This document shows, one piece after another, positions 1-64,000 of a stretch of 64,000 nucleotides of DNA (position 1 is its first letter; every line of letters begins with the position of its first letter). Origin of the DNA: an uncultured virus (IMG/VR IMGVR_UViG_3300032285_001110) (taxonomy: Duplodnaviria > Heunggongvirae > Uroviricota > Caudoviricetes); the IMG/VR virus record IMGVR_UViG_3300032285_001110, one strand, 5' to 3'. The translations under genes were made by a program, and so were the position numbers. The notes under the pieces were generated by a model that made no database searches, was not told the DNA's origin, and was given only the letters and a program-made list of their open reading frames with translations.

Positions 1-1572
1 AACCATAGGCTCATTGTTAGCAAAGCGGATTGCACGTAGGAAGTACTTACCACCAGCAGTCCAGTGAACACCAGGGCTTTCGCCAGCTAGGATAGACACA
101 GTACCAGAAGGCTTAACGGTAGTCATCTTTACAGACTCACGAATGCCAAGCCACTCACTGTAGGTCTGGTCATAGCTCTTGACCAAAGTGTAACCTTCAT
201 CCATCCACTCACGAAGCACAGGCAAGCCCTTGGCATCTGCAAAGTTTGCAACACCAGAGATAGAAGTACCAATGCGGCGGTTACGCTGCATGATAGCGTT
301 AGTCTCTTCCCAGTGGGTAGGGAGTAGCGTCACAGTCTTTGCATAAAGGTATGCAAACTTAAGCGTACGCTTAAAGTCCTCAAGGGAGTCATGACGATTC
401 AAGTAAGTCTCAACCAAAGTACACATCTCAAAGCTTTCAAGGCTTTGCTCTGCACATGGGTTGTAGCCTACTACTCGGTGGTCCTTGTTGTTAATGCCAT
501 CTGCAAGACGACCATACTTACGAGACATATCCATCCAGATTACGCCTGGCTCACCGTTGCGTACAATGCCGTCTACGATAGGCGAGAAGTCGGTTCCAAC
601 ACAAACTTCTACGCTGTTGTTAGACATCCAAGCCCAACCTGGGGCCTCTGGGTCGTAGCTATTCCGTTCAGGAAAACGCTCCCCATTCTTAAGATTCAGG
701 AAATCCTCATCATCAATACGACCAATAAGCAACTCAGCACTACGACGAACGTTACCAGAGACAACGCAGACACCAATCATGTTGCCAATGTCAGCCAAGT
801 CACGACGAGTAACCTTCTCACCCTTGCGACCCTCAAACATCTTGCGAATCTGGGTGTGCAACTTAAAGAGTGGCTCATGGCCAGCAGCAGTTCCACCAAA
901 GGTAGCAATAGGGGCACCGTAAGGACGAATAAGGTCGTAGTTAAACTCCCAACGCTTCTGGTCAGGCTTCAAGTAAGAGTTAATAAGTGCAGAAGTAGAC
1001 TCAGCCCAACCCTCACGAGTGTCAGGGATAATGTATTCGCTAGGCTCGCCTGGAGCGTAAATCTCAAAGCCCTTGTCAGCACCCTTGTCGTCAAAGCCAA
1101 CACCCACACCAAGCATCGAAGCTTCCATGAGGAAAGCAAAAGGCTTAGCAGGGTTGTTCTTAGTCATTTCATTAGTAGAAACAAAAGCACAGTTCTGAAG
1201 TGCAGCTGAGTTACGCTGAACGTTTACAATGTCAGTACCCATTACCCAAAGCCCACGTCCTGGTGGAGTCCACTTAAGATTAAAGAGACGGTCGAAAGCT
1301 TCCTTAGCTGAAGCTGCTGCCTTAGCGTCTGACCAAGGCAAGCGGTTTAGCTTTGCGTGGTCCTTCTGAAGCGAGTACATACCATTGATTACACGTTCGC
1401 ATACTTCCATCCAAGTTTCCTTGGTGCCATCAGGCTTCTTACGAGAGTAAGTACGCAGAAAGGTAATCTCTCCGACTGAGTTGCCAGCTACGTCTGCGTA
1501 ACCGAAAGGAGCCTTCTTGTCCTTATATCCTGCAACAAATTCTTCTGCTAATCGGAATGAAAAATTAACCAT
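1..1572 (-). CDS. nrdJ: Class II (adenosylcobalamin-dependent) ribonucleotide reductase, RTPR type; 3' end runs off the window
   Basis: Absent from the ORF track because it has no stop in the window. Manual translation from ATG at 1572: MVNFSFRLAEEFVAGYKDKKAPFG...GEITFLRTYSR. Contains the active-site motif GYNPCAEQSLESFEMCTL (~415-470) and TTVKPSGTVS (~95-125). Alternative in-frame ATG at 1581. Confidence 0.93.
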   Translation of the reverse strand, partial: MVNFSFRLAEEFVAGYKDKKAPFGYADVAGNSVGEITFLRTYSRKKPDGTKETWMEVCERVINGMYSLQKDHAKLNRLPWSDAKAAASAKEAFDRLFNLKWTPPGRGLWVMGTDIVNVQRNSAALQNCAFVSTNEMTKNNPAKPFAFLMEASMLGVGVGFDDKGADKGFEIYAPGEPSEYIIPDTREGWAESTSALINSYLKPDQKRWEFNYDLIRPYGAPIATFGGTAAGHEPLFKLHTQIRKMFEGRKGEKVTRRDLADIGNMIGVCVVSGNVRRSAELLIGRIDDEDFLNLKNGERFPERNSYDPEAPGWAWMSNNSVEVCVGTDFSPIVDGIVRNGEPGVIWMDMSRKYGRLADGINNKDHRVVGYNPCAEQSLESFEMCTLVETYLNRHDSLEDFKRTLKFAYLYAKTVTLLPTHWEETNAIMQRNRRIGTSISGVANFADAKGLPVLREWMDEGYTLVKSYDQTYSEWLGIRESVKMTTVKPSGTVSILAGESPGVHWTAGGKYFLRAIRFANNEPMV

Positions 1573-1599
1573 TTCTACCATTTCTACTTTTGACTAAAT

Positions 1600-1615
1600 A
1601 CCCCAGATGTGGGAC
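1600..1615. promoter_or_regulatory. Putative NrdR box upstream of nrdJ
   Basis: Minus strand GTCCCACATCTGGGGT matches all six strongly conserved positions of the NrdR-box consensus (acaCwAtATaTwGtgt). It lies 28 nt upstream of the RNR start, just after a -10-like GACAAT. Confidence 0.65.
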
Positions 1616-1688
1616 TTCTATTGTCGGTCATTTCAGCCTACTACACACCTGTTAATATCTCCAAATGCACAAATACTCGGTAAATAAT

Positions 1689-1722
1689 AGTGCCCACCAT
1701 GTTTCAATACATGGCAGGCACT
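1689..1722 (-). terminator. Probable intrinsic terminator between the TGT-like gene and nrdJ
   Basis: 14-bp stem AGUGCCUGCCAUGU/ACAUGGUGGGCACU, fully paired only as minus-strand RNA (two G-U wobbles), followed by AUUAUUU. Confidence 0.6.
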
Positions 1723-1743
1723 GTTATCAGATACTTACTTTAA

Positions 1744-3234
1744 CTATCCTTCGATGTTATCTCGAATAATCATGGTGGTTTTTTCCTCTGAAATTATCTG
1801 TGGTTTGTCTTTCATGGCCTGTACTCGGTCACCAAAAATCGCACTTAGAACACCTTGGCTGGCATTCTTTTGGGCAGTAATCTGAATGAACTCTTTGGAC
1901 TCGTCCAGGGCCTTCAACTTCTCCAACATCTTGAAGTATCGGTCCATCTCCTGAGACACGTTTGGGTCTGCGTAACCACCGTTCAATTCCTCTGTATACC
2001 GCATGAATGCTACTCTTTGAGCCTGCATCTCTAGTAACGCTGTGTTCATTGCCTTTAGCTGTTCGGGTGTCTTTACTTCTATTGGAAGGTTGAATGCACA
2101 CGTATTATTCTCCTTAAATGCAGGGCAATTTGCGGCTACAAAACAGGTGTTACATTGGCGTAAACTTGCATATTGGCTCTGTACTACTGGCACATCTTTG
2201 AGTACGTCTCGGCCATTTTCATTCTCTACAACAGACTTCATCTGATACCCAAAAACAGGCATTGAAGTGACCTCATTTGGGTCTCTTTGTACTACTTCTT
2301 GACGTTCAACTTTCCGCATCTCAGAACCACTGTTATTAGAAAGGTACCCCTCCATTTCCATCAAACCAGTGTATAGGGTATCATCACTGTTATCAGATAC
2401 TTTCTCACCCTGGATGACTGTGAGCTTTGGTTTATCTTTATCCATTTTGCTTTCTAACTGTAGGTATGACCATACTGCAACTTTGGTTGCTTCTTTAGTA
2501 TCATCTTCAATAAACTTTTGAAAATCTAGGCCCGCACCTTCAACAATATTTTTATATCGTTTACGTGCTTGGTCTTTCATACTCTTTGGATAACGTACCA
2601 GCTTGGTGCTATCCCATATAATTGTTTCTCCACGACGCATTGGCGACAACCATGACAACGTACTTGCTGTCTCAAAATGAATCTGTCGTAGGTTATCTGG
2701 CTTTGCTGTGGCTAATGCATGAAATCTTGTACCGAATAGACGTTGGCAATCTCTTGCAACTGTGGCTAAGGATGTTATATTTTCTATAACGTCGCCTGGA
2801 AATGCAATCTGGTATGAGGCGTCTGCCCATTCATAAATCAATTGCTTGTTGTACGACTCGTGCCATACTACAATCATCTTTGGGTCACGCTCAAACGCTT
2901 TGCGTTCGTTTACAATCCATGGCAAGCCCATTACTTGGGAATCAAACTCAACCCAACCTTCAATACGGTCGTAGTTATTTGCAATAAAATCTTCGTAATC
3001 TGCTGCGTAATCTTCTAATTCTCGCTGCGATAAATTTGCTTTATCCGCTTGAACAGCTCCCGAATCTACCCATACTTTCATATCTGGTAGGAAATGCTCT
3101 GCAATATAGTATTGCTTTGTCTTTGGCAATCCACGTTTCCGTAATCCCCAGTAATTCAGCATGACGTGTTCTACGCCTGCTGCTTCCAGTAACGTTCTGT
3201 TACTTGGTATCTCAACCCCACTAAAAACAATCAC
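1744..3234 (-). CDS. TGT/DpdA-like TIM-barrel protein (divergent) with a C-terminal Cys4 domain
   Basis: VWVDSGA (TGT DSGG-like), IVVWH, RFHALA (HxLG-like) and FETASTLSW (DSxSW-like) occur in the expected order. C-terminal CNTCFVAANC...C motif. GTG start overlaps the upstream stop. Confidence 0.6.
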   Translation of the reverse strand: MIVFSGVEIPSNRTLLEAAGVEHVMLNYWGLRKRGLPKTKQYYIAEHFLPDMKVWVDSGAVQADKANLSQRELEDYAADYEDFIANNYDRIEGWVEFDSQVMGLPWIVNERKAFERDPKMIVVWHESYNKQLIYEWADASYQIAFPGDVIENITSLATVARDCQRLFGTRFHALATAKPDNLRQIHFETASTLSWLSPMRRGETIIWDSTKLVRYPKSMKDQARKRYKNIVEGAGLDFQKFIEDDTKEATKVAVWSYLQLESKMDKDKPKLTVIQGEKVSDNSDDTLYTGLMEMEGYLSNNSGSEMRKVERQEVVQRDPNEVTSMPVFGYQMKSVVENENGRDVLKDVPVVQSQYASLRQCNTCFVAANCPAFKENNTCAFNLPIEVKTPEQLKAMNTALLEMQAQRVAFMRYTEELNGGYADPNVSQEMDRYFKMLEKLKALDESKEFIQITAQKNASQGVLSAIFGDRVQAMKDKPQIISEEKTTMIIRDNIEG

Positions 3235-3716
3235 TCAAACATCAACCCCTCTGTACGAGTCAATCTAGCATCTTCAGTTCTCAGTACGTTCTGACGATTA
3301 ATTGATTCTTCGATATCGTTCCATTTACGGAATTTCTTCGGGGCATCTGGCCTAAACTCTGGCCGTGTATAACTTGGTACTCCAAACATTACCGATGGAA
3401 TACCCAGTTCAAATGCATACGCCCATAGCTCTGGGTTATTTGTAATAAATAAATCAATAGGTCCCCTGGAACGGGCTACCTTTATTTGGCGTTCTGCCAG
3501 GTTCTCACCTTCGAGGTGCACTGATGAACCATAAATCAAATCATAATCAACAACCTTATTCAGGTTTAGCCACAACTTAGTTTCTGCTTCTGTTGTCGGT
3601 GACATGAATGTCAAACGATTGTACACACTTAGTGTTCCAATCATTAGAATTCCTGTGCCAATAGGCTCATCTCCTGGGCCACGTAATACTCCAGATATAT
3701 CTACCAATATTTGCAA
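3231..3716 (-). CDS. HAD-superfamily-like protein with degenerate motif I
   Basis: N-terminal ILVDISGVL resembles hhhDxDGVL, followed by an alpha/beta pattern. TTG start with SD GAGGAG. Confidence 0.5.
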   Translation of the reverse strand: MQILVDISGVLRGPGDEPIGTGILMIGTLSVYNRLTFMSPTTEAETKLWLNLNKVVDYDLIYGSSVHLEGENLAERQIKVARSRGPIDLFITNNPELWAYAFELGIPSVMFGVPSYTRPEFRPDAPKKFRKWNDIEESINRQNVLRTEDARLTRTEGLMFE

Positions 3717-3719
3717 CGT

Positions 3720-3815
3720 TTACTCCTCGTAGCAATCACATTTGCAGTTGTCTTCTACACAAATGTTTTTATACAATTCGTGACCGCAATTACGGCACGT
3801 ATCTAACAGTGACAC
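3720..3815 (-). CDS. 31-aa Cys-rich microprotein (not in ORF track)
   Basis: GTG start overlaps the upstream TAG. Translation MSLLDTCRNCGHELYKNICVEDNCKCDCYEE*. Fills the gap exactly. Confidence 0.6.
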   Translation of the reverse strand: MSLLDTCRNCGHELYKNICVEDNCKCDCYEE

Positions 3816-4324
3816 TAATTTCCTTTTATTGTAATTGCAGGAATTGGTGCTACGTAGGTTTTGTATGCATTTACCCAGTTACTTGCAATTGCTTTTTGTG
3901 CTACTGCCAGCTTAATCTTGCCTGTACAAACTAAGGTCTTCAACTTAGTTTCTAACGCATCTTTTTTGTGGCTATTTTGTCCTGCGTATGGCTGTGGCCA
4001 TAGGTTTTTTGGGTCAGTTGGATTGCCGCCTAGTTCTAAACTAATTAGGTGGTCCTCCTCATAATTACCCAAATCTGTACCGTATGCTGCTACCTCATAC
4101 TGGTATGCATCACTCAGCTGCTTGGCTTTTAGATTAGTTGTGTACGATGACGAGGGACGAATAGTTGCTGTCCATCCACTTACGCAAATAGTACTTTGAA
4201 TGTTAGCTTGAGTCACTGCTGGGTTAGTTACTCCAGGAGTAATTACTTTTACTGGCAAATTCCAATCAGTAACTACCGCTGACATTACGCTCAATGCCAT
4301 AACAACTGCTATTACTTTACTCAT
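3815..4324 (-). CDS. Exported HNH-like (His-Me finger) nuclease-family protein
   Basis: Signal-peptide-like N-terminus MSKVIAVVMALSVMSA, then YEEDHLISLELGGNPTDPKNLWPQ (DH...GG...NL pattern of HNH folds). Confidence 0.65.
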   Translation of the reverse strand: MSKVIAVVMALSVMSAVVTDWNLPVKVITPGVTNPAVTQANIQSTICVSGWTATIRPSSSYTTNLKAKQLSDAYQYEVAAYGTDLGNYEEDHLISLELGGNPTDPKNLWPQPYAGQNSHKKDALETKLKTLVCTGKIKLAVAQKAIASNWVNAYKTYVAPIPAITIKGN

Positions 4325-5223
4325 TAGTTATTCCTATACAACGCTGCTCGACGAATTAACGTTGATGCATCTGGGAAGTCTACCCCATAAATAGACTTAA
4401 TATCTGTGCCTATTCTGGCTGCCGCTGCGTTGCGGACTTCTCTCAACAAATCAATTGCTCCACTACGTTTAGCTGCTTGCCAACGGTAATTATAAAAATC
4501 ATTGTAGCCTTTTCCATTTGGCGTAAATGCTTCTGACCTTTGGCTGTGTATCTCTGTATACAATGCATTTGCCTGCTGGTATGCTGCTTGTAATGCAGTT
4601 TGCGAGTTTCTGTGCTGCGGCCCTGCAGATGTATTTATTTCTAAATCTTGCATTGCTTTGGTTGCACGAATATACGCTTGGTGGGCTGAGGTGTAATCTG
4701 ATACAGCAATTGAATCCCACTCTGGATTACGTGGTGCTTCTTGCGTTGGGTTTGGTGGAACTGTCCACTCGTTGTACTTTAAATCATACGCAGCATATGG
4801 CTTGATATTAGTAATATCTGTAGCTTGTGGGTTAACGTAAAAAGTTAACTCGTAACCATTCCAGTTTTCAGTCTGAGGTTGAAGTTCTGCCCTAAAATCT
4901 TCGTTTAACTGGTCAGCTACTTCTCGGTCAGTTAGTCCACGGTATTCAGGGTTAGCTTGACGAAACTGAATAAAGTCTACGCCTACTAGGCAATCCAAAT
5001 CTCCTGGCATTCTTGCCGCAGACCACTGGTATGAAACGCCACTACCTGCCAACCATGGGTGTGCCCATAGTTCTGCATGACGAAACTTTTGTGCTAGAAA
5101 CCCGTGTAGCAATTGGTTAATACCATTACGCACCCATGACTTTAGAGCCCTGCCTTCAAATAAAGTAGGGTCTAGCTGTGGGGCTGGCGTACTAAAGTAC
5201 GACGTAGGGTTATAACTAGTCAT
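4324..5223 (-). CDS. Pol-beta-superfamily nucleotidyltransferase
   Basis: WLAGSGVSYQW...GDLDCLVGV gives the hG[GS]...DhD signature; a third acidic residue is probably in YELTFYV. Confidence 0.75.
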   Translation of the reverse strand: MTSYNPTSYFSTPAPQLDPTLFEGRALKSWVRNGINQLLHGFLAQKFRHAELWAHPWLAGSGVSYQWSAARMPGDLDCLVGVDFIQFRQANPEYRGLTDREVADQLNEDFRAELQPQTENWNGYELTFYVNPQATDITNIKPYAAYDLKYNEWTVPPNPTQEAPRNPEWDSIAVSDYTSAHQAYIRATKAMQDLEINTSAGPQHRNSQTALQAAYQQANALYTEIHSQRSEAFTPNGKGYNDFYNYRWQAAKRSGAIDLLREVRNAAAARIGTDIKSIYGVDFPDASTLIRRAALYRNN

Positions 5224-5233
5224 ACAAACTAGT

Positions 5234-5524
5234 TTAGTCTACTGGGGTAGTACTTTCTGGGTTAATATTCCGCTTTAGTAGGGCTTCCTTAACCTTGTCC
5301 TGTGGAGTAGGTTCCTTTTGCGACATAATTGCTACCATCGCCTGGACGATACGTCCTGTTAGAATCTCTCGCTCAAACTCGTCAACAATCTGCTTTGCGT
5401 TTTGGTATACGTCTACGTTAGTAGCCTTACGCTCAATCGTTGGCAGTTCTTCTGGAATTTCTGTGTAGGTGGAAATGCCACCATCTTTGTTTACTACTAC
5501 CAGGTAATAGGTTTCTGCATCCAT
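5234..5524 (-). CDS. Hypothetical protein
   Basis: 96-aa ORF, coupled to the upstream gene by TAATG. Confidence 0.75.
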   Translation of the reverse strand: MDAETYYLVVVNKDGGISTYTEIPEELPTIERKATNVDVYQNAKQIVDEFEREILTGRIVQAMVAIMSQKEPTPQDKVKEALLKRNINPESTTPVD

Positions 5525-6087
5525 TAGTTGTAATCTCCTCGCATTGCACGGAACTTTGTGGTCATAACACTGTGCATTGGGCAGAAATTACAAATGTAAA
5601 TCTTTGGTCCGTCTGCGTGTTCTGGTTTTGGTAGATGTAAGTCTTTGCGTTCCTTTGCCGTATTAGGCAACAAACGCTTTTTTGGGTCCATGTAATCATC
5701 ACAGTTATTATTTGGCTGAAGGTGATACTTCCAACACTTCATGGCATCTTCAGCAAACGTCATTTTGGTATCGTAAAATGACTTCTCTGGGTCTAGTTCG
5801 TCCAGACCTGCTGAACCGCCCTTGCCTAACTGCTCTAAAATACCCTTACGCTGTTTGCCATCCATCCATGCGGATACAGGTACTTTAAACAACTTGCCAA
5901 CATGTGGCTCACCCGAAGGAAACACGTGCTTCTCTAGGGAAATTTCTAGCAGGTAATCTTTATCGCTTGGGCCATCGTAATCTGGGAGTTCTTCCCACGA
6001 CTCGCACACAAAACAACGCAATAAACGGATTAATGGTCCGTCATGCTCTTTGGTACCAATTAATGGCTTGCCAAAATCGTCAATCAA
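5524..6087 (-). CDS. Hypothetical Cys/His-rich (metal-binding) protein
   Basis: CFVC, CWKYH, CDDY and CNFCPMH motifs. TTG start with SD AAGGAG. Confidence 0.75.
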   Translation of the reverse strand: MIDDFGKPLIGTKEHDGPLIRLLRCFVCESWEELPDYDGPSDKDYLLEISLEKHVFPSGEPHVGKLFKVPVSAWMDGKQRKGILEQLGKGGSAGLDELDPEKSFYDTKMTFAEDAMKCWKYHLQPNNNCDDYMDPKKRLLPNTAKERKDLHLPKPEHADGPKIYICNFCPMHSVMTTKFRAMRGDYN

Positions 6088-6114
6088 ATTATGCTCCTTG
6101 TTAATACACCATTT

Positions 6115-6120
6115 AGTATA
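6115..6120 (-). promoter_or_regulatory. Possible sigma-A-type -10 element (TATACT)
   Basis: TATACT in the 42-nt intergenic gap upstream of the 5524-6087 gene. Confidence 0.4.
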
Positions 6121-6129
6121 CTACAAAAA

Positions 6130-6342
6130 CTACTTGCCTGGGTTAACCTGGTTCGCTACTGGGTACTCGCTAGTTGCAAAACCGTGACCTGCAAATGGGT
6201 GTAGGGTCTGACGGTTGTCCATTGTCTTTTCGTGACCTTCAAGGTCCATGACCTCAGTGTTTGGACGTGCCTTACGGTACTTTCCATCGGTGCTGCCTTC
6301 GTGAAGGCCCTGGTTCATTGAACGACTAGTGTTAACTGCCAT
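6130..6342 (-). CDS. Hypothetical protein
   Basis: 70-aa ORF in the tightly packed minus-strand series. Confidence 0.7.
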   Translation of the reverse strand: MAVNTSRSMNQGLHEGSTDGKYRKARPNTEVMDLEGHEKTMDNRQTLHPFAGHGFATSEYPVANQVNPGK

Positions 6343-6344
6343 TT

Positions 6345-6548
6345 CTATACCATCTTTCCTTTAATTCTTGCTTGCTTACGCTTTTCACCACAAGGTGGGC
6401 AAATACCCATCATGCTGTATAGAAACTCTGTAGGGTTCATAATTACACCACAAGTTGGGCATGGTGCTGAACCTCTATACAGTGTAGCATTCTGAGCAAT
6501 CTGAAATGCCTGCAACTCCAGTGTGTCTTGTCCATCGCCATCATACAT
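6345..6548 (-). CDS. Small zinc-ribbon protein
   Basis: CPTC...CPPC motif. Confidence 0.7.
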   Translation of the reverse strand: MYDGDGQDTLELQAFQIAQNATLYRGSAPCPTCGVIMNPTEFLYSMMGICPPCGEKRKQARIKGKMV

Positions 6549-6550
6549 AA

Positions 6551-8575
6551 CTATTCTCCTCTAAACGCTGAGCTCATGCGTTGTCCTCTAGTTGGCTTTG
6601 CTTCGTCTAGTCTGCGAGACATTCCAGCATCACGGAGATAACCTTCAGGGTCTTTGTGAGCGGCGGTCTGTGTAAACGGAACACTGGAACCCTCGTTAAA
6701 ATGGTTATAGTGAGTTTTTGCAGCCAATGCAAGATTACCATTAGCAATGTGAGAGTGAACCTGGTTCATAACTTTTTCTGAGGCGTCTGCCTTAGCCATA
6801 GCTCCCATAATTGCAGAACTTGGCCTACGAATACCTGGACTTTGTTCAAAAAAGTTATTTACTGTTGCAGATGTTACATCGGAAGGAGCTGATTCTTCCT
6901 CCCTGTTAGAAGACGCTTCAGGCTTTGCCATATTAGCAGAGTTCCATTTAGAAGTTGGGTACGAACGTACTGCAAGGTCAGTGCCGTGAGGTCCCAAAAG
7001 TTTCTTTATGTGAGTTGGTAATACATCTGCTGGGTCAGTTTCTGAAGGAAGCTGGCCATTGTCAATTTTGTCATGAGTTTGATTAAAGTGGGTATGTGCC
7101 AACCGTATTGCGTCTAGTGCTGCATCTTTTCGACCTGGCAATATATTGCTTGCAGTAGGAAACAGACTTTTTTCTGCAACATAATTTACAGCTTTTTGAA
7201 TGTTAGCTCGTACAGTGCCCCTACTGCTTTCCGCAACTTCTCTATCTGGAATAAGTCTGTTAGGAGTTTCTGATATCTTTGAGCCAACAACTGTATTTCT
7301 GGCAGCTCGAACATCACTAACTACCCTAGCAAGTTCTTTTCCGTACCCTTTTCGGTATTTACGTGCTGACGTGTAATCTACAGCACCTGTTGCTTCAAGT
7401 TCTTTTGGAAGCATCGGAAACTTTTCAGGGTTAACAGATTTAGGTTCTACAGATTCAGTTCTAGAAGTTCCAGCACCTAGTTCTCTACCAAACTGGTCTA
7501 CTTTACGTACTGGGTAACTAATACCTTCACCCGTAGTGTGCAGCTTTACAACTCGGGCTGGGCTTGGACTCCAAGGAGTAGCTTCAAATGTTGGGGCAGC
7601 GGACTTGGCTCGTAGGTTCCAGTCAGATGCTTCTTCAGCTGGAGTCAGTTTCTTGGTGTACTGACTACGCTCGTTTTTCTCTGCAGTACTGAGACGGGCA
7701 GGGTCTGGTCCACCAATTAGAGGAATACGCTCATTACTAGTAAATGAATCTGGAGTTTTTGCAACCCCAGAGTTGTTATCAGCGTACTTTGAATAGTCTT
7801 TTGTAGTTCTGTTAGCAATTCCTACCAAGTCTGACATATTACGAAGTTCGTACTTGTCTTTTTCTCCAACATTTGAACTAAGTACTGGAGTTTTGGTCAT
7901 TCCATTTTCAGAAAGAAGATTTGCAACACGAGATAGCCTCAACGCAGTAGCGTTTAGGTGTGAAGAAGCCGATAGTGCTCCACCACGTTTGTGGTTATAG
8001 TAATGATTATCGAGATGCTTGTCAGCAGCATACAGCTCTTTGTTTGCTTGGTCAATAATTTTAGCACTAGGGTGATTAGGGTCATTTTCTGGGTTAAAAT
8101 GTCTGCTAAAAAGAGAAACCGCGTGCTCAAGACCATTACTAATAAACTTTAAGTTGTCACCGTGGTCATGGTGTCCAGGAGTAACCCAAAACTTTTCAGG
8201 AGCTTCTTTCTTGTCCATAAGGTCAGCATTATCATAGCGGGCCCTGGTAGTAGTAGCTGTAGAACGTGATTTAACAGGGCCGTTAATATTTTCCTGAACA
8301 GCAGGTGCCAATTGCTGCCCTACATTTGGGCTATCTACAGGAGCAGGAACGCTAGTTTGAGGAGCACTCGTGACAGGGTCTCCATCTAACTGACGAAGAA
8401 TTGGGCCATGTACAGGATGTTTAAGCTGCCAGGCACGTTGATTTTTTAATAAATTTAGATTCGAATTAACTTCACTTAATTCGTTTTTAGAAATACCTGC
8501 TTCTTTTTTAGCATCACGGTCAGCTAATGCCGCATTGTATTTTTCTCTAGTAACATAGCTTACTATTTTTGCCAT
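6551..8575 (-). CDS. Large hypothetical protein (low complexity, His/Ala/Pro-rich)
   Basis: 674-aa ORF with SD AGGAG; no recognisable motif. Confidence 0.8.
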   Translation of the reverse strand: MAKIVSYVTREKYNAALADRDAKKEAGISKNELSEVNSNLNLLKNQRAWQLKHPVHGPILRQLDGDPVTSAPQTSVPAPVDSPNVGQQLAPAVQENINGPVKSRSTATTTRARYDNADLMDKKEAPEKFWVTPGHHDHGDNLKFISNGLEHAVSLFSRHFNPENDPNHPSAKIIDQANKELYAADKHLDNHYYNHKRGGALSASSHLNATALRLSRVANLLSENGMTKTPVLSSNVGEKDKYELRNMSDLVGIANRTTKDYSKYADNNSGVAKTPDSFTSNERIPLIGGPDPARLSTAEKNERSQYTKKLTPAEEASDWNLRAKSAAPTFEATPWSPSPARVVKLHTTGEGISYPVRKVDQFGRELGAGTSRTESVEPKSVNPEKFPMLPKELEATGAVDYTSARKYRKGYGKELARVVSDVRAARNTVVGSKISETPNRLIPDREVAESSRGTVRANIQKAVNYVAEKSLFPTASNILPGRKDAALDAIRLAHTHFNQTHDKIDNGQLPSETDPADVLPTHIKKLLGPHGTDLAVRSYPTSKWNSANMAKPEASSNREEESAPSDVTSATVNNFFEQSPGIRRPSSAIMGAMAKADASEKVMNQVHSHIANGNLALAAKTHYNHFNEGSSVPFTQTAAHKDPEGYLRDAGMSRRLDEAKPTRGQRMSSAFRGE

Positions 8576-8584
8576 TAGTTACTC

Positions 8585-9358
8585 CTAGTTTGGTTGCTTA
8601 GGCAGTTTATTTGCCTGGGCTACTAGGAAAGGAACAGCTTTTTTAGCAGCTTGAATACCCGCAGGCTTACGTTTTTCTGCCTCATAACCAGGTAGTTCAA
8701 CAGTTGAATTACGTGAAGCAAGTGGTGTTAGCAACTGAGTGTTCATGTCTACGTTTTTGACAAGACCCTTGTTTAGTTCAAAGTTTTCTGTCTTTGTAGG
8801 AGTCATTTTTACGTGTTTAACAGGCTTTGGTTGCTGTGCTAATTCCTGAGTAATTTGAGCAAGAGTCTTAGGCTGCAAGGCTTGAATAGCAGGTACCGCA
8901 GGAAATTTCTTTTTCATTTGATTAATCATTTTAACGTGCTTTGCGTGCTCATTAATGGCTAGGTTACGCAAAATAGACACGTCTCCGTGAGCACGCCCTG
9001 CTTCAAGAAAATCTGCTGACTTCTTTTCAGATTCAGCTTGTGCTGCCGCAGCATCGGTTGCTTTTTGTGCAGCTACTTTTCCACGTGGTTTAGCTGCAGC
9101 TTGTGGCTTAGGAATGTATCCAGTACGAGGAACACGGCTAGGTGGCACTGGTACTCCACTTGCCTCTGATTTTGCAATCAAGTCAGCAGACTTATTCTGA
9201 CGAGCTCGTTCAACACGAGTAGGAGTTCCTGGAACTGCTGCAGGAGTTTTTGCTGAACCCTTTGGCTTTGGAGCGGCTGCTGGTTCGGCGTTAGTTACTT
9301 TTGCTTGAGCAGCTTGGCCACGTTGCTGAGCTTTATTGGTACTTCTTTTCTGGGCCAT
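8585..9358 (-). CDS. Ala/Lys/Pro-rich basic hypothetical protein
   Basis: 257-aa ORF with disorder-like composition. Confidence 0.8.
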   Translation of the reverse strand: MAQKRSTNKAQQRGQAAQAKVTNAEPAAAPKPKGSAKTPAAVPGTPTRVERARQNKSADLIAKSEASGVPVPPSRVPRTGYIPKPQAAAKPRGKVAAQKATDAAAAQAESEKKSADFLEAGRAHGDVSILRNLAINEHAKHVKMINQMKKKFPAVPAIQALQPKTLAQITQELAQQPKPVKHVKMTPTKTENFELNKGLVKNVDMNTQLLTPLASRNSTVELPGYEAEKRKPAGIQAAKKAVPFLVAQANKLPKQPN

Positions 9359-9361
9359 TTA

Positions 9362-10990
9362 TTACAGACCACCCTTCTTGCCGTCGTTACGTACATCGCT
9401 ACGTACTGTAGGGTACAAAATTGGCATCATGCCCCTTTTGCGGATTTTTGCAGCGTCTTTTTCAAGTACACCTTCAGAAAGGTTTCCTACAATAGTGGTT
9501 TTAGAACCTGCAGGTTGCGTAGGGCTGTTAACTACTGGTTTTGTTGGCTTTGGCAATTCAGGAGTTACTTGAGAACCTACATCTGGTCCAATCTCTGGCT
9601 TACCCATAATGTCTGGAACGTTATTTTGAGCAGCAGAATGGAACACTGCGGTTCTGCGTTCCTTGCTAGCCTTACCAGTAACTAGTTGCATGTTGCGTTC
9701 ACGGCTAGTTACCTCACCTTCTTCACTACGAGGCAATGTTCCTAGCTTAGCTCTGTCAGCTAAACTTAGATTATCTTTTTCTGCCTTGCTAAGTCTTGGT
9801 GTAGGTGCCTTTGTTTGAGCAATAAGTTTAGGAACTACTGCTTTAGCTCCTTCTATTCCTAGGTTTTTCTTAGCAGTGCCGTATCCTGGAAGGTGTGGCC
9901 CTGCTATTGGAGTTGGAACTCCATTTAGGTCACCTGTACGCTCTGCTTGTTCAGCTCGTCTATTTTTTGGCAACTTATTTGGGTTGTCCATAAGAGCTTT
10001 ACGTTCTTCAGGAGTAAGCGGAGTTGTGCGGTCTACTTTAAATCCTCCACGACTGCTTCCTCTACGGGCTAAGTTGCTCTTAGTTACTGTCCTAGCTACG
10101 GCTTCATCAACTTTTTCAGCACCTGTTAATTTAGCGGCATTAGTGTGATAGGTTAATGCTTGTTCAGAGTTAGCGTCATAAGGTTTTCCACCAATACTCA
10201 TTTCTGGAAATGGATTTGACTTAAGTTTACGACCAAGGGTTTCAACTGCAGAGTGAGTTTGGTCCATACTAGGTACTTCTGCATTTATATTGTTCTTTTT
10301 GGCGGTCATTTGAACGTATGGGTGCGACAAAATATCTGCAGCATTCTTTATGTGCTGAGCAGCTTTTACGTAATGTTCTTTACCTTTATCTTGACCAGTA
10401 ACCGTACCAAGAAGGCGGTCACCCTCGTCAATGTGGTCTCGTGCACCATCTAGGCCCTCTTCATTTGCTGGGTCACCGTGTAGGTGAACACTAGCCATTG
10501 TTGCAAATGCTTGTAGTCCAGGGTCATCTGATGCCTTTAGCTCATTTACAATACCACTCATTATTTGGTGATTTTTGTGCAGGTGCTGTCCAAAACGTTT
10601 TCCTGGAAGAGCCTCTACAAGAGTCCCATTTCCTGTAGTAGGAACGCCACTACCACGAGTTGCACGTTTTGCAGTAGGTTTTGCGTTTACTCTTTGAAGT
10701 TCAGCCTGAAGCTTGGCTTCTAGGTCTGCGTCCATCTTAGAATTACGTACTGGACTAGATGTGTTTGCTTTAGCCCGTGCTTCACGCTGTTGAAAATCAA
10801 AATCTTGGGCTGCTCTGTCAGCATGAGCGTTTTGCTCTGCTTGCTGAGGAGTTAAGTTAATAGAAGATTCCTCATAAGCATTATAGGTGCTGTGAGGTTT
10901 CTCTGGACGACCTGAAGAATCCTTTGGGTGCCGAGGGTACTTAGCTTGATAAGACGCAAGTTCTCCTGCGTGTTCATTGACAGCGGCCAT
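9362..10990 (-). CDS. Large hypothetical protein
   Basis: 542-aa ORF, TAATG-coupled; His-containing helical core with low-complexity ends. Confidence 0.8.
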   Translation of the reverse strand: MAAVNEHAGELASYQAKYPRHPKDSSGRPEKPHSTYNAYEESSINLTPQQAEQNAHADRAAQDFDFQQREARAKANTSSPVRNSKMDADLEAKLQAELQRVNAKPTAKRATRGSGVPTTGNGTLVEALPGKRFGQHLHKNHQIMSGIVNELKASDDPGLQAFATMASVHLHGDPANEEGLDGARDHIDEGDRLLGTVTGQDKGKEHYVKAAQHIKNAADILSHPYVQMTAKKNNINAEVPSMDQTHSAVETLGRKLKSNPFPEMSIGGKPYDANSEQALTYHTNAAKLTGAEKVDEAVARTVTKSNLARRGSSRGGFKVDRTTPLTPEERKALMDNPNKLPKNRRAEQAERTGDLNGVPTPIAGPHLPGYGTAKKNLGIEGAKAVVPKLIAQTKAPTPRLSKAEKDNLSLADRAKLGTLPRSEEGEVTSRERNMQLVTGKASKERRTAVFHSAAQNNVPDIMGKPEIGPDVGSQVTPELPKPTKPVVNSPTQPAGSKTTIVGNLSEGVLEKDAAKIRKRGMMPILYPTVRSDVRNDGKKGGL

Positions 10991-11355
10991 TAGATACCTT
11001 CCAAACTATTTCTACTACTACCAGAATACCCTGCAGGGGAGCCAGAATACCACGAAACTCGTGGCTCCTGGTATATTCTGTCTAGACTGATGACATCTTC
11101 GATGTCTGGTTGTGTTCTGTTTCCAAAACCAAAACGGTCTGGGAAAAGTCTAATCTGTGGCAAAGGTGCCTTTACCATCTGTTGAATCTGTGCACCTGGA
11201 ATAGTCATAACCATCAGAGCTTGCTGAGTTAGTCGTTCCATGTTGGATGACCAAGGTCCTGTGTATGACCAACTTGGTGCAGTAGCATTTTCCGATGGGT
11301 TGTTAGTTACCCATGGCTTGGTATAGTCGTAACGACCATCAAATGAGTATGACAT
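10990..11355 (-). CDS. Hypothetical protein
   Basis: Start moved to 11355 (MSYSFDG), which overlaps the upstream TAA. Confidence 0.75.
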   Translation of the reverse strand: MSYSFDGRYDYTKPWVTNNPSENATAPSWSYTGPWSSNMERLTQQALMVMTIPGAQIQQMVKAPLPQIRLFPDRFGFGNRTQPDIEDVISLDRIYQEPRVSWYSGSPAGYSGSSRNSLEGI

Positions 11356-11882
11356 TATGACCACACTGGCTTTAGGTAGTTCAATGCGGTTGCACGCTGA
11401 ACGTTCATTATTCCAGGTTGGTTAGCCACAGTATTTGCTTTACCATCGTTGACCAGATGGGGTGCAGGTGTAAGTCGTATATCTTGTGCAAAACGAGGTA
11501 CACGATATGTGCCACTCGCTTTGTCATATTTTGCACGTGCTTCTCTCTGAATACCCATTTGGTCATTAAATGATTCTGGCCAAAAATACATTGATGGCTC
11601 AATGCGTTCACCCTTGTGAACACCACGCTGATAGTTCTTTTCACCTAGGCGACTCTTTACAGAATCCAGTAGGCGGTCATCACGGCGTGAACGAATAGTT
11701 CCCAAATAACCATCAGGATATTCTGCAGAAGGGGTACGCCCAGTACCAATACGAATGGCATCTAGGTCACCACGTACAGCAGGACCACCATAACCGCCCT
11801 GGTTGTTGTAGCCATTTAGGCCACCAGCCCCGAGGGACTGCCAGTTTTGGTTAGGTGAGAAGTTGCTTACTGCACCTGCCAT
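11355..11882 (-). CDS. Hypothetical protein
   Basis: 175-aa ORF with a Gly/Asn-rich N-terminus. Confidence 0.8.
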   Translation of the reverse strand: MAGAVSNFSPNQNWQSLGAGGLNGYNNQGGYGGPAVRGDLDAIRIGTGRTPSAEYPDGYLGTIRSRRDDRLLDSVKSRLGEKNYQRGVHKGERIEPSMYFWPESFNDQMGIQREARAKYDKASGTYRVPRFAQDIRLTPAPHLVNDGKANTVANQPGIMNVQRATALNYLKPVWS

Positions 11883-11884
11883 GA

Positions 11885-12184
11885 TTAACCTTCTGTTGAG
11901 TCAATTTGGTGAGGGTGTACAGGACTGACAGAGCCCATGTTTCCAACAGTGTCCAATTTGCCTACTTCTTCAGTATAAGTTGCTTTAGAATTAGCCAAAG
12001 GAATAGGGTTGGTTGCTGCATCACGAAGCATTTTCCTACCAAAAAAGAATCTAGTGCTTTCTTTGTTACCTACCTGGTAACTTGCTCCAGCACCCTGTGG
12101 GCCATGGTAAGCCTCGGAATGAACGCCGTAGTTACCTACGGGTTCAACTCCGTACTTTTCTGTAGCAAATTGAGTAGACAGCAT
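11885..12184 (-). CDS. Hypothetical protein
   Basis: 99-aa ORF with SD AAGGAG. Confidence 0.75.
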   Translation of the reverse strand: MLSTQFATEKYGVEPVGNYGVHSEAYHGPQGAGASYQVGNKESTRFFFGRKMLRDAATNPIPLANSKATYTEEVGKLDTVGNMGSVSPVHPHQIDSTEG

Positions 12185-12193
12185 GGCTACTCC

Positions 12194-12616
12194 TTAGTAA
12201 CCGTCAGAGCTTCCACCCTGGAAGTTAGGAGTAGCACGACCTGCTACCGAAGGAACAATACGTGCGTTAGCCATGGTTGGGCCAACGGTAGGGTCAACTA
12301 CCGAGTAACCAGTCTTTGGCTGGATGCGGTAAGTTGCACCTGCACGCTCAATGTTTGCACGGTTAGCCTTGCTACCAGGGTTGGTAGGGTCAGCTGCCTT
12401 GGTGTTCTTCTTAGGTACTAGAGTGCCACGTAGGCTTGGCTCAACCTGGGCTGCACCAATAGGAATGCGTACGCTATTAGCGGCGGCTGCCTCGTTGTAG
12501 TTCTCATCTGAGGTGTTGTGTGCACGTGCCATGGATTTACCTGCTGCTTCTGTGTAGGAAGATGGGACTCCTGAACGACGACGCATACCGTGTCCCATGC
12601 TAAAATTGGTTGCCAT
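12194..12616 (-). CDS. Hypothetical protein
   Basis: 140-aa ORF with SD AAGGAG. Confidence 0.8.
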   Translation of the reverse strand: MATNFSMGHGMRRRSGVPSSYTEAAGKSMARAHNTSDENYNEAAAANSVRIPIGAAQVEPSLRGTLVPKKNTKAADPTNPGSKANRANIERAGATYRIQPKTGYSVVDPTVGPTMANARIVPSVAGRATPNFQGGSSDGY

Positions 12617-12652
12617 AAAAGCTCCTTTTATCTATTTAATAGTAAGGCTTTT

Positions 12653-12949
12653 TTACTGTGCTGTAATGGCAAAAATCATTGCAGAAATCTCACCATCACG
12701 GCTTTCGATGGTGGTGAATCCTGGCTTGCAAGTTAGGTCTAGCCCTCGTGGAGCTACATATCCTCGTGCAATTGCAATTGCTTTGACAGCTTGGTTAACT
12801 GCACTAGCACCTACGGCACGAAGCATTACTTGACGCTTCTCGTATAGGGCATGTGCAATTGCTGATGCTACGGATTGTGGGCTGGAACCGCCACCAACTC
12901 GAAGGAGTGTTTCCTCGGTAGATGATGTTACGGCAATTTCTTCGGTCAT
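12653..12949 (-). CDS. spoVS: Stage V sporulation protein S (SpoVS, Alba-like fold) homologue
   Basis: LRVGGGSSPQSVASAIA...AVGASAVNQAVKAIAIARGYVAPRGLDL...PGF is the characteristic SpoVS sequence. Confidence 0.9.
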   Translation of the reverse strand: MTEEIAVTSSTEETLLRVGGGSSPQSVASAIAHALYEKRQVMLRAVGASAVNQAVKAIAIARGYVAPRGLDLTCKPGFTTIESRDGEISAMIFAITAQ

Positions 12950-12954
12950 TGTAG

Positions 12955-12995
12955 TCCTAGTGTTCGATGTAGTGTGCCGTCCTCAACAACTAGGA
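12955..12995 (-). promoter_or_regulatory. RBS-sequestering hairpin overlapping a -10-like element upstream of spoVS
   Basis: UCCUAGU...ACUAGGA arms; the 3' arm contains the AGGA SD and the 5' arm overlaps TATCCT. Confidence 0.5.
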
Positions 12996-13002
12996 TACCG
13001 TG

Positions 13003-13605
13003 TTAGTCAGGCAGATTATCCCTAAACTTAGGGTCTTTAACCTGCGAGATTACCTGCTTTTCTATAGCATCCGTGACACACTCGCCAGCAAGGCGAGCAA
13101 GACTGTACGCATCTGCCGCATTATCGTCATTTAATTCAACTCCCCAACGCTTATAGACTTGGAGAAGCATTTCTTGCTTCTTTGAAGTTCCCTTACCTGT
13201 AGCATACTTCTTTAATGTCATTGGTGGTATCTGAAGGGGAGTACGCAAAAATTGGTTTGGGTGGTCAATAAAGAAGTCCCACAACATTAGTTTTACGGTG
13301 GCGGCTAGTTCTCCTAGAACCAATGCAGAATGACTAGCAAGTACGGTGCCTTCCATGGCCACATCATAAATATCATTCTTATTCTCTTCTAAGAATTCAA
13401 ATTTATTAATCATCCACTGGGCTATATCTGCCAGCCTAGCCACTCCTTGGTATTTAGATTTGTACACCCAGGTTGTGTGAAACTCTGGGTGCAACATATT
13501 TACCGCTGAAATGGCAAAGCCAGTAAGCGACTGGTCGATACCAATTGCTACTGGCTTTCCTGGCAGAAGACCGCCATCAAATACTTTTTCTGGCACTAGA
13601 GCCAT
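13003..13605 (-). CDS. ruvC: RuvC-like Holliday junction resolvase
   Basis: IGIDQSLTGFAI, VAME, LKKYATGKG...K and DDNAADAY motifs. Confidence 0.85.
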   Translation of the reverse strand: MALVPEKVFDGGLLPGKPVAIGIDQSLTGFAISAVNMLHPEFHTTWVYKSKYQGVARLADIAQWMINKFEFLEENKNDIYDVAMEGTVLASHSALVLGELAATVKLMLWDFFIDHPNQFLRTPLQIPPMTLKKYATGKGTSKKQEMLLQVYKRWGVELNDDNAADAYSLARLAGECVTDAIEKQVISQVKDPKFRDNLPD

Positions 13606-14144
13606 GCTTCCATACTAGCTAGCAATACATTCACCTTTGCGTAGAGGTCTTCGGGTAATCCATGATTACCTATTACATAGTCTACTGCGTAGTTATCCAT
13701 ATCGCTTTCTGAAACATGCTCGTTAGTTGGGCCAACACCATCCCTAACTACACGAATAATTACTCCGCCTGCTTCAACGATAGCGTCTGCTTCATTCTTA
13801 AACCGAACATCTGAGAACACAACATCGTTATAAAACATTGCGTCTTCCATTGCTTGGTCTACCCAAAAGTTTTCACCAAACATATTTCGTCCAACTTCGG
13901 TTCCCATACGCTGCATTAGCGGGCGTACTTCTGGACTCATTTGCTTGACAGCTTCCCAACCCATACGGTCTACAATATCCTTAAGGTGGGTGTACTGCCC
14001 GCCTACAGTAACAATTGGGTTTAGACGAAGAAGTGCTTCCCGCATAGGTTCTGCAAATGCCATCTTAGTAAATCCATTGTTTACAAATAGCTCTGCTACG
14101 GTGTCTTTACCAGCTCGTGCGTATCCAGTTAATCCGATAATCAT
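13596..14144 (-). CDS. Deoxynucleoside monophosphate kinase
   Basis: MIIGLTGYARAGKDT P-loop, FAEPMRE, RPLMQRMGTEVGR, DVRFKNE and HVSE. Start set at the TAATG overlap at 14144. Confidence 0.9.
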   Translation of the reverse strand: MIIGLTGYARAGKDTVAELFVNNGFTKMAFAEPMREALLRLNPIVTVGGQYTHLKDIVDRMGWEAVKQMSPEVRPLMQRMGTEVGRNMFGENFWVDQAMEDAMFYNDVVFSDVRFKNEADAIVEAGGVIIRVVRDGVGPTNEHVSESDMDNYAVDYVIGNHGLPEDLYAKVNVLLASMEAWL

Positions 14145-14344
14145 TATAGTGCGTAGATTTCCTGTAGTAGGGTTGCCCATGCCTGAGGAGTAATTACTAT
14201 GTCAGTGGTAGGTAGGGTGTGGTCTAGCTTAAAGATAGCTCGATTACCAGTGGCTCGATAAAGAGCCTGAATCAGACGGTTGTTTTCCTCTTGCTGACCA
14301 ATACGGTGTACTTGTGCCTGGGTTGGTTCAATAAAATTTGACAT
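14144..14344 (-). CDS. Hypothetical protein
   Basis: 66-aa ORF filling the gap. Confidence 0.65.
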   Translation of the reverse strand: MSNFIEPTQAQVHRIGQQEENNRLIQALYRATGNRAIFKLDHTLPTTDIVITPQAWATLLQEIYAL

Positions 14345-14803
14345 TTAAAAAGAGTCCTTTCTGTATGCTCTCTGGTCGTTAGTGCGTCGAGTAATCTCTC
14401 GGCTAACTAACTGTAGGTCACGCTCGTGATTGTTCAAAAGCATCTCTACTAACTTACGATAAGCGTACTTCTCTTCGTACTCAGTGTCAAGCTCCTGTAC
14501 CTTTTCATCTACGGCAATCTGTGCCTTAATAAGGGTGATACGTTCACCTTTTACCTGAGCACCCATGCGACTAACTAGCATTGTGTTTTCTAGGTAGTCT
14601 TTCTTCTTCTGAGCTGCACGCTCTTCAAGGATTGCCATGGTTAGCTGGGAGGCGATGTAATCAGTCCACGAAGTTAATCGAGTAAACAACTCTCCCAGGT
14701 CTTCTGAGCTAATGTCAGTAATGTCATTAGGCAGTCGTACCTGGTCGTCTGCTGGTTTATTGAACTGTAGGTTCCACTTAGCAAAACGGTCTATTGCACT
14801 CAT
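14345..14803 (-). CDS. Coiled-coil protein, possibly a UvsY-like recombination mediator
   Basis: 152-aa all-helical ORF ending LVSREITRR, located in the recombination cluster. Function is inferred. Confidence 0.45.
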   Translation of the reverse strand: MSAIDRFAKWNLQFNKPADDQVRLPNDITDISSEDLGELFTRLTSWTDYIASQLTMAILEERAAQKKKDYLENTMLVSRMGAQVKGERITLIKAQIAVDEKVQELDTEYEEKYAYRKLVEMLLNNHERDLQLVSREITRRTNDQRAYRKDSF

Positions 14804-14877
14804 TAGTCATCATCCAAATCATTTTCACACTGGCAAGGGGTAGAGTTGCACCAAAGGCAGTAGTCGTTACTGTTCAT
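14803..14877 (-). CDS. 24-aa Cys4 microprotein (not in ORF track)
   Basis: MNSNDYCLWCNSTPCQCENDLDDD*. Its TAA overlaps the next ATG (TAATG). Confidence 0.55.
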   Translation of the reverse strand: MNSNDYCLWCNSTPCQCENDLDDD

Positions 14878-15727
14878 ATGGGGCACACTGCTTGCAACGC
14901 ATATCAGGACCGTTTACACAGTTAGGTACATGGTTGTTGTCAATGTCACGCATTAACTGCTCTGCTGCATCAAAGATGTGACGCACAAGTTCGTAATCAG
15001 CCTTGACGTTAAACTCTTTGTACGACTGGTCAGCCTTTAGTTCATAAAGAAAAGTAATCTCGTCAATTGGATTACCCTCAGAGTTCTCCATACCCATACG
15101 CTTCATAAGCTCTAGGTACATTTGCCCCTGCAATACGTGAGAACCAAAAGGACGCTTAATCTGTCCCCATGCCTTCATGAAGTCGCCGTCTGCAGCTTGC
15201 ATCAACTGAGGTGCTTCTGCACGGATAGTGCCTGGGCCAATGGACTTAATCTCGATTAGAGTGTCAGGACCAATTCCACGAATCCAACCATCAGTGTGGC
15301 CCTTGATACGTAGAGCATCATCGAACAAAGTTACCTCTGCATATACCAGCTTCTTTGCTGGAGCTTGGCAAGTACCGCACTCAGAAGGCGAGGTACCCCA
15401 AGTAATGTGGTCGCATACGTCACACTTAAACATTCCGTGCAATACTCCCATTTCCTGGAAGTAGCTCTGCCACTTGGCGTGGATGTAGTGCCCCTCGTCA
15501 AAGATAGACTGCAGACGGAGTGGTGGCTTTTCAGCTATCTTGGTCTCTCCATTGAGCAAGAAGTATGATGCACGCTTGCACCAGTCACGCTTAATAATTT
15601 CAGACGGGTGTAGCACCGTGGTACTACGGTCACCTACTGGTCGTGCCATGAGGTGACGTTCAATATCTCCTAGGAGACGACTTGGACGTGCCTTAGCATC
15701 CAAGAACTTCTTTAAATCAGTGTTCAC
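14867..15727 (-). CDS. Cas4-like PD-(D/E)XK exonuclease
   Basis: HPSE...C, GHYIH, GHTDG, LIEIKS and QGQMY motifs; C-terminal C...CKQC (Fe-S type); internal CDVC/CGTC zinc ribbon. Confidence 0.8.
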   Translation of the reverse strand: MNTDLKKFLDAKARPSRLLGDIERHLMARPVGDRSTTVLHPSEIIKRDWCKRASYFLLNGETKIAEKPPLRLQSIFDEGHYIHAKWQSYFQEMGVLHGMFKCDVCDHITWGTSPSECGTCQAPAKKLVYAEVTLFDDALRIKGHTDGWIRGIGPDTLIEIKSIGPGTIRAEAPQLMQAADGDFMKAWGQIKRPFGSHVLQGQMYLELMKRMGMENSEGNPIDEITFLYELKADQSYKEFNVKADYELVRHIFDAAEQLMRDIDNNHVPNCVNGPDMRCKQCAPYEQ

Positions 15728-16065
15728 TTCTTGCCCTTCTCTAACTGAAAGATGTACTCTTTCAGAGTCATTTTAGTGCGGTATTTGCGTTGCCACTTTC
15801 GTACCAGAGCGTTACGCTCTCGATGGGAAAGCCCTCCCCAAATGCCATGGTCTTCATCGGTTCTGACTGCTTCCCAAAGACAGTTAAGTCTAACAGGGCA
15901 CGGTAGAGTTTCGCCATTGCCAAAGCAATATTCTTTTGCTTGCGTAGCAATGACTTTGTATAGGTCTTTATCCCTAGGGGGATAGAAAATATCAGGGTCT
16001 TCAATGCCATTACATTCTGCTTCATGATGCCAGCTAAAGTCACTGTTCTGGAAGTGTTCGAGCAA
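15724..16065 (-). CDS. whiB: WhiB-family Fe-S transcription regulator
   Basis: W...AEC...FYP...AKEYC...CPVRLNCL...GIWGGLSHRER. Confidence 0.93.
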   Translation of the reverse strand: MLEHFQNSDFSWHHEAECNGIEDPDIFYPPRDKDLYKVIATQAKEYCFGNGETLPCPVRLNCLWEAVRTDEDHGIWGGLSHRERNALVRKWQRKYRTKMTLKEYIFQLEKGKK

Positions 16066-16372
16066 GTCGGTCTCGCAATTCTAGGAAATCTGTCTCTAAT
16101 AGAATTACATAGTCCTCACCATTTAGGTGAATTCCAAATACAGGTGTGCGACCATCCATGATGGCTTCGTTGGTAATTTTTTCTAGCTCTGCGGCAGTAA
16201 TAGTCTTTGACTTCTTACCAGTCCATTTATGCTCCACCAGTAAATCCTGGCTACGAACATCCCCTTTACGAGACCAAAAGGCCCCAGAAGCAGCGTTCAC
16301 TTGCCCTCCAATGGCTTTAGCGATACGCTTTTCATGCTTCTGGGACTGCTTCTGACCTTCTGACTTAGCCAA
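16040..16372 (-). CDS. Hjc-like PD-(D/E)XK endonuclease / resolvase
   Basis: HEKRIAK..GG...ASGA...KGDV...LVEHK. Confidence 0.7.
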   Translation of the reverse strand: MAKSEGQKQSQKHEKRIAKAIGGQVNAASGAFWSRKGDVRSQDLLVEHKWTGKKSKTITAAELEKITNEAIMDGRTPVFGIHLNGEDYVILLETDFLELRDRLARTLPEQ

Positions 16373-16574
16373 TAGCCACTTCTTCAGGTCCGCAACAACA
16401 AGACTTTGGTTCTAACTTTAGACCAGCCTTAATTTCTAGGGAGGTTATACGCCTATCTAGTTCGCTAATACGAATGTTTTGACGAGACTCTTCCTGGCGA
16501 GTCCACTCTTCTCGACGAGCATTGTACTCTTTTAGGTAAAGCTTGTCGTTAAACTTTTTCTTACTAATCCACAT
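16365..16574 (-). CDS. Hypothetical protein
   Basis: 69-aa ORF, coupled on both sides. Confidence 0.65.
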   Translation of the reverse strand: MWISKKKFNDKLYLKEYNARREEWTRQEESRQNIRISELDRRITSLEIKAGLKLEPKSCCCGPEEVAIG

Positions 16575-16795
16575 TAGATTCGTGCCACTCCTTTTAGCTT
16601 GTCTTCCATCCAGTCAAGAGCTCCACGGAATCCTTCGCTTTGATTGTTCCAGGACTTCTCTACACTGATGATTCGCAGCAGTTCGATTCGCATTTCTTGA
16701 CGACCCTCTTCACGAAGCTCTTCTCGCTGCTCTTCAATGTACTGCTCGTAGGCCTCATCCTCGATGCGACCGTATTCTTCCTTCATCTTACTCAT
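16574..16795 (-). CDS. Hypothetical acidic protein
   Basis: 73-aa ORF with strong SD AAGGAGG. Confidence 0.7.
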   Translation of the reverse strand: MSKMKEEYGRIEDEAYEQYIEEQREELREEGRQEMRIELLRIISVEKSWNNQSEGFRGALDWMEDKLKGVARI

Positions 16796-17810
16796 CCTCT
16801 TCCTCCTTAAGGAAAGTGATTTGGTTGTCTAAGACCTTCTTGCGAAGCTCTTCAAACAATTCTACATCTTCACGTACGGAATTAGCAAATGCATCTGCAC
16901 CCTGCCACTTACGGTCTGCGTAGTAAATCCATCCACCCTTACGCTCTACAACTTGGTTGATGATAGACATAGCCACAATTTCTTTGGCAACGTCAAACTC
17001 ACCTGGAGTGTAGATACTGTGCTCCTTGAAGTAAAAGTCAACTGCAGCAGTCTGGTATGGTGGGGCACTCTTGTTCTTGGTGGTCTTCATTACAATCTGC
17101 TGACCTACCTTGACTTCGTTATCTCCAGAACCAACCTTAATCCAGTCCTTACGACGGACCTCAGTGATGGTGAAGTAGGCGTAGTCCTTGCCCTTACCAC
17201 CAGGAGTAGTACGAGGGTCTCCGTACATCACACCAATTTGTGAACGCCACTGGTTAATGATAATACCTAGAATTGGACGCTCTGCCTCGGTTAGGCTACG
17301 CTTCATGGCAGCACCAGCCTTGCGGAAGAACTTGTTAGTAAGTAGTGCTCCACGACCTACGGTTGCCTCTTCCATAGTCTTCTCGTCCTCAGTAGAAGGT
17401 ACGAGAGAAGGCAGGGAGTCAACAACAATTGCATCTACAGACTTAGACTCAGCAAATGCTAGTACAGCATCGTAGGCTTCCTCCATGATGTTGGTCTCAA
17501 CCACAATTACACGGGATACATCTACGCCACACATCTCTGCATAGTCTGGAACCCACTGCTCTGCAGCTACCCAAACGGTAGTAAAGTCTGGGTCAATGGC
17601 CTGGTTGGCAGCAATAGTCTTTAGAGCTAGAGCGGTTTTACCATGGCTTGGTTCTCCACGAAGCTCATGCCACTGGTTAGCAGGAAACCCACCACCAAGA
17701 ATGTAGTCGTAGGTTACTGAGCCACTAGTGAAACGGGTAATGAGGTCTGCACGAATGTCCTCACCCATAACCACTACATCTGCACCCATCTTTTTGTTAA
17801 TCTGGGCCAT
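16788..17810 (-). CDS. recA: RecA/UvsX recombinase (true start possibly ATT at 17837)
   Basis: ILGGGFP, Walker A GEPSHGKT, IVVDSL, INQWR and TTPGGKG motifs. Confidence 0.95.
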   Translation of the reverse strand: MAQINKKMGADVVVMGEDIRADLITRFTSGSVTYDYILGGGFPANQWHELRGEPSHGKTALALKTIAANQAIDPDFTTVWVAAEQWVPDYAEMCGVDVSRVIVVETNIMEEAYDAVLAFAESKSVDAIVVDSLPSLVPSTEDEKTMEEATVGRGALLTNKFFRKAGAAMKRSLTEAERPILGIIINQWRSQIGVMYGDPRTTPGGKGKDYAYFTITEVRRKDWIKVGSGDNEVKVGQQIVMKTTKNKSAPPYQTAAVDFYFKEHSIYTPGEFDVAKEIVAMSIINQVVERKGGWIYYADRKWQGADAFANSVREDVELFEELRKKVLDNQITFLKEEEDE

Positions 17811-17829
17811 GATTTTGCGTGCTTCTGGA

Positions 17830-18024
17830 TTAATAATTTTCTACGTCCTTTATATCTTCTAGTAGTACGTCTGCAATTTCGTCTAGTACTGAGCCATCGT
17901 TTTCTCCGTCAGGGAACTGCGATAGGTCGTTTGCCACTGACTTCATAAAGTCTACAGCATGGTAGATGCCATCATTAAACCCGTGGTCATAATGTACCTG
18001 TAGGTCCTTCTTTAGTCCGCTCAT
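17830..18024 (-). CDS. Hypothetical acidic protein
   Basis: 64-aa ORF, TAATG-coupled. Confidence 0.65.
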   Translation of the reverse strand: MSGLKKDLQVHYDHGFNDGIYHAVDFMKSVANDLSQFPDGENDGSVLDEIADVLLEDIKDVENY

Positions 18025-18398
18025 TAAGCTCTACCTATGATTCCTTGTGGGTTGAAGTTGTTGGTTGCGTCATTTCCTCGTGCCGCAGTAGCTGTGCCTT
18101 CAACATTCGCACCAGCGAGACCGCCGTACCTGCTCCCTGACTGCTGAATGGGATAGCCACACTCGAAACACCGTTCAGACGTCTGAGGCGTTGCAGAAAA
18201 GTAATTGCTCGACCCACAGTCAGGACACGTAGCAAGCTTGTTAGCACTCGCCGCCTTGCTTTGCGGTTGCTGTTGAAAGACAGGCATCTGCTGCATTGGC
18301 ACCTGACTAGGAGGTGTTGGAATGTTTAGTGGACGACCCTGCTGTGGTGCAGGTGCCTGGTTACCTAGTTTGCTGGCCCACCAGTCTGCGTTGTTCAT
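18024..18398 (-). CDS. Zinc-ribbon protein with a Pro/Gln-rich N-terminus
   Basis: CPDCGS...CFECGYP. Confidence 0.75.
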   Translation of the reverse strand: MNNADWWASKLGNQAPAPQQGRPLNIPTPPSQVPMQQMPVFQQQPQSKAASANKLATCPDCGSSNYFSATPQTSERCFECGYPIQQSGSRYGGLAGANVEGTATAARGNDATNNFNPQGIIGRA

Positions 18399-18805
18399 CG
18401 CTTATCCTTAGGAATAGTTAGTAGTTCCATATCAATCATTTGAGATACTGCACCAACAAGAACAGAGAAAGCAAACTCTTCCATCATCTTTTTGCTCTGT
18501 ATCCAAATCTCAGAAGAAATATCTTTTAGTTCTTCTGGAGCATTTTCCTTTTGAAAGGTAGTTGTACCTTCAGCAAGAGTTTTAGAGTAGGCGTAGATAA
18601 GTGGAATCAAGTACGATAAACGTTCTACTCGCTTGTCACTCTCTTCTTCTTCTCGTTCGGCTAGTTCGTCGCTGATGTTTGAACATCCCAACATTATGCT
18701 AATTTCGTGAGCATTCTGAATCTGAGAGTCAAGGATGAATCCACGAGTACGGCTAGACATATCTGCCATAGTTAGTGACTGCTTACGCTTTTTACGCTTA
18801 AACAT
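18395..18805 (-). CDS. Hypothetical protein
   Basis: 136-aa ORF coupled to the polymerase stop. Confidence 0.75.
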   Translation of the reverse strand: MFKRKKRKQSLTMADMSSRTRGFILDSQIQNAHEISIMLGCSNISDELAEREEEESDKRVERLSYLIPLIYAYSKTLAEGTTTFQKENAPEELKDISSEIWIQSKKMMEEFAFSVLVGAVSQMIDMELLTIPKDKR

Positions 18806-20808
18806 TACTTAGCTTCACCCCACTTATCAACGACATATACCTCTGCCTTTAGAGGTACACGAATCTCTTTCAACTGGATTCCTTCCATAGATTGTCGAAT
18901 AGAATCTGCTACTATATCAGCATACTCCTCTGGACAAATAGTTACAAGTTCGTCATGTACCGTTAGGATAACATCTACACTTGGCTCGTCAATAAAGCAG
19001 GAGTGAGCACGAACTAGTGCCAACTTCATAATGTCTGCAGCACTTCCCTGAATCATAGTGTTGAATGCCTGACGCTCGGCACGTGCCAGCAATCCTTGCT
19101 CTTTACTCAGTAGGTCTGGGATATAGCGTCTACGACCAAAGATAGTTTCTACATATGGAACTGGGGTGTTGTTTCTAGCCTGGCGTACTACTTTAGCCTT
19201 GTACTTAGCAATAGAAGAAAACTCTTTCTCAAAACGAGTCAGTAGGTCCTTGGCTTCTTTGACAGAACAACCAATAGAAGTAGCAATCTTGTCAGGGCCT
19301 ACACCGTATGAGATGGCTAGTACAAGAACCTTACCTGCCTTGCGGTCAACACCCATGGTGTCACCAATAGTGGTGTAGATGTCTCCGCCAGTTAGGTAGT
19401 TATCAATAAGCACAGGGTCGTTAGAAAACGAAGCAATTACGCGAGGCTCAATCTGCGAGTAGTCAGCTACCACCAGCTTGTGCCCTGGAGGAGCTACAAA
19501 TAGATTACGAACGAGCTTTCCGTATTCACCAGACGAAGGAATGTTCTGAAGATTAGGCTCGCTAGAACTAAAGCGACCAGTCTCAGCACCATGAGATTTA
19601 AAGTTAGTGTGGACACGACCATTAATAAGTAGGGACTTCTTTTCAGTAACAGTCTTCTTACCATTAGTTTCACGTTCAATCATTCCTCCCTTATATGGGG
19701 TTACGTAGGTAGTCATGAGCTTGTTCAAGTCAGTGTATTCCAATAGAGCGTCTACTAGGTCGTCTTTGCCTCGATAAAACTCAAGTGCTTCAGCACCAAC
19801 TGAATAGTGAATCTCACTTAGAGTCATTCCTGCACGCTTGGCGTCTGCACCCTTAGGAGTCAACACACCCTTGAACTTGGTGTTAGGAGTAATGCGGGGC
19901 TTAGTCATTCCCTCTTGCACAGTAAACAGTAACTGCTGCTTTACTTGCACAGAGTTAATTGCAAAAGACTTACCAGCGGCTTTGAATGCTTTTGCCTTGG
20001 CTAGTTCTCGGTCATTGTCAATCTGTTCTGCTAGAACGTCTAGCTGAGCCGTATCAATATAGGCACCAGCAAGTTCCATGTCACACAGAGCGGATAGCAC
20101 ATCCATCTCCAGCTTCCACACACGCTTTAAGTTGCCAGTAATCTTTGAGTTTAACACCTTATAAAGTTCCCAAGTTAACTGAGCATCGATACCTGAGTAG
20201 TTGGCAACATCGCCAAATGAGTGCAGGGCTACGTTTTCTCCTATGCCCTTGGCCATCTCAATTCCAAGTTCACGCTCCACGCAAGCCTTGAGACCTAGCG
20301 AGTTCTTGTTCAGGTTGTTGGTAATCATGGCGGCCATAAGAGTGTCAAAGTGCGGTCCAGTAGGAACCTGTCCACGGTAGTACTTAGCCACAGACTTAAG
20401 GTCAAACTTAGCGTTGTGTGCAATCTTTAATGCTGGACCAAACATAAGCGGCTTGATAGCTGCAAATACCTCTGCAGGAAGTAGCTGTGGAGGAGCTTCG
20501 TCAAACAAGGACTCCCACTTACGCTCGTCTTTAGAGTAATGGCTGTCATTGAGCTCTTTACCCTCAGCTAGTCTTCGTTCTCCTGCTAGAAGCAGTGGCT
20601 TCAAGTAGCCAATAAAATCTCCATTAGGGTGCCCCATAGGGATAACATCAGTGCGTCCCTCGGTAGCAAAAGAAATCCAGCATACGTCATTGATTACTGG
20701 ATATAGTCGGTCTTCACCGATGGTCTCAACGTCCCATGCAAATGCAGGAACGGAGGAATAGTACTTAACAAACTCTGCGAGTTGTTCTTTTGTAGTGATG
20801 ATATTCAT
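18805..20808 (-). CDS. polA: Family A DNA polymerase with 3'-5' exonuclease
   Basis: Exo motifs WDVET, HNAKFD, YSGIDA; TGRFSSSEPNLQNIP; motif A ADYSQIE; motif B RKAGKVLVLAISYG; motif C VHDE. Confidence 0.96.
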   Translation of the reverse strand: MNIITTKEQLAEFVKYYSSVPAFAWDVETIGEDRLYPVINDVCWISFATEGRTDVIPMGHPNGDFIGYLKPLLLAGERRLAEGKELNDSHYSKDERKWESLFDEAPPQLLPAEVFAAIKPLMFGPALKIAHNAKFDLKSVAKYYRGQVPTGPHFDTLMAAMITNNLNKNSLGLKACVERELGIEMAKGIGENVALHSFGDVANYSGIDAQLTWELYKVLNSKITGNLKRVWKLEMDVLSALCDMELAGAYIDTAQLDVLAEQIDNDRELAKAKAFKAAGKSFAINSVQVKQQLLFTVQEGMTKPRITPNTKFKGVLTPKGADAKRAGMTLSEIHYSVGAEALEFYRGKDDLVDALLEYTDLNKLMTTYVTPYKGGMIERETNGKKTVTEKKSLLINGRVHTNFKSHGAETGRFSSSEPNLQNIPSSGEYGKLVRNLFVAPPGHKLVVADYSQIEPRVIASFSNDPVLIDNYLTGGDIYTTIGDTMGVDRKAGKVLVLAISYGVGPDKIATSIGCSVKEAKDLLTRFEKEFSSIAKYKAKVVRQARNNTPVPYVETIFGRRRYIPDLLSKEQGLLARAERQAFNTMIQGSAADIMKLALVRAHSCFIDEPSVDVILTVHDELVTICPEEYADIVADSIRQSMEGIQLKEIRVPLKAEVYVVDKWGEAK

Positions 20809-20816
20809 ATTCGCCT

Positions 20817-20872
20817 CAAAATAGTAAAGCGGGAGACCAGGACAGAAGGGAGGTAAGAACCTGGTCTCCCGC
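20817..20872 (-). terminator. Terminator-like hairpin with an 18-nt pyrimidine-rich loop
   Basis: Perfect 13-bp stem (20829-20841 / 20860-20872), loop UUCUUACCUCCCUUCUGU, tail UUUACUAUUUU. Confidence 0.75.
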
Positions 20873-20883
20873 AGGGTTGGGTA

Positions 20884-21546
20884 CTAGTTTACTAGCGAAC
20901 GGGCTAGGTCAATCAATTCCTCACGAGGCGTTAGAGTAATTGCTGACTCGTCATAGCGTACAGCCGATTCGACTGCATCGTTCACTACATCGGCATCTAG
21001 TTCCCAATCTTCAGCGAGGTCAGTGGCACGTACACGCTCAAGGGTGTACTGAGTGTCACGGCCCATGCCAAGACGCTTGATTTCCCAGAAGTAGCGGCTC
21101 AATGGCCCCTTCTTTGGGTCTTCATGAGCAGACTGGAGTAGTCGTGCCAGAGTTGGAACTGCAACCATAACCTGTACGGTTAGCTCTTCCTCCGAAAGGA
21201 CTAGGACGTTAAATGCGAACTTAGCACGTGGGTGGTCTCCTGCAATGGTGCAAAGAGGGCAGTCAGAACCTAGACATACAAACGAACGACGACCCTCAGT
21301 GCGGTCAATCCAGTGCTCTTCGTATACCTTGAAAGGCTCGTCGTCAAGGAAGCGTACAAGGCTACCCTGCTCAGAGAACTTTAGGAACGAAGCGTACTTG
21401 CTTTCGTTGTTGGTTGCCTTACGCTTCAGGAAAGCATCTGCTGCTGCCCATCCGCCTGCCTGTACGGTGGTACCGTGCTTAGGACGTGCAGATACGCTGT
21501 CCTCTACTAGGTAGTCGTTTGCATTGGTGCTTGGTGAATTAATCAT
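20884..21546 (-). CDS. gp32-like single-stranded DNA-binding protein
   Basis: LVRFL, EHW, FVCLGSDCPLC, FAFNV and KRLGMGRDTQY motifs; sits directly upstream of polA. Confidence 0.75.
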   Translation of the reverse strand: MINSPSTNANDYLVEDSVSARPKHGTTVQAGGWAAADAFLKRKATNNESKYASFLKFSEQGSLVRFLDDEPFKVYEEHWIDRTEGRRSFVCLGSDCPLCTIAGDHPRAKFAFNVLVLSEEELTVQVMVAVPTLARLLQSAHEDPKKGPLSRYFWEIKRLGMGRDTQYTLERVRATDLAEDWELDADVVNDAVESAVRYDESAITLTPREELIDLARSLVN

Positions 21547-21581
21547 TGTGTTATTTTCTTTCGTTGAGGCTTTCGCCTATT

Positions 21582-22079
21582 TTAGTTGGAGGTCTTGCGA
21601 CTCTCATTTTCCACAACTGCTTTCCATCGCTTTACAATAGCTTTGGTTAGCTCGCTGTGTTGGTTCCATTCTACACGACTTGTTCCCAAAAGTCCACGTC
21701 GTGCAAATTCCTCAATAGCAATCTCAATTAGCTCTCGTGTATACACACGATTGCCATTTACCTTTTTGCCGTTGAGACTTTTGGAACGGAGACGATAAGG
21801 AGCTCCAGGGATATACCCTTTCTTCTCCCAAAGACGAATAGTCACAATCTTTTTATCTAGTGCCAAAGCGAGAGCACTGATTGTAAAGACTTCCGTCTCC
21901 TTTCCAAAAAGCGTTTTAATAATTGGGTTTTCATCCCAACCATTAGTTTCCCCAGCAGCTAGCTTACGCTTCTTCTGGGCAACTGGGTTATCGTCACGAC
22001 GCTTTTTCTTAGAACCTGGGACGAAATCTAATCCATCAAAAGCTCTAAGGATATCTTCATCGCTACGCATACCTGGCAT
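21582..22079 (-). CDS. MerR-type HTH DNA-binding protein
   Basis: FTISALALALDKKIVTIRLWEKKGYIP...RVYT. Confidence 0.75.
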   Translation of the reverse strand: MPGMRSDEDILRAFDGLDFVPGSKKKRRDDNPVAQKKRKLAAGETNGWDENPIIKTLFGKETEVFTISALALALDKKIVTIRLWEKKGYIPGAPYRLRSKSLNGKKVNGNRVYTRELIEIAIEEFARRGLLGTSRVEWNQHSELTKAIVKRWKAVVENESRKTSN

Positions 22080-22081
22080 AA

Positions 22082-22525
22082 TTACTTCTTTGAAGTCCTT
22101 AGAGCCCAGGTTACATTACTAGGGAACATGCTGTCAAGTTCCTCTTCGGTAATTTGGTCATTGTAATAAGCAGCCATTAGGGCCTCTTCATTGATTACTC
22201 GCTTCATCTCGTAGATACTGTCGCCAATACCCTTTTCATCAATGATACTTTCAGCAAGCTCTTCATTTAGCTTACGACTGACACGACGCTGCTTCTCGAG
22301 AGAAAGCACACCATCAACTACAGACTCTAGAGGCAGAACAATGTTTCCGTTGGAGTCTTCTTCACCCTGTAGGTCAATAGCCTCCATGAGTACATCACGA
22401 AGTTCTTTGGCTCGCTTGTCTAGCGAATCAATTGCTTGCTTGGCACGTACATACTCTCGTACCTGAGTTAGAAAATCTTCTGGGTCATAGAACTTACGAC
22501 CTTCTTCTGGAGCTACTTGTGCCAT
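22082..22525 (-). CDS. Hypothetical protein (coiled-coil N-terminus)
   Basis: 147-aa ORF. Confidence 0.75.
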   Translation of the reverse strand: MAQVAPEEGRKFYDPEDFLTQVREYVRAKQAIDSLDKRAKELRDVLMEAIDLQGEEDSNGNIVLPLESVVDGVLSLEKQRRVSRKLNEELAESIIDEKGIGDSIYEMKRVINEEALMAAYYNDQITEEELDSMFPSNVTWALRTSKK

Positions 22526-22526
22526 C

Positions 22527-22661
22527 TTACTTCGCCTTCGTTACTAGACGACCCTTTACTGGGTCAAATACTTTTGGACGCTTCTTAAATGCTTTACCGT
22601 TTTGACGGTCTGGCCCTTTTGATACTGGGGCTACTGGCTTGCCGCCTTTTGCTTTTGCCAT
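22527..22661 (-). CDS. 44-aa basic microprotein (not in ORF track)
   Basis: SD AGGAGG, then MAKAKGGKPVAPVSKGPDRQNGKAFKKRPKVFDPVKGRLVTKAK*. Fills the gap exactly. Confidence 0.75.
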   Translation of the reverse strand: MAKAKGGKPVAPVSKGPDRQNGKAFKKRPKVFDPVKGRLVTKAK

Positions 22662-22662
22662 G

Positions 22663-24222
22663 TTATCCTCCTATTACTTTCTGTGTAAGAAACTTTAGCA
22701 GACTTCCTACTGTCATGTCAACTCCGCCTTTATCGTTAATTCCTGTGCCATCAAGAATTGCTCCAGCAATGTTGCTCTTCTGTTTTAGCATATCCCACTG
22801 ACGTTGTTCAATAGAATCTTTTACCAGGATATCTTGTATTGTAATGGTTGACCAGGTACTGGAGGTTCTGTTGATACGACCATTACGTTGCACTGCAAGC
22901 CCTGAGGACCAAGGTTGGTCGTAGTTGAGCAGAAGGTTAGCCTGAGGTAAATCGACACCATAGCCACCAGCATCGCTACTAACCAGAACACGAATGTGAC
23001 TGCGAGTTTGAAACTTAACTTTTGCATCTTCCTTCTTTACTGCGTTCATTTCGCCTGTGTACGCAACTGCCCCATAGCCTTTAGCATTAAGTCTATCGAC
23101 GAGCTCTCCCACAGAGTCAAGGTAGGAGGTGAAAACAACGGCTTTGTAGGTATCATCGATGTCCAGGTGCTCCTCTAGATATTTAACTGCTGCGTCTAGC
23201 TTAGGAGTTTTTGATACTCCATGCAACAGGTCACCTAGGGAATGGATATACGCACTGCCTTTTCCATTGTGCATACTGAAATTTAAAGCACTGAGCTTTA
23301 GTACTTCGGGGCTAGAACACAGCATACGTAATGCCGAAATTCTTGACATTACTTCGCCACGTAGTTCATTGGCTGGGTCATTTGGGTTGTACGCCTGCCC
23401 GTAATGAGCAGCCAGACTAAAGTTACTTCCAAATGTTTCACTAGCTTCGGTTAGTAATACCAATAGGTCTGTGGCTATATGGTTATAAAGTTTTTGTCCA
23501 GCACCATCTAGCTTGATTACAATTGGCTCTCGATACACTGCATCTGGTAGATATGGCTTAACATCATCATCTTGCTGAGATTTACGCACGGCGTATTTCA
23601 TTACAGTGTTATGCAGTGTTGGAAGATTGGTGTATCTTTGTACGCCACCAAAGTGATTACGCACAATAAATGTTTTGTCAAAGATATCAAAACGTCCCAG
23701 AGCCTTGGGCTCTACAAACTGCATGATGGAGTAGATTTCTTCTGGCTTGCCATTCTCTACTGGAGTACCCGTCAGAGCAAATCTAATCGCTACTTTTTTA
23801 CCGAGCTCTTTTACCTTCTTTGCTCGCTTAGCTTTAAAGCCTTTGATAGCGGTAGCTTCATCGCAAACCATGGCATCAAACTCTAAGTTCTTTAGCATTT
23901 CCCAATCGTTGACTACTTGTTCGTAGTTCATGATTACGTAGTCGTAATTGTTTACCTGAGAATACTGCTTATCTCGTTGTGTTTTGTTGCCGTCAATTAC
24001 TAAAGCATTTGAATCGCTAAATTTAGATATTTCTTTTTGCCACTGGTATTTAAGAGATGCCAAACAAAGTACTAGAGTTCTCTTGGGCTTTAGTTGCTCG
24101 ATTGCAGCAATAGTCATAGGTGTTTTACCTAGACCCATTTCATAGGCAACCAAAATAGTTTTTTGGTCCACCATCTTAGTTACTGCTTCAACTTGATACG
24201 GTTTGAGTGTTCCCTTGAACAT
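22663..24222 (-). CDS. SNF2-family superfamily 2 helicase
   Basis: LKPYQ, YEMGLGKT, CDEAT, LTGTPVEN, AGGYGVDL and QRNGRINR motifs. Start placed at MFKGTLKPYQ. Confidence 0.92.
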   Translation of the reverse strand: MFKGTLKPYQVEAVTKMVDQKTILVAYEMGLGKTPMTIAAIEQLKPKRTLVLCLASLKYQWQKEISKFSDSNALVIDGNKTQRDKQYSQVNNYDYVIMNYEQVVNDWEMLKNLEFDAMVCDEATAIKGFKAKRAKKVKELGKKVAIRFALTGTPVENGKPEEIYSIMQFVEPKALGRFDIFDKTFIVRNHFGGVQRYTNLPTLHNTVMKYAVRKSQQDDDVKPYLPDAVYREPIVIKLDGAGQKLYNHIATDLLVLLTEASETFGSNFSLAAHYGQAYNPNDPANELRGEVMSRISALRMLCSSPEVLKLSALNFSMHNGKGSAYIHSLGDLLHGVSKTPKLDAAVKYLEEHLDIDDTYKAVVFTSYLDSVGELVDRLNAKGYGAVAYTGEMNAVKKEDAKVKFQTRSHIRVLVSSDAGGYGVDLPQANLLLNYDQPWSSGLAVQRNGRINRTSSTWSTITIQDILVKDSIEQRQWDMLKQKSNIAGAILDGTGINDKGGVDMTVGSLLKFLTQKVIGG

Positions 24223-25183
24223 AAGCGTTTTCACCTAAGATTGAGGACTTGGCGTTCTGCAATCCCCATTGAATTTCCTCGTAAGTCATTTCTCCAGGGT
24301 CTTTCTTACCACTACTACCATAGTTGAAAAAGAATAGGTTTAGTCCGTATTTGCGACCAAACTCAAGAAGTTCTTTGCTGGCTTTGCGACCAGCGGCATC
24401 GTTATCAAACGCAGCAATAATCTTGTCTGATGCACGAATCAACTTGATTTGAGCCTCGCTTAGTGATGACCCACAAAGGGCGACAGCACCAGTAATTCCC
24501 ATGCTGTGAAGAACCAAACAGTCAAGAGGACTTTCGACCACGATAAGCGTTTCTTCATTTTGATTCTCAATTCCAAATAAAGTCTTAGACCGCTGAAGTC
24601 CAGCAGGTCGATTAAAGAACGTGCGGTTTACTGTGCCCTTTTCTTGCCAACCCATTAAACGGTGGAAGTGGGGGTCACGGATAGGCAGTATCCAGGTAGC
24701 TTTCTTTGGGTCCCACAGGACGCCGTAAGCCTGAGCTGAAGCAAGTGTTAGGTTACGAGATTCTAGGGCTTCCTGAGGGGGCTCAGTAAACACTGCAAGG
24801 CGAGCTTCAGACATCTCTAGGGGCTTTGGAATAGGCTCAGAGTAGGTAGGCAAGGACTGCACCATCTTGAGCAATACCTCTAGTGGAATTTCCGAAACAT
24901 TAGAAATCCAAGCTTGTCCAGCAGCGTAATCTCTGCCGTCTACTTCACCCCAAGTGCTGGTGTAAAACTCGTTTACGTCACAGACTAACTGGATTAAGTT
25001 GCCCTTGTACCCACAGGAAAAACAAATGTGCTGTCCAGTGTCTAGGTTGATAGACCAGGATGGATTGCCATCTGGCTTGCCAGTTCTACGCTCGTGCATG
25101 GGGCAGAGTGCAAGTGCCTCTGCCCCACGCTCCGAGTGGTCAATACCAAGACCTACTAATACTGCAGGTACATCAATCAACAT
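24188..25183 (-). CDS. dnaG: DNA primase (CHC2 zinc finger + TOPRIM)
   Basis: CPMH...CFSC zinc finger; IVVESPLD; FDNDAAG; KDPGE. Confidence 0.88.
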   Translation of the reverse strand: MLIDVPAVLVGLGIDHSERGAEALALCPMHERRTGKPDGNPSWSINLDTGQHICFSCGYKGNLIQLVCDVNEFYTSTWGEVDGRDYAAGQAWISNVSEIPLEVLLKMVQSLPTYSEPIPKPLEMSEARLAVFTEPPQEALESRNLTLASAQAYGVLWDPKKATWILPIRDPHFHRLMGWQEKGTVNRTFFNRPAGLQRSKTLFGIENQNEETLIVVESPLDCLVLHSMGITGAVALCGSSLSEAQIKLIRASDKIIAAFDNDAAGRKASKELLEFGRKYGLNLFFFNYGSSGKKDPGEMTYEEIQWGLQNAKSSILGENAYVQGNTQTVSS

Positions 25184-25185
25184 TT

Positions 25186-26433
25186 TTAGCTCCAAGGACT
25201 ACGGCAGAACTTGCACTTGGCTTGAACTTCCTCGTCGTGGAAGCAACCAGTTTCCCAGTTCCAAGTAATCATAGATTCTACAGGACCGCAGTTACGAGCC
25301 TGTACAACTTTTAGATTGCGGAGCAGTTCGTCTTCTTCAACCTGCTCGAGACCTAGAATAACATCTGAGTCTTGAAAGAACGAGGACGAGTAACCGATAG
25401 AGTCAGCAGACACCTTGCCACCCTTCATCTTCCATAGAAGAGTCTGGGTAGTAATGATTACAGGAATGTTCAAACGCTGAGCCACACGCTTCAAGCCACG
25501 AGTAATGTTGGTCAATGCCTGAGGAGTGTTGGCTTCACCAGACACCTGGTCAAGCATTAGGTACACACCATCAATAAACAATACGTCTGGCTTTAGCTGT
25601 TCTGCCTTAGCTAGTAGAGCATCGATGGTCAAGCCATTTACCGCATCTACAAAGTGAAATGGGTGCTGGTCTTTTATGTCTTCTACAAAGTCTTCTAGAC
25701 GCTCTTCTTCTGCTACCTGAAGCTTTCCGAGACGAAGACGCTTTGCCGATACGTGAGTAGACATTGCGTAGTAACGCTGTAGCTGTTCGTGGTTGTTCAT
25801 CTCAAAGGACTGGAACATAGGCACCATTCCTGCTTGGTGAACATTTGCCGCAATACGCAATCCAATCTGAGACTTACCAGTCTTAGGTGGAGCAATCACG
25901 GTAATGAGCTGTCCGCCCTGCAAGCCAGCCGTTGCCTCGTCAATCTTTTCAAACCCAGTAGGTACACCCAAAAGCTTTTGAGTCTGGATGTTGCGGTACT
26001 CTTCGAGGAACTTGTCTGGGTCTTTAGTTACGTCAAGGTGGGTAGTACCGATTACGCCCTGTTCGTTGACCAGGGTGATGGTCTTGCTCATTTCAACTAG
26101 AGCAGCTTCGTGGTCGTTAGCACTGATGTCAGTGATTACGGCTTCGATACCTTGACGAGTCAACTTGCGTCGGTGGTAAGCAGTCATTACATCGAGGAGA
26201 TACTCGATGGTGTCTTCTACCTTAAGAACTTCAAAGTTTGGGAAGTTATCCATAACCGCAATAGCAGTAGGTACTTCACGGTATGCAGCGTAGTGCTCTC
26301 GAACAAACTTCCATACACGACGTAGGTCGTCGTCTACAATCCAGTCGTCCTTTACGCCACGCTCAATTACTGGAATGATGTTGCGGTCTGCAATAACTTT
26401 GCTTACTAAGCGGTATTCGTTATCGTGTGCCAT
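25186..26433 (-). CDS. dnaB: DnaB-like replicative helicase
   Basis: GVPTGF, Walker A APPKTGKS, SFEM, FIDG and QDSDVIL motifs. Confidence 0.92.
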   Translation of the reverse strand: MAHDNEYRLVSKVIADRNIIPVIERGVKDDWIVDDDLRRVWKFVREHYAAYREVPTAIAVMDNFPNFEVLKVEDTIEYLLDVMTAYHRRKLTRQGIEAVITDISANDHEAALVEMSKTITLVNEQGVIGTTHLDVTKDPDKFLEEYRNIQTQKLLGVPTGFEKIDEATAGLQGGQLITVIAPPKTGKSQIGLRIAANVHQAGMVPMFQSFEMNNHEQLQRYYAMSTHVSAKRLRLGKLQVAEEERLEDFVEDIKDQHPFHFVDAVNGLTIDALLAKAEQLKPDVLFIDGVYLMLDQVSGEANTPQALTNITRGLKRVAQRLNIPVIITTQTLLWKMKGGKVSADSIGYSSSFFQDSDVILGLEQVEEDELLRNLKVVQARNCGPVESMITWNWETGCFHDEEVQAKCKFCRSPWS

Positions 26434-26475
26434 TTTACTTATTCTCTCCTCCTGTAAAGAAATCTGTAAAAAACT

Positions 26476-26922
26476 TTACAGGTTCTCTATCTCAATTCCG
26501 TAAGAGCCGTACCTTGCGACTCTACTTCGGATGTCTACTACGCCTTGTAGGTTGTTTCTGTATGGAATGTCTTCTATGAACTCTTCGATATCCTCGTAAA
26601 GCTCTGCGTAGTTGAACGGGTTAGTTCCTCTACGCTCTAGCTTACCCATAAGATTATCCAAATCGTCTTGGGTCCAGTTGTCGCTAGCAAAAGCTGCTAG
26701 CTCAACTGAAAGCCCAAAACGGTCTGCCCTTAACCAAATTGCACTTAGAGCAGTTCGGTTAAGATTTAGAATCTTACGAGAAGTGGTGGTACTGAGGAAC
26801 TTCTTTTGAGTTTCAATATCTGACTCAGCTACCACATCGATGTTTACAATAATTCGACGTGGGCTTTCGTTGGAGATATCTCCGTTAATCAATTGCCTCA
26901 ACCTTAGCGTACTTGCGAACAA
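26476..26922 (-). CDS. Hypothetical alpha/beta protein
   Basis: 148-aa ORF; start uncertain. Confidence 0.7.
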   Translation of the reverse strand: MFASTLRLRQLINGDISNESPRRIIVNIDVVAESDIETQKKFLSTTTSRKILNLNRTALSAIWLRADRFGLSVELAAFASDNWTQDDLDNLMGKLERRGTNPFNYAELYEDIEEFIEDIPYRNNLQGVVDIRSRVARYGSYGIEIENL

Positions 26923-27193
26923 ACACCCTCCAGGCCTCTGGGTCCATCATGGCGTCAATAGCGTCTTCATCCGAAACGCTCTCTGGAATCTGTACGTTGT
27001 AGTTGCCGTCGTTCTCCGACATACGAATCTTTACAAACACGGTGTGCTTGCAACGTGCTGACTTGCTAAATGCTTCACAAGTACAGTTAGCTTTGCGGTT
27101 ATCGTGCGAAGCAATTGATACTTCAGAAACTCCATCTAGTCCGACAAACACCTGAACTAGTCTCCATTCAATGTCCATGCTCAAATCCTTCAT
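26885..27193 (-). CDS. SWIM-type zinc finger protein
   Basis: CTC...CKH (CxC-xn-CxH) motif. Confidence 0.75.
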   Translation of the reverse strand: MKDLSMDIEWRLVQVFVGLDGVSEVSIASHDNRKANCTCEAFSKSARCKHTVFVKIRMSENDGNYNVQIPESVSDEDAIDAMMDPEAWRVFVRKYAKVEAID

Positions 27194-27906
27194 AGCTGTC
27201 TTAGGTCCTCTCCAATGATACGCACTCTCTTGAATGCTTCGTAAGCGAAACTACCCATAGCTTCGCCGTATTGTGCACCCCACTTTTCGCGGGATACGTT
27301 GGTGGTGATAATTGTTGGTAATCCCTTATCATAACGACTTCTTAGAATCTCGTCAAACGAGGCATCGTTGAAGCCAGCACCCTTGTATTCCTTGCCAAGG
27401 TCATCAAGGATAAGGATACGGACGTTTAGGTAGTCTTCCTTGGCACGGCCATGGAACCCTTCCATCTCACGGTAGAGTTCCTTCTTAGTCTCTGGGTCAG
27501 CATCAATCATTGCCTTCTTGCGAGATAGGAACTCTGGGTAGGTCATGTAGTACACAGGGCGGAAATGCTGGTTAACATCCGAGGCATTTACTCCCAGGAT
27601 TCTGGCAATCTCATTGGTATCTTCTGGTAACCTGCGGATAATCTCCATGGCAGTAGTTACTGCGTGAGTAGTCTTTCCGAGACCTGGAGCACCATCAAAC
27701 AATAGGCCAACACCAGTGGTGCCGATTCCGCCAAGCTGCTTGATTACCTTGCCATCTAGTACCTTTTGAGTCCACCCCTCAATTGCTGGTGGAAATCCCT
27801 TAGTGATGTCTGAAGGCTCAAAGCCTAGAAATCGTCGTGGGATGTTGCTGCCTCGAAGTAGCCAGTGTCGCTTTAGCGACTCTAACTCTCCAATATCGTA
27901 AGTCAT
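27190..27906 (-). CDS. dnaC: DnaC/IstB-like AAA+ helicase loader
   Basis: IPRRF, GAPGLGKT, LILDDLGKE and RYDKGLPTIITTN motifs. Confidence 0.88.
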   Translation of the reverse strand: MTYDIGELESLKRHWLLRGSNIPRRFLGFEPSDITKGFPPAIEGWTQKVLDGKVIKQLGGIGTTGVGLLFDGAPGLGKTTHAVTTAMEIIRRLPEDTNEIARILGVNASDVNQHFRPVYYMTYPEFLSRKKAMIDADPETKKELYREMEGFHGRAKEDYLNVRILILDDLGKEYKGAGFNDASFDEILRSRYDKGLPTIITTNVSREKWGAQYGEAMGSFAYEAFKRVRIIGEDLRQL

Positions 27907-28427
27907 TAGTTTCCCTTCTTAATTGACTTTTCGTAATCGTCTCGTTCTAGACGACCTGACATCGAGTTATCAAATTCGGTGCCATCTGAAGCATAAACGA
28001 CCTCTACGCTGGAAGTCAAATCCATACCCAAATCCTGAGTTACATCCTGAATGTTGTTAGTGATTGCGTTCAAGAACATCTTGTGTGCGTCCTTTGGACG
28101 GTTACGCAAAGAGGTGATAGTTCTGTCGTCTGCAAAGAAACGTTCCATGGCCTCTAGTTCAATTACTGCAGTAACACCAAACCGCTTGCGGTTAGCTGCT
28201 AGAGCACCCCATAGAGCTTTGGTATTTACAATTCCTGGAACACCACGAATCTTTCCATAGACGATGGACGCAAACTCTGAAGCAACATCTGCAGGAGTCC
28301 ATTCTTCCTGTGGACGCTGGTGCCTAGTCTTAGGGTCCCTCTTGCTTATCTTCTTGGTTGTACTTGGCTCTAGGGAAAAGTCACCAAGGATGAATCCCTC
28401 ATTTTCTGAAGCCCATTTATTAACCAT
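27906..28427 (-). CDS. Hypothetical protein, possibly the C-terminal part of a replication initiator
   Basis: 173-aa ORF with SD GGAGG, lying between the HTH gene and dnaC. Confidence 0.7.
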   Translation of the reverse strand: MVNKWASENEGFILGDFSLEPSTTKKISKRDPKTRHQRPQEEWTPADVASEFASIVYGKIRGVPGIVNTKALWGALAANRKRFGVTAVIELEAMERFFADDRTITSLRNRPKDAHKMFLNAITNNIQDVTQDLGMDLTSSVEVVYASDGTEFDNSMSGRLERDDYEKSIKKGN

Positions 28428-28455
28428 ATTTTCCTCCCTGAAGGCGTCAGCCTTC

Positions 28456-28486
28456 TAATTAATAAATACGTAGTATTTATTAATTA
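28456..28486. repeat. AT-rich 14-bp perfect inverted repeat (candidate origin/operator)
   Basis: TAATTAATAAATAC-GTA-GTATTTATTAATTA, next to a GAAGGC-GTCA-GCCTTC hairpin. Confidence 0.8.
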
Positions 28487-28534
28487 CTAATGTACAAGTG
28501 ATACTTATGTAACTTATATATACGCTGTTGATGT

Positions 28535-28759
28535 TCACTTTAAAACAGTGTAACGGTTCTTGTGCAACTTGCCCAAATTCCTTTTGGTTCTAGTTACAGA
28601 AATATACCCTAATGCTGAAAGATGTGCAACAGCCTTAGATATTGAGGTACGACCATACCCAGTTTTATCTTGTAGCTCTATCATGGGTATGCGGGATTCA
28701 CCCCACCTGTCACGTGAAGCTTTTATGGCTTCGTACACAGTGGTTTGTAGTTGATTCAT
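28535..28759 (-). CDS. Winged-HTH protein (replication-initiator N-terminal type)
   Basis: ELQDKTGYGRTSISKAVAHLSALGYISVTR...NRY. Confidence 0.7.
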   Translation of the reverse strand: MNQLQTTVYEAIKASRDRWGESRIPMIELQDKTGYGRTSISKAVAHLSALGYISVTRTKRNLGKLHKNRYTVLK

Positions 28760-29002
28760 TTAACGCCTTCTTATTACCTGAGGCTTTGAGGTTACACCAT
28801 TTACCAAAATAATCCAAACGGTGGATAAAAATGCTGTGGCAAAGATGATTGGGATTAGGAACCAGGTGGCAGGGTAGAAAATGCAAGTAGAGGTTGCACC
28901 CAAGAAAATGATGGCGTGCTTAACCCAACCGCCTGCTCGACTGAGCTCTACCCAGTAAGAGATAGCAAAACTACTAATGAGAATTAAAAAGAAAGTATTC
29001 AT
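28760..29002 (-). CDS. Small membrane protein
   Basis: 80 aa with about three hydrophobic segments and a basic C-terminus. Confidence 0.7.
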   Translation of the reverse strand: MNTFFLILISSFAISYWVELSRAGGWVKHAIIFLGATSTCIFYPATWFLIPIIFATAFLSTVWIILVNGVTSKPQVIRRR

Positions 29003-29011
29003 GCCTCTATC

Positions 29012-31351
29012 TTACGACGAGAACCCAGAATACTCCAATGTCTTACTTGTAGTTGGTCCTGTTGTAACCATAAAATGAGTGTTTAAAGGAAGCTGGCTTG
29101 GTAGGTTGGATACTAAACGAGCCACACGTATTGACTTATTTCGATACAGAATACTGGTTGAAGCATTAGCTGTCCCTGTCCAAGAAGCACCTCGAGTGGT
29201 TAAGCTTCCATCCATATAGTCAGTAGCCACATACCCAGATTCTAGTTGAGCAGCATCCAGCTGAATAGTTGCAGAGCTAGAAGTTCCATACAATTTTGCA
29301 GTCACGGTGGTGTTTGCTTGAGTGTAATTATTTGGAATGTAAACGTTTACTTGGAATCTTGTCCAGGTAGTTGTCAAAGCAATAGGGACAGAATGAACTA
29401 CTGTTCCACCACCAGTGTTAGTGTCTGTGGCCTCAAGTCTCAAGTTCATGGTTCCTAGAGTTCCTGAAGTAATCTGAGCATATACAGAGAACGTTACAAA
29501 CTGACCACCAGCAAAAGCCCCTGTAGCAGCAGAAGTAGAAAGTAGTGGAGAACTTGTAGTAGTAACTGTGGCCCCAGTAACTAGCTGCAACATCTTAGTT
29601 CCAGCAGAAATACTAGTAAGAGTAGATGTAGGGGTGGTAACTGTTGGGCTTCCACCAGTTGTCCAACCCGTAGTGTTAGTTTCAAATGATGGGTTAGTCA
29701 ACCAGTTAGTTTTACTAGGAGTTAAGTAAACTTCTACACCACGAGCAGGGTAATAGGTTGTGTACCTAGAATCAGCAGTGCTAGCGAATTGCATTAGGTC
29801 TAGGTAATATGTTCCATTAGCACTAAATGCTAAAGATAAACTTGCGTATACGGCTTTAGGAGGAGAAACAGTTACTCCAGTGACAGTAGTAGACGCTAGA
29901 GTACCGTATCCAGCAAATGCATATTGAACAGTGGTAGATGTAACAGCAGTAACGGTAAACTTACCATTAATAGATACTGTAGGCTTTGTTACTGTGCTGG
30001 TTGTTGTAGACGTTGCTCCAACAACAAGAATACTATTTCCTGATGTAAACCCATGTCCTACAGGCACCACCAAAGTAACTGTGTTAGCTAAAGTAACACC
30101 GATGTCATAAGAAGTTACCGAAACACTAGTTCCTGGGGCTACAAGTCCCGTTTGAGTTTTCTTTGTCCAAGTAGATGTAGTAGCTGTAGCGGTTCCAGTT
30201 ACGGTGCTCATTACAGTTCCTGCAAAATCGTAAAAAGTAACCGTAGGAGTAATTGTTCCAGTTGCACTTGGGGAATATGCGTAGTAACTGAAAGCATAAG
30301 TAGTTCCTGCAGTAATTGGAATTCCTTTAAGCTTAAAATTATCTACACCATTAGTAATGGCGGCACCAGGGACAGTTACTACTACTTTTCCTGCGTATGA
30401 AGTATCTGTTGCGTACGCTTCTAAAGAAGAATTAGGAACAGTAGAAAGAATTGTATTGTCTGCAGTTAGAGCCGCTCCATATCCTGCAACCCAATTTCCT
30501 GTGGATTTGTAAAAACTGCTGTCTTGATTAGATAGCATAATATTTGGGCTATCAGACAATACTGGATAGTAATTAGTAATACTTACTGCGTAGTCGTAGA
30601 CTCCGAGAGTAGTTCCTTTAATTGGGTAAATACGCAAAGCTTCTTTTATTAACCGCTTTTGACGCTGCATTCCCAACTGGGTTTCATCGGGAACGCCCCA
30701 TTGCTGACTTTGAAAACCTACAAAATTTGGATTAGTAGTTGTTCCATCAGAATTAGGTACTACTAAATCTGCGTAAGTAAGAATCTCATCAAGAGTAATT
30801 GAAATTCCACCAAGAAATTGGTACAAATCCGAAGTAGTGTCTACCTCATCCATGTAGCTTTGTCCTGAGGTGGTGTACACCTTTGGCAATAATTCTGTTA
30901 ATTTTCCTTGAGCACTTTGCAAAACAATGTGCTTCTTAGTAACTGGGTCTAGTTCTGGAGAGACAGTATTGTGTTCTGTAGGAATTAATGCATAGACATA
31001 GCCAATTGCAGTCCAAGTAAAATCAGAAAGCATTACCCAGTATGTGTAATAAACATACTTTCCCTGGAATAGAGGCAATGTTCCCTGTAACGCAGAAGAA
31101 TCAGTGTAAGAAGGAGCATTGTACGAAGGTACAGGGAGAATGTAGCCATCTTCTTCAGTTTCAGAAAATCCAAATTGATTTCGTACAATACGAAAATCTT
31201 TAATGTCACCAGATGGTGCTGTCCACATTAAAAGAACTGAATCGTAATCTAATACGGTTGCTGTAAATGGGTCAATATTATAGGAACTTTTACCAAATAC
31301 ACCACCATAAGTAATACCTGTGGCGTAATTAAACTGATTGTAAATGCCCAT
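29012..31351 (-). CDS. Baseplate wedge/tail protein with carbohydrate-binding-module-like domains
   Basis: LLPKVY...IYPIKGT (tail protein I/gp7-like); NWLTNPSFETNTTGW and YMDGS in C-terminal beta domains. Confidence 0.7.
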   Translation of the reverse strand: MGIYNQFNYATGITYGGVFGKSSYNIDPFTATVLDYDSVLLMWTAPSGDIKDFRIVRNQFGFSETEEDGYILPVPSYNAPSYTDSSALQGTLPLFQGKYVYYTYWVMLSDFTWTAIGYVYALIPTEHNTVSPELDPVTKKHIVLQSAQGKLTELLPKVYTTSGQSYMDEVDTTSDLYQFLGGISITLDEILTYADLVVPNSDGTTTNPNFVGFQSQQWGVPDETQLGMQRQKRLIKEALRIYPIKGTTLGVYDYAVSITNYYPVLSDSPNIMLSNQDSSFYKSTGNWVAGYGAALTADNTILSTVPNSSLEAYATDTSYAGKVVVTVPGAAITNGVDNFKLKGIPITAGTTYAFSYYAYSPSATGTITPTVTFYDFAGTVMSTVTGTATATTSTWTKKTQTGLVAPGTSVSVTSYDIGVTLANTVTLVVPVGHGFTSGNSILVVGATSTTTSTVTKPTVSINGKFTVTAVTSTTVQYAFAGYGTLASTTVTGVTVSPPKAVYASLSLAFSANGTYYLDLMQFASTADSRYTTYYPARGVEVYLTPSKTNWLTNPSFETNTTGWTTGGSPTVTTPTSTLTSISAGTKMLQLVTGATVTTTSSPLLSTSAATGAFAGGQFVTFSVYAQITSGTLGTMNLRLEATDTNTGGGTVVHSVPIALTTTWTRFQVNVYIPNNYTQANTTVTAKLYGTSSSATIQLDAAQLESGYVATDYMDGSLTTRGASWTGTANASTSILYRNKSIRVARLVSNLPSQLPLNTHFMVTTGPTTSKTLEYSGFSS

Positions 31352-31776
31352 TAAGCAGTGCCACCATCAATAGTTAAGATATAAGCATTTGGCCCAATAG
31401 CAAGATTTAGGTTATTACTAGAGTCACGTGCCTCTAATAGATTGGCACTAGCTGAGGCGGCTGCTTGCAATCCTAAGCCCAAAGTAGCTGCTGTTGGAGC
31501 AATAGTGGCCCCACCTGTAGTAGGAACACGGTTAGTGTATGCAGTGTTTAGTCCTGCTTCTACGTTAGAGATTCGAGCAGCCACAGTAGCTGGGGATACG
31601 GATGTAGAATACGAACCACCAAAACCTGTAGTAGTAGGAGAAACTCCCAGTACGGTTTCAAGTGCGACAATCTCAGCGTAAGAAGCATTAACGTCGGCAG
31701 CAACGACTACGTCAGTTCCGTCAATTCGGTCAGTTCCAAAAGATTTGATACCAGATGGGTAAGATGCTGTAGACAT
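31351..31776 (-). CDS. Small virion structural / fibre-associated protein
   Basis: DVNASYAEIVALETVLG segment, C-terminal IDGGTA; SD AGGAG. Confidence 0.65.
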   Translation of the reverse strand: MSTASYPSGIKSFGTDRIDGTDVVVAADVNASYAEIVALETVLGVSPTTTGFGGSYSTSVSPATVAARISNVEAGLNTAYTNRVPTTGGATIAPTAATLGLGLQAAASASANLLEARDSSNNLNLAIGPNAYILTIDGGTA

Positions 31777-31796
31777 TTGTCTCCTAAGGGTCTATA

Positions 31797-31827
31797 CTAT
31801 TTTCCTACAAATAGGTGAGTTTGACTG
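31797..31827 (-). promoter_or_regulatory. Putative late promoter motif, copy 1
   Basis: CAGTCAAACTCACCTATTTGTAGGAAAATAG; same 31-nt architecture as 48652-48682 and 63052-63082. Confidence 0.55.
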
Positions 31828-31828
31828 C

Positions 31829-32128
31829 CTAACTTATTACGCCGCAGTCAATGATATCTGAAATTCCTGTGGTACCAAAAAATCCCACACACACTGGAAA
31901 TGAGGGGTCTCCACCTTCGAATTGAATCCAAGCACCCTGATTCACTACAGGAGTTTTTGTTCCTACACTTGTGCTAGTTTGAACCCAAATCCAACCAGTA
32001 ACTTGGTCATCAAGTACTTGAGGAACAAGAACTTGAATTCTTCCCAATCCCTGGGGGTCAGCAGTACTTTGGATTACACCTCTGTATAACCCAAAGTACC
32101 TCCTATTACCAAACTCGTCTTTTATCAC
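31829..32128 (-). CDS. Baseplate spike gp5/Vgr OB-fold domain protein
   Basis: YRGVI...DPQGLGRIQVLVP...WIQFEGGDPSFPV. Confidence 0.85.
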   Translation of the reverse strand: MIKDEFGNRRYFGLYRGVIQSTADPQGLGRIQVLVPQVLDDQVTGWIWVQTSTSVGTKTPVVNQGAWIQFEGGDPSFPVCVGFFGTTGISDIIDCGVIS

Positions 32129-33981
32129 TTAGTCACCCTAATTGTGTAGGTGTTCGATACGGTGAGGTCGGTAGAAGTCACCACCACAGTAATTGTAGAC
32201 ATTCCAGTAGGTATAGTAATTGAAGCACTAGCCACACCTGAGGCAGTAGTTACACCGTTAATTGTTATTGTTCCAGTAACATCAGTAGGCAACGTGGCAG
32301 TCACAGTAGCTGTACTAGACGAGGTAGTTACTGCGTAAGTAAAGGTACCTGAAGTAAAGGTTGGGCTTAGAGTACCTGCAGTAGTAGACAATCCAACCAA
32401 ACCAGCATTTGGATAAGCAGTAGTCATATCATCACGGAAAACAAACAACTCGCCATTAGCTGGAGTTAGCACATTGCGAGCTACGGTAGAACCACGGTAA
32501 AGGTGGATTACTTTAATTGACAAAATTCCTGGAATAGTTGCCAAGTATGCTTCAATTTGTTCTGGGTAAATAACCTGGTCAAAGTTTAGGCTGGTGTACC
32601 CAAGTCCATAAACAATACCGTATTTAATTGCAGATTGAATTTGAGCATCAGTATAGGTGCTGTTTTTGGTGTATTGCACGTCTATATGAATTGGTACGTA
32701 GACAGGTGGAAGAACAGTAACTGTAGTGCCAATTTGAAGTTTATTAGAAAAAAAGCTAGTAATTGAAGACTGCAAAGAATACCAAGCACTAGTAATAGTA
32801 GTATTTGTTGAATCCATACCTGGATAATAATCAGAGTTAACATCGGTTATTACAGGGCCCGCATAAACTGCAATAGATGTAGGCGTACTGGCATAAGCTG
32901 CTGCCTTACCTACACCTGAAACCGTAATTGCAAGATTTTTAAAATCAGCCAGAGTAACAGCCCGTTGCAAAGTAGTCAATGCAGCTGGAGCGTTAATACG
33001 AATACTGTCATTGCTTTCTGGGTCTTCACCACCATAAGACTGGTCTTGCTGGGTAACAGTAATTACTGAAAAGCTACTCTTTGTAAGAATGCTGCTAGCA
33101 GGAATATTGTTTACATAAAAAACATATGAATTAGCTGCAAGGTTGCCTACTAATCCTCCACCTACAATGTACTGGGCTTTAATCAGTGAGCCATACGCAG
33201 GAACAGCACCTGTTGCTCCATCACCAAATTTAATGTATATGTTGTTATTAGCATCACTAGTTAGGGTGTATACAGCGTCTGTTGGTCCGTAATCGGATAG
33301 ATGAGCAACCTGCGTCCAAGGAATAAAATAATCACCATTTTGCACATAAATAGCCACAGAACCATCAGCAACTTGGGTACTTCCTAAAACCATGGTTTGG
33401 TTAGTTAGACCATTAGAAGTTCCAATTAATTCACCCGCAATATCATTACCGCCCGCAGATGGGTACGTGTAAGAAATATTAGACCCGTGTACTAAATAGC
33501 CTTTAATACCACTTGGGGCAGTAGTAACAGCTGGCACAGTAATGTCATACTGCAGAGTGTATGGTAGCTGTACCACAGTCTGTGTTGCAGCATTAATTGT
33601 TGTAATTTGAGTAACAAACTCTGTTCCTGCAGGAATAACAAAATCAGACCCACTACTATTCTTAAACGTCACAGGAACAGTGGCCTGCCTGTATCCCGAA
33701 GGTATATACCCATAACTTGCGGCAATGTTAAGAATGCTCTGTCGTTGAGTTGCTGTAGCTAAAAGCGTTTCGTTGGCTACACGGTCAATGTAGTAATTTG
33801 TAATATCTCCAATGTAAGCAAAAGCTTCTGCCATTACTACACCAAAATCACCTGGGTCAGTAGCATTCCAGGTTTTTCCATTATTTGCCAAACGTGTCTG
33901 AATACGAGTAATTAGGTCTGCTCGTAGTGCGTAGTAATCACGGTTAGTATAGTCAATTGACATAGGGGTATTATTGGCCAT
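32125..33981 (-). CDS. Baseplate J/gp6-like wedge protein with a C-terminal cadherin-like beta-sandwich
   Basis: DYTNRDY, DFGVV..EAFAY.GD...YYIDR.ANE, IKFGDG and RAVTLADF motifs. Confidence 0.88.
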   Translation of the reverse strand: MANNTPMSIDYTNRDYYALRADLITRIQTRLANNGKTWNATDPGDFGVVMAEAFAYIGDITNYYIDRVANETLLATATQRQSILNIAASYGYIPSGYRQATVPVTFKNSSGSDFVIPAGTEFVTQITTINAATQTVVQLPYTLQYDITVPAVTTAPSGIKGYLVHGSNISYTYPSAGGNDIAGELIGTSNGLTNQTMVLGSTQVADGSVAIYVQNGDYFIPWTQVAHLSDYGPTDAVYTLTSDANNNIYIKFGDGATGAVPAYGSLIKAQYIVGGGLVGNLAANSYVFYVNNIPASSILTKSSFSVITVTQQDQSYGGEDPESNDSIRINAPAALTTLQRAVTLADFKNLAITVSGVGKAAAYASTPTSIAVYAGPVITDVNSDYYPGMDSTNTTITSAWYSLQSSITSFFSNKLQIGTTVTVLPPVYVPIHIDVQYTKNSTYTDAQIQSAIKYGIVYGLGYTSLNFDQVIYPEQIEAYLATIPGILSIKVIHLYRGSTVARNVLTPANGELFVFRDDMTTAYPNAGLVGLSTTAGTLSPTFTSGTFTYAVTTSSSTATVTATLPTDVTGTITINGVTTASGVASASITIPTGMSTITVVVTSTDLTVSNTYTIRVTK

Positions 33982-34397
33982 TACATATCCTCAGTATTTA
34001 AAAAATTACCATTAAGTGTTAGGTTGCCGATAACTACGGAATCAACAACATCATTTGGAAGTTGGTAAATTACTTCCACGATTAGTGAGCCTGTTTCTGA
34101 TACAAATGTTGTGTTTATAGTCGATAACGTAAGCAGGGGCAAAAAAACTAAAAATACACGTGAAATTTCAGAACGCACGGCTTCAGTTGCTGCAGTTTGG
34201 TTGTTATACATCTGTTTATAGACGTTACTACCATAAGTAAAATTAAGAACTCTTTCTCCAATAGCAGTACCCACCGCAGATAAAACTCTATCTTGCCAAA
34301 TTTTTGATTGGTCTGTAGTTCCGTTTACTTTTCCATCAATACCTACAGTAAATGGAAGAGAAACTGCAAACTCTTCAATGTGTTGTTTTGACGCCAT
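33981..34397 (-). CDS. gp25/GPW-like baseplate protein
   Basis: SLPF...GTAIGERV...YGS motif. Start placed at MASKQ. Confidence 0.8.
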   Translation of the reverse strand: MASKQHIEEFAVSLPFTVGIDGKVNGTTDQSKIWQDRVLSAVGTAIGERVLNFTYGSNVYKQMYNNQTAATEAVRSEISRVFLVFLPLLTLSTINTTFVSETGSLIVEVIYQLPNDVVDSVVIGNLTLNGNFLNTEDM

Positions 34398-34399
34398 AG

Positions 34400-35671
34400 T
34401 TACCCTCCAGATACCCAAGTAGCAGGAGTCCTACGGAATCCTTGGTTAGTCATACTTACTCCTGAAGACCCTAGCTTTAAACTTACTTGGTTGCTAGAGC
34501 TTGCAGTGATATTTCTACCGTTCTTCACAGCTTCGTTTAAGTTTACCATTCCAACAACTGTATCGGTTCCTTGTCTAACAGTGGTTAGCAGGTTATTGCC
34601 TGTACCGTCAGTACCTGCGGTCATTTCAATTTGATAATCACCAATCCTGGCAAACATATGTTTTACTTCTTTAGCTATCCAATAGCCGTCAGTTTGAGGA
34701 CCTGTACCTTGAACTAGTACAGGATTAAATGGAGAAATTCGTGGGTCACCCTGGCACTTAATTTTTGCAGGCATGTTCATTCTCGCCATAGTAGCAGCTC
34801 CCGCAGCGGCACTTTGTGCAGAAGAAATATCATGAACAACCTGTTCAGAACGATACTCTGAAAACATTACGTCACTTACATTTGTGCGTAACGCACTTCC
34901 TACAGTATTTGGAGATGAAATACTAGTTACTACTTTTCCAGTAATTGGGTCTACACCAGAAGTGTGCTTTATAGCTCGCAGACTATTGGCATCCTCAATA
35001 TGCTCTCCCTGAAGAATCTTAATAGAGTCTAGAGTACGGTCTAAAACCTGAGTGTTAATAGGAGTTTCTGCAGTAGAAATACTTAAAACTGGAACACTTG
35101 TAATGCCTTGGTCAATTAGTTTGTCTAGTGGTCGGAAAGAGAAGTTCATTCCATCTACTAGCACTCCATACCCAATACGTTTAGCTTGTTCTTGAATCCA
35201 TTCCCAATAAGAATGCCCAGCCATAGTCAACTGGTCAAATACTCTGGTGTCATCTTCGCCAATAAATTTAAATCCAAAACTAGTAACAATAGAGTTAACA
35301 GCAGCTGGGATAGTTGTATTTGTGAATACTTTAGTAGCACGTTCTTTAAGCACAAATGTAGTTCCCACACAGTGAACTTCCATAAGGTTTTCAATTTGTC
35401 CAGCAGCATTACGAACTAAAAATGACACATATCCGTAAAAAGTTTTAGTGATGCTGCCCTGACTCCAAGTAAACTTGATTGGAACACCTGTGTTAACTAC
35501 TTCAAACCACAAATCTGCAGGCTGACTAAACTCCATAATTAGCACATCGTGATGATACTGTTTTTGATGAATCTCTACTCGCCTAGGTTGAACACTCAAC
35601 GTCGGAATAGTTGGAAGTTGTATAGAGTATGACGTACCTCTGCGGTATTTTCCTGTTGGTAAATTAGGCAC
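34400..35671 (-). CDS. Baseplate hub (gp27/GpD-like)
   Basis: FYGYV, SYWEWIQEQAKRIGY, GDPRI and DGYWIAKEVKH motifs. Start placed at the GTG overlapping the upstream gene. Confidence 0.78.
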   Translation of the reverse strand: MPNLPTGKYRRGTSYSIQLPTIPTLSVQPRRVEIHQKQYHHDVLIMEFSQPADLWFEVVNTGVPIKFTWSQGSITKTFYGYVSFLVRNAAGQIENLMEVHCVGTTFVLKERATKVFTNTTIPAAVNSIVTSFGFKFIGEDDTRVFDQLTMAGHSYWEWIQEQAKRIGYGVLVDGMNFSFRPLDKLIDQGITSVPVLSISTAETPINTQVLDRTLDSIKILQGEHIEDANSLRAIKHTSGVDPITGKVVTSISSPNTVGSALRTNVSDVMFSEYRSEQVVHDISSAQSAAAGAATMARMNMPAKIKCQGDPRISPFNPVLVQGTGPQTDGYWIAKEVKHMFARIGDYQIEMTAGTDGTGNNLLTTVRQGTDTVVGMVNLNEAVKNGRNITASSSNQVSLKLGSSGVSMTNQGFRRTPATWVSGG

Positions 35672-35939
35672 TAGGAATCCTAATAGTTGTACCAGCAGGG
35701 ATGGTAAATGGGTCAATTATCTCAGGATTAAAATCCATAATCTTTGACCAAAAATCAGCATTACCCATCATTTTTTGAGCTACCAAATCAATGCGGTCTT
35801 TATCTACCCATACATAGTAATAATAGTTTTCAGAATCATAAGGAAAATTACGTAGCACAGTAGTGCTGTATTGCCCAGTTCTACTATCGTATGCTTTAAA
35901 AAACTTACCGTTTGCGTATCTACTATCTGTAAAAATCAT
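35664..35939 (-). CDS. LysM-like / gpX-gp53-like baseplate protein
   Basis: DRIDLVA...WSKIMDFNPEIIDPFTIPAGTTIRIP. Confidence 0.82.
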   Translation of the reverse strand: MIFTDSRYANGKFFKAYDSRTGQYSTTVLRNFPYDSENYYYYVWVDKDRIDLVAQKMMGNADFWSKIMDFNPEIIDPFTIPAGTTIRIPSA

Positions 35940-35944
35940 AATTC

Positions 35945-37519
35945 CTACTTCTTTGTGGTTGTAGTAGTTGTAGTAGTTGTGGTAGTAGTAGTTCCTGAAG
36001 CAGACGTACTAGTTGTTTTAGCAGCATTGGCAGCTGCTGGGTCAGTTTTAGTAGACCCAAGGCTAGACGCTGCACCTCCGTAAGATGACGCACCAGTTGC
36101 GTAATCAAATGGATAATCAGGAAGACGGTTGCAGTTGAGGGTCATATTGGTAAACACAGGAACCATATCTTCAGTAAAGATAGTGTGGTTAAGACTAATT
36201 GAGTCAATAGTAACCAGGTACCTAAGTGATTTACCTAGATGTAGCTCAACTGGATAAGCTCCCAAGTAGCCAATGTCTGAGGTAGTAAACCCACGAAGTG
36301 TGCTAGGAAGTGCGTAACCGATAAGAGTACGTAATAAAAATTCTACGTCGTACATTGTTCCACGTTCTCTAATATCTTTAATATCTTCTATAGGAACGTT
36401 TCGTCCATAAATTTTATTAAAGTCTACAACATGAGAATTTTTACCAAGGTCAGGATTTAAACGAAGAATTCCTGGGTCAAGTTCAGTATAAGTTGAACCA
36501 CTATTAAAGTAATCGTAGATGTATTTCATATCAGGCATACGGTTTAATAGCAACTGAAATGAAATTGTAGATGAAGTTGCTGCTGAACCAATCAGTGGAA
36601 CTTTATCTAGTCCACTAAGTTCAAGTCCCATATCAACAGCAGGTGCTCCTGCGTAGTTCATTTCTACTGTGCCTGGATTATACAAAAACTGAAAAGCATA
36701 CTTACTTTTGTTGATGTTTTTACTAGCGTAGGTTTCGGGAGTATTTTTAGCAGAACTAGAGGAGCTGTTAGCTAGTTTAGGAATAACAAAGCTTTGAATC
36801 ATACCCTTGTGAGAACCTGTTTGTCTCCAAAGGTCCCATGCCTCGTTAACAATAGCAGGTCTATTTGGGTTAGTTACAAAAAGCACAGGGTTAACATCTG
36901 CAAAATAAGCGTCTGTAACGCCAGGCAAGTTATACCTAACTCCCCCAGTGTACGGCTTAATTATTGGCTTTGGCTTCTTATCCGAGCCGCCGCCGCCTCC
37001 ACCACCAGTAGTAGGACCTGCAACAGTAAGGTCTGAACCAGGGGCATTGTGGTCTAGTCCAGTTGAGTTGGTTAGAGTAGTACGCAATTGGTTAATATAC
37101 TTGTTAAGAGTAATCTTACTATCAGTCAAATAAGCAATTTGCAAAGCACGATTACCCGCTGGGGCATTAGTTCCAACATAAACATACGGCACGCTGTAGG
37201 TTTCAGGGCCAGCTCTAAATACCGATGTTGGTCTACTAGAACCTCCTCCAACAACTCCAATAACTTGCTGAAGGTCCTTACCTGCAATTAGCTGAGTAAT
37301 GGCATTTTGCATTTGGTCAGAGATATTTTTTAAATACCCAATTTTTCGTTTTTGAGCATTAGTTGACTGCTCTAGTTTTACCATTGCGTCTCGTGCAGCT
37401 ACCTGCACTGCAGTTACTTTGTCAGATTCAATTTGTGCCCCAATAGCTTTTTGTGCTGCTGCAAGCGAAGCAGCAGAAGGTTTTGGGGTAGTGGGGCTTA
37501 CTTTTGGGTTATAACTCAT
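35945..37519 (-). CDS. Tail tube initiator / baseplate-associated protein
   Basis: FQFLYNP and NHTIFTEDMVP motifs; lies between the tape measure and LysM genes; poly-Gly linker and poly-Thr tail. Confidence 0.6.
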   Translation of the reverse strand: MSYNPKVSPTTPKPSAASLAAAQKAIGAQIESDKVTAVQVAARDAMVKLEQSTNAQKRKIGYLKNISDQMQNAITQLIAGKDLQQVIGVVGGGSSRPTSVFRAGPETYSVPYVYVGTNAPAGNRALQIAYLTDSKITLNKYINQLRTTLTNSTGLDHNAPGSDLTVAGPTTGGGGGGGSDKKPKPIIKPYTGGVRYNLPGVTDAYFADVNPVLFVTNPNRPAIVNEAWDLWRQTGSHKGMIQSFVIPKLANSSSSSAKNTPETYASKNINKSKYAFQFLYNPGTVEMNYAGAPAVDMGLELSGLDKVPLIGSAATSSTISFQLLLNRMPDMKYIYDYFNSGSTYTELDPGILRLNPDLGKNSHVVDFNKIYGRNVPIEDIKDIRERGTMYDVEFLLRTLIGYALPSTLRGFTTSDIGYLGAYPVELHLGKSLRYLVTIDSISLNHTIFTEDMVPVFTNMTLNCNRLPDYPFDYATGASSYGGAASSLGSTKTDPAAANAAKTTSTSASGTTTTTTTTTTTTTKK

Positions 37520-39894
37520 TATAGCCGTCCCATGTTGTTAGTAAGAGTTTCTTGTTCAATGTAGCCCTTAATCATTTGGGCAAATTTACGGGCTTCAGAT
37601 TCGCTAGCTTGAGCAATATTAACAGTAATGTTAAAGTTATTACTCTTAACTGGGGCATCTCCACCACCCTTATAAGAGTTGCTAGTACCTGTGCTCATGC
37701 TTCCTTGAGCTCCCCCAAGTACCGAGTCACTACGCCCCAAAGAGCCTGCAGAACTGGCTGCTCCCTTAGCAATAGCTGCACCACTATAAGATTGTGGAAT
37801 TCCTCCAGCAGCTTTAGGGGCGTTGTAGTCATTGCTGTACCCCAAACCACCAGCAGAGTCAGCTGAACCATACCCAGCCTTAGCTGCATCTCCAGAACTT
37901 CCGATAGAAGTTTGACCACCGTTTACGGCTACTCCACCAACTAAAAATGGAGTTGGGTCAGTAATTCCATTAGGACCCTTTAGCCCTAGGTGAAGGTGAG
38001 GTCCAGTAGTATTGTTACCTGTGTTACCACTAGCGGCAATAACTTGTCCTTGTTTTACTGCATCTCCTGCTCTAACTCCAGCAGAAGTTAGGTGAGCGTA
38101 CAACGAGGTGTAACCATTACCGTGGTCAATTTCTACAACGTTACCAATTTCGGTACTGTAATAAGGTGCGTTAGCTACACCATCAGCAGCTGCTTGAACT
38201 GGAGTATTTGGGCCACAACCAAAGTCAATTCCATGGTGACCCGTAGCGTGGTTTTCATCAACAACACCATATCCAAGAGTTACTTTTGCACTAACTGGGC
38301 GTGCAAGTTTAAAACTTTTTTTAGTGTCAGTGGAAGTTCCCGTTTGAATAGTAGATGTCTCTCCACCGCCAAACATACCTCCAATAGCTCCACCAATAGC
38401 CGCTCCCGCCATACCACCAAGAATTGTTCCAAAAGGACCAAGAACTGGGTCAAGGAATGAACCCGCAATGCTTCCAGCAATTCCACCTACAGTAGATCCC
38501 GCATCAGTACTAAACTTTTTACTTCCCCAACCTTGCCCATTCATAGCGTCATTAGCAAGAGTTAAACCACCCATTACCGCAGCTCCAGCAGCCCCCACTT
38601 TACCAACACCAGATGGACGAGTGCCGAATCTACCTCCAGGTTTTACACTGCCTTTACCAAACCAACCTCGCCCAGCACCCGTATCAGTTTTGCCACCCAT
38701 CATCCTACTTAGTGCGGCATTTGTAACCATTGCTCCACCAATAGATGTAAGCCCAGAAGCAACTCCACCCGCAGCATACGCTGCTCCTTGACCAGGACCG
38801 CTACTCGCAAGTGTTTGAATGTAGGCACTAAGAGAACCAAACTGCTTAGCCAAAGCACCAGATGTCTGCTCTAGTTTTTCAAACATAGGCACAGCATTTT
38901 TCATACCTGTAATAAAAGGTTGCAAGGAGTCGTTAAGAGCACCTGTAGTAGCACTGTTCATTTTGTATTGAGAACTATATGGATTTTCTCCAGTACCGTT
39001 TTTACCTGCTTGACCTTTAAACATTGCATCCATGGCTTTCTGGTTGCCAAGGTCCATGTTTTTACCACTAGCACGGTCCAGTGTGTACTGAGTAAACAAG
39101 TTCTGTTGGTCTTGCGTCAACCCAGAATTTTGGATATCTACAGCTAGTGCACCACCTTGAAGCGATGTCTCCAGGTCACTACGGCTTAGCTTTTGTCCAG
39201 CAGTAATTCGATTGTACATCTGTGAAAATATTTGAGTAGCACTCTGACGCTTACCTGTAACTGGGTCTGTCGTCCAAACACCAAAATTACGCATCAAAGA
39301 CTGCGAAGTTCCACCTTGGGTAAGGCCACCAAGAGCAGCAGAAGCTTGCTGGTTACCCATGTTTAAGTATTTAGCTGCATTTGCAGTAGATGTTACTAAG
39401 TTTTTGTATTGACCAGCATTAACCCCTGTTCCAGTGGGGTTAATTCCCATACCGATAAGAGTGTTTGCAGTCTGAGCGTCTCCGCCAATTTCAGATATAC
39501 CACCACGCATCATGCTCATGGTATTAGTAGCTAGACCTTGGTAATTAGTTCCTGCAAATACACCAGCATTGTAGAACCCAGCACCACGAGAAAGTGATGC
39601 CTGCATGTTTGGCATCATCATAGCCGCACCGCCAATTAGGCCCTTGCCCATTTGGGCAATACCAATTAACGAATTATAGCCAAGATTTGCGGCCCTAGAA
39701 CTTGCTAAAAGTTCAGGAGCACTCATATTGCCAAACGAGGTAGGCATAACTGACCCACCGCTACCAGCACTTGGAACACCTCCCGCAATTCGACCAGCTG
39801 AGCCAGTCATGCGAGAAACTAGTGTCTTAATTGCACTGACTAGGGATTCTTCGACCTTAGTTTGTTTGTCGATAGAGTTGATAATGTCACCCAT
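37519..39894 (-). CDS. Tape measure protein with a C-terminal M23 peptidase
   Basis: Gly/Ala-rich helical body after the chaperone gene; HHGIDF, YAHL and TGPHLH M23 motifs. Confidence 0.88.
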   Translation of the reverse strand: MGDIINSIDKQTKVEESLVSAIKTLVSRMTGSAGRIAGGVPSAGSGGSVMPTSFGNMSAPELLASSRAANLGYNSLIGIAQMGKGLIGGAAMMMPNMQASLSRGAGFYNAGVFAGTNYQGLATNTMSMMRGGISEIGGDAQTANTLIGMGINPTGTGVNAGQYKNLVTSTANAAKYLNMGNQQASAALGGLTQGGTSQSLMRNFGVWTTDPVTGKRQSATQIFSQMYNRITAGQKLSRSDLETSLQGGALAVDIQNSGLTQDQQNLFTQYTLDRASGKNMDLGNQKAMDAMFKGQAGKNGTGENPYSSQYKMNSATTGALNDSLQPFITGMKNAVPMFEKLEQTSGALAKQFGSLSAYIQTLASSGPGQGAAYAAGGVASGLTSIGGAMVTNAALSRMMGGKTDTGAGRGWFGKGSVKPGGRFGTRPSGVGKVGAAGAAVMGGLTLANDAMNGQGWGSKKFSTDAGSTVGGIAGSIAGSFLDPVLGPFGTILGGMAGAAIGGAIGGMFGGGETSTIQTGTSTDTKKSFKLARPVSAKVTLGYGVVDENHATGHHGIDFGCGPNTPVQAAADGVANAPYYSTEIGNVVEIDHGNGYTSLYAHLTSAGVRAGDAVKQGQVIAASGNTGNNTTGPHLHLGLKGPNGITDPTPFLVGGVAVNGGQTSIGSSGDAAKAGYGSADSAGGLGYSNDYNAPKAAGGIPQSYSGAAIAKGAASSAGSLGRSDSVLGGAQGSMSTGTSNSYKGGGDAPVKSNNFNITVNIAQASESEARKFAQMIKGYIEQETLTNNMGRL

Positions 39895-40061
39895 TAGGAC
39901 TTCTTCAACGCCTTTCCTAGTTCATTTGCTAATGCAATCCAGTTCTTTCTTTCTCTAGGAGAAAGGTCCTTAATCTCAGTTAAGGTCCAGCCAGAGAAGT
40001 GGTGCGTTAGCACCAACCACTCAGCTAGCAAATCATTGTACGGAGTAATATTAGAGCCGAA
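39894..40061 (-). CDS. Frameshift-accessed C-terminal extension of the tail assembly chaperone (GpE'/gpT-like)
   Basis: 55-codon +1-frame ORF with no ATG or SD: FGSNITPYNDLLAEWLVLTHHFSGWTLTEIKDLSPRERKNWIALANELGKALKKS*. Its stop overlaps the tape measure ATG. Confidence 0.75.
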   Translation of the reverse strand, partial: FGSNITPYNDLLAEWLVLTHHFSGWTLTEIKDLSPRERKNWIALANELGKALKKS

Positions 40062-40863
40062 AGATGGCACCTAGATTTACTGGCACCACAATCTCACCAT
40101 CGCAATCTGGACACACCATAACAATGTCATCAAAGATTGGCCCAGAATTGCGACTTGCAAGTTCTTCTGAAATTTTATTTCGGTCTTGTAGTCCTAGATT
40201 CTGTATCTGGGACTTACTTACTACAGGGCTGCCGTTAATACTGACTACAGTATTCTCTAGAAGAATAGTCACCTTTTCGGCATAGTTTTTATTCGGGTCT
40301 GCTGAAATAGCCTTTTCTGCTACACCAGTAGGAAGAGTTACTGAGTATTCGTTTTTCTTGCCTTTTACCGTAAACTCACGGTCTCCAACTGGGTCTACAA
40401 GAATTTTAGTTTTGATATCTTTATCAATATCAATTTGAATATCTTTAGTTTCCTTGCATCCTGCACACCAGGAGTACACCTTTGCAGTAGGACCAAAAGT
40501 AGCTTTATAAATGCCTAATAGAATAGCTTCACGGTCACCAATAAGCAAATTGTCCAAAAGACGGTCATCAGCAGGCTTTTCTCCTACTGAAACCGTTCCC
40601 CGAGACAGGATAGCCGAAAACATCTTAGAACCAACGCCTGCTTTGGCAATGATTTCTTCATCTCGACCATTTAGTTCACGTACTTCAGCAGTACGGTAAA
40701 CCTCCCCAGTGAATGTCATGTATCCACCAGGAAGGTTTACCGTAGTGTCCGAAGGAGCAATAATTTGTGCAGGTTCTTCGTATACGGGCTCCGCAATTGC
40801 TTCTGCAAGAATCTGGTTAGCTTTTGCAGTATCTTCTAGAGCTGTAAATGTATTATTTTCCAT
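40051..40863 (-). CDS. Tail assembly chaperone (zinc-binding type)
   Basis: VRELNGRDEE, LLIGDR, CAGC and CPDC motifs; between tube and tape measure; ends ATC TTT CGG CTC TAA. Confidence 0.8.
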   Translation of the reverse strand: MENNTFTALEDTAKANQILAEAIAEPVYEEPAQIIAPSDTTVNLPGGYMTFTGEVYRTAEVRELNGRDEEIIAKAGVGSKMFSAILSRGTVSVGEKPADDRLLDNLLIGDREAILLGIYKATFGPTAKVYSWCAGCKETKDIQIDIDKDIKTKILVDPVGDREFTVKGKKNEYSVTLPTGVAEKAISADPNKNYAEKVTILLENTVVSINGSPVVSKSQIQNLGLQDRNKISEELASRNSGPIFDDIVMVCPDCDGEIVVPVNLGAIFRL

Positions 40864-40887
40864 TTTGTTGTCCTTGTTTATATGTTA

Positions 40888-41538
40888 TTAGTACTTAATT
40901 TCTTCAGCTGTGTCAGCTTCGTTCATGCTAGTTGCCCAACTGCTTGTCCAGCCTTCGTGAACTAGCGACATCTGCTCCACTAGGATAGCGTTGTCACCAG
41001 CACTTAGGTCTGAGTAAGCTAGCGAAGTAATCCAGGCGTTGTAAACACGGAATCGCATTGATACGTGGTCGTCCTGAGACCCCTGACCAATAGTTCCTAC
41101 TGTGGCAGTAACACCATTAGTTGAGCCAGCACCAGTAGCAATAGACGCAACGGGGTGGCTTAGTACGTCGATGATTACGTCGCAACGGAAGTTGCTTGCC
41201 GAGCCACGAACAGTAGTTCCCTGAACAGTCTGGAATAGCTGCTGCATCCAGTCCCAGTTCTGACGAGTACCAATTTGTACACCACGCTGTAGCTGTAATG
41301 GAGCAAACGAACTCTGGCCAGGAATCTGGTGAACAGTGGTGTTGTATCCACCTTCACGATAAGGAATCGAGTCAGTAGTTACTGCCATACCAGTTACCGA
41401 AGTAAAGCCGAAGGAAATATCCTTGAGCTTCTTAGCCCAGTCCTGGCTTTGGTCCTGAGGAATGAAACGAACAAGAAATCGGAAATTTCTAATCGGGTCA
41501 GTAGCAATAGTTGAACGGTTATTTAGGATAGTTGCCAT
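40888..41538 (-). CDS. Tail tube protein (T4 gp19-like)
   Basis: DPIRNFRF, YREGG...HQIPG, LQRG and NAW...SDLSA..N...EQMSLVHEG motifs. Confidence 0.92.
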   Translation of the reverse strand: MATILNNRSTIATDPIRNFRFLVRFIPQDQSQDWAKKLKDISFGFTSVTGMAVTTDSIPYREGGYNTTVHQIPGQSSFAPLQLQRGVQIGTRQNWDWMQQLFQTVQGTTVRGSASNFRCDVIIDVLSHPVASIATGAGSTNGVTATVGTIGQGSQDDHVSMRFRVYNAWITSLAYSDLSAGDNAILVEQMSLVHEGWTSSWATSMNEADTAEEIKY

Positions 41539-41552
41539 TTGTGTCTATCTCC

Positions 41553-43166
41553 TTACGCAGCGGTAATCTGGCTGAGGTTAATTACTACAAACTCTGCAGG
41601 GTACTGAAGAGCAACGCCAACCTCGACGTGTACTTCACCTAGAGCGATTGTAGTAGGGGTATTGTTTTCAGCGTCTACCTTTACGTAGAACGAAGAAACA
41701 GAGCTAATGCCTCGAAGACCACCCTGATTACGGTATTCGTTTAGGAACACTGTAATGCTGGTGCTCAACTGAGCCCAAAGCTTGTAATCATTGTTCTGCA
41801 TTACGGCAAACTGAGTGATGTCACGCAGACGCTTCTTAATGTAGATTAGGCTACGACGCATGTTGACGTAACGGTTAGCAGTACCATCCTGAAGAAGAGT
41901 ACGTGCACCCATTACAACAATTCCAGCACCTGGAAGGTTACGGATTGCGTTTAGTGGAACAGTAGCACTGTTTAGGGTGTCTAGGTCAGTATTGCTAAAG
42001 GTACGCTCTAGAGAAAGAGCACCACGAACATTTGCCTGAACACCTGCAGGAGCCTTGAAAGGACCAAAACTCTTGTCAGTACTGATGTAAAGACCAGCAG
42101 CAGCCGAAGCAGGGCCAACTTTACGAAGAGCACCAGTAGCACCTAGTGGGTCACCAATGTAGTAGTTAGGGTAGTAAAGAGCACCCTGGCTTGACTTAGT
42201 GGTGATGGTAGTGCTTGCGTAGGTAGTTGCAGCACTTGTGCCGTAGCTTGGAGGAGTGTCAAGAACAGCAAAGCCCTGACCACCGTTAGCCCAAGTTACT
42301 AGTGCATTGTGAACAGTTGCGGTAGCAGTTGCAGCAGCAGTGGCTGCAGTTGCGTCTGTAACAGACTGTAGCTTCTGGTCTACGTAGAACTTAGCGTAAA
42401 CCTCAGGAGCAAATACCACGAGTGGACGGTCAACCTGGTCAAGCTGCGAAGTACCATCAGTAGCAAGAGCAGTGCTGAAGTCCGAAGCAGCAACATACGC
42501 ATTTGCAGCCGAGTTAGAACCATTAGTCAATGGAACAACGGCACTAGCGGCCTGAGTTGCTGCAGTCTTAGTAGTGTCTGTACCTGAAATCTTAATGTAA
42601 GCAGACGAGTTGTTTACTACAGTTTCGATAAAGTTACTTGCGGTTACATCAGTAGTAATTAGGCCAGTGTACTGCTCTACTACAGCATCGTTTGTCGAGT
42701 CTGTGTTAGAAGAAGTTGAAGGGTACAAGTAAGCACTCTGAACCTCTTTGTAAACAGTTAGGTTAAAAGTAGCTACGCTGTTAATAGTTGGTCCGTTAGT
42801 TACCTGTACACGAAGGTTGTTTCCATCAGTGCCTCGGCTAAGTGCGGTTACAGTAGCTAGTGTACCTGAAGTAGCAGGTAGAGAAGCGTAAGCAGCAACT
42901 GCGTCAGACTGAAGTACACGCTTTACGTATAGCTCGCCACCACCGTTGTTAAAAAACTGTGCTACACCAAACGTTGCTGGGTACTTGGCATTGTAACCAC
43001 CAAAGTTCTTAGCAAAGTCATACCACGAACGTACTAGAGTAAGGGTCTCAGGACCCTTTTCGAATGCTCCAACAGCGGCACCAGCAGCGTTAGCTGTACC
43101 AGTAGCACCCAGTGGAGCTGGGATTAGAGTCTCACTAATGTAGACTCCAGGACGACCATAGGTCAT
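41553..43166 (-). CDS. Contractile tail sheath protein
   Basis: RPGVYISE, FKAPAG, GARTL, YVNMRR, FYVKVDAENN and PAEFV motifs. Confidence 0.95.
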   Translation of the reverse strand: MTYGRPGVYISETLIPAPLGATGTANAAGAAVGAFEKGPETLTLVRSWYDFAKNFGGYNAKYPATFGVAQFFNNGGGELYVKRVLQSDAVAAYASLPATSGTLATVTALSRGTDGNNLRVQVTNGPTINSVATFNLTVYKEVQSAYLYPSTSSNTDSTNDAVVEQYTGLITTDVTASNFIETVVNNSSAYIKISGTDTTKTAATQAASAVVPLTNGSNSAANAYVAASDFSTALATDGTSQLDQVDRPLVVFAPEVYAKFYVDQKLQSVTDATAATAAATATATVHNALVTWANGGQGFAVLDTPPSYGTSAATTYASTTITTKSSQGALYYPNYYIGDPLGATGALRKVGPASAAAGLYISTDKSFGPFKAPAGVQANVRGALSLERTFSNTDLDTLNSATVPLNAIRNLPGAGIVVMGARTLLQDGTANRYVNMRRSLIYIKKRLRDITQFAVMQNNDYKLWAQLSTSITVFLNEYRNQGGLRGISSVSSFYVKVDAENNTPTTIALGEVHVEVGVALQYPAEFVVINLSQITAA

Positions 43167-43177
43167 AGTTTATCTCC

Positions 43178-43795
43178 TTAAATAGTTATTCTTTGGGTGC
43201 CAGGTTGTGTCGGAAGATTAATCGGAGTCAAACCGCCAACGACGGTATGTACAGGGAATAGTTCGTTGTATGTAATTTCTGGGATTTCGCTTGAAATGCG
43301 AACAGTAATTGAGTTTACGAATAAACGCTTTGCCTGTTCTGTAGCATTTCGTTTTGAAACATCCATAACTTCTAAACGACGAATAGTGCCATCGTCAAGT
43401 TCTAGCTGTCCAAATCTAAGTGGCAGTTTTACTGCAAGTAACTGCATCATAATCTGTCGGTCATGTACGGGATTACGTGAATAAACCGTAACTTGGTAAT
43501 CAATATTTACAGGAATAGGCAAGTGTTGACGAAACCCACTAGTGCTAGGTAGGTTTGCAGGACGAAGATAGGCAGCACTTGTGTCTCCACGCATTTCACG
43601 TTCTGCATCACGATTGATATCAACCATGTCAAGAGTTATGTAGGGGTAACTTTGCTCACGAAGTTCCTGGTCAGGTTGGCCAAACCATACTCGTACTTGA
43701 CGAGGAGTGGCATCACCAGTTGCTTTTTGGTCAGTGACAGTAACCCCGTTTAACCAATTACGGAGAGCAGCATCCTCAGAAAATAAAAAAGTCAT
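43178..43795 (-). CDS. Tail terminator / sheath-completion protein
   Basis: Directly upstream of the sheath; WFGQPD...YPYIT and PVNIDYQV motifs. Confidence 0.65.
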   Translation of the reverse strand: MTFLFSEDAALRNWLNGVTVTDQKATGDATPRQVRVWFGQPDQELREQSYPYITLDMVDINRDAEREMRGDTSAAYLRPANLPSTSGFRQHLPIPVNIDYQVTVYSRNPVHDRQIMMQLLAVKLPLRFGQLELDDGTIRRLEVMDVSKRNATEQAKRLFVNSITVRISSEIPEITYNELFPVHTVVGGLTPINLPTQPGTQRITI

Positions 43796-44100
43796 TTCTT
43801 ACCTCCTGCATGGTGATTAAGTGCTTCTCTTAATGGCATTTCTGTGTTTTCACTACGGTTAAAGAACTTACGAATAGCAGCTGTAGGAGGAACATTTTCA
43901 GTTCCATATTCGTGTACAAAAGCCCTATCCTGATAATCAGGGTGAGTATGTACTCCAAATTTGCCATTTTCGTATTTTACGTGGGTATGGGCAACTACAT
44001 CTGAATCCCAGCCATGCTGGAGAGCGTGCTTTCGGAAAGAGTGCGTGGCAACTTTAGTTGCGTCTTCGATTGCTTTGATTGCGGCTTCTTTTAGTTCCAT
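43792..44100 (-). CDS. Putative neck/tail-completion protein
   Basis: HEYGT..PP.AAIR motif and position. Confidence 0.55.
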   Translation of the reverse strand: MELKEAAIKAIEDATKVATHSFRKHALQHGWDSDVVAHTHVKYENGKFGVHTHPDYQDRAFVHEYGTENVPPTAAIRKFFNRSENTEMPLREALNHHAGGKK

Positions 44101-44261
44101 TACTTATTGCCTGTACGCTTGGCGATTCTTCCGCCTACGTACCCAGCAATTATCGCTAAAAGAACATCTCGTTTGTGAATTGGACTAGCACCCAAGAGTC
44201 CTTTTACAAACTCTTCACGCTCTGGTGGGTTAGCACCTGGAATCCAATTTGGAACAGACAT
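44100..44261 (-). CDS. 53-aa hypothetical protein (not in ORF track)
   Basis: SD AAGGA; MSVPNWIPGANPPEREEFVKGLLGASPIHKRDVLLAIIAGYVGGRIAKRTGNK*; TAATG-coupled. Confidence 0.65.
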   Translation of the reverse strand: MSVPNWIPGANPPEREEFVKGLLGASPIHKRDVLLAIIAGYVGGRIAKRTGNK

Positions 44262-44333
44262 CGCACAATCCTTTTAAGGAGCAAACTACTGAAGGTAGGC
44301 AGATATCCGCACGAATACCTACGTACTAAGAGT

Positions 44334-44360
44334 AAAAGAAAAGCCCTCAAAAAGAGGGCT
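44334..44360 (-). terminator. Intrinsic terminator
   Basis: AGCCCUC-UUUUU-GAGGGCU followed by UUUCUUUU. Confidence 0.75.
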
Positions 44361-44378
44361 AAACTTTGTTTGTGTCGG

Positions 44379-44594
44379 TTACTTCTTCTTGTGCTTAATG
44401 CGGGCAGCCAGTGCCTTGTCTTTGGCAGTGTCTTCCTTTTTAGTCAAAGTTTTGTCTTTGTCCATCTTCTTGTCAGCAGTCTCGAACTTCTTCTTCTGAG
44501 CAGGGGTCATGCCCTTTTCTTCTTTCTTGTCCTGCTTCTTATCCGCCTTGGAACCAATCCATGGTGGCATTGCCTTTTTCTTTTTTTCAGCCAT
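44379..44594 (-). CDS. Lys/Asp-rich small basic protein
   Basis: 71 aa, very Lys-rich. Confidence 0.75.
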   Translation of the reverse strand: MAEKKKKAMPPWIGSKADKKQDKKEEKGMTPAQKKKFETADKKMDKDKTLTKKEDTAKDKALAARIKHKKK

Positions 44595-44824
44595 TATTTT
44601 GCCTTTACTCTTGATTTTGCTGGGGTTTGACGCTTTTGCTTGCGAACTAGGTCTTCGTGCTTACGCTTAGCTTCGATAGCTTCATCTTCTGCCTTATAGA
44701 CAGCAGCTTTACTTGTTCCTGCCATACGCTTTAGTCCTTCGTTTTGGGGCAACAGTTCTGGGTGATTTTCTCTAGACATGGACTCGAAGTACCAGTCATG
44801 CTTAGTATTCCGAGTATGAAACAT
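44594..44824 (-). CDS. Small basic hypothetical protein
   Basis: 76 aa, TAATG-coupled. Confidence 0.7.
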   Translation of the reverse strand: MFHTRNTKHDWYFESMSRENHPELLPQNEGLKRMAGTSKAAVYKAEDEAIEAKRKHEDLVRKQKRQTPAKSRVKAK

Positions 44825-45129
44825 TACTTCTCGTTTTCTTTCTTACCAACACGACGTTTGTTCTCTTTAGCCACGTTTTTACCATGACTCATAGCTCTAA
44901 GGTTACCTTTAGAGTCGTTCTTTTTGTTGTTGTCTTTGTGGTCTACGTCGGTGTTCTTAGATAATTTTCCGTGAGTATCTTCGTAGTCTGCACGAGCCTT
45001 GTTCTTAGACTCAGTACGCCAACCGTCTTTAGTCTTTACTTTCCAAACGTAAATCTCACGACCACCGTTTTGTTTAGAGCCTTTGTACGGCCCAAACTTC
45101 TTACGGGTTCCAATTTTAACTTCCGACAT
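44824..45129 (-). CDS. Small HNH endonuclease
   Basis: DVDHKDNNKKNDSKGNLRAMSHGKN. Confidence 0.78.
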   Translation of the reverse strand: MSEVKIGTRKKFGPYKGSKQNGGREIYVWKVKTKDGWRTESKNKARADYEDTHGKLSKNTDVDHKDNNKKNDSKGNLRAMSHGKNVAKENKRRVGKKENEK

Positions 45130-45440
45130 TACTTCTTACCCTTTTTAGCATCAAGACGCTTGCGAATAGCTGCTGCCTTCTTCTTGGCGTCTGCTTTAGA
45201 AGACGCTCCCCAAGCTTCTAGGCTGAGTAGAAGACGAGTAGGCTCACCATTAGGCTTACGCTCAGGACCAGGAGAACCACCCATACGTGCCAAGAATGAC
45301 GCACGACGTGGGTTGTCACCAGACTTAACTGGGGCCTTTAGGTGTGCTCCATGAGCCTTATTGTAAGATGCACGCCCCTTAGCGTTCAGTCCACCCTTAG
45401 CGTTCTGGCCTTCTTTTTTCTGCCAAGCTTCACTTGCCAT
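45129..45440 (-). CDS. Small basic phage protein (DUF6321-like)
   Basis: AWQKKEGQNAKGGLNAKGRASY...RRASFLARM...SLEAWG; family name from recall. Confidence 0.7.
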   Translation of the reverse strand: MASEAWQKKEGQNAKGGLNAKGRASYNKAHGAHLKAPVKSGDNPRRASFLARMGGSPGPERKPNGEPTRLLLSLEAWGASSKADAKKKAAAIRKRLDAKKGKK

Positions 45441-45555
45441 TTTTCTTTACCTTCTTCTTAAGCTTCTTTTTCTTAGTGTGCTTTTCCCATTCTTTGGCCA
45501 TTTCAGTTTTATTAGCATACATCCAAGCACGCTGAGCCTGTGACTCAAAAGGCAT
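45430..45555 (-). CDS. 41-aa Lys-rich microprotein (not in ORF track)
   Basis: MPFESQAQRAWMYANKTEMAKEWEKHTKKKKLKKKVKKNGK*; ATG overlaps the upstream TAA. Confidence 0.72.
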   Translation of the reverse strand: MPFESQAQRAWMYANKTEMAKEWEKHTKKKKLKKKVKKNGK

Positions 45556-46418
45556 TATGCAACTCGCCAAGTGTTAATAGTGGCACTAGACGACGCTGGA
45601 CGAGTTGGGTTAGTTCCTGCAACAGTAGGAGTCAATGCAACACCTGCAGCAGCTGCCCACCAGTAAATCTGAATGTAGTCATTGGCTGCAACAGTAATCA
45701 AGTCAGTAATGTGGCCCATAACCTGGGCTGCCTGAGAACCAGTAGTAGTAAAGGTGTATGCAGAGTTTGCCACTGCAGTACCGTTTTTTGCATACCAAAC
45801 AGTGATGTTATAGTTGCTAGCTCCACCGCTAAAGAAGTACAGGCCATTAAAGTCAATGGCATATGTTCCAGCATTTGCAAATGTAATCTTAGAGCTAGTA
45901 GCTCCACTGTCAATGGATGTACCACTGGAGTTAGTTACGGTGTTAAAAGTCACCAAGTTAGCGGAGGTAACCCCACCGCTAGTCTGAGTGGCTGTGCTTT
46001 CAAACGAACCGTAGTAAGGTTTCCAAGCAGTAGTCTGTACAGTGGAATCAGCAAAAGTAAGATTAGTAACTGTTACATTAGGTAGCTGAGCCTGAGCAAT
46101 TCCATTAATAGTAAACGCACCATTATTTACAGCAATAGCCGCGTTAGTGTTAGTCAATGTCTGGTCAGTAAGGTACAACGTTCCTGGACCAATATGCACA
46201 GAAGCAAACCGCTTAGCATTACTGCCTAGGTTGTACACATTGTCAGTAGCAGGCAAGATGTCTGCGGTAACTGCACCAATAGTAACTGCCTTACCTTCTA
46301 CAGTGGTTAGGCGAGAATCGATGCCTGTAATAGCGGCACTAATTGGGGTATCCCAGTTGGAATCACCATGGGCTGGAAGTGTTACTGTCATTCTAGACTC
46401 CGTAAGGGTTAGTGCCAT
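45555..46418 (-). CDS. Fibre-like protein with a C-terminal C1q/BclA-like domain
   Basis: ILPATDNVYNLGS fibre motif; YYGSF...ITFANAGTY...NDYIQIYW. Confidence 0.65.
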   Translation of the reverse strand: MALTLTESRMTVTLPAHGDSNWDTPISAAITGIDSRLTTVEGKAVTIGAVTADILPATDNVYNLGSNAKRFASVHIGPGTLYLTDQTLTNTNAAIAVNNGAFTINGIAQAQLPNVTVTNLTFADSTVQTTAWKPYYGSFESTATQTSGGVTSANLVTFNTVTNSSGTSIDSGATSSKITFANAGTYAIDFNGLYFFSGGASNYNITVWYAKNGTAVANSAYTFTTTGSQAAQVMGHITDLITVAANDYIQIYWWAAAAGVALTPTVAGTNPTRPASSSATINTWRVA

Positions 46419-47016
46419 AGCCAGTTACGCCATAGCCAGTTGCTGGGTTAAGTCGATTATCTACCGAAGAAGTTGCTGCGTAAGCCTGGAACTGAGGGTC
46501 ATTGACCATTTCTTCAGGGTTAACCTGGTTGCAGTCAACGGTTACAACTGCAAAGCGATTACCGAAAGAACCACGAGGCAAAACACGAGTAGGTACAAAC
46601 ACTTCACCTCTATATAGAATTCTATCTTTAATGTGAGTGTTTGAATCGGTAATCAAAGATGGCAATAGACGTTGAACTTCACCTACGTTAATTACTAGGC
46701 GTAGTGTATCTGTGGTATAGAAACCACGTTCGTTCATAACGTTAGTACCACGAACAAACTGGGCCATTACTACAGGCATATTGAATGGGTACATCCAACG
46801 ACGACCCTGACCAACTACAGAGCTAGAAACATCGTAAATATTATCTACGATACCTGTGTAATTAGCTGCGGTATAGCTATCTGACCATCTAAACCAAGAT
46901 ACGTCAACACCTACAGTGCCACCGAGTTCTTCAGATATACCTTCGTACATCGACATGGCTTCGTAGTCCATGCCAAAGCGTGAACTACGGTCTGTGCCTT
47001 CTCTTCCACCACGCAT
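46393..47016 (-). CDS. Head closure / neck protein
   Basis: ERGFYTTDTL and DRILYRGEVFVP motifs; position in the morphogenesis module. Confidence 0.6.
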   Translation of the reverse strand: MRGGREGTDRSSRFGMDYEAMSMYEGISEELGGTVGVDVSWFRWSDSYTAANYTGIVDNIYDVSSSVVGQGRRWMYPFNMPVVMAQFVRGTNVMNERGFYTTDTLRLVINVGEVQRLLPSLITDSNTHIKDRILYRGEVFVPTRVLPRGSFGNRFAVVTVDCNQVNPEEMVNDPQFQAYAATSSVDNRLNPATGYGVTGYGTNPYGV

Positions 47017-48323
47017 TAGCTACTCAACACCCAACTGGTTCCATTGTAAACATAAACTGGCTTGGCTACCCAAGCAGAACCTGAGTACACACTTACTGTG
47101 GCTTTATACCAAGTACTTCCCGTTACAACTGCGACTCCACCTTGTACAGTCCCCGAGAAACTTTGTGAAATAGCCCCATTTACGTTAGTAGCAGTAATAG
47201 TAAAACTATAGGTAGACACTTTAGTAGGTGTACCTGTGACTGCTCCTGTAGATGTATCTAATGCAATTCCAGCTGGAAGAGTTCCAGCACTAACTGAATA
47301 CGCACCGCTATAACCACTCATGTAGTTAGCAGTAACTCCATCAGAATAAGCTGCCGCAATAGTAAATGAGCCTAAAGCACTGTCTGACCAAGTTGGAGAT
47401 GGATTAGATGGAGGAGGAGGAGGGCTATAGGTCCAGTCTGCAGTATATGTTACATCCCCATTAATAGCAGCTGTAGTAGCTCCTTGACCAAGTCCGCTCT
47501 GACCATTACCTGACCAACCATTAAATGTGTAGTCAGTTCTAGAAGTACTCGGAGTAGTAGTAGTCGAGCCATGGCTAACTGAAACCGAAGAAGGAGAACC
47601 AGAACCACCATTATAGTTCCAGGTAACAGTATGAGGAGTCCATATAGCAGTAAAGGTAACGTTACCTGTTACTGGGCTGTATGGAAGACTTGGGCTCCAA
47701 GCGTAAAATGTTTTACCACTAAGAGTTGGGTTTGAAGACGGTGCTGGAACAGTGCCACCAGATTGAACAGAGGAAGTATAACCATTACCACCTGTTCCAC
47801 CAGCTAAATCATAGCTCATAGTGTATAGCTGAAGCCATTGTGCAGTAATAGTAGTATTCGCAGATACAGTAGTTGGAAGACTCGGGCTCCAACCATTAAA
47901 CACATATCCAGACCTAGTAGGAGTACTGGCAGGAGCAGAAACAGAACCTGAGGTAGTTGATGGGTATGTTCCTCCACCAGAACCTCCAGCTAAATCCCAA
48001 GTAAGAGTATATGAAGGACTAGCTACTACTGTGCTATTTGATGGGGGGATTGTTGCAGTACCAGCAGCACCGTTTAGATTAAGCTGAACACTATTACTAT
48101 ATCCAGCACCGTAGTTACTGCCATATGTTAGCCCAGTTACAGTAATAGAGCCAGAGCCACCTGCAAACCCAGAACCACTAGCAGTACCGCTAATAGTTCC
48201 AGAGCCGCTTAGGGTTAGCGACCAGTTAAATGAGGCACCAGGAGAAGTAGTCACGCTCCAGTTAACAGTAACTTGACCTGGAGTTGAGGAAGATACTGTT
48301 AAGGATGTAGCACTATAACTCAT
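47016..48323 (-). CDS. Ig-like repeat protein (Listeria-Bacteroides repeats + He_PIG-like Ig domain)
   Basis: Repeats PTRSGYVFNGW, PTLSGKTFYAW and SRTDYTFNGW; LPAGIALDTSTGAVTGTPT. Confidence 0.78.
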   Translation of the reverse strand: MSYSATSLTVSSSTPGQVTVNWSVTTSPGASFNWSLTLSGSGTISGTASGSGFAGGSGSITVTGLTYGSNYGAGYSNSVQLNLNGAAGTATIPPSNSTVVASPSYTLTWDLAGGSGGGTYPSTTSGSVSAPASTPTRSGYVFNGWSPSLPTTVSANTTITAQWLQLYTMSYDLAGGTGGNGYTSSVQSGGTVPAPSSNPTLSGKTFYAWSPSLPYSPVTGNVTFTAIWTPHTVTWNYNGGSGSPSSVSVSHGSTTTTPSTSRTDYTFNGWSGNGQSGLGQGATTAAINGDVTYTADWTYSPPPPPSNPSPTWSDSALGSFTIAAAYSDGVTANYMSGYSGAYSVSAGTLPAGIALDTSTGAVTGTPTKVSTYSFTITATNVNGAISQSFSGTVQGGVAVVTGSTWYKATVSVYSGSAWVAKPVYVYNGTSWVLSS

Positions 48324-48326
48324 GGG

Positions 48327-48626
48327 CTATGCCTGAATCCAGATGTCTCCAGTAACCATTCCCGAAGAAGGAGCAGATGCCGCAACAAACACTGTGCGGT
48401 CTAGGCTAGAGGCACGAATCTTGCTAGTAGTAGTAGCCAAAGTAGTTGTATCAGAGTTACCTGATTTAATGTAAGCCAAAGAAGTCCAAGCAGTAGTGCC
48501 ATCACCAATCTTGGACTTAAGGGTATCTGTTTCTACGCCAAGTTCTCCAGCAGCAAGAACTGAGTTAGTGCTGGTCCAGTTGGCGGCAGTATCCCTGCGG
48601 TGCTTAATAACTGTCTTTGCAGCCAT
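48327..48626 (-). CDS. Stand-alone Mtd_N-like fibre N-terminal domain protein
   Basis: RRDTAANWTSTNSVLAAGELGVETDT..KIGDGTTAWTSLAY. Confidence 0.82.
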   Translation of the reverse strand: MAAKTVIKHRRDTAANWTSTNSVLAAGELGVETDTLKSKIGDGTTAWTSLAYIKSGNSDTTTLATTTSKIRASSLDRTVFVAASAPSSGMVTGDIWIQA

Positions 48627-48651
48627 AATACACTCCTAAAAGTCTTTACTA

Positions 48652-48682
48652 CTATTTTGCCTGATAACAGGTAGATTTACTG
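48652..48682 (-). promoter_or_regulatory. Putative late promoter motif, copy 2
   Basis: CAGTAAATCTACCTGTTATCAGGCAAAATAG, directly after a terminator. Confidence 0.55.
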
Positions 48683-48686
48683 GCTC

Positions 48687-48716
48687 AAAACTAAAGGCCC
48701 CCCTAGGGGCCTTTAG
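48687..48716 (-). terminator. Intrinsic terminator
   Basis: 11-bp stem CUAAAGGCCCC-UAGG-GGGGCCUUUAG followed by UUUU. Confidence 0.8.
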
Positions 48717-48760
48717 CATCCTTGTCGGGATAGCGGATTACCGCTTGTTCCTACCTTGCA

Positions 48761-49108
48761 TTAGCCAGGCAAGTTAATTGGGACCCATTTCTTTTTCTTT
48801 TCGTCCCAAGTATAAATAGCACCGTCAGTAGGGTAAGGCACTGGTGCCTCCCATAGACAAGTGTCTTCAACCAAAACCCAACTAGGAAATGGCTTAGGTG
48901 GAATAAACGCATCACGAGTTTCATCGTAAGAATAGCCGATGCCAGCAAAGTTCTTACGAATGTTTCCATTGTACGACGTCTTTACCCAGTTACCGCCTAG
49001 ATTATCTAGGAGCCACTGGTAACCTTCATCACCATTAGGGTCATTGTTGTCTGTTACAAGGACTCGTGTAACAATGTTGTCTGAATCAATTTCTGCAAAG
49101 TGTGCCAT
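48761..49108 (-). CDS. Fibre-associated hypothetical protein
   Basis: MAHFAEID...WVKTSYN...RKNFAGIGYSYD...FIPPKPFPSW; I recall this family next to glycine-rich fibre genes. Confidence 0.8.
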   Translation of the reverse strand: MAHFAEIDSDNIVTRVLVTDNNDPNGDEGYQWLLDNLGGNWVKTSYNGNIRKNFAGIGYSYDETRDAFIPPKPFPSWVLVEDTCLWEAPVPYPTDGAIYTWDEKKKKWVPINLPG

Positions 49109-49109
49109 G

Positions 49110-49337
49110 TTATCCTCTCCAGGCTGCAATTTCTTCTGGGGTGATTCCCAATGCTAATAGTTTAGCATTGAAAGACTCTACAGCAGTGGCTTTCGCTTCC
49201 TCGGCAGCAGCAAGTTCTGCTTGCTGTGCTTCATAGGCTGCTTGGTCAGTTTCCCTTTGGGCGATTTCTTCATCAGTCAACTCGATGGTCTCAGTGATAC
49301 CAGTATCGAAGTTGTGAACAATTTTAGTTGGTCTCAT
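49110..49337 (-). CDS. Fibre-associated small protein
   Basis: ELTDEEIAQ...KLLALGITPEEI. Confidence 0.78.
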   Translation of the reverse strand: MRPTKIVHNFDTGITETIELTDEEIAQRETDQAAYEAQQAELAAAEEAKATAVESFNAKLLALGITPEEIAAWRG

Positions 49338-49355
49338 TTCTTTCCTTAATAGTTA

Positions 49356-51389
49356 TTAAAGTCCATACCTAGACTTAGTGGCATTAAAGTTTGCAGTAAT
49401 TTCAGTGGAAGAAAGTGCCCTATTGTACATCCAGAATGTTCCTAGGTTTCCAGTCCAAGGACCTCCACCACCAGGTTCATCACCGATAGTTCTTCCTAAA
49501 ATATAGTTTGTTGTAGGAGCAATCGGACCACCTCCTGAATAAGTACCGATAACTGTACCATTTTTATACGCAGTAGGAACTCCAGAAGCATCAAGTACCA
49601 TAGTCACCATCTGCCAACCAGTATCCCAGTTTACTCCCGTACCAATCCAACGAGCACCTGAAAATAGCATAATTATTTCTTGACCTGTAGAACCGTAGGA
49701 ACCAGCACCTTGACCAATAGAATAACCGCCATTATTACTTCCAATTCTAAAGAATGGACCTTTTCGACCTGCTTGAACATTTACCCAACCTTGTAAAGTA
49801 ACATTTGAAGTTGCAGTAGATGGTATAGGTCCCGAAACGTAATCATCTACACCGTCAAATGACATGGAGCCTATACCTAGTGTAGAGAACGCTGTGCCAT
49901 TTAATAGCGTACCGTCATACGCATTTCCACTTAGGTCTTTCCAAACAGTTCCGTATCCAGGATAAGACCCAGTGTACCCAGCATCAAGATTAAGGATAAG
50001 CCCAGAAGAAATAACTGATAGGGGAGTAGACACCCCAAAAGTTACTGAGCCAGAAGCATACCAAGTATACACACGATAACCATTTACATAGTTTATTTCT
50101 GGATTACCAGTTGTGTACATTGCTGGGGCGTAAGTTTGTGGATAACGAAGTATTACTACGCCAGAACCACCAGCAGAACCAGCAGTAGTGTAAGAACCGC
50201 CACCGCCACCGCCACCAGTGTTTATCTGACCAACTGTTGAGGATACGGTTGGAGTGCCACTTGTCAATGCACCCTGCCCTCCACCTCCCATACCTCCAGT
50301 TCCTCCAGTCAAATTAGTGGCAGCAAATGCTGACCCACCACCACCACCTGCGTAATACTGGGAAAATCCATTTAAGGTTAATAGGGAGCCATCTCCGCCA
50401 TTTCCAGCAGTAAGAGTAGACGTTCCAGAGTTATATGATGCGTTAGTTCCTACGAATGCTGACCCACCACCGCCACCAGCAGACCAGTTAGTTCCATTAG
50501 AACTTCCAGAACCACCAGCATACCCCTGCCCAACAGTTCCAACGGCACCTGCTGCTCCCGAGGTATTAGCCTGCCCTCCACCACCAGAACCTCCAGTGGC
50601 AGCGTTACTGGAGTTATATGGACCGCCACCGCCTCCACCACCCGTAGTGCTAATAGTAGAGAAAGCAGACCCGACTCCATTGGTTCCTACTCCACTAGTT
50701 CCTCCTGCACCACCACCGCCTACTGTGACTGTAAGGGCAGTTCCAGAAGTAACAGTAAACCCAGTACCAGTCAAAAGACCTCCTGCACCGCCACCTCCAC
50801 CAATGTTATAACCACCACCACCGCCTCCTGCAACTACTAAGTAGTCAACAGTAGGAGTAGTGCCTGTAGAAGTTACTATTGGGTTTACACCATAAAGAGA
50901 AGCACTTGAATACTGTACAAATGTTCCAGTAGACGCAATTAAAGAAACTTGAGTAATTGCAGAAGTGGTTGACCAGTTACCCCCTATTAACTGTATTCCT
51001 CCAGCAGTAGCGTTATTATCAAAAGCAACATCCATCATCATAGTTTTAACATTAAGACCTGTGTAGTTAGGGATATAAATAGACCCGTTGCTAAAAGTTG
51101 AGGCAGGAGCGTTAGCCGCAGTAGAGCTACCCCAAGAAATTTGAGCACCACTAGAGTCTGTAGCTGATTGAGCAGTTGTTCCATTTGTTGTATACAACAT
51201 ACGTGCTAGATACCCAGTAGAACTTCCGTTAAATCTAACCCATGTGTCAATATAAGTAGAGGCATTAGTTCCTCTAGCAGAATATACGAGAATTAAATCT
51301 GTATACGTTTGTGGTATTGAAACAAAATTAATGCTGGCAGCACCAGCGGCTCCTACTGTCTGAGTGCTAATTAAAGTGCCATAACTCAT
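49356..51389 (-). CDS. Glycine-rich fibre protein with a C-terminal concanavalin-A/LamG-like domain
   Basis: YLVVAGGGGG...GGSGVVILRY glycine-rich domain; LNLDAG..SY, FDGVDDY and YNRALS..EI..NF. Confidence 0.82.
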   Translation of the reverse strand: MSYGTLISTQTVGAAGAASINFVSIPQTYTDLILVYSARGTNASTYIDTWVRFNGSSTGYLARMLYTTNGTTAQSATDSSGAQISWGSSTAANAPASTFSNGSIYIPNYTGLNVKTMMMDVAFDNNATAGGIQLIGGNWSTTSAITQVSLIASTGTFVQYSSASLYGVNPIVTSTGTTPTVDYLVVAGGGGGGYNIGGGGGAGGLLTGTGFTVTSGTALTVTVGGGGAGGTSGVGTNGVGSAFSTISTTGGGGGGGPYNSSNAATGGSGGGGQANTSGAAGAVGTVGQGYAGGSGSSNGTNWSAGGGGGSAFVGTNASYNSGTSTLTAGNGGDGSLLTLNGFSQYYAGGGGGSAFAATNLTGGTGGMGGGGQGALTSGTPTVSSTVGQINTGGGGGGGSYTTAGSAGGSGVVILRYPQTYAPAMYTTGNPEINYVNGYRVYTWYASGSVTFGVSTPLSVISSGLILNLDAGYTGSYPGYGTVWKDLSGNAYDGTLLNGTAFSTLGIGSMSFDGVDDYVSGPIPSTATSNVTLQGWVNVQAGRKGPFFRIGSNNGGYSIGQGAGSYGSTGQEIIMLFSGARWIGTGVNWDTGWQMVTMVLDASGVPTAYKNGTVIGTYSGGGPIAPTTNYILGRTIGDEPGGGGPWTGNLGTFWMYNRALSSTEITANFNATKSRYGL

Positions 51390-51868
51390 CCTATTACTCC
51401 AAACAAAGATACCGTAGTTCCAGAAGAAAAATTGCCACCACTAGAAGTTACGGAGATGTTAGTGACTGCGGCTAAAGATGCCCACCTACCCGTAACCATA
51501 AAAATATATTGAGAAGGAATTACTGATTTACTCAAAGTTACTTTGTGCTTATCAACAGTGGAGTATTCCATAATGTCTGCAACAATTGTTGTTGGGCTAG
51601 TGGAACCGCCAATATCCCCTAAGTACACATACCCATAAGAACTTGAAACTGAACCACCAATGTTAGTGCCATCTCCGTATGCCCGAACCCACGAATAGTT
51701 ACTTGCAGTATCTGAATTAAAAGTTAAAAATGCACTACCACCAGAAACTGTAGTTCCGTTAATTATTATTTTTAAATCTTTATATGAAGAAGGAATATTG
51801 GCAAAAACTATAGCTGCCTGAACAGCTCCTACAGTCACGCTTCCCAATGGAATTAATGCTTGAACCAC
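51386..51868 (-). CDS. Fibre-associated beta-sandwich protein
   Basis: FANIPSSYKDLKI...TVSLFGV; paralogous to domains in both flanking genes. Confidence 0.78.
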   Translation of the reverse strand: MVQALIPLGSVTVGAVQAAIVFANIPSSYKDLKIIINGTTVSGGSAFLTFNSDTASNYSWVRAYGDGTNIGGSVSSSYGYVYLGDIGGSTSPTTIVADIMEYSTVDKHKVTLSKSVIPSQYIFMVTGRWASLAAVTNISVTSSGGNFSSGTTVSLFGVIG

Positions 51869-53304
51869 TATGCTCGTACTCCATAAAGTCGAAATGTTGA
51901 AGTAGGAATAAACACTCCTCCAGAAGCGGCATTGTATGTATCCGTGATAGTAATACTAGTAACTGGTGAGGTATTATACCAAGCACCAGAGCTTAACCAG
52001 TTTCTTGGGTCTGTCCCTGTTCGTCCAGAAAAACTACGAATTGTTTTATTTTTAATAGAACTTGAGTAATCTAAAATATCAAATATTCCAACACCAAAAT
52101 TATTGGCATCAGATGCATTTCCTTGGAAACCGTCAATAGTAATAAAACTTTGAGAAACGCCATTTCCTGCACCAGGACTACCGTTTACTCCTGTTATATA
52201 ATGAAAAGAGTATCCTGTGGCTGAACTATTAAAAGTTACGTTAACAGGGTTATACGCATTTGCCAAGCTGTCTCTAGTAGCTAGACGCAACTGCAAATGC
52301 GTATAGTCTTGAGGAATAGCGGTAAAAGTAACTGAGGCTTGATTGGAAGTAAGTGTTACTGTACCTAAAAGCTCGTAGTCACCCTGAGTACTAAAAACCA
52401 AAGTTTTAAGATATCGCACAATTACAATACCAGAACCGCCTGGAAATGCAGTAGTAAAATTTGCATCTCCATTAGAGCCTCCGCCACCACCAGTGTTTGC
52501 AGTTCCAGCACTACCTGAAGAATTGTACACGCCACCGTTACCGCCACCGCCATTTCCTCCAGTTCCTCTAGTTCCACCAGAAATGTAGGTGCCTCCACCA
52601 CCACCGCCAGAATAGTAAACAGTACCAGAAACATTCTGTCCTGTAGCCGTAGCTAATCCCCAAGAAGAATAGTCGGAAGACCCAGACCCACCATTTCCAC
52701 CAGTATTATTAGCAGCATTTGCACCTACGGCAGAAGCACCTCCACCACCAGAACCCGCAGTAGTAAAGTTAGTTCCACCAGCAAATCCCTGACCAGTAGT
52801 ACCCGCACCACCAGGTCGAGAAGTTGTAGCATCGTGCCCAGAACCTCCACCAGAACCACCAGAATTACCTGTAGCTTGTTTTCCGCCACCACCGCCTCCA
52901 CCAATAGACGCCGTTAGTGCTCCAAACTGTGAATTTGCTCCATTTGATGCAGGTACACTAATTACTGTTCCAGCAGCACCTCCAGCACCTACAGTAACAG
53001 TATAAGAACCAGAAATTAAAGATTGACTAGCAAACCCCTGTAAACCACCAGCACCACCGCCACCAGCAGAGTCAAATCCTGCACCACCGCCACCAGCGAC
53101 AACAAGAATATCAGCAGTCAAATTACCGCTAGAAACAGTCAGAGTTCCACTAGACGTAAATACTCGATAGTAATACGTGCTATCAGAGGCTACCATTCCT
53201 CCCGATACCGACAGTGACCCATACGTAGGTGAGTTACCTACTAAGGCATTACGATATGTAAAATAACTACCAGTACGACTTCTTTTAATTGAATGAGTAG
53301 TCAT
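51868..53304 (-). CDS. Glycine-rich domain protein with an IPQxYTxL domain
   Basis: FTSSGTL, LVVAGGGG, GGSGIVIVRY and IPQDYTHLQLR. Confidence 0.8.
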   Translation of the reverse strand: MTTHSIKRSRTGSYFTYRNALVGNSPTYGSLSVSGGMVASDSTYYYRVFTSSGTLTVSSGNLTADILVVAGGGGAGFDSAGGGGAGGLQGFASQSLISGSYTVTVGAGGAAGTVISVPASNGANSQFGALTASIGGGGGGGKQATGNSGGSGGGSGHDATTSRPGGAGTTGQGFAGGTNFTTAGSGGGGASAVGANAANNTGGNGGSGSSDYSSWGLATATGQNVSGTVYYSGGGGGGTYISGGTRGTGGNGGGGNGGVYNSSGSAGTANTGGGGGSNGDANFTTAFPGGSGIVIVRYLKTLVFSTQGDYELLGTVTLTSNQASVTFTAIPQDYTHLQLRLATRDSLANAYNPVNVTFNSSATGYSFHYITGVNGSPGAGNGVSQSFITIDGFQGNASDANNFGVGIFDILDYSSSIKNKTIRSFSGRTGTDPRNWLSSGAWYNTSPVTSITITDTYNAASGGVFIPTSTFRLYGVRA

Positions 53305-54176
53305 TAGCCGCCCACCTGAGCACGAGTATACCTAAAAATTATGATGCCAGAACCGCCTGCACCACCAGCACCACCTCGACCACCACCGCCACCAGAACCA
53401 GTGTTTACTGTACCATCTGCATGTCCAGAACCTGAAATGGCACCACCGATACCATTAGCCGAGCCGCCTCGGTCATAGAAACCAGAACCTTTTCCACCTT
53501 CAGCATAGTATGCTAAAGCACCTGTATAGTTCAATTGCAGTCCTACACCACCATTAGCGGGCTCATTAGTAAACGCAGAGTTAGTTAGGTTGTTACCTGC
53601 TCCGCCAGCACCACCACCACCGCCAGCACCCGAGTCAGTACCACCAGCATTAGCTGATGAGCCGTAGCCACCAATATTTCCTTGACCAGAAACTGCCGTA
53701 CCACCAGAACCAGATACTGCAGTACCGCCACCACCTGAACCACCGTTACCACCAGCAAGACCATAACCCGCATAAGCACCGTAACCACCACCATAAGCAA
53801 TGTTGGCTCCGAATACGCTGTTAGCACCATTGCTATTGGTAGCACCTCCTGCACCAACTGTAATTGTGTAGGTATTTCCAGTAATAACTGAACTTGCTAC
53901 CTGGATAAGACCTCCTGCACCACCGCCACCACAGTAGTTAGCACCGCTAGTGCCTCCACCGCCGCCTCCACCTACAATAAGAATGTCTGCGGTAATGCTT
54001 GCACCAGTAATGGTAAGAGTCCCACTAGAAGTAAACGCCATGTAATAATACGTTGCGTCTGAGGTTAAAGTTCCACCAGATACTGTGGGTATTGGATTAT
54101 ATTTATTATTTCCAACCAACATCTTTTGGGTACGAGCAAAGACCCTCATACGAGAGTTTTTCATTGATTGTGGCAT
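53304..54176 (-). CDS. Glycine-rich domain protein
   Basis: FTSSGTL...LIVGGGGGGG...GGSGIIIFRY. Confidence 0.8.
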   Translation of the reverse strand: MPQSMKNSRMRVFARTQKMLVGNNKYNPIPTVSGGTLTSDATYYYMAFTSSGTLTITGASITADILIVGGGGGGGTSGANYCGGGGAGGLIQVASSVITGNTYTITVGAGGATNSNGANSVFGANIAYGGGYGAYAGYGLAGGNGGSGGGGTAVSGSGGTAVSGQGNIGGYGSSANAGGTDSGAGGGGGAGGAGNNLTNSAFTNEPANGGVGLQLNYTGALAYYAEGGKGSGFYDRGGSANGIGGAISGSGHADGTVNTGSGGGGGRGGAGGAGGSGIIIFRYTRAQVGG

Positions 54177-54188
54177 AGCTTAATCCTA

Positions 54189-54518
54189 TTAGGAAAGCTC
54201 AGAACCAAACACGCTAAAAGCGATTGTTGACGTAGAACCATACACGGTTATTACGTCAGCAGCACCTAGCGTAAGTCCGAGGGTTAGAGTTGTACTGTCG
54301 GAAGCACCTACGGTTACGTTGTAGGCAATGTACTGTGCATTTGCTAGACCTGCACCTGCTACACGAATAGCAATGCGGAATGTTGCATCCGCAGCAGCTA
54401 GGTTAGCAATAATGATGGAACTAACAACTGCAGACTTAGCAGCACCAACGGTATAGATGTCAGTGTTAGTAGTTGCAGCAGGGTTGCTTTGAGCAAGAAC
54501 TTTATATACTGTTGCCAT
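54189..54518 (-). CDS. Small virion protein
   Basis: YKVLAQSNP...FSVFGSELS beta-rich protein. Confidence 0.78.
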   Translation of the reverse strand: MATVYKVLAQSNPAATTNTDIYTVGAAKSAVVSSIIIANLAAADATFRIAIRVAGAGLANAQYIAYNVTVGASDSTTLTLGLTLGAADVITVYGSTSTIAFSVFGSELS

Positions 54519-54712
54519 TATGCACCCATCAGAGTAAAGACTGTAGGAACAGCGTCAGAGCTTACAGAAGCCCACTGTAGACCATTCCAAGTTAAAGAAA
54601 TACTAGTTTTGTTGTTAATCCAAATAGTACCGATGGCAGGGTAAAGCGGAGGTGAGTCCGAGTAGATTGTACCCGAACTCACCTCGATGCTTACTACCGT
54701 GCTTAGGGGCAT
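54518..54712 (-). CDS. Small fibre-associated protein
   Basis: P..GTIW...WNG..W motif, ends FTLMGA. Start placed at MPLST. Confidence 0.65.
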   Translation of the reverse strand: MPLSTVVSIEVSSGTIYSDSPPLYPAIGTIWINNKTSISLTWNGLQWASVSSDAVPTVFTLMGA

Positions 54713-54713
54713 G

Positions 54714-57700
54714 TTATGCCTGAGCCTCAGTCCAGGATAGACGACCAGCAAGAGCTACACCAGTAGAACCAACGTTCTGTACTACAACCGTAACTACGTC
54801 AGGACCATCTGGGTAAATCTGAGCATTAGCCAGAGTACCACCAGAAACAGTACCACCACCACCGAGGATGGAGTTACCAAGGTCACGAACCAGAGGCAAG
54901 TCAACGCTACCAGTAGACGATACGAAGAATCCACCAGTGGTCTCACCACCAGTAACCGAGGTAGTACCACCAGCGTAGTCAGCAATTTGAGCTAGCGAAG
55001 AGGTACCGAGGGTAGTTGAGTTACCCACGATGTTAGACCAGCTAGTTCCAGTAGATGGCAGACCATTTAGGTTTAGAGTTACCAGAATGTTACCAGTACC
55101 TAGAAGCGATACGTCAAGCGAACGTAGCACTAGCTGCATACGGTTGATTAGGTCACGAGTACCAAATGCTGCTGCGATACCGTTGTCTACCGAAGGTGCA
55201 ATACGAACCGACATTAGGGCAAGCGAACTTGCAGAAGTGAAGGTAAGTGCAGTAGTCGAAGTAACAGCTACGGTAATGAAGTTGCTAATGGTGATGATGG
55301 TTGCAGTACCAGTACCGCTAATCGCAAGAACTACCGAACCTGCTGGAACGTTAGTTCCAGCTACGTTCATACCAACTACAACACCTACGTTAGTGGAGAT
55401 GTTAATGGTGTTTACGTTAGTTGAGGTAGTGGTCTGTACAGTGATACCAGTTGGGTTTACAGTACCTGCTGGAACTAGACCCGATACCTTTGGCTGACCG
55501 TAGGTAAATAGAAGCGACTTGTCATCATCGAAGCGACCATCCATGATAACCGAGGTTCCCCAGTGGCTAATGGTAGGAGCGAAGGTTGGGAATGCCTGCT
55601 CAACAGCAATTGGTGCAAGTGCCGAGTAGGTAAACGCAGTACCTGTAGTAGCACCCATTGGTACGAATACGGTGCTTGGGTTAGCAACCGAACCAGTTAG
55701 TGCCTGGCTGAAGGTAATGGTAGTACCGTTGATAGCACTTACAAAAGTACCATCTGGGAATACCGAGTTAGCAGTTGCCGAAACTACACGCTGACCAACC
55801 TGGATACCAGTGTTAGCCGATACAGTACCTACGTTGCTACCAAGAGCAATAGTAACAGTGGTAGTAGCACCAGCCTGTGCACGGGTTAGACCAGTAAAGC
55901 TAGTTGCAGTAATTCCTGAGTAGTTAACGTGCTCGTAAGCAGTTGAGCCCTTGATTACTAGAGTACCTGAACTTGGGAATCCAGTGGTTGAAGCAACGGT
56001 AATCGAAGTATCGCTTGCACCAACGCTTGCACCAAGAATGGTCTTCTGAGGCTGAGTAACCGACTCGTAACGACCTGGCAAGTTACCTGAACGCATGTAA
56101 GCTTCAAAGTTAACGTTGTTGTTCTGAATCTTGTGTACGTAAACAATGTCACCATTGGTTGCACGCAGACCCCAACGAACGAAACCAGCACCGTACCACG
56201 AGAAGTCGATGTAGAACATCTGCATCTTCGATAGGTCGATGGTGTACCCCGAAGGACCAGTTCCATCCATCTTGTCAATGTTCCACTGCGACTGAGGAAC
56301 ACGAAGTTCCTGAGTCTTAGAAACAACTACAGCAGGAGCAGTAATACCACGGTAAGAAGGCGAGATAGTCAAGCTGGTCTCAGATGCAATTGCATCTACA
56401 CGGTATGACTGTCCACGAACTACAATGAAGTCACCAGGAACTAGCTGTTCAGGGAAAGCAGTTGGGAAGTTGGCGTTAGCAGTAATGGTATTGCTACCAT
56501 TGGTAACGTCTACACGACCAGCAATCTGGTAAGTCGAGTTACGACGAACAGCGTATAGAGTCTGACCATCAAACTCAAAGAACAGACCGTTCTGGTGGTC
56601 AAAGATACCTAGACGGTTTGCAGCTCCGTACCAACCAGTAACCGAAACGTAGTAAAGACCAGTAGCGGTAATGTCTACACCTGGGTTAGATGCAGTTGGG
56701 GTGTAAGTAAAGCTGTTGTAACCAGTGATATTAAAGTTGGTAAAAGTACCATTGAAAATAGACTCGTTAGCACCAGAAATAACAATTGTCGAACCAGGCT
56801 GAATGTTGTGCTGGTCCTTGGTGGTAACAGTTACTAGGTTAGTGCTAGTGCTGTACTTTAGAAGGTCAAGCTGTACGTTTGGCTTCAGGATAGTACCCGA
56901 AGACATCTGGATACCCTTACCCGACTGGTAACGGAAGTAACGACGAGTCTGACGAACTGCTGCTTCGTAGTTAGAAGTACCGTTAGAGGTAAAGATAACT
57001 CCACCGTCAAATGGGCGGTGCAAGAAGGCAGCCTGCGAACGAGTGTAAACAGCACCACCAGAGATGGTTCCAGTAGGAGCCACCGAAGAGTAGAAGTTGA
57101 ATACAGTTGGGCTTACAACCTGAGCAACAACCCAAGTACCATTAGGAGCACCCGAAGTTGCGGAAGTACCAGTTACAAGAATTTCGTTACCAATGCTCAG
57201 ACCGTGAGGAACAGAGGTAGTAACTGTAATCTTTGAGCCCGAGAAGCTCATGGTAGGAGTTCCACCGACAGCTGCACCAGTGTAGAAGTTACCCTGTACA
57301 ATGGCAGTCTTGTTAGCGTCAAAGATACCTACACCAGTAGTGGTAGCGGTTGCAGCTGCACGAGCAATAAAGGTGAAGGTAGTAGCACTTGGGGTTACAC
57401 CACTGTCTACGGCAAAGATACCGTTAGCAATTGGGTTTAGAGTGTCACGCACAACAATAGGAGTACCGATAGGAAGTACTGGCATACCAGTACCATTTAC
57501 GGTAATGACTCGAGAACCTGCAGTAGTAACAATACCAGAGATACCCGATACCTGAACGGCACTTGGATATGCAAATGGACGCATGTTGATTGTGCCGAGG
57601 TTTTCCCACTTCGACACCTGAGTACCATACTCAAAGTCAGTATCGATAAGTGCCTGAGCAGTCGAGGTACGGAACTTGTTAGCTGGGTCAGTGTTGATTT

Positions 57701-57995
57701 CTGCTGGGGTGAACTTCTCAGCATATTCGTCAACTACAATCTGTAGCTTGTCAGTCGATGACATACCTACAGTGTTAAAGTTTAGAACTAGAGTAGTGCT
57801 ATCTACACCAGCAACAGAGCTGTTAGTGTAAGAAGTAGCTTTTAGAGACTGGTCTGAAAAATTGTAAATCACCTGGTTCATGGTGACGTTGGTGATGAGG
57901 ATAAGTCGTTCACGAAGAATGTTCTTCGAGATAACTACCGTCTTTGTAGAGGGGTTAAATGTATAACCAGTCTCCAAAATTACTTTTCTTGCCAT
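54714..57995 (-). CDS. Large virion structural protein (fibre/baseplate-like) with repeated beta domains
   Basis: 1093 aa; LIDTDFEYG, RQTRRYFRYQSGKG and HWGTSVIMDGRFDDD; TVTT..PHGL..G repeats. Confidence 0.78.
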   Translation of the reverse strand: MARKVILETGYTFNPSTKTVVISKNILRERLILITNVTMNQVIYNFSDQSLKATSYTNSSVAGVDSTTLVLNFNTVGMSSTDKLQIVVDEYAEKFTPAEINTDPANKFRTSTAQALIDTDFEYGTQVSKWENLGTINMRPFAYPSAVQVSGISGIVTTAGSRVITVNGTGMPVLPIGTPIVVRDTLNPIANGIFAVDSGVTPSATTFTFIARAAATATTTGVGIFDANKTAIVQGNFYTGAAVGGTPTMSFSGSKITVTTSVPHGLSIGNEILVTGTSATSGAPNGTWVVAQVVSPTVFNFYSSVAPTGTISGGAVYTRSQAAFLHRPFDGGVIFTSNGTSNYEAAVRQTRRYFRYQSGKGIQMSSGTILKPNVQLDLLKYSTSTNLVTVTTKDQHNIQPGSTIVISGANESIFNGTFTNFNITGYNSFTYTPTASNPGVDITATGLYYVSVTGWYGAANRLGIFDHQNGLFFEFDGQTLYAVRRNSTYQIAGRVDVTNGSNTITANANFPTAFPEQLVPGDFIVVRGQSYRVDAIASETSLTISPSYRGITAPAVVVSKTQELRVPQSQWNIDKMDGTGPSGYTIDLSKMQMFYIDFSWYGAGFVRWGLRATNGDIVYVHKIQNNNVNFEAYMRSGNLPGRYESVTQPQKTILGASVGASDTSITVASTTGFPSSGTLVIKGSTAYEHVNYSGITATSFTGLTRAQAGATTTVTIALGSNVGTVSANTGIQVGQRVVSATANSVFPDGTFVSAINGTTITFSQALTGSVANPSTVFVPMGATTGTAFTYSALAPIAVEQAFPTFAPTISHWGTSVIMDGRFDDDKSLLFTYGQPKVSGLVPAGTVNPTGITVQTTTSTNVNTINISTNVGVVVGMNVAGTNVPAGSVVLAISGTGTATIITISNFITVAVTSTTALTFTSASSLALMSVRIAPSVDNGIAAAFGTRDLINRMQLVLRSLDVSLLGTGNILVTLNLNGLPSTGTSWSNIVGNSTTLGTSSLAQIADYAGGTTSVTGGETTGGFFVSSTGSVDLPLVRDLGNSILGGGGTVSGGTLANAQIYPDGPDVVTVVVQNVGSTGVALAGRLSWTEAQA

Positions 57996-58001
57996 ATTGG
58001 T

Positions 58002-58961
58002 TTACGCTCCTAGGAGTAAGTCCACTGCACGGAATGGATAGTTTGTTGTCATTGTTGTGGTTGACGGTCCAGACATAATTCTACCATCAAAAGTGGACCC
58101 CAATGGTGGTATTCCGTGGAACGCAATATAACCATCAGAATCTAAGAATAGCCCATTAAAGGGTATTCCTGATTGCCAAACAACCTCTGGGCTGTTGACT
58201 TTTTGCATAACACCGTTTACTGAGACCAATAGTAAGAAAGGGTTAGTTAACGATATTTGTGCACCCTGGTAAGTTGGCATAAAACGGTTTTGAATACCGT
58301 TAAAATTGTTGTGTAAATCATCAATAGGAATGACATCTGGGGTTAATCCTCCAGGAATTCCAAAGTTAAATACTGCAGCACTAGAAGTACCAGTGTTAGT
58401 TACAGTTGGAGCAGCTCCTGCAGGAAGAGCAGTAGTAGTACCCACAGCAACAGTTGCGGTGGCAGGCCCCTGAGGAATAGTCAGATTTAAAATCTGGCTA
58501 GGTGCGGTTCCAGTAATGGTAGCTGCAGCAGCAGAGCCAGAAGCACCAGTAGTTACAGTACCAATGTTTAGGCTATTAGAAGGTCCAGTAGGACCAGTCG
58601 CTCCAGTTGGTCCATAAGGAAGAACTAAATTAAGTGTTTGACTTGGAGAAGTACCGCTAATTGTGGCTGCGGCAGTAGTACTAGCAGTAACACTACCAAT
58701 ACTCAGAACGTTAGAAGGACCTGTAGCTCCCGTTGCACCTGTTGCTCCCGCGGCACCTGTTGCTCCAGTAGGTCCAGTTGGACCAGTAGCCCCCGTGGTT
58801 CCTTGAGTAAAATAAGGCAGAACAGTCCAAGTAGATGAGCCATTACCAACTTTAAACTTTAGAGTGTCGGTCTCCATGGCAAGCTCGCCTTGAGCAAGAA
58901 TAGGATTGGCAGCAGTCCAAGCTGCTGCAGTTCCACGCCTAAGCTGAATTTGTACAGCCAT
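58002..58961 (-). CDS. Mtd_N-like domain + collagen (Gly-X-Y) repeat fibre protein
   Basis: QLRRGTAAAWTAANPILAQGE; GATGPTGPTGATG repeats. Confidence 0.85.
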   Translation of the reverse strand: MAVQIQLRRGTAAAWTAANPILAQGELAMETDTLKFKVGNGSSTWTVLPYFTQGTTGATGPTGPTGATGAAGATGATGATGPSNVLSIGSVTASTTAAATISGTSPSQTLNLVLPYGPTGATGPTGPSNSLNIGTVTTGASGSAAAATITGTAPSQILNLTIPQGPATATVAVGTTTALPAGAAPTVTNTGTSSAAVFNFGIPGGLTPDVIPIDDLHNNFNGIQNRFMPTYQGAQISLTNPFLLLVSVNGVMQKVNSPEVVWQSGIPFNGLFLDSDGYIAFHGIPPLGSTFDGRIMSGPSTTTMTTNYPFRAVDLLLGA

Positions 58962-59194
58962 TAGATTCCACCTCCATCAACTGCGGTAGTTCCACCATAA
59001 ATGGAATCGGGCAACCCACCATCTAGATTTCCAGCAGAAGGGCTAAAGTAAGGGAGCAAAATCCAAGCAGTTACTCCGTCTCCAATTTTAAGCTTATTTG
59101 TGTCAGTTTCGAGCCCAAACTCACCTTGTGCCAAAACTGGATTACGTAATGTCCAGTTGGCTGCTGTACCTCTTTTATGCTGTAATGTAATCAT
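58961..59194 (-). CDS. Stand-alone Mtd_N-like domain protein
   Basis: KRGTAANWTLRNPVLAQGEFGLETDT..KIGDG; LDGG/VDGG tail. Confidence 0.82.
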   Translation of the reverse strand: MITLQHKRGTAANWTLRNPVLAQGEFGLETDTNKLKIGDGVTAWILLPYFSPSAGNLDGGLPDSIYGGTTAVDGGGI

Positions 59195-59202
59195 TCATAT
59201 TC

Positions 59203-60597
59203 CTAAATAGGTATTCCCCAGCCAGTAAAGACATTCTTCTTAGTACCCGTAGCAGTTCCTGAAATATTTATTGCTCCATTACCAGCAGAGGTATACCCTA
59301 CAGAACCTGAGCCTATTGCCACTAGGTTTACTAATCCTGAAGCACTTACTGGGTATTTTAGTGCAGGAGTTGCAGTAGCAGTTATTGAAACTGCTCCAAC
59401 AGCGTTTACGTTAGTTAGCGGAGTTGCAGCAGAAGTTATCGATAAAGAACCAGAGCCAACCGTAATGTACTTTAACCCCGCAGTAGCGGTTGCGGTCAGG
59501 GCTACTGCCCCAGTACCCGTGGTTGTAAACTTAATTGCGTCAGACGCAGCACCAACTATGGATACTGTTCCGCTAGCCGTAGTTGGGTAAGATAGCCCAG
59601 CAAGAGCAGCTCCAACAATCGAGATTGCTCCAGAAGCAATAGTTGCCGAGTTACTTGAACTAGCGGCTCCAACTAGAGATACGGCAGCAGTACCAGTTGT
59701 AGTAAATGCAACTGTACCTGTGGCAGTTCCAGTTAAAGTTATTGCACCAGAAGCAGTTACTGGGAACTTTTCAACATCCGTAGCAGTAGCGGTAAGTGTA
59801 ATACCGCCACTGGCAGTAACTGGGTAAGCCAACGCACTGGTAGCAGCACCAACAAGTCCAACTGCACCTGAACCAGTAGTTGTGTAACTTACTGTTGCGG
59901 TAGCAGTTCCCGTAATAGAAATAGCACCTGATGCAGTAGTGGCACCAGGAGCAGTAGTAGCAATACCTACTAATCCAACTGCCCCAGCACCAGTAGTGGT
60001 AAATACTGGGTTAGTGATAGTAGCGGATGCTGTAAGAGTCAGTGCACCAGTTGCGGTTACAGGGTAAGCGTTTACGTCAGTAGCACTAGCTGTAAGAGTT
60101 AGGGCACCAGAACCTGCAGATGTAAATACGGGGTTAGAAATGTTGGCAGCACCAACTACAGATACTGCACCAGTACCAGTAATGGCGTATGATAGTGAAC
60201 CTGTAGCAGTACCTACTAGGCTAATCGTGTTAGTAGCAGTTACTGGGAAGCTAAGTGATGCGGCGTCTGCACCAACAATAGAGATAGACGCACTACCAGT
60301 AGTAGGGTATGACTGGGCAGTAGAGGCGGCAGCCGTTACGTCAAGTGCAGCTGAACCAGTAGTAGTAAAACTTACAGTAGCAGTAGCTACACCAGTTACG
60401 TCAATACCTGCTGAAGCAGTTGCCGCACCATCAGAAGTGGGAGCCAGGTCGTCAACGGCAATGCCAAACGGAGCCTGCGGGATTGCAACAGTTACGGCAG
60501 GATTTCCCTGGTGTGAAGGACCACCAAACTGAGTGTTTCCACCAGTTCCACCTGTTACGAAGGCGTTAGTTGTTATCGGGAGGAATGGCTGAGCCAT
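59203..60597 (-). CDS. Thr/Ala/Gly-rich protein with tandem ~20-aa repeats
   Basis: Recurrent [ST]GA[IVL][ST][LI][TV]G.A units. Confidence 0.78.
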   Translation of the reverse strand: MAQPFLPITTNAFVTGGTGGNTQFGGPSHQGNPAVTVAIPQAPFGIAVDDLAPTSDGAATASAGIDVTGVATATVSFTTTGSAALDVTAAASTAQSYPTTGSASISIVGADAASLSFPVTATNTISLVGTATGSLSYAITGTGAVSVVGAANISNPVFTSAGSGALTLTASATDVNAYPVTATGALTLTASATITNPVFTTTGAGAVGLVGIATTAPGATTASGAISITGTATATVSYTTTGSGAVGLVGAATSALAYPVTASGGITLTATATDVEKFPVTASGAITLTGTATGTVAFTTTGTAAVSLVGAASSSNSATIASGAISIVGAALAGLSYPTTASGTVSIVGAASDAIKFTTTGTGAVALTATATAGLKYITVGSGSLSITSAATPLTNVNAVGAVSITATATPALKYPVSASGLVNLVAIGSGSVGYTSAGNGAINISGTATGTKKNVFTGWGIPI

Positions 60598-60604
60598 TTA
60601 AGGA

Positions 60605-61069
60605 TTACTCCTCCCAGATAAAGTGACCTGTAAAAGTTCCTACAGTACCACCTGAAGCACTGGCATTTACAATGCAAATGCCTGCACCAGCGGTGGCAGG
60701 AATGATTAGTGGATAGTCGCGGAAGTCCCAAACCCACCAACCACCAGCGGTTGTGGAAAGTCCGCCACGAGTTAGCTGAAGAGTGGTTGAAAATGTTGGA
60801 GCTACTGACCAAGCAGTATCAATGGTACCGATAGCAGCGGCGTCATTACCATCAAATGGGTTACCAGTTACCGAAGTAGACTGAGTACCACGAGCAGTTG
60901 CACGAGAAAGATAAAAGCTTGGAGCAGTGGTTGGAGCAGAAGCCACGCCAATAGCAATTTGCATGACACGAATACGCTGGGTTGTACCCGTATTGTTCAA
61001 GTTAGCGTACTGGGTGTTAGCAGCGTTAACACCCGACACGCTGAATCCAGCTGCATAACGAGCCGCCAT
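60605..61069 (-). CDS. Hypothetical virion protein
   Basis: 154 aa, beta-rich, ends FIWEE. Confidence 0.72.
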   Translation of the reverse strand: MAARYAAGFSVSGVNAANTQYANLNNTGTTQRIRVMQIAIGVASAPTTAPSFYLSRATARGTQSTSVTGNPFDGNDAAAIGTIDTAWSVAPTFSTTLQLTRGGLSTTAGGWWVWDFRDYPLIIPATAGAGICIVNASASGGTVGTFTGHFIWEE

Positions 61070-61425
61070 TAGCTAGCGGTCACCGTTAGAGCACCAATGG
61101 CGATAGTTACAGTACCTGCAGAAGCACCAGTGGTAATAGCTGGGCTAAGAGCACCACCAAAGTAGTAAGTACCAGCAGTGATAGCACTGAAAACACCAAA
61201 GTACGATGCAGTGGTAGAAGCAGGTAGATTGATGGTCAAAGCGTTGCTGTTAGAAATGCTACCACCCGAAGCGGTACCCCAAGTAACGGCTACACGAGCG
61301 TAAGTACCACCAGTAACCTCACCAGTAGCACCTGATGTGGTAGGGTCAGCAGTGAACAGAGCAACGTAAGCCCAGCCAGTGGTAACTAGAGCCTGGTTTG
61401 CCTCTGTAGTTGAAATTCTTGCCAT
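61069..61425 (-). CDS. Small tail/fibre protein
   Basis: YVALFTADP...EVTGGTYARVAVTW. Confidence 0.75.
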   Translation of the reverse strand: MARISTTEANQALVTTGWAYVALFTADPTTSGATGEVTGGTYARVAVTWGTASGGSISNSNALTINLPASTTASYFGVFSAITAGTYYFGGALSPAITTGASAGTVTIAIGALTVTAS

Positions 61426-61434
61426 TTATTTTCC

Positions 61435-61971
61435 TTAGTTAATTGTTAAGGTTACTGTCAAGTCAGAGCCAGCAGTAGTAGAGCCCACACCCGTAACATT
61501 TACGGTTGCATAGTCATTTAAGTTTACAACTTGACTCAAGGTAGTTGTTGCTGTATAAGCACCAGCAGCAACTGAAACTGTACCTACTGTAACCCCATTT
61601 ATTAAAAGAGCCACGACTACAGGTGCTCCCACAGATGGGGTGCTCACACTAGCTCTAATTTTTGTAATAGTTCTTGTTGATTCAAAATAAAAACGGTTGA
61701 CCCCAGCACGAACTACCAAGCTATCCTGCATTACAAATACTGGAGTAACTCCAGCAGGACCAGTTGCCCCTGTAGGGCCAGCAGGACCAGTTGCTCCACG
61801 CTGTCCAGGAACACCTGGAAGAAGAGCTGTGTCTACTTCTGGATAAGTGAAGTTAGGGTCAATAGTCTGTGGAGGAGTAGTTTGCCCAGGCTGTGGAAAA
61901 TCATTTGGGTTATAGGGCCCGTTATTTGGCGTAAGGAGGTTGATGTCCTTCTCTGGATACGGTGCTGTCAT
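61435..61971 (-). CDS. Collagen-repeat protein
   Basis: GVPGQRGATGPAGPTGATGPAG; ends AGSDLTVTL. Confidence 0.8.
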   Translation of the reverse strand: MTAPYPEKDINLLTPNNGPYNPNDFPQPGQTTPPQTIDPNFTYPEVDTALLPGVPGQRGATGPAGPTGATGPAGVTPVFVMQDSLVVRAGVNRFYFESTRTITKIRASVSTPSVGAPVVVALLINGVTVGTVSVAAGAYTATTTLSQVVNLNDYATVNVTGVGSTTAGSDLTVTLTIN

Positions 61972-63029
61972 TAGATTACAATCGAACTTACACGCTCAGT
62001 GAAGAAGTTGCCACCCTTAATCTCAATCTGCTCCAAAGTAGTTGCGTTAACTGTGGATAGGGATAGGTAGGTGCGGTTAGCCAAACGCAATGTTTGGTCT
62101 GCTGTGAGAGAGAGCGTGGCAGTGTAGGTTCCGTCCCCGTGGTCCAGAACGGACAGAGTTATATTTTGGACGACCAGCACACTGCCACGTTGGTTAAGGA
62201 GATTAGCCAGGAATGAGTATCCTGTGTAAGAACCACTGAAGTTAATAGTGGTTGTCCACGCACGACCCTGGTAAGCGATAAACTCGCCTGCATCAGATGG
62301 CCATGCTGGGTTCTTATCTCCATAAGTAGGTAGTTGGTCATGAACTCGTTCTGGGTAAGAACGGTCATCGACCTCTTGAGGCTTGTAGACAGGAACATAA
62401 CGTCCTGTAGCCTTAGACTGGCGACGCAAAGTAAACACGTCAATACGGTACATACCGACACCAAGCTGAACGCAAAGGTCACGGTACTGAATCTGACGCT
62501 GCTGTACCATCTCCATCAACTGGCGATAACGCTCAGAACGTGGAATGGATACACCATCTGGTGCAGCAATGTCGATATCAAACGAGGCATCTGTAGCAAG
62601 AGTATACAGAGCCAATGTAGTAGCGTAAATAGCTACTGGGTACTCTTCAATACTAGGAAGAGTGTCTACTGTAAGTGCACGACCAACAGAGTCTACGTGA
62701 CCGTTTGCGTGCTGGGATACTGCGTCTGTAACTAAGGTCGTGAGCTCAGTAGCAGTAAAGTAACGATAGTAAGTACCACTAACTGTAATAATGTCGCCAT
62801 CAGCAGGTACCGTTACTAGAAGCAAACTTCCAGTACTTTCTTCAATACTAGAGGTGCTTGTAACATCCGCACCGTTTTTAAACACAGTAGCGGTAAGGGC
62901 GTCAATTGGAGAATAGTTAAGCTTAAAACGGTTAGTAGTACCGTCAGCAACAAACTGGTCTACGAAGGTTTTGCCAAGGTCACCGAGTTCAAACCGAACA
63001 CGGCTCACTAAACTAGAAATCGTTGCCAC
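61971..63029 (-). CDS. Head-to-tail adaptor
   Basis: LVSRVRFELGD, DGVSIPRSERYRQL; GTG start with GGAGG; second gene after the capsid gene. Confidence 0.65.
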   Translation of the reverse strand: MATISSLVSRVRFELGDLGKTFVDQFVADGTTNRFKLNYSPIDALTATVFKNGADVTSTSSIEESTGSLLLVTVPADGDIITVSGTYYRYFTATELTTLVTDAVSQHANGHVDSVGRALTVDTLPSIEEYPVAIYATTLALYTLATDASFDIDIAAPDGVSIPRSERYRQLMEMVQQRQIQYRDLCVQLGVGMYRIDVFTLRRQSKATGRYVPVYKPQEVDDRSYPERVHDQLPTYGDKNPAWPSDAGEFIAYQGRAWTTTINFSGSYTGYSFLANLLNQRGSVLVVQNITLSVLDHGDGTYTATLSLTADQTLRLANRTYLSLSTVNATTLEQIEIKGGNFFTERVSSIVI

Positions 63030-63051
63030 GAATCCTCCAATATCTTTACAT

Positions 63052-63082
63052 CTATGTTCCCCTATTTAGGAGATAAATACAG
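63052..63082 (-). promoter_or_regulatory. Putative late promoter motif, copy 3
   Basis: CTGTATTTATCTCCTAAATAGGGGAACATAG, directly after a terminator. Confidence 0.55.
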
Positions 63083-63085
63083 CAT

Positions 63086-63136
63086 AAAAAAGTCCGTCCT
63101 GCTGGCGAGAGGAGGGCGGGAACCAGCAGAACGGAC
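63086..63136 (-). terminator. Intrinsic terminator with a 17-nt pyrimidine-rich loop
   Basis: 14-bp stem (63092-63105 / 63123-63136, one G-U on the minus strand), loop UUCCCGCCCUCCUCUCG, tail UUUUUU. Confidence 0.85.
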
Positions 63137-63153
63137 AGATTTTGGGTGGCTAT

Positions 63154-63537
63154 TTAGCCAATCTGGTGTACGTAACCAAGACGCAGTAGATAGTCTGCGA
63201 TGTCACGGGAAACGCTGTAAGCACGTCCCTGCTTGAAGTTGAACACCTGAGGAGCACCATTTACGATGCCATAAGTCATGTCTTCAATGTCTGCGATAGT
63301 ACGGATGGTAACCGTATCATTTGCAACGGTTACACCAACAGACTCAACTTCATCAATAAGAATTGGCTGGTCTGGGGTACGAGGGTCGAAGACGTCATTA
63401 GCATTGCTAATCTCTTCTGCCTGGCGAGATAGAGAAATCTCGTCTTTACGGTCTGCGAGTTCTTTTGCTCGCTTCTTTGCTGCCTGCTCTGCTGCACGGC
63501 CTGTTGAGTCCTGAGGACTAGTTGGTAGAGTTGCCAC
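63154..63537 (-). CDS. Hypothetical protein following the capsid gene
   Basis: 127 aa, GTG start; FKQGRAYSVSRDIADYL. Confidence 0.78.
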   Translation of the reverse strand: MATLPTSPQDSTGRAAEQAAKKRAKELADRKDEISLSRQAEEISNANDVFDPRTPDQPILIDEVESVGVTVANDTVTIRTIADIEDMTYGIVNGAPQVFNFKQGRAYSVSRDIADYLLRLGYVHQIG

Positions 63538-63578
63538 GATATATGTCTTCCTTGTTATTTTGTTTTGTTGTTTGTGTT

Positions 63579-63600
63579 GGGGGGCCCCGAAGGGCCCCCC
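63579..63600 (-). promoter_or_regulatory. GC-rich cUUCGg tetraloop hairpin after the capsid stop (mRNA stabiliser/attenuator)
   Basis: GGGGGGCCC-UUCG-GGGCCCCCC, followed on the minus strand by A-rich rather than U-rich sequence. Confidence 0.7.
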
Positions 63601-63615
63601 TCTACTGGTCTAACC

Positions 63616-64000
63616 TTAGTTGGTGTAAACCTTGTTGATTGCCTGGTCGGTGATGATACCTAGACCCCAGATGGAGTACCATGCTAGTGCGTGCTCACGA
63701 CCAAAGTCAAGAACACCACCATCACGAAGCTCAACTGGAAGTGCGATAGCGTGACCGAATGCGTTGTCACCAATCATAATCGACTCGTAGACAGTTGCCG
63801 AACCGTTAACGGTACCGTTAGCACCACCGTTAGGGTTAGCTGCAGCTGGGTAAGCCGATGGGTTACCACCAGCACCTGGGTCAGTGTTAGCAAGAACTGG
63901 AACACCAGTCTGGCCGTAGCTGTTACCCGAAGCGTTGATGTCACCAACAGACGAGGTGTAGTTGATAACCGAGTTAGCAGCGAAGCTGTTAACCTGAGTG
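63616..64000 (-). CDS. Major capsid protein (N4-gp56-like), C-terminal part only
   Basis: Manual translation ...VYESIMIGDNAFGHAIALPVELRDGGVLDFGREHALAWYSIWGLGIITDQAINKVYTN*; position at the head of the morphogenesis module. Confidence 0.85.
   Translation of the reverse strand, partial: TQVNSFAANSVINYTSSVGDINASGNSYGQTGVPVLANTDPGAGGNPSAYPAAANPNGGANGTVNGSATVYESIMIGDNAFGHAIALPVELRDGGVLDFGREHALAWYSIWGLGIITDQAINKVYTN

Follow-up and report, generated by a model that had tools for sequence, protein, structure and literature searches.

A conserved three-gene segment of virulent actinophages contains a nucleotidyltransferase-fold protein and a DpdA-superfamily protein without the nucleophile aspartate

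A segment of three genes, coding for a protein with a pol-beta-type nucleotidyltransferase (NTase) fold (gene A), a HAD-like protein (gene D) and a long-form member of the TGT/DpdA superfamily (gene E), was identified in DNA of an uncultured virus; the whole stretch that was analysed, 64,000 nucleotides in length, is referred to as the window. It is well supported that these genes form a conserved operon segment in a large clade of virulent actinophages, which comprises freshwater myoviruses of ~90 kb and the Streptomyces phage BRock group. The best explanation for this conserved segment, to which a probability of about 0.4 is assigned, is that E and D would act as non-catalytic binders, with A supplying the chemistry.

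In the window phage the segment lies within a chain of five genes on the minus strand. The features of this locus are:

4324..5223, minus strand: gene A, ORF for the 299-aa NTase-fold protein
3815..4324, minus strand: gene B, ORF for a 169-aa protein with an HNH-like motif and a hydrophobic N-terminus
3720..3815, minus strand: gene C, ORF for a 31-aa microprotein with six Cys
3231..3716, minus strand: gene D, ORF for the 161-aa HAD-like protein
1744..3234, minus strand: gene E, ORF for the 496-aa long-form DpdA/TGT-superfamily protein
1721..1733, minus strand: conserved 13-mer just past the stop codon of E, with a second exact copy inside E (2387-2399)
1689..1722, minus strand: terminator-like hairpin after the stop codon of E (14-bp stem with 7 G-C pairs, 6-nt loop)

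The ORF coordinates agree with the statement of an earlier note on this DNA that the five genes are linked by overlaps or a 3-nt gap. A and B share 1 nt, as do B and C, whereas C and D are separated by 3 nt; D overlaps E by 4 nt, with the stop codon of D overlapping the start of E. The next ORF upstream (5234-5524) is only 10 nt away from A, and E is followed by a class II ribonucleotide reductase gene at 1-1581, which continues beyond the window edge. The hairpin, which had likewise been claimed in the note, is present after the stop codon of E, and a hairpin occupies the matching site in relatives, where its sequence differs. The leaderless-type -10 element proposed for the front of the chain could not be confirmed, as a sigma-70 consensus scan of positions 1400-6800 yielded nine promoter-like sites (11.2 ± 3.6 in shuffled sequences) and none before A, with a consensus that is blind to actinobacterial -10-only promoters. 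The 13-mer occurs in no other place in the window than the two given above. Of 86 related viral loci, 64 have exact copies at these sites, with both copies occurring in 32 loci.

A further observation concerns the sense strand, which is depleted of CTT and CTC through the use of synonymous codons from a 67-aa gene (6345-6548) to E; this applies to the window phage as well as to 28 of 81 relatives. Within this depletion, which is limited to the sense strand, strongest at E and stops sharply at the terminator hairpin, words of the form [G/T]CT[T/C] are the most affected ones. It is missing from 47 of the 81 module-carrying loci.

The idea of a five-gene unit did not hold in a survey of 72 related viral loci having sufficient upstream DNA. 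D was present in all of them and A in 71, compared with 30 loci for the Cys microprotein gene C and a single one, the window's own contig, for the HNH gene B. The conserved core is thus three genes, A, D and E, and not five. The order A-D-E is retained in 71 of the 72 loci, and A and full-length E occur together in the same six GenBank phage records, which bears out the predicted co-occurrence of the NTase, HAD-like and TGT-like genes in related genomes. At E ≤ 1e-3, homologues numbered 1420 for A, 367 for D and 1615 for E. At most of the 72 loci D and E adjoin directly or overlap, and insertions in the D-E interval are rare, while the A-D interval carries insertions in 16 of 71 loci. The genes inserted there are unrelated ones, and it is well supported that this slot takes variable genes, namely a captured bacterial HNH-like gene and the Cys microprotein gene in the window phage. 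B is a strain-specific insertion outside the conserved set. It matched the Pfam family Endonuclea_NS_2 with an E-value of 0.011 and 16.4 bits, below the cut-off of 27, and a PHROG HNH family weakly (E 0.36); a tblastn search against GenBank phages yielded no match, and the best of its 36 cellular relatives, with 56-57% identity, stem from freshwater Actinomycetota MAGs. C, which was detected by tblastn between A and D and is absent from the Streptomyces phages, is an optional member.

Sequence and model comparisons together place E firmly in the TGT/DpdA superfamily. It matches phrog_887 over its full length (1.1e-58) and was aligned by hhalign to the DpdAs of the phages 9g, Iggy, Sonali and Vid5 (98.7%, E 3.4e-16, 234 columns). 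A Foldseek search ranked TGT first (E 2.4e-6), and VIA-align superimposed the model on the archaeosine TGT (ArcTGT) 1iq8_A with a Z of 17.6 and an rmsd of 3.4 over 253 aligned residues; Pfam TGT yielded no match in any of 93 E family members. The nearest relatives in sequence are the DNA-acting phage DpdAs and not the tRNA TGTs. The family is large, with 830 clusters at 50% identity, and under purifying selection. E is composed of a TIM barrel (aa 1-272; AF2 pLDDT ~97 across residues 1-266), a disordered linker (274-309) and a Cys4/helical C-terminal domain. Proteins of the DpdA/TGT type have a structural Zn site adjoining the barrel, and in E the four Cys sit in this separate domain past the linker; the stretch that contains them resembles a PHROG exonuclease family weakly (E 0.029). 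Two features within E are of particular relevance:

2098..2154, minus strand: putative metal-binding Cys4 motif of E, C361-x2-C364-x5-C370-x8-C379, with all four Cys in 93 of 93 family members
2662..2664, minus strand: codon of Ser191 of E, located by the hhalign alignment at the site of the TGT/DpdA nucleophile Asp

In this alignment D215 of 9g DpdA (in DSSSW) corresponds to S191 of E (in ASTLSW), and D72, D114 and H196 of 9g to D57, D98 and H172 of E; we infer that these 9g residues include the equivalents of Asp130 and His181 in the Salmonella numbering. For the Salmonella DpdA, PMC10164549 reports that the mutations D95A and D256A abolish base exchange and that all three Asp are found without exception in TGT and DpdA. 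The nucleophile column of 93 E family representatives is occupied by S (42), A (15), T (12), G (11), M (3) and Y (3), and an Asp was found there in two of 124 representatives, of which one is a mis-hit; in the representative P0261 the Asp is back. The base-binding residues are mostly kept (D98 in 76 and H172 in 78 of the 93 representatives). At the general acid/base position 57, Asp is found in only 58 of the 93, which fits a non-enzyme, yet leaves room for other chemistry. A non-canonical mechanism might make use of two more acidic positions, E96 (83 of 93) and E/D203 (89 of 93). However, BCD7 gp021, a phage protein with the canonical Asp, has both E96 and the G-E at 202-203 as well, so that these are family traits and not replacements.

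The genes for a modified base are also lacking. QueC, FolE and QueD matched in none of five relatives that are 98-100% complete, nor were they among the PHROG matches of the window or of the remainder of one relative (G003). This is in line with the earlier claims that neither folE/queCDE, RNA ligase nor tRNA genes are present in the window (no RNA ligase or que family among 70 ORFs scanned against PHROGs; zero tRNA genes) and that the module does not fit the 7-deazaguanine (dpd) pathway. With no preQ0 pathway in the lineage and Ser in place of the nucleophile Asp, E is predicted to be incapable of the double-displacement exchange of guanine for a 7-deazaguanine, and canonical 7-deazaguanine insertion is excluded. 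Given a relative of the guanine-swapping enzyme DpdA without the attacking residue, the module probably does something so far undescribed.

Known proteins of the superfamily share parts of this arrangement. One of them is gp021 of the Bacillus phage BCD7, a long-form phage DpdA of 757 aa annotated as queuine tRNA-ribosyltransferase, which belongs to phrog_887 like E and resembles it both in the barrel (26% identity, E 3e-12) and in the C-terminal Cys4/helical domain (E 8e-13). Yet gp021 keeps the Asp in G-D-S-T-T-W where E has A-S-T-L-S-W, and it directly follows FolE, QueC, QueE and QueD, whereas FolE, QueC and QueD are missing from the lineage of E. Moreover, E has A and D as fixed neighbors, while an annotated nucleotidyltransferase near gp021 is unrelated to A. 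The DpdA1 proteins of Enterobacteria phage 9g and Pseudomonas phage Iggy have the superfamily, the barrel and the equivalents of D72, D114 and H196 in common with E, but are only ~310 aa long, lack a C-terminal domain, possess the nucleophile D215 and are encoded beside FolE and QueD. DpdA1 proteins of this type have been shown to insert preQ0 or G+ (PMC6884629). The DpdA of the Dpd restriction-modification system of Salmonella Montevideo also has a TGT-like TIM barrel, and E possesses counterparts of its Asp95, Asp130 and His181; according to PMC10164549 it binds DNA and needs the nucleophile Asp256 as well as DpdB and ATP. In E this nucleophile is missing, and no DpdB-like partner was seen. 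A TGT fold without enzymatic function has a precedent in QTRT2, the non-catalytic subunit of the eukaryotic tRNA-guanine transglycosylase, which has lost the catalytic residues and partners a catalytic TGT paralogue on tRNA. Scans of the window and of the relative G003 revealed no catalytic TGT or DpdA paralogue in the lineage of the window phage. The PNKP/Rnl RNA-repair kit was considered as another known system and rejected, with no ligase or kinase family among the scanned window ORFs; a PNK-type phosphatase is encoded elsewhere in G003, and BRock has an annotated RNA ligase ~17 kb from the module.

Of the three core proteins, A is the one in which the catalytic residues are kept. The motif of pol-beta-type NTases consists of G-[GS], a following D-x-[DE] and a third carboxylate, and in A it is found at:

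4993..5046, minus strand: motif G60-S61 ... D75-x-D77 of A, invariant in a 38-sequence alignment
4849-4851, minus strand: third carboxylate E125 of A, invariant in the same alignment

G60-S61 is separated by 13 residues from D75-L-D77, and the motif is also kept in the A homologue gp178 of the Streptomyces phage GiJojo. According to the AF2 model (pLDDT 89.6, pTM 0.80), the putative N-terminal NTase domain (~aa 30-155) is followed by a C-terminal helical bundle (~aa 165-299). The top Foldseek rows, ANT(6), CdnD, CCA-adding enzyme and DrrA, are weak (best E 0.037, none at 0.001). VIA-align matched residues 32-148 of the model with the putative NTase 1ylq_B (Z 6.9, rmsd 3.2, 89 aligned), and a structure row of the ESM Atlas belongs to an NTP_transf_2 (PF01909) cluster (TM 0.62/0.79); Pfam NTase families did not match any of 38 A members. 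A pol-beta-type NTase fold with an intact catalytic triad is supported by the motif and the model, and the invariance of G60, S61, D75, D77 and E125 upholds the earlier view of a catalytically intact NTase.

D can be called HAD-like by its motif only, and this catalytic motif is degenerate and not conserved. Motif I reads D-I-S in the window phage, and among relatives position 1 is D, E, S, N or V and position 3 is S, N, Q, D or E. The D family thus does not show the D-x-D of HAD motif I with its nucleophile Asp, and the phosphatase nucleophile is missing in most relatives. D is 25-28% identical to GiJojo gp179, annotated as 'hydrolase', and BRock gp38. Profile searches against Pfam, PHROG, NCBIfam and PDB gave no match for D, nor did Pfam for any of 38 members; an hhalign comparison with a phage PNK-type HAD protein was weak (26.8%), and the similarity of ESM features to HAD/NIF clusters (0.89) is taken as a lead only. 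Hence, among the fold calls of the earlier note, TGT proved firm by hhalign, Foldseek and VIA-align and NTase is supported, while HAD is left without any profile match; its suspicion of degeneracy in the HAD-like and TGT-like partners proved right for both D and E. None of the outcomes that the note had named as fatal to its proposal, i.e., failing fold assignments, lack of co-occurrence in related genomes or a canonical que/dpd pathway explaining the TGT-like gene, was observed.

In the most likely arrangement, E and D would serve A as recognition or adaptor subunits. E, together with the translationally coupled D, would form a subunit without catalytic activity, which would bind nucleic acid (probably DNA) and hold a flipped base of it. 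A, as the only intact enzyme, would carry out nucleotidyl transfer, with either the bound target or a partner as the acceptor. It is rather unlikely that E is still an enzyme by another mechanism, as a DNA glycosylase that works by hydrolysis or a transglycosylase that employs another nucleophile, whose base would be supplied by the host or made with the help of A and D. Such an activity would suit the kept pocket residues D98 and H172 (and D57 in the window phage), the acidic positions 96 and 203, the size of the family with its purifying selection and the Asp in P0261. However, the acidic positions are shared with BCD7 gp021, D57 varies, complete relatives lack base-synthesis genes and mutation of the nucleophile is reported to inactivate the Salmonella DpdA (PMC10164549). 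A quite unlikely alternative is an RNA target, with E binding tRNA or mRNA in the manner of TGTs, A adding nucleotides to RNA ends in a CCA-adding or tailing-like manner and D being derived from an end-healing phosphatase. While tRNA enzymes are the best structural matches of the TGT fold of E, CCA-adding enzymes appear among the weak Foldseek rows of A and BRock possesses 29 tRNA genes in addition to its RNA ligase, the nearest relatives of E in sequence act on DNA, the window has neither a tRNA gene nor an RNA ligase match and D has no phosphatase nucleophile in most relatives. The restriction of the CTT/CTC depletion to the sense strand and its sharp end at the hairpin would be expected of an effect at the mRNA level, but this depletion is missing at 47 of 81 loci.

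Equally improbable is that there is no joint function at all, with A, D and E being neighbors through vertical inheritance in one clade and each acting alone, or D and E being decaying remnants. Synteny of the window phage with BRock extends across the entire replication block, the gene order common to both is due to common descent, and an upstream 187-aa gene is just as conserved (72 of 72 loci and the Streptomyces phages). As this block was inherited as a whole, synteny with the Streptomyces phages is weaker evidence for joint function than it appears, and the co-occurrence of A, D and E, all of it from one broad clade, may reflect inheritance and not functional coupling. The variable insertions between A and D and one relative (L015) with D and E but no A point in the same direction. 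On the other hand, D and E adjoin directly or overlap at nearly all loci, and the three genes persist down to 25-37% identity. Neither truncations nor frame breaks of D and E occur at any of the loci examined, and both proteins have many invariant residues, which does not fit decay. Least probable of all readings is an anti-defense decoy, in which the catalytically dead DpdA would blunt host restriction or a Dpd-type system by occupying sites on DNA or by tying up a host factor or base. A lost nucleophile within a kept pocket suits a binder, and GiJojo has an ArdA-like antirestriction gene ~3 kb downstream; yet A, D and E match none of the PADLOC families, the module of the window phage sits among genes for replication and nucleotide metabolism, and the intact NTase would be given no role.

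The preferred reading of E and D as binders for A may be extended to a novel sequence-reading nucleic-acid enzyme complex, in which a dead DpdA barrel would be the reader, a dead HAD protein the adaptor and the NTase the catalyst, and whose specificity would show in the operon itself as the CTT/CTC depletion; the 13-mer could then be a loading or autoregulatory site. This extended form is very unlikely. If true, the first target of the complex or of a cooperating factor would be its own mRNA or the coding strand in its exposed state, and a peak of the depletion at E and its edge at the terminator would be expected.

The window covers part of a phage genome with a G+C content of about 44%, contractile tail genes and a replication block (two helicases, a primase, a family A DNA polymerase, a UvsX-like recombinase and a WhiB-like regulator), and all genes of interest are located on its minus strand. 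Five chained open reading frames, A to E, had been described in the earlier note, and all five were confirmed, at these coordinates:

4324-5223, minus strand: A, nucleotidyltransferase-fold gene, ORF of 299 aa
3815-4324, minus strand: B, HNH-like gene, ORF of 169 aa
3720-3815, minus strand: C, six-Cys microprotein, ORF of 31 aa
3231-3716, minus strand: D, HAD-like gene, ORF of 161 aa
1744-3234, minus strand: E, DpdA/TGT-like gene, ORF of 496 aa
1-1581, downstream of E: B12-dependent ribonucleotide reductase gene

Genes A and B as well as B and C overlap by 1 nt, C and D are separated by 3 nt, and D and E overlap by 4 nt. The hairpin reported behind E is likewise present (14-bp stem, 1722->1689, 3′ of the E stop codon). 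The -10 element claimed in front of A is a putative one: a scan with the sigma-70 consensus, the scope of which excludes actinobacterial -10-only promoters, revealed no promoter-like site before A, with nine consensus matches in 1400-6800 versus 11.2 ± 3.6 in shuffled sequences. As stated previously, the window contains no tRNA gene (0 in a tRNA scan). A blastn search of the operon region against GenBank phages yielded no match, and G001, the record nearest to the window, is a fragment of 42 kb that does not include E. Elsewhere in the window lie a gene related to a "sporulation protein" (12653-12949; phrog_35646, 5.8e-27) and one for a WhiB-like regulator (15724-16065). In the complete relative genome G003 a second WhiB-like gene adjoins the reductase gene, and the left end of that genome (L094:1289-4156), outside the part equivalent to the window, encodes an amidoligase-like protein (572 aa) beside a class II glutamine amidotransferase-like protein (360 aa).

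The five genes had been proposed to form one unit, which did not hold across related loci. Two IMG/VR scans, the second of which comprised the best 80 of 431 E-related stretches confirmed by tblastn, gave 86 related loci. The window proteins were run over these by tblastn, and presence was counted wherever the locus extended 3 kb or more beyond E on its upstream side, which applied to 72 loci. Among these listed loci D is present in 72 of 72 and A in 71 (it is missing in L015), while C occurs in 30 and B in a single one, the window's own contig. The conserved core is thus A, D and E, and the co-occurrence of these three genes is upheld. D abuts or overlaps E in nearly all related loci listed, and the junction between them is hardly ever interrupted. 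At the A-D junction, inserts of unrelated genes exceed 200 nt in 16 of the 71 loci listed (besides the window these are L030, L034, L043, L046, L049, L052, L053, L055, L056, L060, L063, L073, L077, L079 and L088), and this position (3717-4324 in the window) appears as a hotspot for insertions of several unrelated kinds. Locus L015 is the sole listed relative with the microprotein, D and E but no A. The 187-aa ORF at 5524-6087 was also present in 72 of the 72 loci listed; its product is Cys-rich, belongs to no known family and shares 36% identity with its counterparts in the Streptomyces phages GiJojo (gp175) and BRock (gp42).

No relative of gene B was found in GenBank phages, against 36 cellular ones, the best of which (56-57% identity) are from freshwater Actinomycetota MAGs; B is therefore regarded as a captured bacterial gene in a variable slot. 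Judged by these relatives, B would fit a capture from the host lineage. GiJojo gp180 was considered as a homologue of B and rejected as not homologous.

Full-length E was found in six GenBank records, representing five Streptomyces phages (BRock with two records, GiJojo, Alone3, LuckySocke and pSt2308), at about 31% identity, and A was found in exactly the same six records. In GiJojo the counterparts of A, D and E, in unchanged order, are gp178 (37% identity), gp179 (25%) and gp181 (31%). The replication block of BRock, a virulent myovirus with 29 tRNA genes (PMC7453282), is wholly syntenic with the window, the shared order being primase, helicase, polymerase, resolvase, WhiB, exonuclease, RuvC, "sporulation protein", 187-aa gene, A, D and E. 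As the whole block is syntenic, the co-occurrence of A, D and E in Streptomyces phages is no independent evidence of coupling; the arrangement is inherited within one broad clade.

Searched alone, E matched nothing in Pfam, NCBIfam or the PDB sequences, and 93 members of its family matched no TGT family in Pfam. Searches of PDB chains by phmmer and by profile gave nothing meaningful for E, A or D, and NCBIfam and PADLOC no significant match for these three. E does match phrog_887 ("queuine tRNA-ribosyltransferase") over its full length (E-value 1.1e-58). An exhaustive search (E-value <=1e-3) assigned 830 clusters at 50% identity to the family; a search of 185,579 prokaryote genomes with the E-family alignment A1 found no member, and for the distant representatives P0382 and P0347 IMG/VR contains no close relative. 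Alignment of the 93-sequence family profile (A2) with one of the DpdAs of phages 9g, Iggy, Sonali and Vid5 (A5) by hhalign reached 98.7% probability (E-value 3.4e-16, 234 columns). The AF2 model of E (pLDDT about 97 over residues 1-266) superimposes on archaeosine TGT with a Z score of 17.6 (rmsd 3.4, 253 aligned residues) and matches bacterial TGT in Foldseek (E-value 2.4e-6). The TGT fold suspected from the sequence is hence borne out, and E belongs firmly in the TGT superfamily, within its DpdA branch.

In the DpdA of Salmonella, Asp256 serves as nucleophile, Asp95 acts as general acid/base, and Asp130 and His181 hold the base; the D95A and D256A variants are dead, and the three Asp residues are described as invariant in TGTs and DpdAs (PMC10164549). 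The corresponding positions of the 9g DpdA and of E, with their occupancy in the 93 representatives of the E family, are as follows:

9g D72, E D57: Asp in 58 of 93
9g D114, E D98: Asp in 76 of 93
9g H196, E H172: His in 78 of 93
9g D215 (nucleophile, D-S-S-S-W), E S191 (A-S-T-L-S-W): Ser 42, Ala 15, Thr 12, Gly 11, Met 3, Tyr 3

W195 and the four Cys residues of E, the latter arranged as C-x2-C-x5-C-x8-C in the C-terminal domain, are invariant in the 93-sequence alignment. An Asp at the nucleophile position was seen in two of the 124 representatives with a locatable motif, one of them being a mis-hit. The other, P0261 (39% identical to E, A-D-S-G-S-W), is the only located representative with this residue, and may have regained it or, as an active form, never have lost it. 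With Ser191 in place of the nucleophile, the description of the TGT-like partner as degenerate is confirmed. QueC, FolE and QueD had no match in five relatives of 98-100% completeness (91-104 kb), while control genomes were positive, and PHROG scans of the window and the rest of G003 revealed no que genes; the lack of folE and que genes stated for the window extends, for QueC, FolE and QueD, to these genomes. Having lost its nucleophile, E cannot function in the way known for DpdAs.

The closest annotated relative of E outside the clade is gp021 (757 aa) of Bacillus phage BCD7. Both proteins have the barrel (E-value 3e-12) and the C-terminal Cys4/helical domain (E-value 8e-13) in common, and the barrel of gp021 also matches the characterised DpdAs of 9g and Iggy. 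However, gp021 retains the nucleophile Asp, whereas E has Ser191, and gp021 is encoded directly behind FolE, QueC, QueE and QueD. The annotated nucleotidyltransferase of BCD7, gp015, was rejected as a counterpart of A, as the two are not homologous.

For A itself, searches of Pfam, PHROGs and the PDB returned nothing, and NCBIfam a single sub-threshold match (E-value 0.033, 14.3 bits versus a cut-off of 35). Searching Pfam with 38 members gave no nucleotidyltransferase family; the sole recurrent match across the E, A and D families was a weak one to DUF6932, in seven of these 38 (best E-value 0.013). Residues G60, S61, D75, D77 and E125 are invariant in the 38-sequence alignment, with a spacing which we take to be the signature of pol-beta nucleotidyltransferases. 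The AF2 model (pLDDT 89.6, pTM 0.80) combines an alpha/beta domain with a helical bundle behind it. Foldseek gave no match at an E-value <=0.001; its top rows (0.037-0.15) were ANT(6)-Ib, CdnD, a CCA-adding enzyme, DrrA, CdnE and AAD(9). VIA-align placed the putative nucleotidyltransferase 1ylq_B on residues 32-148 (Z 6.9), and its matches to the bundle were generic, with three-helix bundles dominating the wide search (Z 8-10.7). In the ESM Atlas, A neighbours viral clusters with PF01909 in 12-33% of their members, and one structural row is named by this family. Given the invariant triad and the fold matches, A is accepted as a nucleotidyltransferase fold with intact catalytic residues, as had been claimed.

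The assignment of D is less firm. As a single sequence D matched nothing in Pfam, PHROGs or NCBIfam, 38 members matched no HAD family in Pfam, and a profile search of the PDB found nothing. Leads are an ESM feature similarity of 0.89 to NIF/HAD phosphatase clusters, a 26.8% hhalign probability with a phage PNK-type HAD protein and the label "hydrolase" of the GiJojo homologue; the order of motifs, in our own reading of the alignment, appears HAD-like. In motif I the nucleophile position is occupied by D, E, S, N or V and the +2 position by S, N, Q, D or E across relatives, and as this motif is not conserved a family-wide phosphatase activity is unlikely. Of the proposed degenerate HAD-like partner, the degeneracy therefore stands, but the HAD fold was found by no profile search and remains an unproven, putative assignment.

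The region exhibits, in addition, an unusual word composition. On the minus (sense) strand, CTT/CTC has a density of about 48 per kb in the reductase gene and of about 7 per kb at roughly 1510-6550, an approximately sevenfold depletion on this strand which spans nine consecutive genes, from a 67-aa ORF to E. When synonymous codons were resampled according to the codon usage of the window itself, the following z scores resulted:

1-1581: reductase gene, +5.6 (enriched, opposite to the neighbouring depletion)
1744-3234: E, -5.5
3231-3716: D, -4.2
3815-4324: B (HNH gene), -3.8
4324-5223: A, -5.3
5234-5524: 96-aa ORF, -2.8
5524-6087: 187-aa ORF, -3.5
6345-6548: 67-aa ORF, -2.1
6551-8575: next upstream gene, 0.0

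B, an HNH-like gene with a hydrophobic N-terminus, is thus already depleted, and the gene of a 1093-aa virion protein (54714-57995) is enriched (z +4.6). The depletion affects all three codon frames and leaves the opposite strand normal; the most depleted words are TCTT (0 observed versus 22.4 expected), GCTT (1 versus 17.9) and TCTC (1 versus 9.5). NCT codons are replaced by NCA with unchanged amino-acid composition, which indicates selection on synonymous sites and led us to reject C-to-T deamination as the cause. The depletion is patchy, with fewer than 12 words per kb in 28 and at least 20 per kb in 47 of the 81 loci listed, and absent from the Streptomyces phages. Where present, it forms a gradient which is deepest at E and fades over 4-5 kb upstream, with a sharp edge that lies either at the E terminator or some 1 kb inside the reductase gene. 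Depleted and undepleted loci are not split by any single residue of E (best score 0.81, confounded by relatedness). A 13-mer which contains a 4+1+4 palindrome has two exact copies in the whole window, which flank the segment encoding the C-terminal domain of E:

1721-1733, minus strand: copy 1, just after the E stop codon
2387-2399, minus strand: copy 2, inside the codons of the disordered linker of E

Exact copies occur at these two places in 64 of the 86 related loci listed, 32 of which have both, and are absent from the Streptomyces phage loci.

The trio is conserved, A is intact, E lacks the nucleophile and retains the base pocket, and D is translationally coupled to E. A possible reading, to which we assign a probability of about 0.4, is that E and D would recognise a nucleic acid and hold a flipped base, and that A would transfer a nucleotidyl group to this target or to a partner. 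The target is probably DNA, as the nearest relatives of E act on DNA and its C-terminal domain carries the Cys4 motif; RNA is the rival target, and the structural matches of E include archaeosine and bacterial TGT. Alternatively, E might catalyse by a non-canonical route, for which the retained pocket residues would be available and against which the loss of the nucleophile has to be weighed.

The three proteins might also act without a joint function. The inherited synteny and the lack of A in L015 speak for this, and the close D-E junction in nearly all loci speaks against it. An anti-defence decoy is a further rival; a decoy could do without the nucleophile of E, and the invariant triad of A would have to be accommodated. 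Set against these rivals, recognition by E and D with nucleotidyl transfer by A is the reading we tentatively prefer.

PMC10516641 and PMC6884629 name bDpdA and DpdA1-4 as DpdA classes and propose DpdA as a signature of viral 7-deazaguanine DNA modification. A full-text literature search, which excluded the supplementary phage lists of these two papers (possibly naming BCD7 or BRock), returned no paper on an A-D-E module. What is new is a large DpdA branch which lacks the defining chemistry and has gained fixed partners. GenBank and PHROGs label members of the E family "queuine tRNA-ribosyltransferase" or "dpdA-like", and taking these genes as a sign of deazaguanine-modified genomes is probably wrong. 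As the trio is present in the cultivable Streptomyces phages BRock, GiJojo and Alone3, the module is directly testable, and in the abundant actinophages of fresh water it might perform a novel transaction on DNA or RNA.
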